A stretch of 19,821 nt of DNA from positions 1 through 19,821 of the forward strand of contig JBDHKN010000082.1 in assembly GCA_039586365.1 (NCBI GenBank). The letters run 5' to 3'. Shown here one piece after another: positions 1 through 19,821 of this stretch (positions are counted from its first letter, which is position 1; each line of letters starts with the position of its first letter). The notes under the pieces were generated by a model that was not told where the DNA came from, searched no databases, and was given only the letters and a program-made list of their open reading frames with translations. Made by a program: the position numbers and the translations under genes. This DNA is from Gemmatimonadota bacterium. GTDB taxonomy: Bacteria > Gemmatimonadota > Gemmatimonadetes > Gemmatimonadales > GWC2-71-9.

Positions 1-50
1 GCGTCGCCTTGGTAAAACGGCGTGACGGTGATAAGAGTGTGGATCCTAGC

Positions 51-1310
51 TCAGAACCGGTCGATTCCTAGAGCTGCTGTGTCGTAGGACGCGCTTCCGT
101 CCATCAAGTGCTCGGCAACCAACTTCCCCGTGACTGGGCCCAGCGTGAGGCCCAACATCGCGTGCCCTGTGGCAACGACAAGTCCTTTGTGCTTCGGTAC
201 CGGCCCGACCACCGGCAATCCGTCTGACATGCAGGGCCGCAGTCCGCACCACTCCGACCTCGACTCGGCTGCTCCGACACCGTTTAGATATTGCTTGGCT
301 GCATTAGTGAGCTGCTCCAACCGCGGCCGTCGGATCACGTGATTGAGACCCGAGAACTCCAACGTCCCCGCAAACCGCACGAAACCGCTCATCGGAGAGC
401 AGAACACGGATTTCTCGCCCAGCATCACGGTGCGTTGGAGCGACGGGGTCTCGCCTTCCCTGGGGATGCGGTCACGATGGTATCCCTTGGCAGGCTGCAG
501 CGGGAGCTTGAGCCCTAGCTTGCGAGTGAGAGCTGGGCTGTAGGCCCCCGCAGCGATGACGACATTGTCTCCGTCCAAGACCGCGCCATCGCTCAGTCTC
601 ACGCCGACAACTCGACCGGCTCGCTCGAGTACGTCTACTACTTCAGTTCCGGTACGGAACGTTGTCCCGTGGTGGCGTGCCCGACCGGCCAGTTCGAGGA
701 CGAAGCGGTACGGATCGACCGTGGCTGCCTTAGGATAGAAGACACCGCCCACCATTTGCTGATTTATGGCGGGCTCGCGCCGCCGCACCTCGTCGCCGTT
801 CAGAATCTGCGGCTGGTAGCCGTGCTGCCGCATGAGAGCGGCTTCACGCTCGGCGCCACTCAGCCCTTGTTCCGTCAGGAAGATGTCGTAGTAGCCCTCA
901 CGCCTGAAGTCGCAATCCAGTTGCTCTTCTCGTATGAGCCGATCGTACAGCGCCAGGGACTCATGACCGAGCGGCCCCAGCACCTGCATGGCCCGAGCGA
1001 CGTTCGCCGGGGTGCAGTTTCTACTGAACTCCCACAGCCAACTGACCAGCCCCGGATCCCAGCGTGGCGCGAGGTAGAGCGGGCTCACTGGATCGAACAG
1101 TGACTTGATCGCCTGCTTCACCCGACCCGGCTTGTTGATGGGGGTGTGACCTGGTGCAATTGCCCCCGCGTTGCCGAACGACGCACCCTTGCCTACCTCG
1201 TCGCGCTCGACAACTGTGACCCTCGCACCCGACTTGGCGAGGTAGTATGCCGAGCACACGCCGATCACTCCGGCGCCAACCACGATTACGTTAGGCCTGG
1301 GACCGTTCAT
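51..1310 (-). CDS. FAD-dependent oxidoreductase, D-amino acid dehydrogenase (DadA-like) family
   Basis: 419 aa ORF; N-terminal Rossmann motif VVGAGVIG, GASFGNAG, PAKGYH, WCGLRP and C-terminal ATGHAMLGLTLGPVTG typical of the DAO/DadA family. Confidence 0.9.
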   Translation of the reverse strand: MNGPRPNVIVVGAGVIGVCSAYYLAKSGARVTVVERDEVGKGASFGNAGAIAPGHTPINKPGRVKQAIKSLFDPVSPLYLAPRWDPGLVSWLWEFSRNCTPANVARAMQVLGPLGHESLALYDRLIREEQLDCDFRREGYYDIFLTEQGLSGAEREAALMRQHGYQPQILNGDEVRRREPAINQQMVGGVFYPKAATVDPYRFVLELAGRARHHGTTFRTGTEVVDVLERAGRVVGVRLSDGAVLDGDNVVIAAGAYSPALTRKLGLKLPLQPAKGYHRDRIPREGETPSLQRTVMLGEKSVFCSPMSGFVRFAGTLEFSGLNHVIRRPRLEQLTNAAKQYLNGVGAAESRSEWCGLRPCMSDGLPVVGPVPKHKGLVVATGHAMLGLTLGPVTGKLVAEHLMDGSASYDTAALGIDRF

Positions 1311-1318
1311 CGAACGAC

Positions 1319-3166
1319 CTAGCGCTCCCGCATGGGCAGGTCGATGGACGAGGCGTACGAGCGGTTGCGCTGTAGGGTGATCGTCGGACGCCCACCGTCC
1401 CGTGGGTAACGTGCAAAGGAGTCTTTGTCTGCCCCCGCAATGGCGACTCGAATCCGGTGCCCTTCCCTGACCAGTACGGAGGTTGCCCAGAGATCGAACC
1501 CGATCTCCGTGATCTCGCCCGGCACCAAGGGCATGGCGTCGGCGCGCAGTTCCGAGTGATAGGGACCGAATTTGCGATACGGGGGAGCGCGGTCCGAGAT
1601 GGCCCGCACGGCGGCGCGAAGTTGCCCCTCGGTTATGTACGTCACGCGACCGTCGGGTGCCACGTTCTCTAAGTACACGAAGATGGCGCCGTCGCTGTGG
1701 GTCGAAGAGACATGCAGCGTGACAACCGGGTGGCCGGTGATCTCCACGTCCCGCTCCATGGGCGCGCTGGTGTAAGTCAGCAGTCTCCGGTCAGCCGCGT
1801 CACGGTCGGGATAGACGACGTCCCCGGCACCACCGTTGGTGAACCAGCGATTTTGCCTCCCGGTCGTGGCGTCGTAGTCGATCTCGTAGCGGTCTGATCC
1901 GCGTTCAGTGCTCGGCCGCTCCTCTGAGAGCTGACCACCGGCGGTGAAGTACCAGGTGTGCGTGGTGAATCCCTCGGGTGGCCACACCTCTGTCCTGTGC
2001 CACTCACCGGCACCCAGAGTGTAGTAGCTGATCTCGCTCGTAATGCCCGGTGCGCCATTGCCCTTGAGGTACATGTGAAAGAAGTCGAACAGCTCGGTAT
2101 ACTGTTCATCGCCGGTAGGCTCGACCGATGTATCCGGCGGCAGGAATGGATCCGCATTGTTGCGAGCACCATGATCCCAGGGGCCGATGAAGACTCGTTG
2201 CGGATTGTCGATGGTTGTGTACCTACCGAGCGCGCCGTTCACCGTGCCAGCGTCGAGCCAGCCAACCCGAATCAACATGGGCACTCCCGACTGTTCGATC
2301 GCGGGCAGGTGGCCTGCCGGACTTCGCAAATACCCCACATTGCGAACGCCGTACGACCCAAAGGGATCGTCGCGGAATTCGTAGTCGAGTGCCGCTTGGT
2401 AGGCATGTGTGTTTGCTTCGTGTTCACGCACTGCCGCGGCCAGCAGAGCGCCACTGGTGTCGGCATCCACCGGTTTGACTCCAGTGATTTGACTCTCGAG
2501 GTCCTGACACTCCGCTCCCGACAGATCTTGCACGGCACAGATGTCGTTCAGGTCCATGTGGTGAACCCGTTCAGCCCAGTCCTGCAGAAACCCTATACAG
2601 AGCACGCTGCCGGGGAACACCAGGTGGCCGAAGTTATCGAAGTCGTTGAACAGCGGTGCTATTGCTTTGACCGCCGGATGTCTGTTTACCGCCAGCATCT
2701 CCGCCGTGTTGCCCGTGTAGGAAACGCCAAACGCACCGACCCGTCCGTTGGACCACGGTTGGGCCACAATCCAATCCACTACCTCACCGTAGTCGCGTAC
2801 CTCTGCCTCGAACAGCTCGTATGGCCTGGTGCCGAACGAGGCTCCGCTCCCGCGCGCGTCCACCAACACCAACGCGTAGCCCGCGTCGTTGAACCGGTTG
2901 GCCAGCTCGTAGTTCGATTCGTCTTCCAGCGAACCTGCTACCACGTCCAGCGCTCTCCAATAGCGCGTGGCTCGCATGACGGTCGGGATCCGCTCCCGTC
3001 GTCCCAGTCCCTCGGGCAGCCATAGGTCGACTGCTATTCTCACTCCATCACGCATAGTGACGTACAGCGCCTGATTGCGGGTGTATGCACCACCACCACT
3101 ACAAGCCACCATGAGACAGGCCACCAGGGGCAAGAGCGGACCAAACAGCCTACTCGAACGCGTCAT
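1319..3166 (-). CDS. CocE/NonD family hydrolase, probable lipoprotein
   Basis: 615 aa; MRDGVRIAVDLWLP, VDARGSGASFG, QPWSNGRVG, nucleophile motif GVSYTG, GPWDHG, C-terminal GHRIRVAI; N-terminal hydrophobic stretch ending in MVAC (lipobox-like). Confidence 0.92.
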   Translation of the reverse strand: MTRSSRLFGPLLPLVACLMVACSGGGAYTRNQALYVTMRDGVRIAVDLWLPEGLGRRERIPTVMRATRYWRALDVVAGSLEDESNYELANRFNDAGYALVLVDARGSGASFGTRPYELFEAEVRDYGEVVDWIVAQPWSNGRVGAFGVSYTGNTAEMLAVNRHPAVKAIAPLFNDFDNFGHLVFPGSVLCIGFLQDWAERVHHMDLNDICAVQDLSGAECQDLESQITGVKPVDADTSGALLAAAVREHEANTHAYQAALDYEFRDDPFGSYGVRNVGYLRSPAGHLPAIEQSGVPMLIRVGWLDAGTVNGALGRYTTIDNPQRVFIGPWDHGARNNADPFLPPDTSVEPTGDEQYTELFDFFHMYLKGNGAPGITSEISYYTLGAGEWHRTEVWPPEGFTTHTWYFTAGGQLSEERPSTERGSDRYEIDYDATTGRQNRWFTNGGAGDVVYPDRDAADRRLLTYTSAPMERDVEITGHPVVTLHVSSTHSDGAIFVYLENVAPDGRVTYITEGQLRAAVRAISDRAPPYRKFGPYHSELRADAMPLVPGEITEIGFDLWATSVLVREGHRIRVAIAGADKDSFARYPRDGGRPTITLQRNRSYASSIDLPMRER

Positions 3167-3169
3167 GGG

Positions 3170-4348
3170 CTACCCCGCTATGCTGTATTCGTAGCGACCA
3201 CGGACTAGATCGTTCTCGGCGAACCTGCTGGCTCTAAACAGATCCGTGGGAAACTCCGGAGAACTCGCCCCAGTAATCAGATCGGCGATCATGAGGCCCA
3301 CCGCGGGGCCCAGCTTGTAGCCGTGGCCGCTGAACCCCGCACAGATGAACGAACCACTGCCAGCCGGTAGCTCGTCCACAATCGGATGCCAGTCGGGGGT
3401 CACCGCGTAGAGACTGGCGTATGCCGTAGTGCTCTCACTCGTCTCCATCGGCGGATAGCGTTTCACAAACCGCTCGGCCATTTCCAGCACAAAACCCGCG
3501 TCGCCGTGTTCGGCGTAGTCTGCGGGATCGACTACCGCATTCGCCTCCGCAGGATCGATCGATCCAACCAGCGTGAGGTTCCCTGTTTCGGGACGGAGGT
3601 AGACACCTTGGATGAAGTCCATCACCACTGGGTGGCGCCGGTATGCCGCGGGACGGCGGAAGACGGCAACTTGCACCCGGCAAGACTCGATCGGCACCTC
3701 CACGCCGGCCAACCTCGCGACCCGGGCACCCCACGGTCCGGCGCAGTTGAGCACTACAGGAGCGCTGTAGTCACCTGCGGGGGTGTTCACCCCAGCCACC
3801 CGGTCACCATCAAAGCGAACGCTGGTGACCTCGGTGTACACCTTGATCTCCACACCGTGGCGTCGTGCGGCGTCTGCGTACCCGTTCACAGTAAGATGGG
3901 GATCGGCGTAGCCGCTGTCCGGTTCGTAGGCCGCAGCGGCAACGTCACTGGTATCCAGCCCAGGTACCATTTCTCGCAGGTCGTCCAGCGACAGCAGTCC
4001 GGTTTTCACACCGAACGGCAGTTGGAAGGCAACGTTGGATTCGAGACCCTCTTTATCACGGGTCGAGGCCAGGGCGACCCAGCCCGTCGACTGGAAGCCG
4101 CAGTCGCCGCCCACTGCAGCATCGAAGTTCTGGAACACCCGCAGGCTGTGGACGGCCATGCGAGCAGTCAGCTCGTTGGAGTAGTGTTGTCGGATTATCG
4201 CCGACGACCTCCCGGTGCCACCCGCACCCACGGTTTCTTTTTCCAGCACCATCACCTTCAGTCCATGGCGCGCCAGCTGGTAGGCAGCACTGCACCCCAT
4301 GATCCCGGCACCGATGACGATCACGTCAGACGTCCGTTTCACTCGCAA
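3170..4348 (-). CDS. FAD-dependent oxidoreductase, sarcosine oxidase beta / DAO family
   Basis: 392 aa; VIGAGIMG, GGTGRSSAIIR, TPDWHPIV, GFSGHGYKLGPAVG; TTG start preceded by an AGGAGGG RBS. Confidence 0.9.
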   Translation of the reverse strand: MRVKRTSDVIVIGAGIMGCSAAYQLARHGLKVMVLEKETVGAGGTGRSSAIIRQHYSNELTARMAVHSLRVFQNFDAAVGGDCGFQSTGWVALASTRDKEGLESNVAFQLPFGVKTGLLSLDDLREMVPGLDTSDVAAAAYEPDSGYADPHLTVNGYADAARRHGVEIKVYTEVTSVRFDGDRVAGVNTPAGDYSAPVVLNCAGPWGARVARLAGVEVPIESCRVQVAVFRRPAAYRRHPVVMDFIQGVYLRPETGNLTLVGSIDPAEANAVVDPADYAEHGDAGFVLEMAERFVKRYPPMETSESTTAYASLYAVTPDWHPIVDELPAGSGSFICAGFSGHGYKLGPAVGLMIADLITGASSPEFPTDLFRASRFAENDLVRGRYEYSIAG

Positions 4349-4542
4349 AGCCCTCCTGGCAATCCAGCCTCGAGAAGCCGGCGCAAGATACCGATGCTTG
4401 CCCGGAACCGACTCCGGGGCTCGAAGAGTGTAAATTACGGCTCGCAGGAAGAACCAGCCAGATTGCCTGAGTCAGTGGGCATGTTCGGCTCTAGGTCAGA
4501 TGCGATCAGTCCAAAGTGGAGGTTTGTGAACGCGTGGGAGCA

Positions 4543-6969
4543 ATGACAGTGAAGGAACTGGGGCCTGCTGCGCTGTATCGTCGCTACGATCCCGAAGAGT
4601 TCGACTTCGAGACAACCGCCGAGCTCGAGGATTTGACCGGCACCGTGGGCCAGCCGCGGGCGGTTGCCGCAGTTGAGTTCGCCGCCGGAATAGCACGTGA
4701 GGGCTACAACATCTTCGCTCTGGGTGCACCCGGGGTCGGTAAGCACTCACTGGTGAGTCATTACTTGGAGAAGCACGCAGAGACCCGTGCGGTCCCGCCA
4801 GACGTCTGCTATGTGCACAACTTCGAAGAACCAGACAAACCGCGTCTGCTGCAGCTTCCGCCAGGCCGCGGCGTCGACCTGCGGCGGGACACGGCGAAAC
4901 TGGCCGAGAACCTGCGTGCTGCGCTCACGGGCGCTTTCGAGAGCGAAGAGTACCAGACCAGGCGTCAGGTAATCGAGGATGAGTTCAAGGAACGTCCTCG
5001 CGAGGAACTGCGAGACATAGAGGAGCGAGCCAAGCAGGAAGGTTTGGTGTTGCTGCGCAGTCCGGTGGGAATGGCATTCGCGCCGACGAAAGACGGCGAA
5101 GTGATGTCGGGGGACGAATTCCGAGCCCTGCCGGAGGAAGAGCAGAAGAAGATTCAGGAAAAGGTGGAGGGCTATCAGGAGGAGGCTCAGAAGGCGCTGC
5201 GACAGATGCCGAGTTGGGACCGTGACCGCCATACCCGAGTCAGAGACCTCGACCGCGAGGTGGTTGAAGCAGCGGTGGCAGCTCCGCTAGACGAGTTACG
5301 GCAGAAGTATGAGTCTCTGCCCGGGGTGGTGGCCTATCTGGACGCCGTGCAACACGATGTTGTCGAGCGCGCCCGTGAACTGGTCGAACAAGACGGACCA
5401 TCGGGGGAGGCTGTCATAGCGGTCGGACCCAAGGGACCAGATCGCAAGGCCTCGATGTCTCGCTACCACGTGAATCTGCTGGTGGACAACAGGGGTACCA
5501 CCGGTGCCCCAGTGATCTACGAAGACAATCCGACATACGACAACCTGATTGGCCGGATCGAGCATGTGGCCCAGTTCGGAGCACTGAGCACCGATTTCAA
5601 TCACATCAAGGCTGGTAGCCTGCACCGTGCCAACGGCGGCTACATCATGTTGGACGCCCACAAGTTGCTGCGTGCACCATACGCATGGGAGGCGCTCAAA
5701 CGCGCACTCCAATCCGGCAATCTCCGGATTGAATCACTCGGTCAAACCCTGAGTATGATGGCCGTGGTGTCGCTCGAGCCAGAGCCACTCCCCCTCAATG
5801 TGCAGGTTGTGTTGCTGGGTGAGCCGATCCTCTACTACCTCCTCAGCCAACACGATCCCGACTTTGAGGAACTCTTCAAGGTGGCATCCGACTTTGCCGA
5901 GCTGATGGATGCGACCCCTGAGAACGTGAAGGGATACGTCAGGCTGTTGGCGACGCTCGCACGTGAAGACAACCTCAGAAGATTCGACCGCAGTGCGGTG
6001 GCGCGCCTCCTGGAGTACAGCTCCAGAGTGGTAGGCGATCAAGAGAGATTGACGGCTCGCATAGGTGTGATCCACGACTTGCTGCGCGAAGCTGACTACT
6101 GGGCAGGCGTAAACGGAGTGGAAGTGGTGAAGGCACAACACGTCCAGCAGGCGATCGACGCACAGATCAACCGGGCAGACCGGGTCCGCGAGCGAGTACA
6201 CGAGCAGATCGCGATGGGGACGATCATGATCGATGTCGCGGGCGCCAAGGCCGGTCAGGTGAACGGGCTCTCGGTGCTGATGCTCGGCAACTTTGCGTTT
6301 GGGCGCCCGAGTCGCCTAACGGCACGAGTTCGACTCGGTCAAGGCAACGTGGTCGACATAGAGCGGGAAGTAGAACTGGGCGGGCCACTTCACTCCAAGG
6401 GAGTCTTGATTCTGGCTGGATATTTGGGTGCGAACTACACACCGGATCAGCCTCTCTCCCTCTCCGCCAGTATCGTATTCGAACAGTCGTACTCGGGCAT
6501 TGACGGTGACAGTGCTTCGGCCGCTGAATTGTTCGCCTTGCTTTCCGCCATCGCCGAGATACCGCTCAAACAGTCGCTCGCGGTGACGGGCTCGGTTAAC
6601 CAACACGGCGAGGTACAGGCGATTGGCGGCGTAAACGAGAAGATCGAGGGGTTCTTTGACGTTTGTTGCGCCAAGGGCATCACGGGTGAGCAAGGTGTCA
6701 TCATTCCAGCATCCAACGTCCGGCACCTGATGCTCAGGAGAGACGTAGTTGCTGCGGTCTCCAGTGGCCAGTTTCACATCTACCCCATCGAGACCATTGA
6801 TCAAGGGCTCGAATTGCTGACGGGGATGCCCACCGCAGCACGACAGTCCAACGGAGAATACCCCGAGGGGACGTTCAATCGCCTCGTCGAGACGAAGCTG
6901 CTGGAGTTGGCCGAGAAGCGTCGCGCGTTCGGCGCTCGAAACGGCGCTGACAAGGAACCTGCAAACTAG
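4543..6969 (+). CDS. Lon-like protease (S16, LonC-type) with AAA-like domain and long coiled-coil insertion
   Basis: Walker A GAPGVGKH, GSLHRANGG, catalytic Ser in DGDSAS and Lys in GGVNEKIEGF. ATG 4543 follows GGGAG; alternative start 4516. Confidence 0.92.
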   Translation: MTVKELGPAALYRRYDPEEFDFETTAELEDLTGTVGQPRAVAAVEFAAGIAREGYNIFALGAPGVGKHSLVSHYLEKHAETRAVPPDVCYVHNFEEPDKPRLLQLPPGRGVDLRRDTAKLAENLRAALTGAFESEEYQTRRQVIEDEFKERPREELRDIEERAKQEGLVLLRSPVGMAFAPTKDGEVMSGDEFRALPEEEQKKIQEKVEGYQEEAQKALRQMPSWDRDRHTRVRDLDREVVEAAVAAPLDELRQKYESLPGVVAYLDAVQHDVVERARELVEQDGPSGEAVIAVGPKGPDRKASMSRYHVNLLVDNRGTTGAPVIYEDNPTYDNLIGRIEHVAQFGALSTDFNHIKAGSLHRANGGYIMLDAHKLLRAPYAWEALKRALQSGNLRIESLGQTLSMMAVVSLEPEPLPLNVQVVLLGEPILYYLLSQHDPDFEELFKVASDFAELMDATPENVKGYVRLLATLAREDNLRRFDRSAVARLLEYSSRVVGDQERLTARIGVIHDLLREADYWAGVNGVEVVKAQHVQQAIDAQINRADRVRERVHEQIAMGTIMIDVAGAKAGQVNGLSVLMLGNFAFGRPSRLTARVRLGQGNVVDIEREVELGGPLHSKGVLILAGYLGANYTPDQPLSLSASIVFEQSYSGIDGDSASAAELFALLSAIAEIPLKQSLAVTGSVNQHGEVQAIGGVNEKIEGFFDVCCAKGITGEQGVIIPASNVRHLMLRRDVVAAVSSGQFHIYPIETIDQGLELLTGMPTAARQSNGEYPEGTFNRLVETKLLELAEKRRAFGARNGADKEPAN

Positions 6970-6987
6970 TTCGGGGAAGCGACATAG

Positions 6988-7818
6988 ATGCGTATTCAGC
7001 GTGTCGTGGTGGCAATCGATGCTTCACCAACGAGCTTGGCGGCACTGGAGGCTACTACTGAACTTGCGGCCAGGTGGGATACGGAGCTGCTCGGGATTTT
7101 CGTTGAAGACACCAACCTACTGCGCATGGCATCGCTCCCATTTGCCCGTGAGGTCGGTTCCCACTCGGGTGCCTTCAGAGCGGTGGATCCGCAAGATATC
7201 AAGCGGCAGTTTCGCTCCCAGGCCGATCGCGCGCGCCGCGCTCTGGAGCGAACGGCACAGCGACTACGCGTAAGGGCATCGTTCGAGGTGGTGCAGGGAT
7301 CGGTCAAGGACGAGCTGCTAGCCGTACTGCGTGAGGGAGACTTGCTGAGCCTGGGCAAGGGTGGTCAGTCGCTGGCGGCCCGCCTCGGGCTGGGATCGAC
7401 AGCGAGGGCCATAGCTACGGCGGCCAAAGGCTGCGTCCTGATGCACTCTCACGTGGCTAGGGTAACCGGCCCGGTCACGGTCATATACGACGGCCATCGC
7501 GCAGCCGATAGAGCGCTGGCCACCGCAGTGGAGCTGGTGCGCGGACACGAAGCGCGACTCATTATCATGTGTATCGCTGCGACGCGCGAAGCCACCCAGG
7601 AACTCGCCCGCACGGCGAGTGCACGGGTCAAGGAGGAAGGAATCGAGGCACGCTGCCGCCACCTTACCGAGGCGGACGCTCCCGAACTGGTGCAGCTTGC
7701 TCGGTTCTTCGGCACCAACACGATAGTGCTCCCGGCCAACAGTCCCACCTTGGGGGAACAAGTGGTGGAGGCAGTCGCCAGGGACTTCGCCGGACCGGTG
7801 CTTGTAGTAGCGGGATAA
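6988..7818 (+). CDS. Universal stress protein (two USP domains)
   Basis: 276 aa; RVVVAIDASPTS start, LGSTARAI motif, second domain VTVIYDG, C-terminal GPVLVV; 18 bp downstream of the Lon-like gene. Confidence 0.85.
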   Translation: MRIQRVVVAIDASPTSLAALEATTELAARWDTELLGIFVEDTNLLRMASLPFAREVGSHSGAFRAVDPQDIKRQFRSQADRARRALERTAQRLRVRASFEVVQGSVKDELLAVLREGDLLSLGKGGQSLAARLGLGSTARAIATAAKGCVLMHSHVARVTGPVTVIYDGHRAADRALATAVELVRGHEARLIIMCIAATREATQELARTASARVKEEGIEARCRHLTEADAPELVQLARFFGTNTIVLPANSPTLGEQVVEAVARDFAGPVLVVAG

Positions 7819-8010
7819 GACCTGTAGTGGGCCATTCACCCAGATCAAGTGGTACTTTGTTGCGACGCCCGAGCCCAGTACCGGAGCTCACTGCTGCCGC
7901 GAGTTCATGGGACTTGCGGCTCTGACGCCACGGCGTCACTGACTCGGATACAATGAACTCGAGACAACGCACTGATGGCATTCTTCCTCGACACTGATCG
8001 GAGCACCGCA

Positions 8011-8544
8011 ATGTTTCCCATCTGCAAGACGGCCGGTTGGAGCCTGGCCGTACTACCTGTCTTACTGCTGGCCGTAGTAGCGGCGCGACCGCAACAGACC
8101 CCAATACTCGCTTATGTGGACAGCGATCAGATTATTCAACAGATGCCGGGATACGCCGCAGCCGACTCGACTTTCCAGAATGAGTCAGAGGTGTGGCGCA
8201 CGGAGCTGCAACAGCTCCAGACGACCCTCGACTCGGCAGTCCGCGCCTTCGACCAAGAGTCCCTTGCTCTATCAGATTCTGTGCGCGACCAGAGGATGGA
8301 GGAGCTACAGCAAATGAGTCGGCTGGTCCAACAACGCAATACCGAGTTGTCACAACGTGCGGAGAGCCGCTGGGCCGAACTGGTCTTGCCGCTGCGGGAA
8401 CGGGGGCGCGCCGTGATCGATGGACTGCGGGCCGAGCGCAACCTGGCATTGGTGTTCGACATCAACGCCCCAGGTATAGTGTCCATCGACCCTGCGCTGG
8501 ACCTGACAGCGGTCGTGCTGAGTCGGCTCCGCGGCAGCGACTGA
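8011..8544 (+). CDS. OmpH/Skp family periplasmic chaperone
   Basis: Signal peptide, LAYVDSDQIIQQMPG, long helical core, LVFD and DLTAVVLSRL at the C-terminus; GGAG upstream of ATG 8011. Confidence 0.88.
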   Translation: MFPICKTAGWSLAVLPVLLLAVVAARPQQTPILAYVDSDQIIQQMPGYAAADSTFQNESEVWRTELQQLQTTLDSAVRAFDQESLALSDSVRDQRMEELQQMSRLVQQRNTELSQRAESRWAELVLPLRERGRAVIDGLRAERNLALVFDINAPGIVSIDPALDLTAVVLSRLRGSD

Positions 8545-8859
8545 CGAGGCCCTGGTCGAAGGACCCGTGTCAGCCGGCCCCTGACCAACAGGGGTGCCTT
8601 GCCCTTGCGGTCGGCGTCGGGGGTGAAGGCAACCCCGAGAGGCACGATGGCCTTCAGCGGTCCTTTCATATTAAGAAGTTTACAGTTAATAACTTACGGC
8701 CCTGTTTTCGAGTTTTACATGAGGTCGTAATTAGTGGCCATACGCGCCTTGCGCGGTTGCCGCCTCGCCGCAAGGGGTCCTCGAGCCCTGAACCAAAATC
8801 TTGCCACCCCTGGCAATCAGGGATAGCTTCGGCATCCCTCCTTGAATAGAGAGCGCGCC

Positions 8860-9096
8860 GTGCCAGAGCCATCTTATGACGTCATGTTCACCCGAGACGA
8901 GCGCCGGGCGATTCGCCATATGCTGAACTCGCACGAGAAATCGCCCTCTTGTCCGCGCTGTGAAAGCCCGCTCGTAGTCAATGGAGGAATGGCCGGTAGC
9001 GGCTATCAGATGTTGCACGTGCGCTGCCAGCCGTGCTACCGGACAGCCTTCGTGGGTGAACTCCCAGGCGATCACTGGGCCAACCCCAACCAGTAG
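8860..9096 (+). CDS. Small CxxC-x24-CxxC putative zinc-ribbon protein, paralog 1
   Basis: CPRC...CQPC; aligns with three other ORFs in the window; GTG start after AGAGAG (start uncertain). Confidence 0.75.
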   Translation: MPEPSYDVMFTRDERRAIRHMLNSHEKSPSCPRCESPLVVNGGMAGSGYQMLHVRCQPCYRTAFVGELPGDHWANPNQ

Positions 9097-9137
9097 GGAG
9101 TTCTCCAGCTCACACCAAGACAGCCGGCTCAACGCAG

Positions 9138-9779
9138 TCATTCCCACACTGCGAACTTCCCCTCGCCCGCGATTTGCTGCATACGACGCGTCAACTCTGC
9201 CATGAATGCCCGGTGGTCGTCTCGACCGTACAGCGGGTCCCCCACGAACACGTCACAGAAGAACGGCACCGGGACGAAGGATCCCTTGGGCAAGCTCTTG
9301 CCGAGACCGTGCATGAACACGGGTATGACGGGTACCTGAGGATGTTGTCGGGCGAGATGCGCCACACCCGTCTTGAAGCTGCCAAGCTGTTCCGGCTCGC
9401 CCCGCGTACCCTCAGGGAACAGGATCACAATGTCGCCCGCGTCAAGAGCGGCCCCAACGGCGGCGAGCGGGTCCGTACCTGGCGTCCTACCCCGGCGCTC
9501 GACGGGGATTATGCCCAGGATGTTCAGAGCAAACCAGGCAATGGCGCGGTTGCGCAGGAAGTAATCCGCCGCTGCAACGGGGTGGAGCCGAGGCAGGAGC
9601 CGGCCAGGAAACAGCGTCATCAGAACCACCGTATCGAGGTGACTGTTGTGGTTTGCGACGAGCACCGCCGGTCCCACTGCCGGCAGCCGCTCGCGGTGGC
9701 GCACGTTCAGTCCTATCACAATCAGCACCACCGGCCGGACAATGAGCCAGAAGAAGAGCAGTTGGAGTGCGTGGCTCAT
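9138..9779 (-). CDS. Lysophospholipid acyltransferase (PlsC family)
   Basis: Catalytic NHNSHLD (HxxxxD) and FPEGTRG motifs. Confidence 0.93.
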   Translation of the reverse strand: MSHALQLLFFWLIVRPVVLIVIGLNVRHRERLPAVGPAVLVANHNSHLDTVVLMTLFPGRLLPRLHPVAAADYFLRNRAIAWFALNILGIIPVERRGRTPGTDPLAAVGAALDAGDIVILFPEGTRGEPEQLGSFKTGVAHLARQHPQVPVIPVFMHGLGKSLPKGSFVPVPFFCDVFVGDPLYGRDDHRAFMAELTRRMQQIAGEGKFAVWE

Positions 9780-9780
9780 G

Positions 9781-10716
9781 TCATACGTACAGATAGTACA
9801 CGAAGTGGAAGAAGAGCGGCGCCGTATACGACAGGCTGTCGATTCGGTCGAGAATCCCGCCGTGGCCCGGCAACAGTGTGCTGCTGTCCTTGATCCCGAG
9901 ATCGCGCTTCAGCGCCGACACCACAATATCCCCTATGAAGCCACCCATCCCAATTATCGTGGTCGCTACTATTGCATCTGCGGTGTCGAGCGGCGTGAGC
10001 ACCGGCGCCAGCAGCAATCCGAGGATGATCGTGGTGCCGACTCCACCCAACAGACCCTCCCATGTCTTGTTGGGACTCACCTTGGGTACCACCCGACGGT
10101 GGCCCAAGCTCTTCCCCCAGAGGAACTGGGCAATGTCGTTTGCCTGAGTCAGGAATACGAGATAGAGAACTAGAGCCGGACCACCCCCGTTGGGATTCAC
10201 GGAAGCCGGCAGCACCAGCAGGTAGGCCACGTGACTGATGCTGAACAGGGTGAGCATCAGCCCCCAGTGCAGCATCCCGACCGAGCGCAGGAAGCCTGAC
10301 GTCTCTCCAACGAGTACCATACGCATCGGCAGGAGCAGGAAGACATATACCGGGACGAAGACGATGAACATTCCGTACCACTCCAGCGCAATCCACAGGT
10401 ACTGGATCGGGATGCTCAGGTAAGCGAGCAACAGTACGCTGCGATCCGCACGCCGGGTAGGAATGAGCGACAGGTATTCCTTGAACGCGAGAAAGCTCAC
10501 CAACGCGAAGAACACGAGCGAGATCTTGCGGCTCAGAGCAAGCGCGGCCAGGAACATCGCGGCCATGATCCACCAGCTGCGAATCCGCTGGCGCATTTCC
10601 CCGAGGTCGAGCGACGGCCGGGCCTTCCCCACCAGCCATACCGCAGCGGTGGCCAGCACGAGGATCCCAAATATCCCACCCATCGCCCAGAGTACGTGCG
10701 GGTGTAGGGTGCGCAT
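9781..10716 (-). CDS. Phosphatidate cytidylyltransferase (CdsA/YnbB-like)
   Basis: VSPNKTWEG and SALKRDLGIKDSSTLLPGHGGILDRIDS signature; ATG at 10716 overlaps the upstream stop codon (TGATG). Confidence 0.93.
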   Translation of the reverse strand: MRTLHPHVLWAMGGIFGILVLATAAVWLVGKARPSLDLGEMRQRIRSWWIMAAMFLAALALSRKISLVFFALVSFLAFKEYLSLIPTRRADRSVLLLAYLSIPIQYLWIALEWYGMFIVFVPVYVFLLLPMRMVLVGETSGFLRSVGMLHWGLMLTLFSISHVAYLLVLPASVNPNGGGPALVLYLVFLTQANDIAQFLWGKSLGHRRVVPKVSPNKTWEGLLGGVGTTIILGLLLAPVLTPLDTADAIVATTIIGMGGFIGDIVVSALKRDLGIKDSSTLLPGHGGILDRIDSLSYTAPLFFHFVYYLYV

Positions 10717-11324
10717 CACTGGTCCGCTTCCCGGAGTGCCCGTCTGGCACGGTTCCACACAGTTACCATCAGCAGCAGCAACATCACCGTGAGGATGCCG
10801 TCCACCCACCGACCACTCGGTGCGCCGAGGCCCAGGGCGAGGGCGAGGGCACCGAAGACGAACGCACGGTCACTCTTACCCATCGGACCGTCGTACCGCC
10901 GCGTGACACCAAGCTGGATCGCCAGCACTCCCGTCATCTCCGAGATCACGGCCAGAACGACAACGGGCACCAGGAGCGCGGGCCGAATGCCCGGCACGAG
11001 TGCCAGCGGCAGATAGAGCACGGCGTCCGAGACCACGTCGCCCAACTCGTTCAAGACGGTTCCCAACCGGCTGGTCATCGCGAACTCGCGTGCCATCATC
11101 CCGTCCAACGCATTCAGCGCCATGCGCAAGAACAAGGCAACAGGCAGCACGAGCAAGGGCCAGTCGTCGTGCGGCCGCCAAGCGAGCACCCCACCTACGC
11201 CGGCTGACATCAGCAGTGCCGTCCAGGTCACGTGGTTGGCGGTGGCGCCCGCCCGTACCAGCGCGCGCATGAGCGGTCGCAACAGGGCCTGGAACCTGGG
11301 CTTCAGGTCGTAGATACTCGCCAT
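10716..11324 (-). CDS. CDP-alcohol phosphatidyltransferase (YnbA-like)
   Basis: SIYDLKPRFQALLRP start, LDGMMAR...G..LNELGDVVSD signature, YDGPMGKSDRA. Confidence 0.93.
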   Translation of the reverse strand: MASIYDLKPRFQALLRPLMRALVRAGATANHVTWTALLMSAGVGGVLAWRPHDDWPLLVLPVALFLRMALNALDGMMAREFAMTSRLGTVLNELGDVVSDAVLYLPLALVPGIRPALLVPVVVLAVISEMTGVLAIQLGVTRRYDGPMGKSDRAFVFGALALALGLGAPSGRWVDGILTVMLLLLMVTVWNRARRALREADQ

Positions 11325-11393
11325 TAGTTGCCGCGGTTAGTGGTTAGGTAGGCGCGGGGCTTGCAAGCTGGCCTCAGCACCCGGAGGTGCTTC

Positions 11394-11678
11394 TCATCCA
11401 GCTTTGCTGTTCAAGTGTTGTAGCCGCCTCATCCAGACCGCGACAACGCCCTCGCAGAGGCCCCGATGCAGCTCGCTGGCCTCGCCACTCGTGTTGAGCA
11501 TATCGAGCAGCACAGGCAGCAGCGCCTGGGCGAGTTCCGCTCGTGCAACCGGATCGAAGCGGCCCCAATGGCGATTGATGAGGTCTTTGATGCGGTCGAG
11601 GGGGCTGCCTGGTAGCTCGAGAAAGTCGTCGGGAAAACGACGAGCCAGTGAAAGATCGTGATTGGAAACTCGAGTCAT
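11394..11678 (-). CDS. Hypothetical helical protein (about 94 aa)
   Basis: Fills an intergenic gap, co-oriented with the lipid operon, amphipathic-helix-like composition; no recognised motif; start uncertain (ORF open to 11732). Confidence 0.45.
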   Translation of the reverse strand: MTRVSNHDLSLARRFPDDFLELPGSPLDRIKDLINRHWGRFDPVARAELAQALLPVLLDMLNTSGEASELHRGLCEGVVAVWMRRLQHLNSKAG

Positions 11679-12064
11679 GTCGCGCGTAACACGCTCCTTT
11701 CGCATCTTCAGCGGAAGCAGACAACAAGCCAACCTTCAACCTACAACGGGCTCATCGATTGGGTAGTGTGTACGGCGTCACGCAGCTGCGTGGTGGGGCA
11801 CAATCGATCTCGGCGACGGCCAGCGACAGGTCTGACTCGACCGAGCGGCCAAGACACCGGGCCCAGCTGCCAATAACAGGAGGTACTGCGTCGTGTAGGG
11901 CGTTCCTGCTACGTGGCTGGAATCTCGTCGTGAGGGGCAAGCGGGATCAGACATCCCGGCCCTGCACACCGGCAGTCCAGCCGGCAGGTCGGAATCGCCT
12001 CAGCGGCAGCGGTAGCCAAGGGTAGGAAACTGCCGGCAGCGCTGCGGTGTATCAAAAAGTTTGT

Positions 12065-12280
12065 ATGGCAGCCCGCGATTCCATCACACCCGTCACGTTC
12101 TCCCGTGAAGAAATCCGGCTGATCCGGGAAATGGTCGGCACTCCGGAAGGAGCCTCTGTCTGCCCGAGATGTGGCGGCAAGCTCCAGGTGATTGGACCTG
12201 AGGGCGGTGGTACCCTGCCTACCGTGTGGCATGTGGAGTGTCTCCCGTGCCGTCGTGCGGCCTTCATTTCCGGTTCGTAG
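12065..12280 (+). CDS. Small putative zinc-ribbon protein, paralog 2
   Basis: FSREEIRLIREMV...CPRC...WHVECLPCRRAAFI. Confidence 0.75.
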   Translation: MAARDSITPVTFSREEIRLIREMVGTPEGASVCPRCGGKLQVIGPEGGGTLPTVWHVECLPCRRAAFISGS

Positions 12281-12363
12281 TCACGCGGCCACAGAACGAG
12301 ACCGGCTGTTCCCGCAGTCCTCGCACCATTGTGACTACGGGCAAAACAGCGCAACTTATCATC

Positions 12364-12597
12364 GTGCCGGACACACCACTCCCGTTCTCCCCCAAGGAAG
12401 TCGATCAGATCCGCGAGATGCTGAGCACCTCGAGGGAGCCTCCCAAGTGCCTGCTATGTGGAACTGAACTCCAAATGACCGAGTCACGCGGCGGCGGTGA
12501 GGCGAGTCGCGTGTGGCGCGTGGATTGCGCTTCCTGTCATCGCACAGCGATCATCGCGGAAACCGGTGGCCAGCGCCCGACTAGGCACGACGAGTAG
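12364..12597 (+). CDS. Small putative zinc-ribbon protein, paralog 3
   Basis: FSPKEVDQIREML...CLLC...WRVDCASCHRTAII; GTG start chosen by alignment with the paralogs. Confidence 0.72.
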   Translation: MPDTPLPFSPKEVDQIREMLSTSREPPKCLLCGTELQMTESRGGGEASRVWRVDCASCHRTAIIAETGGQRPTRHDE

Positions 12598-12658
12598 TCC
12601 TTCACAACAATGGCAGCTCGCCGCTGCCCGAACCGTGCGGCTGGTAGCCGCGGCTACA

Positions 12659-13294
12659 TCATTCGTCCAGGTCCAGGCCCGCGCGCTCCGCGAGGATCCG
12701 CTTGAGCCAGACCGGCGCCTCGAGCGCCTGGAGGTCGGCTGCAGCGACCCGCTGCGCTGCGAGTGCAGGATCGATGGCGGGCGCTACGTCAGCGTCGGCA
12801 CCCTGTAGCGCGGCCAACGCTCGCTCCACAACCGGAGACCCACCGGGCACCGACTGGCCAAACTCGATTTCTGCACGGCGACAGAACCGCTCCTGGCGAG
12901 CGCGGTCTGGCATGTCGAGCGGGAACCCGAGGCGGTGCAGCCTTGCGTGCATGGCCTCGTGCAGGATCGTGGCAGCGATCTGAGCCTCGTTGAAGTTGGG
13001 GTTCACGGTGAAGGTGAGTTCGACGAGACAGATATGTTCATCTGTCAAATACGCACCGCGACAAGCATAACGTTGTACGAGGATCTTGCTGAAGTCACGA
13101 CGGAGATGGCGGTAGTGGTGGGGCGAGTACGTTTCAATCAATCCGAGTGCGGCATCTAGGCGAGCCAGCACTTGCGCAGTATCAACGTCAGGCCTGGTGT
13201 TGTGGACGACGACCGCAATACCACGCAGGTGAGTGGTGGCCTTCTGCATATCGCGGCCATGGCCGCCAAACCATTTGCTCAATTGACCCCACAC
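12659..13294 (-). CDS. Hypothetical protein with HExxH motif (possible zincin metallopeptidase)
   Basis: ATILHEAMHARL motif with a downstream Glu (RQERFC); GTG 13294 preceded by AAGGAAGG. Confidence 0.7.
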   Translation of the reverse strand: MWGQLSKWFGGHGRDMQKATTHLRGIAVVVHNTRPDVDTAQVLARLDAALGLIETYSPHHYRHLRRDFSKILVQRYACRGAYLTDEHICLVELTFTVNPNFNEAQIAATILHEAMHARLHRLGFPLDMPDRARQERFCRRAEIEFGQSVPGGSPVVERALAALQGADADVAPAIDPALAAQRVAAADLQALEAPVWLKRILAERAGLDLDE

Positions 13295-13489
13295 AGCCGC
13301 ACCTTCCTTCAGACGGTGGCTCTGCCCCGCTACCCATCCCTGCCAGACGGTGAGAGACGGTGGCTCTGCCCCACCACCCACGGTTGGTATGCTACGCGAC
13401 TATTGTGACCTGGTGCAACGCGCTTCAAGTTACTCTACAGTGCAACCTGCTGGGGGTGTACCATTCCGGATGAGTCCGCAACTCCCGTC

Positions 13490-13702
13490 ATGTTCTCCCG
13501 CAACGAGATCAAAGTGATCCGTCACATGCTGGACTCGTGGGAGAAACCACCAGTCTGTCCCCACTGCCAGAGTGCGCTCGATATCCGAGGAGGCGGTGCA
13601 GGCAGCGGGTACCGGATGTTGCATGTGCGCTGCCGATCCTGCCACCGAGTGGCCTTCATTACGGAGTCCACAGGCGACAGCTGTCCCGATCCCGGCGGGT
13701 AA
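13490..13702 (+). CDS. Small putative zinc-ribbon protein, paralog 4
   Basis: FSRNEIKVIRHML...CPHC...AGSGYRMLHVRCRSCHRVAFI; most similar to paralog 1. Confidence 0.75.
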   Translation: MFSRNEIKVIRHMLDSWEKPPVCPHCQSALDIRGGGAGSGYRMLHVRCRSCHRVAFITESTGDSCPDPGG

Positions 13703-13767
13703 CGTTTCCCGCCAGGCGACCGGGACCGTGACGAGGCGGTCACCAGCGGCAACACCGCTGGCCCGTG

Positions 13768-16452
13768 CTATTCCCACCTGAGGGCTTCCATCGGATCAAC
13801 CGCTGCGGCCCGCCGCGCTGGAAGGTAGCTGGCCAGTAGAACCACACTCAGGAGCAGCAGCGAGACCGCTCCGTAGGTCGCCAGGTCAACCGGGCCCACT
13901 CCGAAGAGCAGAGCGGCGATTAGGTGCGTGAAGCCGACCGCTGCCACGAGGCCTATCGCCAAGCCTGCGGCTCCCACCACGCCACCCTGGCGGAGCACCA
14001 ATCCGCGTACGTCCTCACGTCGCGCACCGAGGGCCAGCCGAATCCCCATCTCACGAGTGCGCTGAGCCACCGTGTAGGAGATCACACCGTACACTCCAAC
14101 CATTCCCAGAATCAGCGCAACAGCCGCTGCGATGCCGAGCATGACCAGGGTGAAAGACGTCCGGGACAGTGAGGCCGCGAGTATCTCATCCAACGTCATG
14201 ACCTGCGAAACCGGTAGGTCGGAGTTGACCGACCAGACCGCTTCCCTGATCTGGGGCAGCAGCCCCCGAGGATTCCGCAGGGACGTCCGAATGGCGTAGC
14301 GCAGATCCCGCATGACGTAGTCCTGGATACTCCAGAACCTGTCCATATACATGGGCCAATAGACCACCGACGGAGGATCTTCGGCCACACCCGTGACGTG
14401 CACATCGCCTACTACCCCGACGATCTCCCGCCACGGGGCCGACCGGTTCTCCCTGATACGCCCGCCAATCGCCTTGGACGGGTCCCCCCAATACTCCCGC
14501 GCATAGTTCTCCGTTACCACCGCCACCGGCCGCTGCTCGAAGATGTCTGTCCACTCCAGGGATCTGCCGGCCAGGATGGGATTCTCGATGGTGGTGAAAT
14601 AGCCCGGAGTGATCCAGTTCATGCGCCTGAGAGGTTCCACCTCACCTTCGGTCACCGGGAACCCCTCCACTTCCAGGTCTTCCCACGAGTCCCAGTTGTC
14701 CATCGCCACTGAGGCCGCCGCGCTCGCAGATGTGACACCAGGTATCTGTACGATGTGCTCCAGTATCTGTTGATGGGTGCGGGCGGCATCCGCGCCGGTT
14801 GGTGCCTCGGACGCTGGAACCGAGAGACGCAGCGTGAGCACTTCCTGCGGCCGCTGGAATCCCGGCGGTACGCTCCGGAGACCCAGGAAGCTCCGGATCA
14901 TGAGACCCGAGCCAATCAGCAACACCAGAACCAGAGCGACCTGGGCTACAGCGAACACCGTTTGCATGCGGAATCGCCGCCGCCCGATACTGGAATTGCG
15001 GCCCGCCTCCTTGAGCGGCTCCACCAGGCCACTCCGCCCATAGGACATGACCGGGATGCTGCCGAACAGGAGGCCCGCCAGCACGGACACAGCCAGTGTG
15101 AAGAGGAGGGCGACAGGTTCAAGAGCAACGTCCTCTAACCGAGGCAGATTCGCGGGAGCCAGGTGCAGCAGGAGCCGAAGCCCGCCGGTGGCCAGTACCA
15201 GTCCTGCGGCACCCCCCAACAGCCCGATGAGGAGGCTCTCGGTGAGGAACTGGCGCGCCAGCCGACCCTTGGAGGCTCCCAGGGCGGTTCTGAGTGCCAC
15301 GTCTCGCTGTCGGCTCTCAGCCCGCACGAGGAACAGGTTGGCCACGTTGGTGCAGGCCACCAGCAGGACCAACGCCACAGTGCCGAAGACCACCCAGATC
15401 ACCCTACCCGCTGCACCAACCACGTCGTCCTTGAGCGGACGGACAAAGGTGCCGAATTCACGCGACTCCAGCACGGACAATGGGATGCCGCCGTATTCCT
15501 CACTGGCGAGAGCGGTCATGCTCTCCAGATCCCGCGTGGCATCCTCCACCGTGAAGCCCGGCCGCAGCCGGGCGATGCCGGGGAAGCTCCAATTCCCCAC
15601 GCTGACGCTGGCCCGGTCGAGGACCAGGGGAAGAAACAAGTCCGGGGATAGGCCGGCGAGTTTGAACCCTGCCGGCATGACACCGATGACGGTGCGGTCG
15701 GCACCGTCGATCCGAATGGTGCGACCTAACACGGCGGGATCGCTACCGAACCGCCGTGCCCAGTAACCCCGCGACAAGATCACCGGATAGCTGCTCTTAG
15801 GGGCCACGTCCTCGGCGGAGTATCCCCTCCCTAGGCTCGGATGCACCCCCAGGAGCGGAAACAGTCCGTCGGTCACTTGCAGGGCCGCTACCTGCTCAGG
15901 CTCGGCCAGGCCGGTTACCGTCACGGGAGCCCAGCGCCAGACGCCGATGTCTTCCACGGTCCGGGAGTGATCCCGGAAGGTCAAGTACAGCGCCGGCGAC
16001 AGCGGAGTCTCGGGGACTCCGATCCCGGGCATCGTGTGGTGGACCGCTACGAGCTCGTGGGAGTCCGGGAATGGCAGCGGTCTGAGCAGCACGCTGTTCA
16101 CCACGCTGAAGATCGCGGTGGTACCACCAATGCCCAGACTGAGCGTGAGTAGCACGATTGCCGTAAACGATGTACTCCTCAGCAGGCGGCGAACCGAGTG
16201 GCGGGCGTCTACGCTCAGGTCCTGCACCAGGCCCACTCCCCACGAATCCTGGGCGCGTTCCCTCGCCCGGAGGACACTGCCGAACTTGCTGAGCGCCTGG
16301 TGGCGAGCCTGTGTTGCGCTCATCCCCTGGCGCATGTGCTTTGCGGTCTCCTGCTCTATGTGGAACGCCATCTCTTCGTCCAGCTCCTCGCGCATCTTCC
16401 CCCAGTAGATGACGGCCCTCAGTCGAAATAGCAGGTTGGCGATCAAACGCAT
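13768..16452 (-). CDS. Duplicated MacB/FtsX-type ABC permease (ADOP family)
   Basis: 894 aa; ELDEEMAFH leader, LGIGGTTAIFSVVNSVLLRPLP, LVACTNVANLFL, QRTREMGIRLALGA, PARRAAAVDPMEALR; lies directly downstream of padR. Confidence 0.93.
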   Translation of the reverse strand: MRLIANLLFRLRAVIYWGKMREELDEEMAFHIEQETAKHMRQGMSATQARHQALSKFGSVLRARERAQDSWGVGLVQDLSVDARHSVRRLLRSTSFTAIVLLTLSLGIGGTTAIFSVVNSVLLRPLPFPDSHELVAVHHTMPGIGVPETPLSPALYLTFRDHSRTVEDIGVWRWAPVTVTGLAEPEQVAALQVTDGLFPLLGVHPSLGRGYSAEDVAPKSSYPVILSRGYWARRFGSDPAVLGRTIRIDGADRTVIGVMPAGFKLAGLSPDLFLPLVLDRASVSVGNWSFPGIARLRPGFTVEDATRDLESMTALASEEYGGIPLSVLESREFGTFVRPLKDDVVGAAGRVIWVVFGTVALVLLVACTNVANLFLVRAESRQRDVALRTALGASKGRLARQFLTESLLIGLLGGAAGLVLATGGLRLLLHLAPANLPRLEDVALEPVALLFTLAVSVLAGLLFGSIPVMSYGRSGLVEPLKEAGRNSSIGRRRFRMQTVFAVAQVALVLVLLIGSGLMIRSFLGLRSVPPGFQRPQEVLTLRLSVPASEAPTGADAARTHQQILEHIVQIPGVTSASAAASVAMDNWDSWEDLEVEGFPVTEGEVEPLRRMNWITPGYFTTIENPILAGRSLEWTDIFEQRPVAVVTENYAREYWGDPSKAIGGRIRENRSAPWREIVGVVGDVHVTGVAEDPPSVVYWPMYMDRFWSIQDYVMRDLRYAIRTSLRNPRGLLPQIREAVWSVNSDLPVSQVMTLDEILAASLSRTSFTLVMLGIAAAVALILGMVGVYGVISYTVAQRTREMGIRLALGARREDVRGLVLRQGGVVGAAGLAIGLVAAVGFTHLIAALLFGVGPVDLATYGAVSLLLLSVVLLASYLPARRAAAVDPMEALRWE

Positions 16453-16506
16453 GGTATGTCTCCCTCGTACGACGACTGCGCCGCGACGATGTGTGAGGCC
16501 GTCCGG

Positions 16507-16839
16507 TCAGGCCGTCGCCATGATGCGCCCGACCGCTGCGGCCAGGCGGTCCCAGTGCTCGGCCTCGATCCCCAGCCGCCGCTCCCCTGCCCGGGTCAGG
16601 GTGTAGTAGCGGGCCCGCCGGTTGTTCTGGGTCACCTCCCAGTACGACTTGATCCACCCCTCGCGGGTCAACTTGTGTAGCGAGGCGTAGAGCGAGCCTT
16701 GATTCACCTGGAGTTCGTCCCTGGAAATCTGCTGGATGCGTTCACTGATCCCCCATCCGTGCATCGCCTCCAGCGAGAGAACCTTGAGGATCAACATGTC
16801 CAGGGTTCCCTTGATCATGTCCGGCTTATTCCTGTCCAT
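16507..16839 (-). CDS. PadR family transcriptional regulator
   Basis: KGTLDMLILKVL, MHGWGI, GSLYASLHKL, RARYYTLT. Confidence 0.93.
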   Translation of the reverse strand: MDRNKPDMIKGTLDMLILKVLSLEAMHGWGISERIQQISRDELQVNQGSLYASLHKLTREGWIKSYWEVTQNNRRARYYTLTRAGERRLGIEAEHWDRLAAAVGRIMATA

Positions 16840-16895
16840 TGGTCCAATCCTGTGGGAATGATCTACTCCCGGTGGCCGAGCGGTCACACTCGCTT

Positions 16896-16912
16896 CTCTC
16901 GGTAATCAAGAG
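16896..16912. promoter_or_regulatory. Candidate PadR operator palindrome
   Basis: CTCTCG-N5-CAAGAG (one mismatch) 57 bp upstream of the padR start; function inferred. Confidence 0.4.
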
Positions 16913-16997
16913 GTGCTGTGGTATTTGATACCGAGGTTCGCGAAAAGGTTGTAGAGATCGCGACCCGGTCGGGGAGCAGGCGCTGCTATCAATAAGG

Positions 16998-17030
16998 ACT
17001 CCCGCAGCACGTGTGAGGTGTTGTGGGAGT
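16998..17030. terminator. Imperfect hairpin downstream of the distal tRNA fragment
   Basis: ACTCCCGCAGCAC / GTGTTGTGGGAGT 13-bp stem (two G-U pairs on +, two A-C mismatches on -), 7-nt loop; followed by CCTTATT on the minus strand. Confidence 0.45.
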
Positions 17031-17038
17031 ATGTCTTG

Positions 17039-17084
17039 TGGAGCGCCCGTCAGGACTCGAACCTACGACCCTCGGCTTAGAAGG
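17039..17084 (-). repeat. tRNA-Arg 3'-half fragment ending in CCA (att-like, distal)
   Basis: 17043-17084 matches tRNA 19607-19648 at 40/42 nt, from the anticodon loop to the acceptor stem, then TCCA. Confidence 0.92.
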
Positions 17085-17303
17085 GCGTGCCTGATTCGTG
17101 TCTCTTCGTACCCATTCGCGCTAATACGGTGTCATACGTGCTCATACGTTCACCACCACAGAACGTATGAACACGCATCGACACGTATGGAACCGTATGG
17201 TTCCGAATGGAAGTTCCACGGTCTGTTCCACAGTGAGGTAGAACCGACAACACCGCCCGGCGCGTGGCCGGGCGGTGCACTTCTGGCTGCAAGGACTAGT
17301 GGC
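17085..17303. repeat. Distal arm copy: inverted 10-bp-phased pentamer arrays, GTTCCAC direct repeat and hairpin
   Basis: About 90% identical without indels to 18687-18905 (about 21 differences in 219 nt). Confidence 0.9.
17251..17277 (-). terminator. Hairpin after cargo gene
   Basis: CACCGCCCGGC-N5-GCCGGGCGGTG perfect 11-bp stem about 26 nt after the stop; weak U tract. Confidence 0.6.
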
Positions 17304-17786
17304 TCAAGGCTGCTCTGGCTGAGGAAACGGTGCGTCGGAGTTCCATATATCCACCGTCCAGAGCCACGATCCGTCTGCTTGCTTTCGTGCAATCGAGACA
17401 TACTTGCCGGTAAATGTGATGGCTTCGGCCGAGTCTGCAGCCGCACCCGTCCACGACCAAGTCCCACGGTCAAACGCCAGGTCACCGTACCCATCGATTT
17501 CCAGCGAGGTAAGGGTGAATTCCTGAGGGGGTGGTTCTTCATCAGCAGCACATCCATCCCTCATGGCCGCCCGTCCCTCGACCGTCGGTTCGTCCTGAGG
17601 CAGCACAACAGCGTTATCAGCATACAACGCGATGCCAGCATCGCAGTCCCCCGCCAACGTCGCCTCGACGCCTGCGGCTCTCAACGCGTTCAGGGCTGCG
17701 ATGTCCTCGTCGGTCAGGGGAGCGACACCAGGTTGACAAGCGGCCAGAAAGGCCAGAGACAGTACGGCAAGTACGAGACGGCGCAT
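17304..17786 (-). CDS. NTF2-like (DUF4440/YybH/SnoaL-like) lipoprotein
   Basis: Lipobox FLAAC; YADNAVVLP..VEGRAA, GDLAFDRGTW, GKYVSIARKQADGSW..DIWNSD pattern; AAGGAGGG RBS. Confidence 0.88.
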   Translation of the reverse strand: MRRLVLAVLSLAFLAACQPGVAPLTDEDIAALNALRAAGVEATLAGDCDAGIALYADNAVVLPQDEPTVEGRAAMRDGCAADEEPPPQEFTLTSLEIDGYGDLAFDRGTWSWTGAAADSAEAITFTGKYVSIARKQADGSWLWTVDIWNSDAPFPQPEQP

Positions 17787-17881
17787 ACATCCCTCCTTGG
17801 GGTTTGGGAGGGCGACTCGAAGGGCGACCCAGCGAAACTACGTGCTGGACTGGGGCACAGTAAGACCACAGTGCCCAAACA

Positions 17882-17904
17882 CCGCCCAGCGATAGGCCGG
17901 GCGG
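17882..17904 (-). terminator. Hairpin after cargo gene
   Basis: On the minus strand CCGCCCGGC / GCTGGGCGG stem followed by TGTTT; related in sequence to the other two cargo hairpins. Confidence 0.55.
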
Positions 17905-17935
17905 AGCGGAAGGGGTGACGGCACGAGGAGGCTGG

Positions 17936-18421
17936 CTACATGGACTCGGGCGGCGGCAGATACGATTCGTGACCTTGGACAATCTTCCAGCCGTCCCCCG
18001 TGCGCTCCCAAACAGTCGTCCATACACCTCGCAGGGCCGTTTCTACCCCAGCGGTATCGACCCCTGCCCACTCGAAGCTGGCGGAGAACACGGCGGCGTC
18101 TGGGCCGAGGACATTCACGTGCGCGTCTCCCCAAGCGCCACTGGTCACTTCCCGGACCGAGGTAAACACACCACCCCATGCAGTTACCATGGAGTCTCGG
18201 TTGGTGCCGAGTACGCCATTCTCAGCCCACACGAAGTCGGAGCCGTAGGGCGCCATGAAACGGTCTACGTCAAGGTCTCTGAACGCTTCGAAGGCCTCAT
18301 CAGCCAGTCGGGTGACGGTGTCCCGAATCGCCACCCGTTCGGCGTCGGTGAGTTCGGTAGTGGCAGGTTGGCAGGCGGCCAGAAAGGCCAAGGACACGGC
18401 GGCAAGTGCGAGACGGCGCAT
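17936..18421 (-). CDS. NTF2-like (SnoaL/DUF4440) lipoprotein, divergent subfamily
   Basis: Lipobox FLAAC; VNVLGPDAAV and WTTVWERTGDGWKIVQGHES motifs; AAGGAGGG RBS. Confidence 0.88.
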   Translation of the reverse strand: MRRLALAAVSLAFLAACQPATTELTDAERVAIRDTVTRLADEAFEAFRDLDVDRFMAPYGSDFVWAENGVLGTNRDSMVTAWGGVFTSVREVTSGAWGDAHVNVLGPDAAVFSASFEWAGVDTAGVETALRGVWTTVWERTGDGWKIVQGHESYLPPPESM

Positions 18422-18643
18422 AGATCCCTCCTTTGGGTTTGGCAGCGCGACTCAGAGGGCGACGGAGCGAAACTAAGTCTCCGACTGCAACTCGGGAAGA
18501 CAACCATTTTGCCGCCTGCGGTGCATGGGCCCGGTGTGGCGTACCGCCGGGTGTTGTAGCTGGGCGGTGTGGTACCGCCGGGTGGACGGGATGGAGCCGC
18601 GGAGGTACCGCCCCGGCGCGGCGCGGGAAGGCGGGAGAAACGA
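18422..18643. repeat. Proximal arm/leader copy
   Basis: Roughly 80-85% identical to 19386-19605; its gene-proximal part also recurs at 17787-17866; three GTACCGCC motifs. Confidence 0.88.
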
Positions 18644-18686
18644 CGCGCCCGTCAGGACTCGAACCTACGACCCTCGGCTTAGAAGG
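18644..18686 (-). repeat. tRNA-Arg 3'-half fragment (att-like junction between modules)
   Basis: 41/43 match to 19606-19648. Confidence 0.92.
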
Positions 18687-18905
18687 GCGTGCCTGATTCG
18701 TGTCCATTCGTATCCATACGAACTAATACGGTGTCATACGTGCTCATACGTTCACCACCACAGAACATATGAACACGTATCGACACGTATGGAACCGTAC
18801 CGATCCGAATGGAGGTTCCACAGTCTGTTCCACAGTGAGGTAGAACCGACTACACCTCCCGGCGCGGGGCCGGGCGGTGTGCTCGTGGCTGCAAAGACTA
18901 GTGGC
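18687..18905. repeat. Distal arm copy: inverted 10-bp-phased pentamer arrays, GTTCCAC direct repeat and hairpin (18852-18880)
   Basis: Direct repeat of 17085-17303. Confidence 0.9.
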
Positions 18906-19385
18906 TCACGGCTGCTCTGGCTGAGGAAGCGGCGCGTCAAGGTTCCATATGAGCACCGTCCAAAGCCAGGAATCATCTGCTTGTTTCCGCGAGATCAAGA
19001 CATACTTGCCGGTGATCGTGAGGGGCTCTGCCACGTCCTCAGCGACAAACGTCTCAGACCAGGTCCCACGGTCAAACGCCAGATCACCGTACCCATCGAT
19101 TTGCAGCGAGGTAATGGTGAAATCCTGAATTGTAGCTTCTTCAGCCTCACATGCAGCTGTCATGGCCGCCCGTCCCTCAATCATGGGTCCGTCCTGAGGC
19201 AACAAGACAGCGTCCTCGGCAAGCATCGCGTTTGAGGCATCGCAGTCGCCCGCCAAGGTAGCCTGAATGTTTGCGGCTGTCAGATTGTTCAGGGCTGCGA
19301 TGTCCGCATCGGACAGGGGAGCTACACCAGGTTGGCAAGCGGCCAGAAAGGCCAGAGACAGTACGGACAGTGTGAGACGGCGCAT
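18906..19385 (-). CDS. NTF2-like (DUF4440/YybH/SnoaL-like) lipoprotein
   Basis: About 70% aa identical to 17304-17786; lipobox FLAAC; AAGGAGGG RBS. Confidence 0.88.
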   Translation of the reverse strand: MRRLTLSVLSLAFLAACQPGVAPLSDADIAALNNLTAANIQATLAGDCDASNAMLAEDAVLLPQDGPMIEGRAAMTAACEAEEATIQDFTITSLQIDGYGDLAFDRGTWSETFVAEDVAEPLTITGKYVLISRKQADDSWLWTVLIWNLDAPLPQPEQP

Positions 19386-19605
19386 ACACCCCTCCTTTGG
19401 GTTTGGGAGCGCGACTCGGAGGGCGACGGAGGGAAACTAAGTCTCCGACCGCAACTCGGAAAGACAACCGTTTACTGCCTGCGGTGCATGGGCCCGGTGC
19501 GGCGTACCGCCGGGCGTTGTGCTGGGCCGTGTGGTATCGCCAGGTGAACGGGATGGCGGGACGGAGGTACCGCCCCGGCGCGGTGTGGGGAGGCGGGGGA
19601 AACAA
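19386..19605. repeat. Proximal arm/leader copy
   Basis: Direct repeat of 18422-18643. Confidence 0.88.
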
Positions 19606-19679
19606 CGCGCCCGGTAGGACTCGAACCTACGACCCTCGGCTTAGAAGGCCGATGCTCTATCCAGCTGAGCTACGGGCGC
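19606..19679 (-). tRNA. tRNA-Arg(UCU)
   Basis: GCGCCCG TA GCTC AGCTGGATA GAGC A TCGGC CTTCTAA GCCGA GGGTC GTAGG TTCGAGT CCTAC CGGGCGC G folds into a full cloverleaf; anticodon TCT; CCA not encoded. Confidence 0.97.
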
Positions 19680-19821
19680 CAGCTCCGCAATTCGCTAATG
19701 CCAACCCCTTACGCAACCTCATTCCGTAGAACCTGCTCTTCCGCCTCTACCGTGGGGGCAATTTTGGTGGCACTTCTCAGTGGGCGTCACAGACCTCTCA
19801 TCTGCTTCCTCGCGGCCTCCA

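Follow-up and report, generated by a model that had tools for sequence, protein, structure and literature searches.

How do short groups of genes that encode no recombinase come to be stacked one behind the other at a single tRNA gene, and are they still able to move? This question is raised by a contig of a Gemmatimonadota bacterium (assembly GCA_039586365.1, contig JBDHKN010000082.1), of which a stretch of 19,821 nucleotides, hereafter the window, was analysed. The original prediction read the locus as a tandem array of minimal cassettes, anchored on a tRNA-Arg gene, mobilised in trans and comparable to an integron. The features are given below in the order in which they are read on the minus strand.

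19680..19821 (-), likely right terminus of another, larger element upstream, source of the tRNA 5' half (comparison with contig C87)
19751-19772 (-), 22-bp arm-like repeat, 20/22 shared with C87
19606..19679 (-), intact tRNA-Arg(TCT), detected by ARAGORN, the only tRNA in the window
19386..19605 (-), arm A1, non-coding flank on the left side, closed by a lipoprotein leader and ribosome-binding site; 195/220 positions (88.6%) identical to arm A2
18906..19385 (-), gene 1, DUF4440/SnoaL lipoprotein, 159 aa (PF14534, E 5e-12)
18690..18905 (-), arm B1, made up of hairpin, doublet and a stretch of ~125 nt up to the core; 195/216 positions (90.3%) identical to arm B2, with homologues in relatives
18851..18880 (-), GC-rich hairpin 3' of gene 1, likely terminator (-21.4 kcal/mol, 0/200 shuffles as good)
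18817..18836 (-), arm doublet of unit 1, likely integrase arm-type sites (matrix score)
18644..18689 (-), middle tRNA-Arg 3' half (46 nt, 93%), T-stem mismatch (G49-A65, U50-G64)
18422..18643 (-), arm A2, without the family arm doublet (matrix score)
17936..18421 (-), gene 2, SnoaL_3/DUF4440 lipoprotein, 161 aa (PF13474, E 1e-10)
17787..17935 (-), spacer with a hairpin (17878-17907) and a repeat of the gene leader (sequence comparison)
17304..17786 (-), gene 3, 160 aa, DUF4440 lipoprotein paralogous to gene 1 (PF14534, E 3e-12)
17088..17303 (-), arm B2 with its hairpin at 17249-17278, doublet and spacer
17215..17234 (-), arm doublet of unit 2 (matrix score)
17043..17087 (-), last tRNA-Arg 3' half (45 nt, 93%), T-stem mismatch as in the middle half

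The predicted layout is confirmed. The intact tRNA is followed by a unit of 962 bp and a unit of 1602 bp, as measured by repeat spacings, and each unit ends in arm B and a tRNA 3' half. As had been proposed, the identity of these halves with the intact gene begins at the anticodon stem-loop. The absence of a recombinase is equally borne out: none of the 11 PF00589 matches of the genome lies on this contig, and four integrases used as tblastn queries gave a best E of 0.33 on the window. The three open reading frames of the array all belong to DUF4440/SnoaL (NTF2-like), without integration or transfer genes. Judged by their sequences, all three begin with a signal peptide of the lipoprotein type, and their relatives match LPAM_1 slightly below its cut-off. 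The two lipoproteins scanned against PHROGs, those of genes 1 and 2, had no match, the tRNA alone exceeded its gathering score in the Rfam scan, and no sigma-70-like promoter was found in 16800-19821. One detail has to be withdrawn. The CCA that follows the last half, taken at first as part of the tRNA end, is probably there by chance, since it is preceded by a T where the gene has the discriminator G, and since CCA is not encoded by the intact tRNA-Arg gene, nor by those of two other genomes (G002 and G007).

The anticodon loop (19641-19647) is the likely crossover core, being the only region common to all three types of junction. The T-stem of the halves is weakened (-2.3 vs -4.5 kcal/mol), whereas its pairs are complete (5/5) in 16/16 intact Arg(TCT) genes. 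The tRNA of the window is the sole Arg(TCT) gene among the 42 tRNAs of this 86%-complete assembly, and excision at the loop would either pass the predicted mismatched T-stem to it or carry the mismatch along. A larger element that uses the tRNA 5' half likely sits upstream, integrated into this core from the opposite side. Indeed, C87:91108-91150 reproduces the tRNA 5' half (43 nt, 100%) and ends at the anticodon loop, and in G007 the region next to tRNA-Arg on its upstream side corresponds to the flank of C87, which encodes a cysteine synthase. The contig ends of the window's own contig overlap neither C87 nor C50; as there is no overlap with C87, we infer the join of the two contigs. A 10-residue frame at the end of the window's contig was considered as an integrase terminus and rejected, for it matches none of the nine C-termini listed for the genome's own integrases.

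Which enzyme, then, could have recognized these units? The doublet of unit 1 consists of two direct 8-mers with a 12-bp period, 20 bp in all. A matrix built from far arms alone was run on 21 loci of one PF00589 integrase family; a doublet facing the integrase C-terminus was found at 11/21 of them, against 0/21 for the control inside genes, and a tRNA call lies within 500 bp at 10 of those 11. By this co-occurrence, arm B is likely the att arm of that family. The position of the doublet, ~125-145 nt ahead of a tRNA half that starts at the anticodon loop, places the window among what we define here as the Gemmatimonadota doublet-arm islands. Both units thus keep a likely far att site, with core and arm sites. 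That the units derive, as predicted, from elements of tyrosine integrases with a crossover in the anticodon loop is therefore supported. The hairpin at 18851..18880 was not listed by the terminator scan. Integrases of the family were observed at tRNA Met/Ile2, Lys, Leu and at a SeC call; a search of viral contigs for relatives of gene 3 and of the family integrase found none.

Integron cassette arrays are short, tandem, recombinase-free gene units. The window array differs from them by its tRNA-half junctions with phage-type arms and by genes that have their own leader and hairpin. The best IntI match (TIGR02249) in the 86%-complete assembly reaches 86 bits for a cut-off of 265, and the proposed likeness to an integron is not supported.

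Arm A had been seen as the second arm of each unit, and here the prediction fails. The core is present on the integrase side, and the family doublet is missing: arm A scores at shuffle level (arm A1, -8.2/-0.9) with a matrix that covers the sites of this integrase family only. No homologue of arm A was found past the gene leader in the genomes searched, and its repeat pattern occurred in 3/301 genomes, of which the two besides the genome itself are simple 8-mer repeats. The junction between tRNA and arm A is common to both units at 88.6% identity, which indicates that the left end was lost once.

The cargo is less variable inside the window than had been claimed. Genes 1 and 3 share 80% of their DNA sequence (dS 0.45, dN 0.17) and form with arm B one continuous repeat of 801 bp; other cargo exists, but in relatives. 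Gene 1 is nevertheless closer to a gene at a tRNA-Met end (locus L097; 82.7%, dS 0.34) than to gene 3. The leader of gene 1 is nearer to leader 2 (91.7%) than to leader 3 (81.7%), whereas its signal peptide is nearer to that of gene 3 (91.2%) than to that of gene 2 (84.2%). The orthologue of gene 2 in locus L096 is 89.5% identical (dN 0.046, dS 0.36), while arm B is 7% apart from the arm of that locus. Trees of nine lipoprotein genes place genes 1 and 3 in one group with those of L097 and L002, in an unsettled branching order; as the sister status of genes 1 and 3 is left undecided, the case for cargo swapping is one of distances only. This DUF4440 lipoprotein family has 21 members in the window's genome, and about 10 arm-linked ends were counted in G489. 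A literature search on DUF4440, SnoaL and lipoproteins found nothing on the family.

Ends resembling arm B recur in relatives at several tRNAs, behind DUF4440 lipoprotein genes at 14/25 loci, and a tRNA match lies downstream of them in 17/25 cases against 0/25 upstream. Other cargo and other targets therefore exist for this arm, as the original prediction had anticipated. In L096 the order is a gene 3-like gene, gene 2 and arm B, unlike the window, and G006 carries a gene 1-like gene and gene 2-3-like genes at a locus without tRNA or arm B. The strict patterns are far rarer. The two-part pattern of arm B was found in 1/401 genomes of the order and the arm B model in 1/150 genomes of the class (16 candidates scored per genome), in both cases the window's own genome. 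The strict doublet pattern gave two metagenome loci, two GTDB loci and one viral locus, the last taken as chance since it sits within a coding frame. tRNA-Arg sites that lack these units can be observed in two other species of the genus, and no empty site was seen in contigs of the same species. Joints found at the tRNA in public contigs were rejected, as they come from unrelated tRNAs with other letters between. In one X4 contig (4 differences), the 33 letters past the last half were recorded only as unlike. One narrow literature search on non-autonomous integrative elements had no result, and another, judged by titles and the starts of abstracts, showed nothing on such arrays among Gemmatimonadota tRNA or integrase islands.

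Taken together, the array is on balance best read as two stacked, integrase-less leftovers of tRNA-targeting islands, each with its far arm only and likely immobile, rather than as a working cassette system. An island of the Gemmatimonadota PF00589 family would have entered at the anticodon loop. One deletion may then have taken the integrase and its doublet, leaving a lipoprotein leader, the present arm A, behind the tRNA. The unit would have doubled in place through its tRNA-half repeats, the right ends being made alike later or concurrently. Cargo between the conserved leader and the hairpin was presumably reshuffled by homologous recombination, as read from unit 1, where the leader of gene 2 stands on a body of the gene 1/3 type. 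Purifying selection on the lipoproteins may help the units to persist, and so may the weakened T-stem that would result from excision. The exchange of cargo is supported by arms that are 10-11% apart while genes 1 and 3 differ with a dS of 0.45, and by the gene order of L096. Decay is supported by a series in relatives that runs from an integrase remnant with arm B (G003), through one-armed units (G443, G095), to truncated or interrupted ends (G489, G470, L096). Lambda-type integrases need both arms for recombination, and by analogy the same may hold for this family. Against these remnants of a decayed island count the failure to find a complete parent at tRNA-Arg(TCT) and the similar size of one-armed units (0.9-1.0 kb) in three genera (the window's, G443 and G095), a regularity beyond what random decay might produce. 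No far end of a two-ended parent island was found within 20-40 kb in the complete genomes G006, G166 and G178.

The units could instead be minimal non-autonomous cassettes, integrated one after another and still moved in trans by an integrase of the family, which we regard as unlikely. Arm B is well kept, and the same genome encodes cognate-family integrases with a near-identical doublet at tRNA-Ile2/Met and tRNA-Lys, even if the last catalytic segment is missing from the C116 copy and the C30 copy is cut by the contig end. The module of gene, hairpin, doublet and tRNA half recurs at several tRNAs, with the downstream tRNA match at 17/25 arm-like loci mentioned above, two-armed integrase-free units of 1.7 kb exist in G002:C185, and two records from relatives join arm B and a half to unlike DNA upstream of the hairpin. 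Such mobility is difficult to reconcile with an arm A that has no integrase-side doublet and was found nowhere else searched, or with the price of excision for the sole Arg(TCT) gene. Neither the predicted circle junctions (arm B, tRNA half, arm A) nor empty-site joints were seen in the contigs of 6 public runs. The left junction and the T-stem mismatch common to both units also speak against independent cassettes, although the shared T-stem change alone does not exclude separate integration, since it needs gene conversion or a 7-bp crossover under the remnant reading too. More doubtful still is a lineage-specific system in which one promiscuous integrase family moves minimal lipoprotein units, for which the tRNA anticodon stem-loop and one doublet would suffice, between five or more tRNA species and in both orientations.

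Exchange of cargo could be dispensed with if a two-gene remnant had been duplicated once, long ago, and only gene 2 was then lost from the first copy, the arms staying alike by promoter and terminator selection or by conversion. The continuous 801-bp repeat, the gene 2-3 order also present in G006 and the common group of genes 1 and 3 in the trees fit this course of events, and the switch between leader and signal peptide would fit a deletion between leader repeats. It would nevertheless demand that ~430 bp of non-coding DNA be ~3x more conserved than synonymous sites; it also has to accommodate a gene 1 that is nearer to the L097 gene than to gene 3 (80.0%, dS 0.45), as well as the other gene order on the same arm in L096, and is in our view improbable. 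An assembly artefact or a chance repeat is scarcely credible. Even if only 142 bp separate the tRNA from the contig end and the assembly is 86% complete, the copies are 10-20% apart, and stretches of both units (arm A1, arm A2 and arm B) recur almost unchanged, at 98-100%, in the public runs of other studies, which argues against an artefact although single records never cover the whole array.

Comparable stacking is known elsewhere. CIMEs, as described for the tandem accretion of ICESt1/ICESt3 (PMC5704250), are integrase-less islands stacked at one tRNA att site and derived from integrase-bearing elements. The window array shares this stacking, but CIMEs keep attL and attR by definition and accreted elements are unrelated in that account, whereas the present units lack the integrase-side doublet, measure less than 2 kb and are homologous copies. 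The Dehalococcoides ssrA islands (PMC3146451) are tandem and bounded by repeats of the small-RNA end; 15 have no integration module, and its authors consider it possible that some have become fixed. They too hold one expanded family, paralogues of rdhA there and DUF4440 lipoproteins here, but involve far larger units, ssrA as target and serine recombinases, where the window has the anticodon loop of a tRNA and a family of tyrosine integrases. Prochlorococcus tycheposons (bioRxiv 10.1101/2020.12.28.424599) adjoin one another, parted by partial tRNAs, and their remnants build islands at several tRNAs; those described encode an integrase and replication or packaging modules, of which the window units have none. 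In Islander (PMC4383910), a tRNA gene and its displaced fragment in direct orientation mark the ends of an island, as they do here, and integrase target switching is frequent. To be counted by Islander, as described, an island must carry an integrase and measure 2 kb or more; the window units do neither and would be filtered out, like other integrase-free units below 2 kb.

If one-armed units were mobile in trans, a tyrosine integrase would be acting on a minimal substrate of an unusual kind, and a cassette system of the lineage-specific type would be what expands and shuffles the family of DUF4440 lipoproteins. As fixed remnants, the units reflect the ordinary decay and stacking of islands. 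The array illustrates the gathering of paralogous genes for surface proteins at the tRNA genes of an uncultured phylum. It also yields a defined arm motif and, with it, a likely integrase family; the anticodon loops of several tRNAs are targeted by members of this family, and from both sides.

The window is the entire contig C3 of the source assembly (G000; 5.4 Mb, 86% complete), and its array is anchored by three features:

19606-19679, minus strand: intact tRNA-Arg(TCT)
18644-18689, minus strand: middle tRNA-Arg 3' half
17043-17087, minus strand: last tRNA-Arg 3' half

On this strand, the intact tRNA is followed by the non-coding arm A1, gene 1, arm B1, a 3' half, arm A2, genes 2 and 3, arm B2 and the second 3' half, in units of 962 bp and 1602 bp. 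The assignment to DUF4440/SnoaL holds for all three cargo genes, which represent 3 of the 21 family members of the genome. No integrase gene was found in the whole contig, and the tRNA-anchored tandem without recombinase of the original prediction is thus confirmed. Pieces of both units are present in public runs from other studies at 98-100% identity. Directly behind the array (13768-16818, minus strand) lie a PadR regulator and then an 894-aa FtsX/MacB permease, and four small paralogous CxxC (zinc-ribbon-like) ORFs occupy positions 8842-9096, 12047-12280, 12226-12597 and 13490-13702 of the plus strand. Similar ORFs surround both tRNA-Arg(TCT) 3' halves of genome G006, a single contig in which these halves lie 255 kb apart (C1:1538435 and 1794029); two pattern searches, on sequence seen in part, found no intact tRNA-Arg(TCT) there.

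Arm B is composed of a GC-rich hairpin, two direct 8-mers with a 12-bp period (the doublet) and, after these, about 125 nt up to the anticodon loop. With two mismatches permitted, the doublet pattern matched 28 of 201 family genomes, against 4 for the reversed control. A tRNA gene or half adjoins, by reading, 12 of the 30 fetched doublet loci (two of the 12 in the window); most of the others are chance matches inside genes. An independent test used as query one neighbouring integrase (PF00589; PHROG integrase), which matched 18 of 201 family genomes. With a matrix trained on far arms only, 21 of the 22 integrase matches were scanned; the match left out is the N-terminal part of a gene that is split. 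A doublet facing the C-terminal end of the integrase was present at 11/21 loci versus 0/21 control stretches, and a tRNA call lies at most 500 bp away at 10 of these 11, which include the source genome's own copy on contig C116 and one from the unpublished genome G458 (10/20 without the latter). The anatomy of the islands is therefore intact tRNA, doublet, integrase end, cargo, doublet and tRNA half. From their position, and on the model of lambda-type integrases, the doublets are putative arm-type binding sites.

In arm A, the doublet score stays at shuffle level, and across all fetched loci homologues cover only the last 50-65 nt, the lipoprotein leader. Comparison with five related genomes gave a best E of 0.075. 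Of 301 genomes, three match the three-repeat pattern of arm A, two of them through simple repeats. Both units thus appear to have no integrase-side arm, and this arm was probably lost only once, since the tRNA/arm A junction is common to both (88.6% identity). On the other side, C87:91108-91150 of the source genome is a tRNA-Arg 5' half (43 nt, 100%) located after a cysteine synthase, which in genome G007 is the upstream neighbour of the same tRNA. A 22-bp arm-like repeat is common to C87 and window positions 19751-19772 (20/22 identical). From this other side, a larger element probably integrated into the same tRNA core; its middle is unassembled here.

Among family genomes, 8 of 150 contain a match to the arm B sequence model; for genus g118 the figure is 3 of 5, for the source's own genus 5 of 8 at E 0.01 (some via the hairpin alone) and for the class 1 of 150. 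Outside the window, 25 arm-like loci were counted after one hairpin-only match was dropped. An exact tRNA match of at least 13 nt lies downstream at 17/25 (one being an intact tRNA-Ser) versus 0/25 upstream, and a DUF4440-type gene lies upstream at 14/25; these counts are biased upward, as five of the loci went into training the arm model and four of the proteins into the gene profile, and as the model's hairpin favours this family. Met, Arg, Ala and Ile2 are among the tRNAs targeted as 3' halves, and Ile2 and Lys among those targeted as 5' halves. The layouts in other genomes (G) and fetched loci (L) are:

G003: tRNA-Met, integrase remnant of another type, cargo, lipoprotein, arm B, interrupted half
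G443: one-armed 0.9-kb lipoprotein unit on the 5' side of tRNA-Ile2
G095: one-armed 0.94-kb unit at tRNA-Phe with a RelE-type toxin-antitoxin pair
G002: integrase-free 1.7-kb unit with doublets at both ends
L096: gene 3-like gene, gene 2, arm B, decayed Arg half
G489: unrelated lipoprotein and arm B behind an Arg half
G002, G007: tRNA-Arg(TCT) without array units within the 1-1.5 kb viewed
G006: gene 1-like and gene 2-3-like genes, no tRNA, no arm B

Cargo, tRNA target and gene order therefore vary among relatives, and the single fixed layout that would have spoken against the original prediction is not the case. Other cargo beside arm B (the RelE-type pair, for instance) and tRNA-Arg sites free of units were both encountered, as it had anticipated. 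Some tRNA halves (L050:8001-8124 of G003; L155 of G452; G000:C51:726-885) are broken in the T-loop by short GC-rich hairpin inserts or have the end of the T-arm repeated behind them.

Between the two units, the arms diverge by 10-11%, versus a dS of 0.45 (dN 0.17) for genes 1 and 3; arm B differs from L096 by 7%, versus a dS of 0.36 (dN 0.046) for gene 2. Since they are less diverged, the arms would be either younger than the adjoining cargo or strongly constrained. Gene 1 is closer to the gene of locus L097 (82.7%) than to gene 3 (80.0%), the trees leaving the order unresolved, and unit 1 resembles gene 2 up to about the start codon and gene 3 from there on. We favour, at somewhat better than even chances, a reading in which an already one-armed unit would have doubled in place behind tRNA-Arg, its cargo being then reshuffled via homologous recombination; a plain duplication followed by deletion seems rather unlikely. 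In SXT/R391, hybrids formed through RecA in tandem arrays of ICEs have been described (PMC5812530).

It is rather unlikely that the units integrated separately, moved in trans, even if several observations count against the favoured reading. The same genome encodes a family integrase accompanied by a near-identical doublet, on C116 at tRNA-Lys (without its last catalytic, C-terminal segment) and on C30 at tRNA-Ile2/Met (truncated where the contig starts). One-armed units that measure 0.9-1.0 kb turn up repeatedly, in three genera; in two contigs of one study the DNA before the hairpin of arm B is dissimilar; and neither a whole parent island nor, among the family integrase loci scanned, one targeting Arg(TCT) was found. 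No circle or empty-site joint was seen in six runs from four studies, as contigs, from which rare forms drop out. The T-stem of both tRNA halves, which are identical, has 4/5 pairs (G49-A65), and that of intact Arg(TCT) genes 5/5 in 16/16. Loop excision of unit 1 or of both would leave this mismatch in the assembly's only Arg(TCT) gene, and with excision of unit 2 it would leave with the excised unit. Whatever the model, the shared change requires conversion or a crossover within 7 bp and therefore dates homogenisation, not origin.

In its workings the array resembles CIMEs and tandem accretion (PMC5704250), Dehalococcoides ssrA islands (PMC3146451) and the tycheposon remnants of Prochlorococcus (bioRxiv 2020.12.28.424599). 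It falls short of a strict CIME, having no integrase-side arm, and fails the Islander criteria (PMC4383910). The integron-like label is not supported, no IntI scoring over the cut-off in the 86%-complete assembly. No description of the Gemmatimonadota doublet-arm family was found in the literature searched (main texts outside subscription).

The source genome also contains a 776-bp unit (C30:357-1132) bounded by a 5' half (41 nt, 100%) and by the intact gene of tRNA-Ile2/Met(CAT). Both of its ends bear arm-like doublets of a different type, and it encodes no integrase and contains no ORF of 70 aa or longer, which makes it a cleaner CIME-like mini-element. Many other tRNA fragments, from Trp (three), Ala, Asn, Lys, Pro and Phe, and one further partial arm B are spread over C51 (726-779, 8181-8216 and 26117-26150), C56:2176-2220, C75:167-210, C37, C8, C94, C125 and C29:5273-5409. 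This genome thus appears rich in island remnants. Two species share the same truncated Met-type right end and a like downstream flank with differing upstream genes (L153, G443:C75; L163, G470:C266), which suggests cargo exchange at an inherited end. The integrase copies of C116:1-762 and C30:1-240 are identical over 100 nt at different tRNAs, an apparent sign of recent target switching.

Follow-up and report, generated by a model that had tools for sequence, protein, structure and literature searches.

TorI is an AlpA-like protein. Recombination directionality factors (RDFs), as described in the covered part of PMC7498355, bind cooperatively and head to tail to repeats lying one turn apart and bend att DNA, with Apl occupying five sites at 10–11 bp in attP. 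For TorI, the available parts of PMC2951348 and PMC3509656 report two blocks with five cooperatively bound sites in total, in which the words are GTTCG, GATCG and GTCCG. Tandem rows of small integrase-less units at a single target, in which every unit ends in a copy of the 3′ part of that target, are described as CIMEs and tandem accretion (PMC5704250, part of the text) and for the ssrA islands of Dehalococcoides (PMC3146451, part of the text).

The locus analyzed here lies in a window of 19,821 bp that makes up all of contig C3 in a genome of 5.44 Mb (G000; 132 contigs, 86% complete), and resembles each of these systems in part. As in 186 Apl, lambda Xis and Pukovnik Xis (PMC7498355, covered part), short words lie one helical turn apart, about five per run, within an att site and beside integrase arm and core sites; the repeats of those systems are described as direct, whereas here opposed blocks of 5 and 5–6 words share one lattice, giving 10–11 sites. 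The words are direct (head-to-tail) within each block, and the blocks are opposed. The TorI sites in attL of the KplE1 prophage at tRNA argW also lie in a tRNA-Arg att site and in two blocks, and the mutated words GTTCG, GATCG and GTCCG resemble RTWYG (PMC2951348 and PMC3509656, parts available), while arithmetic on the site coordinates given in the covered part of PMC2951348 implies 10- and 20-bp steps. However, the TorI sites in these accounts overlap the integrase promoter in attL, whereas the present array is in attR and the integrase points to the tRNA. CIMEs, in the part of PMC5704250 covered, keep both attL and attR, whereas an attL arm pair was sought in the window units and not found, so that these units are more decayed or chimeric than CIMEs. 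Neither RDF arrays nor decayed islands in tandem at tRNAs are new; what is unusual here is the two-way layout of excisionase-type sites. In the literature searched, where classic RDF papers are thinly represented, neither opposed RDF arrays nor this integrase clade was found described, which is weak evidence of novelty; the parts of PMC11963761, PMC11773190 and PMC12266134 covered contain nothing on opposed arrays.

Organization of the Locus

Two units, A and B, of about 0.96 kb and 1.6 kb, were found behind the intact tRNA-Arg(TCT) gene, and their features are listed in Table 1. On the minus strand, unit A runs from the intact tRNA through a 135-bp flank, a DUF4440 gene, a GC hairpin, CTGTGGAAC twice, five RTAYG words, a gap and six inverted words to a tRNA 3′ fragment, and unit B repeats this order with two DUF4440/SnoaL genes. 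The displaced tRNA 3′ fragments (17087–17043 and 18689–18644) begin at the anticodon loop and cover tRNA positions 29–73/74 by BLAST. Between the two units the flanks are 87%, the arrays 90% and the tRNA fragments 100% identical.

Table 1. Features of the tRNA-Arg(TCT) locus, with positions in the window.
Feature	Position	Strand	Evidence
Intact tRNA-Arg(TCT), target gene	19606..19679	-	tRNA calling
Left flank of unit A behind the intact tRNA; without GTGGRAC arm pair	19471..19605	-	Arm-matrix scan
DUF4440 gene, cargo of unit A; 72.5% aa identity to 17304–17786	18906..19385	-	Pfam search
GC-rich hairpin after the unit A DUF4440 gene	18851..18880	-	Repeat family D8
Copy 2 arm-type-like pair, CTGTGGAAC twice	18815..18835	-	Arm-matrix scan
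Copy 2 arm-side array, 5 pentamers	18766..18810	-	Lattice check
Copy 2 core-side array, 6/6 exact pentamers	18696..18750	+	Lattice check
Second tRNA-Arg 3′ fragment, junction of units A and B; loop 18685–18679	18644..18689	-	BLAST with window tRNA
Left flank of unit B; 87% like flank of intact tRNA; without GTGGRAC arm pair	18508..18643	-	Arm-matrix scan
Second SnoaL/DUF4440-like gene, cargo of unit B	17936..18421	-	PF13474, E 1.2e-10
DUF4440/SnoaL-like gene, cargo of unit B	17304..17786	-	PF14534, E 3e-12
GC-rich hairpin closing the DUF4440 gene; terminator-like, yet not called by terminator scan	17249..17278	-	Repeat family D8
Arm-type-like pair CTGTGGAAC/CCGTGGAAC, 12-bp period; putative integrase arm sites	17213..17233	-	Repeat search, matrix
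Arm-side array, 5 pentamers (RTAYG on - strand), 10-bp steps, 125 to 85 bp from loop	17164..17208	-	
Central gap, one empty lattice slot; dyad centre of both arrays	17149..17163	.	
Core-side array, 6 pentamers (ATTCG/CTTCG/ATACG), 10-bp steps, 65 to 15 bp from loop	17094..17148	+	
tRNA-Arg(TCT) 3′ fragment, attR core of unit B; loop CTTCTAA (17083–17077), putative crossover overlap	17043..17087	-	BLAST, tRNA positions 29–73, 93%

The window units contain a complete attR and lack an integrase gene, an excisionase gene and an attL arm pair; only DUF4440/SnoaL genes stand between the tRNA and the fragments, with the integration and transfer genes lost. No PF00589 integrase match was obtained on contig C3, and 11 were obtained elsewhere in the genome; members of the clade considered below were found only on contigs C116 and C30. 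Units A and B are likely decayed remnants that were stacked at tRNA-Arg by repeated insertion or duplication, and they would be active only if proteins were supplied from elsewhere.

No sigma-70 promoter match was found within 16850–19821. Two long ORFs that cross the arrays (17013–17918 and 18525–19235) gave no Pfam match and were rejected as genes, being taken as antisense shadows of the DUF4440 genes. The two tRNA fragments with their adjoining bases (17043–17093 and 18645–18695) are identical at 51/51 positions, and the 3′ side of their T-stem, CCTGA, mismatches both its own 5′ side and the intact tRNA (CCTAC), possibly marking a chimera that arose through gene conversion. Directly outside the outer tRNA fragment lie a PadR regulator and a duplicated MacB/FtsX permease (13768–16887), and four related small ORFs with two CxxC motifs each and no Pfam match are located at 8842–9096, 12047–12280, 12226–12597 and 13490–13702 (repeat families D5/D6). 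The genome holds many more DUF4440-like genes, three of them beside a tRNA-Pro 5′ fragment and an integrase gene on contig C50.

Periodicity of the Pentamer Arrays

Eleven pentamers (RTWYG/CRWAY) occupy 11 of the 12 slots of a single 10-bp lattice, with all starts at the same residue modulo 10. In copy 1, the core side reads ATTCG at 17094, CTTCG at 17104 (one mismatch), ATTCG at 17114 and ATACG at 17124, 17134 and 17144; slot 17154 is empty, and the arm side reads CGTAT at 17164, CGCAT at 17174 (one mismatch), CGTAT at 17184 and 17194 and CGAAT at 17204. Copy 2 is offset by +1602 bp with no indels in the alignment; its six tRNA-side words are all exact, and CATAT at 18766 and CGTAC at 18796 on the arm side carry one mismatch each. 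The GTTCCAC pairs start at 17213 and 17225 in copy 1 and at 18815 and 18827 in copy 2. The initial annotation, which had listed the pentamer starts from 17094 to 17144 and from 17164 to 17204, an indel-free second copy and a GTTCCAC direct repeat of 12-bp period, was therefore right at every position, with two words per copy having one mismatch.

The arrays stand out against the rest of the genome. A scan for (ATWCG-N5)n arrays, as the initial annotation had proposed, on both strands of all 132 contigs found at least four exact ATWCG words in six slots at period 10 only at the two window loci, while exact ATWCG runs at other periods reached at most two words at periods 8, 9 and 12, and three words once at period 11. 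With the relaxed word RTWYG, which was defined only after the copies had been seen, the 11-slot score was 11 and 9 at the window loci and ≤5 elsewhere in the genome. The trimer autocorrelation at lag 10 gave z = 10.2 and 13.1 at the two copies, relative to 1000 dinucleotide shuffles.

Differences between the two copies fall in 5 of 55 pentamer positions and 6 of 60 spacer positions, and the words are thus no better kept than the spacers. It had been argued earlier that the bases between pentamers vary from unit to unit and that simple slippage could not have produced the array. The variation is present, but the spacers are partly alike, and a homologous arm (L111) is short of exactly four whole units (40 bp), so that unit-wise slippage or deletion does happen.

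The Putative Arm-Type Pair and Its Integrase Clade

Two integrase genes of this genome have, at their 3′ ends, pairs near-identical to those of the window; one gene is beside tRNA-Met (C30) and cut by the contig end, and the other is beside tRNA-Lys (C116) and 3′-deleted. With the integrase of this genome as query, relatives were obtained from 19 of 300 other genomes of the order, and the named records of the clade are from Gemmatimonadota; no relatives were matched in viral contigs. A tRNA gene (Lys, Met, Leu, SeC or Phe) lies within 1.5 kb at 22 of 24 integrase loci, and none of these 22 is at tRNA-Arg(TCT). In many of these loci, a (C/T)GTGGGAC-like pair stands between the tRNA and the 3′ end of the integrase gene.

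An arm matrix built from 24 attL half-sites of the clade ranked the two GTTCCAC pairs first in the whole window, with scores of 24.9 and 23.0 and the next at 15.3, in agreement with the earlier proposal that integrase arm-type sites adjoin the arrays. On the left flanks of units A and B, the matrix scan found no attL arm pair, the best single sites reaching 3.1 and 4.9 bits. Judged by its place, the repeat pair would represent integrase-binding arm sites.

Conservation of the Layout in Related attR Arms

Among 16 integrase regions, seven contain a tRNA 3′ fragment that begins at the anticodon loop together with an arm pair 105–125 bp upstream, corresponding to six elements of 7–11 kb and one of 3 kb; one region contains a 5′ fragment, and eight have no tRNA fragment within the stretch fetched. 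The periodicity at lags 10 and 20 was significant at p < 0.01 in six of nine arms and at p < 0.05 in seven, the weak arms being those of two intact elements with int and xis, G058:C17 (p = 0.29) and G444 (p = 0.051). Different words recur periodically in some arms of the clade, and opposition was not seen there. The tie of arrays to att sites that the first reading had presumed is borne out by five congeners, in which a lag-10 z > 4 was obtained in the 105 bp before 11 of 13 tRNA-Met/Lys 3′ fragments vs one of six intact tRNAs, though some of the 13 belong to arms of different integrase families and the five genomes are related.

A further four RTAYG arms came to light, one at tRNA-Met (G003/L025) and three among 15 pattern matches in metagenomes, namely L111 at a tRNA-Arg fragment and L114 and L119 at tRNA-Met fragments. 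The phasing at homologous loci, on which the initial annotation had staked its reading beforehand, is kept in all four; in every RTAYG arm, the arm side has five words spaced by exactly 10 bp, at a distance of 23 bp from the pair. The first word lies 125, 125, 85, 114, 114 and 114 bp from the loop in the six RTAYG arms, corresponding to a loss of four units in L111 and a gain of 11 bp in the window. The arm sites are 137 and 125 bp from the loop in seven of eight non-window arms, 136 and 124 bp in the eighth, and 148 and 136 bp in the window, a shift of +11 bp or one turn, and the gain in the window fits a need to keep the helical phase.

Five arms with the same GTGGRAC pair carry RCTYG words instead; here too a block on the arm side faces one on the core side, both at unchanged offsets, with several slots degenerate. 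In the RTAYG and RCTYG families alike, units start near 114, 104, 94, 85 and 75 bp and near 55, 45, 36, 26 and 16 bp from the loop. In the same integrase clade, L102 (G594) duplicates the 5′ half of tRNA-Phe near 6294–6490, and RCTYG/CRAGY words and an arm pair were observed by eye downstream of the tRNA-Phe fragment, in mirror order.

Used as a DNA query against 401 genomes of the class, the array gave only one 22-bp match (E 0.005), and a pattern of the arm plus CCATTCG gave one other match, with two mismatches, in 401 genomes of the phylum. The ATACG version is thus rare, and it was not found outside the genus among the genomes searched. In viral contigs, a bare opposed-TACG pattern hit 18 loci, none with a called tRNA, and these were rejected as homologues, being tandem or unrelated repeats by eye; 12 of 15 pattern matches in metagenomes had no array or tRNA fragment and were dropped. 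A strict RTAYG pattern gave no match in five congeners, but the known G003 arm escaped it as well, which makes this negative uninformative.

All six RTAYG arms follow a DUF4440-like gene that starts with MRRL and a shared GC hairpin (window 17304–19470; L025, L111, L114 and L119). The leader is similar where seen, while the DUF4440 paralogue in the slot differs.

The Candidate Directionality Factor

An ORF of 60–70 residues lies directly upstream of the integrase gene in four of six complete elements, and two of seven congeners contain it, both beside the integrase. Relatives of this candidate RDF numbered 141 at E values up to 0.001 (50% clusters), and 97 of them were aligned with the query, very long and some other rows being left out. 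Of these 98 members, 18 match Pfam AlpA and seven HTH_17, while 18 match phrog_66, "excisionase and transcriptional regulator". The best solved structures for the family profile were the AlpA-family 8c3t (E 0.0076) and then 6ama (E 0.16). The candidate sequence alone has no Pfam or PHROG match, and its top ESM Atlas matches are unnamed, with AlpA and HTH_17 clusters appearing only at 0.88, no more than a lead. An association of such arrays with small HTH excisionase genes had been put forward for testing at the outset, and in the sister elements given above an AlpA/excisionase-like gene precedes the integrase; the window units have no such gene.

In the predicted recognition helix, WVRR recurs in the four candidates from elements or genomes whose arms carry RCTYG, against WVME and WVLR in two from elements with different words; this hint comes from only six proteins, two of which are linked by genome and not by contig. 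No RDF linked to the RTAYG/ATACG word was found. The genome of the window, which is 86% complete, yielded no member of the candidate family and no AlpA match, and nine HTH_17 matches were located elsewhere in it.

Proposed Function and Alternative Explanations

The arrays are probably the binding track of an AlpA/Xis-type RDF at the attR end of a tyrosine-integrase element that would recombine at the tRNA anticodon loop. The phasing kept in homologues and the tie of the arrays to att sites support the excisionase or directionality-factor reading given in the initial annotation, with binding and a role in excision as what we infer from them. Small winged-helix monomers would each bind one word per helical turn and polymerize head to tail along a block, and the two blocks, facing each other across the empty slot, would bend the arm. 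The bent arm might then allow the integrase bound at the pair to reach the core, favoring excision, with the crossover presumably in the tRNA anticodon loop. No clean circle or empty-site junction was found in the contigs of four DNA runs, which are short and patchy, none spanning the stretch.

A fuller proposal is offered only tentatively. In this clade of tRNA-targeting elements, an AlpA-like protein, as yet uncharacterised, may form two filaments that meet head to head in a single 10-bp register. The word (RTAYG, RCTYG or others) would be recoded for each element along with the recognition helix, so that elements sharing an integrase arm would each have their own key to excision; the ATACG version may be an integrase-less module in which the slot next to the arm is filled with differing DUF4440 lipoprotein-like genes. 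If these readings are right, the sequence alone would reveal the excisionase sites of this clade, a kind of site mostly too degenerate to recognize, and a natural series of words and proteins would be available for how AlpA-type directionality factors choose DNA. It could also be tested whether opposed filaments bend the att arm otherwise than single head-to-tail runs do, and, in a phylum that has received little study, the att ends of integrase-less islands could be recognized by the periodic signal.

The opposed words might instead belong to a long imperfect hairpin of the tRNA-sense strand, as RNA, single-stranded DNA or a cruciform, with the 10-bp words as a by-product of its growth, an explanation that we consider improbable. 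The window region does fold better than dinucleotide shuffles (z = -3.9 to -5.5), more strongly on the tRNA-sense strand, and the sense-strand z is below -3 in eight of ten arms. The 27-pair stem of the window is 90.5% paired over the six RTAYG arms, with one of 500 shuffles as high, in a structure taken from the fold of the window itself; one-sided changes in the stem are of G-U/U-G type, and three pairs are altered on both sides. However, such a G-U pattern would also be expected from strand-biased C-to-T/A-to-G drift in a tolerant RTAYG site, and the covariation term of RNAalifold is unfavorable (+1.19). Facing spacers are no more complementary than non-facing ones (1.45 vs 1.35 of 4, in 40 and 128 comparisons; 2.17 vs 2.14 with G-U), counted in strict register with bulged pairing uncounted and unit positions set by hand. 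The words also keep their offsets in two arms with little or no folding signal, L154 (z -1.1) and G058:C17 (z +0.8), further periodic arms of the clade use different words and were not observed to be opposed, and a hairpin leaves the fixed offsets and the +11 bp step unexplained. Rfam returned no gathering-level match, only mir-466/mir-592 at 24–32 bits vs cut-offs of 67–85.

It is very unlikely that the words are read by another architectural or regulatory protein, such as a host nucleoid protein, a repressor or the integrase itself. Such a reader would account for a genome in which no cognate RDF gene was found and which yet keeps two array copies at 90% identity, and for the complete element G569, which lacks an RDF gene and has a MerR/HTH_17 ORF elsewhere. 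Nevertheless, the word varies among elements within one genus (RTAYG, RCTYG and others), which suits a reader encoded by the element better than a single host protein. In the host genome, arrays of this word occur only at the two window loci, and WVRR is common to the four RCTYG-linked candidates and absent from the two with different words. Less credible again, and hardly tenable in our view, is the neutral growth of a 10-bp repeat, as in a minisatellite, within an att remnant that is dead, though L111 has lost four whole units, the pentamers and spacers of the window copies have diverged equally and the units look decayed. The same unit number and offsets recur with a different word in independent elements, some of them with int and xis, and tandem slippage produces neither spacers that vary nor a second block that faces the first in register with it; this explanation is largely refuted because the layout is conserved. 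A partition site or iteron was rejected, there being no such genes in the units and the position tracking att cores.

Other tRNA Fragments

In three stretches (L025:8001–8125, L119 and L137), the T arm of the tRNA-Met fragment is split by a short hairpin-like insert. Other tRNA fragments of the host genome (Trp, Phe and Pro), at C51:600–780, C125:154–400, C94:23900–24171 and C8:70–360, are preceded by other arm pairs and by short repeated words, e.g., GGGAC, and the architecture therefore looks general for the tRNA islands of this genome. A lone 5′ half of tRNA-Arg(TCT) lies downstream of tRNA-Pro(TGG) at G000:C87:91111–91290, as in several relatives, and is followed by TCCG repeats and a pair TGCCACC...TGCCACC, with a matching pair at 19752–19772 before the intact tRNA of the window. 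This suggests that a third element, with an integrase of another family, duplicated the tRNA-Arg 5′ half (C87; window 19680–19821).
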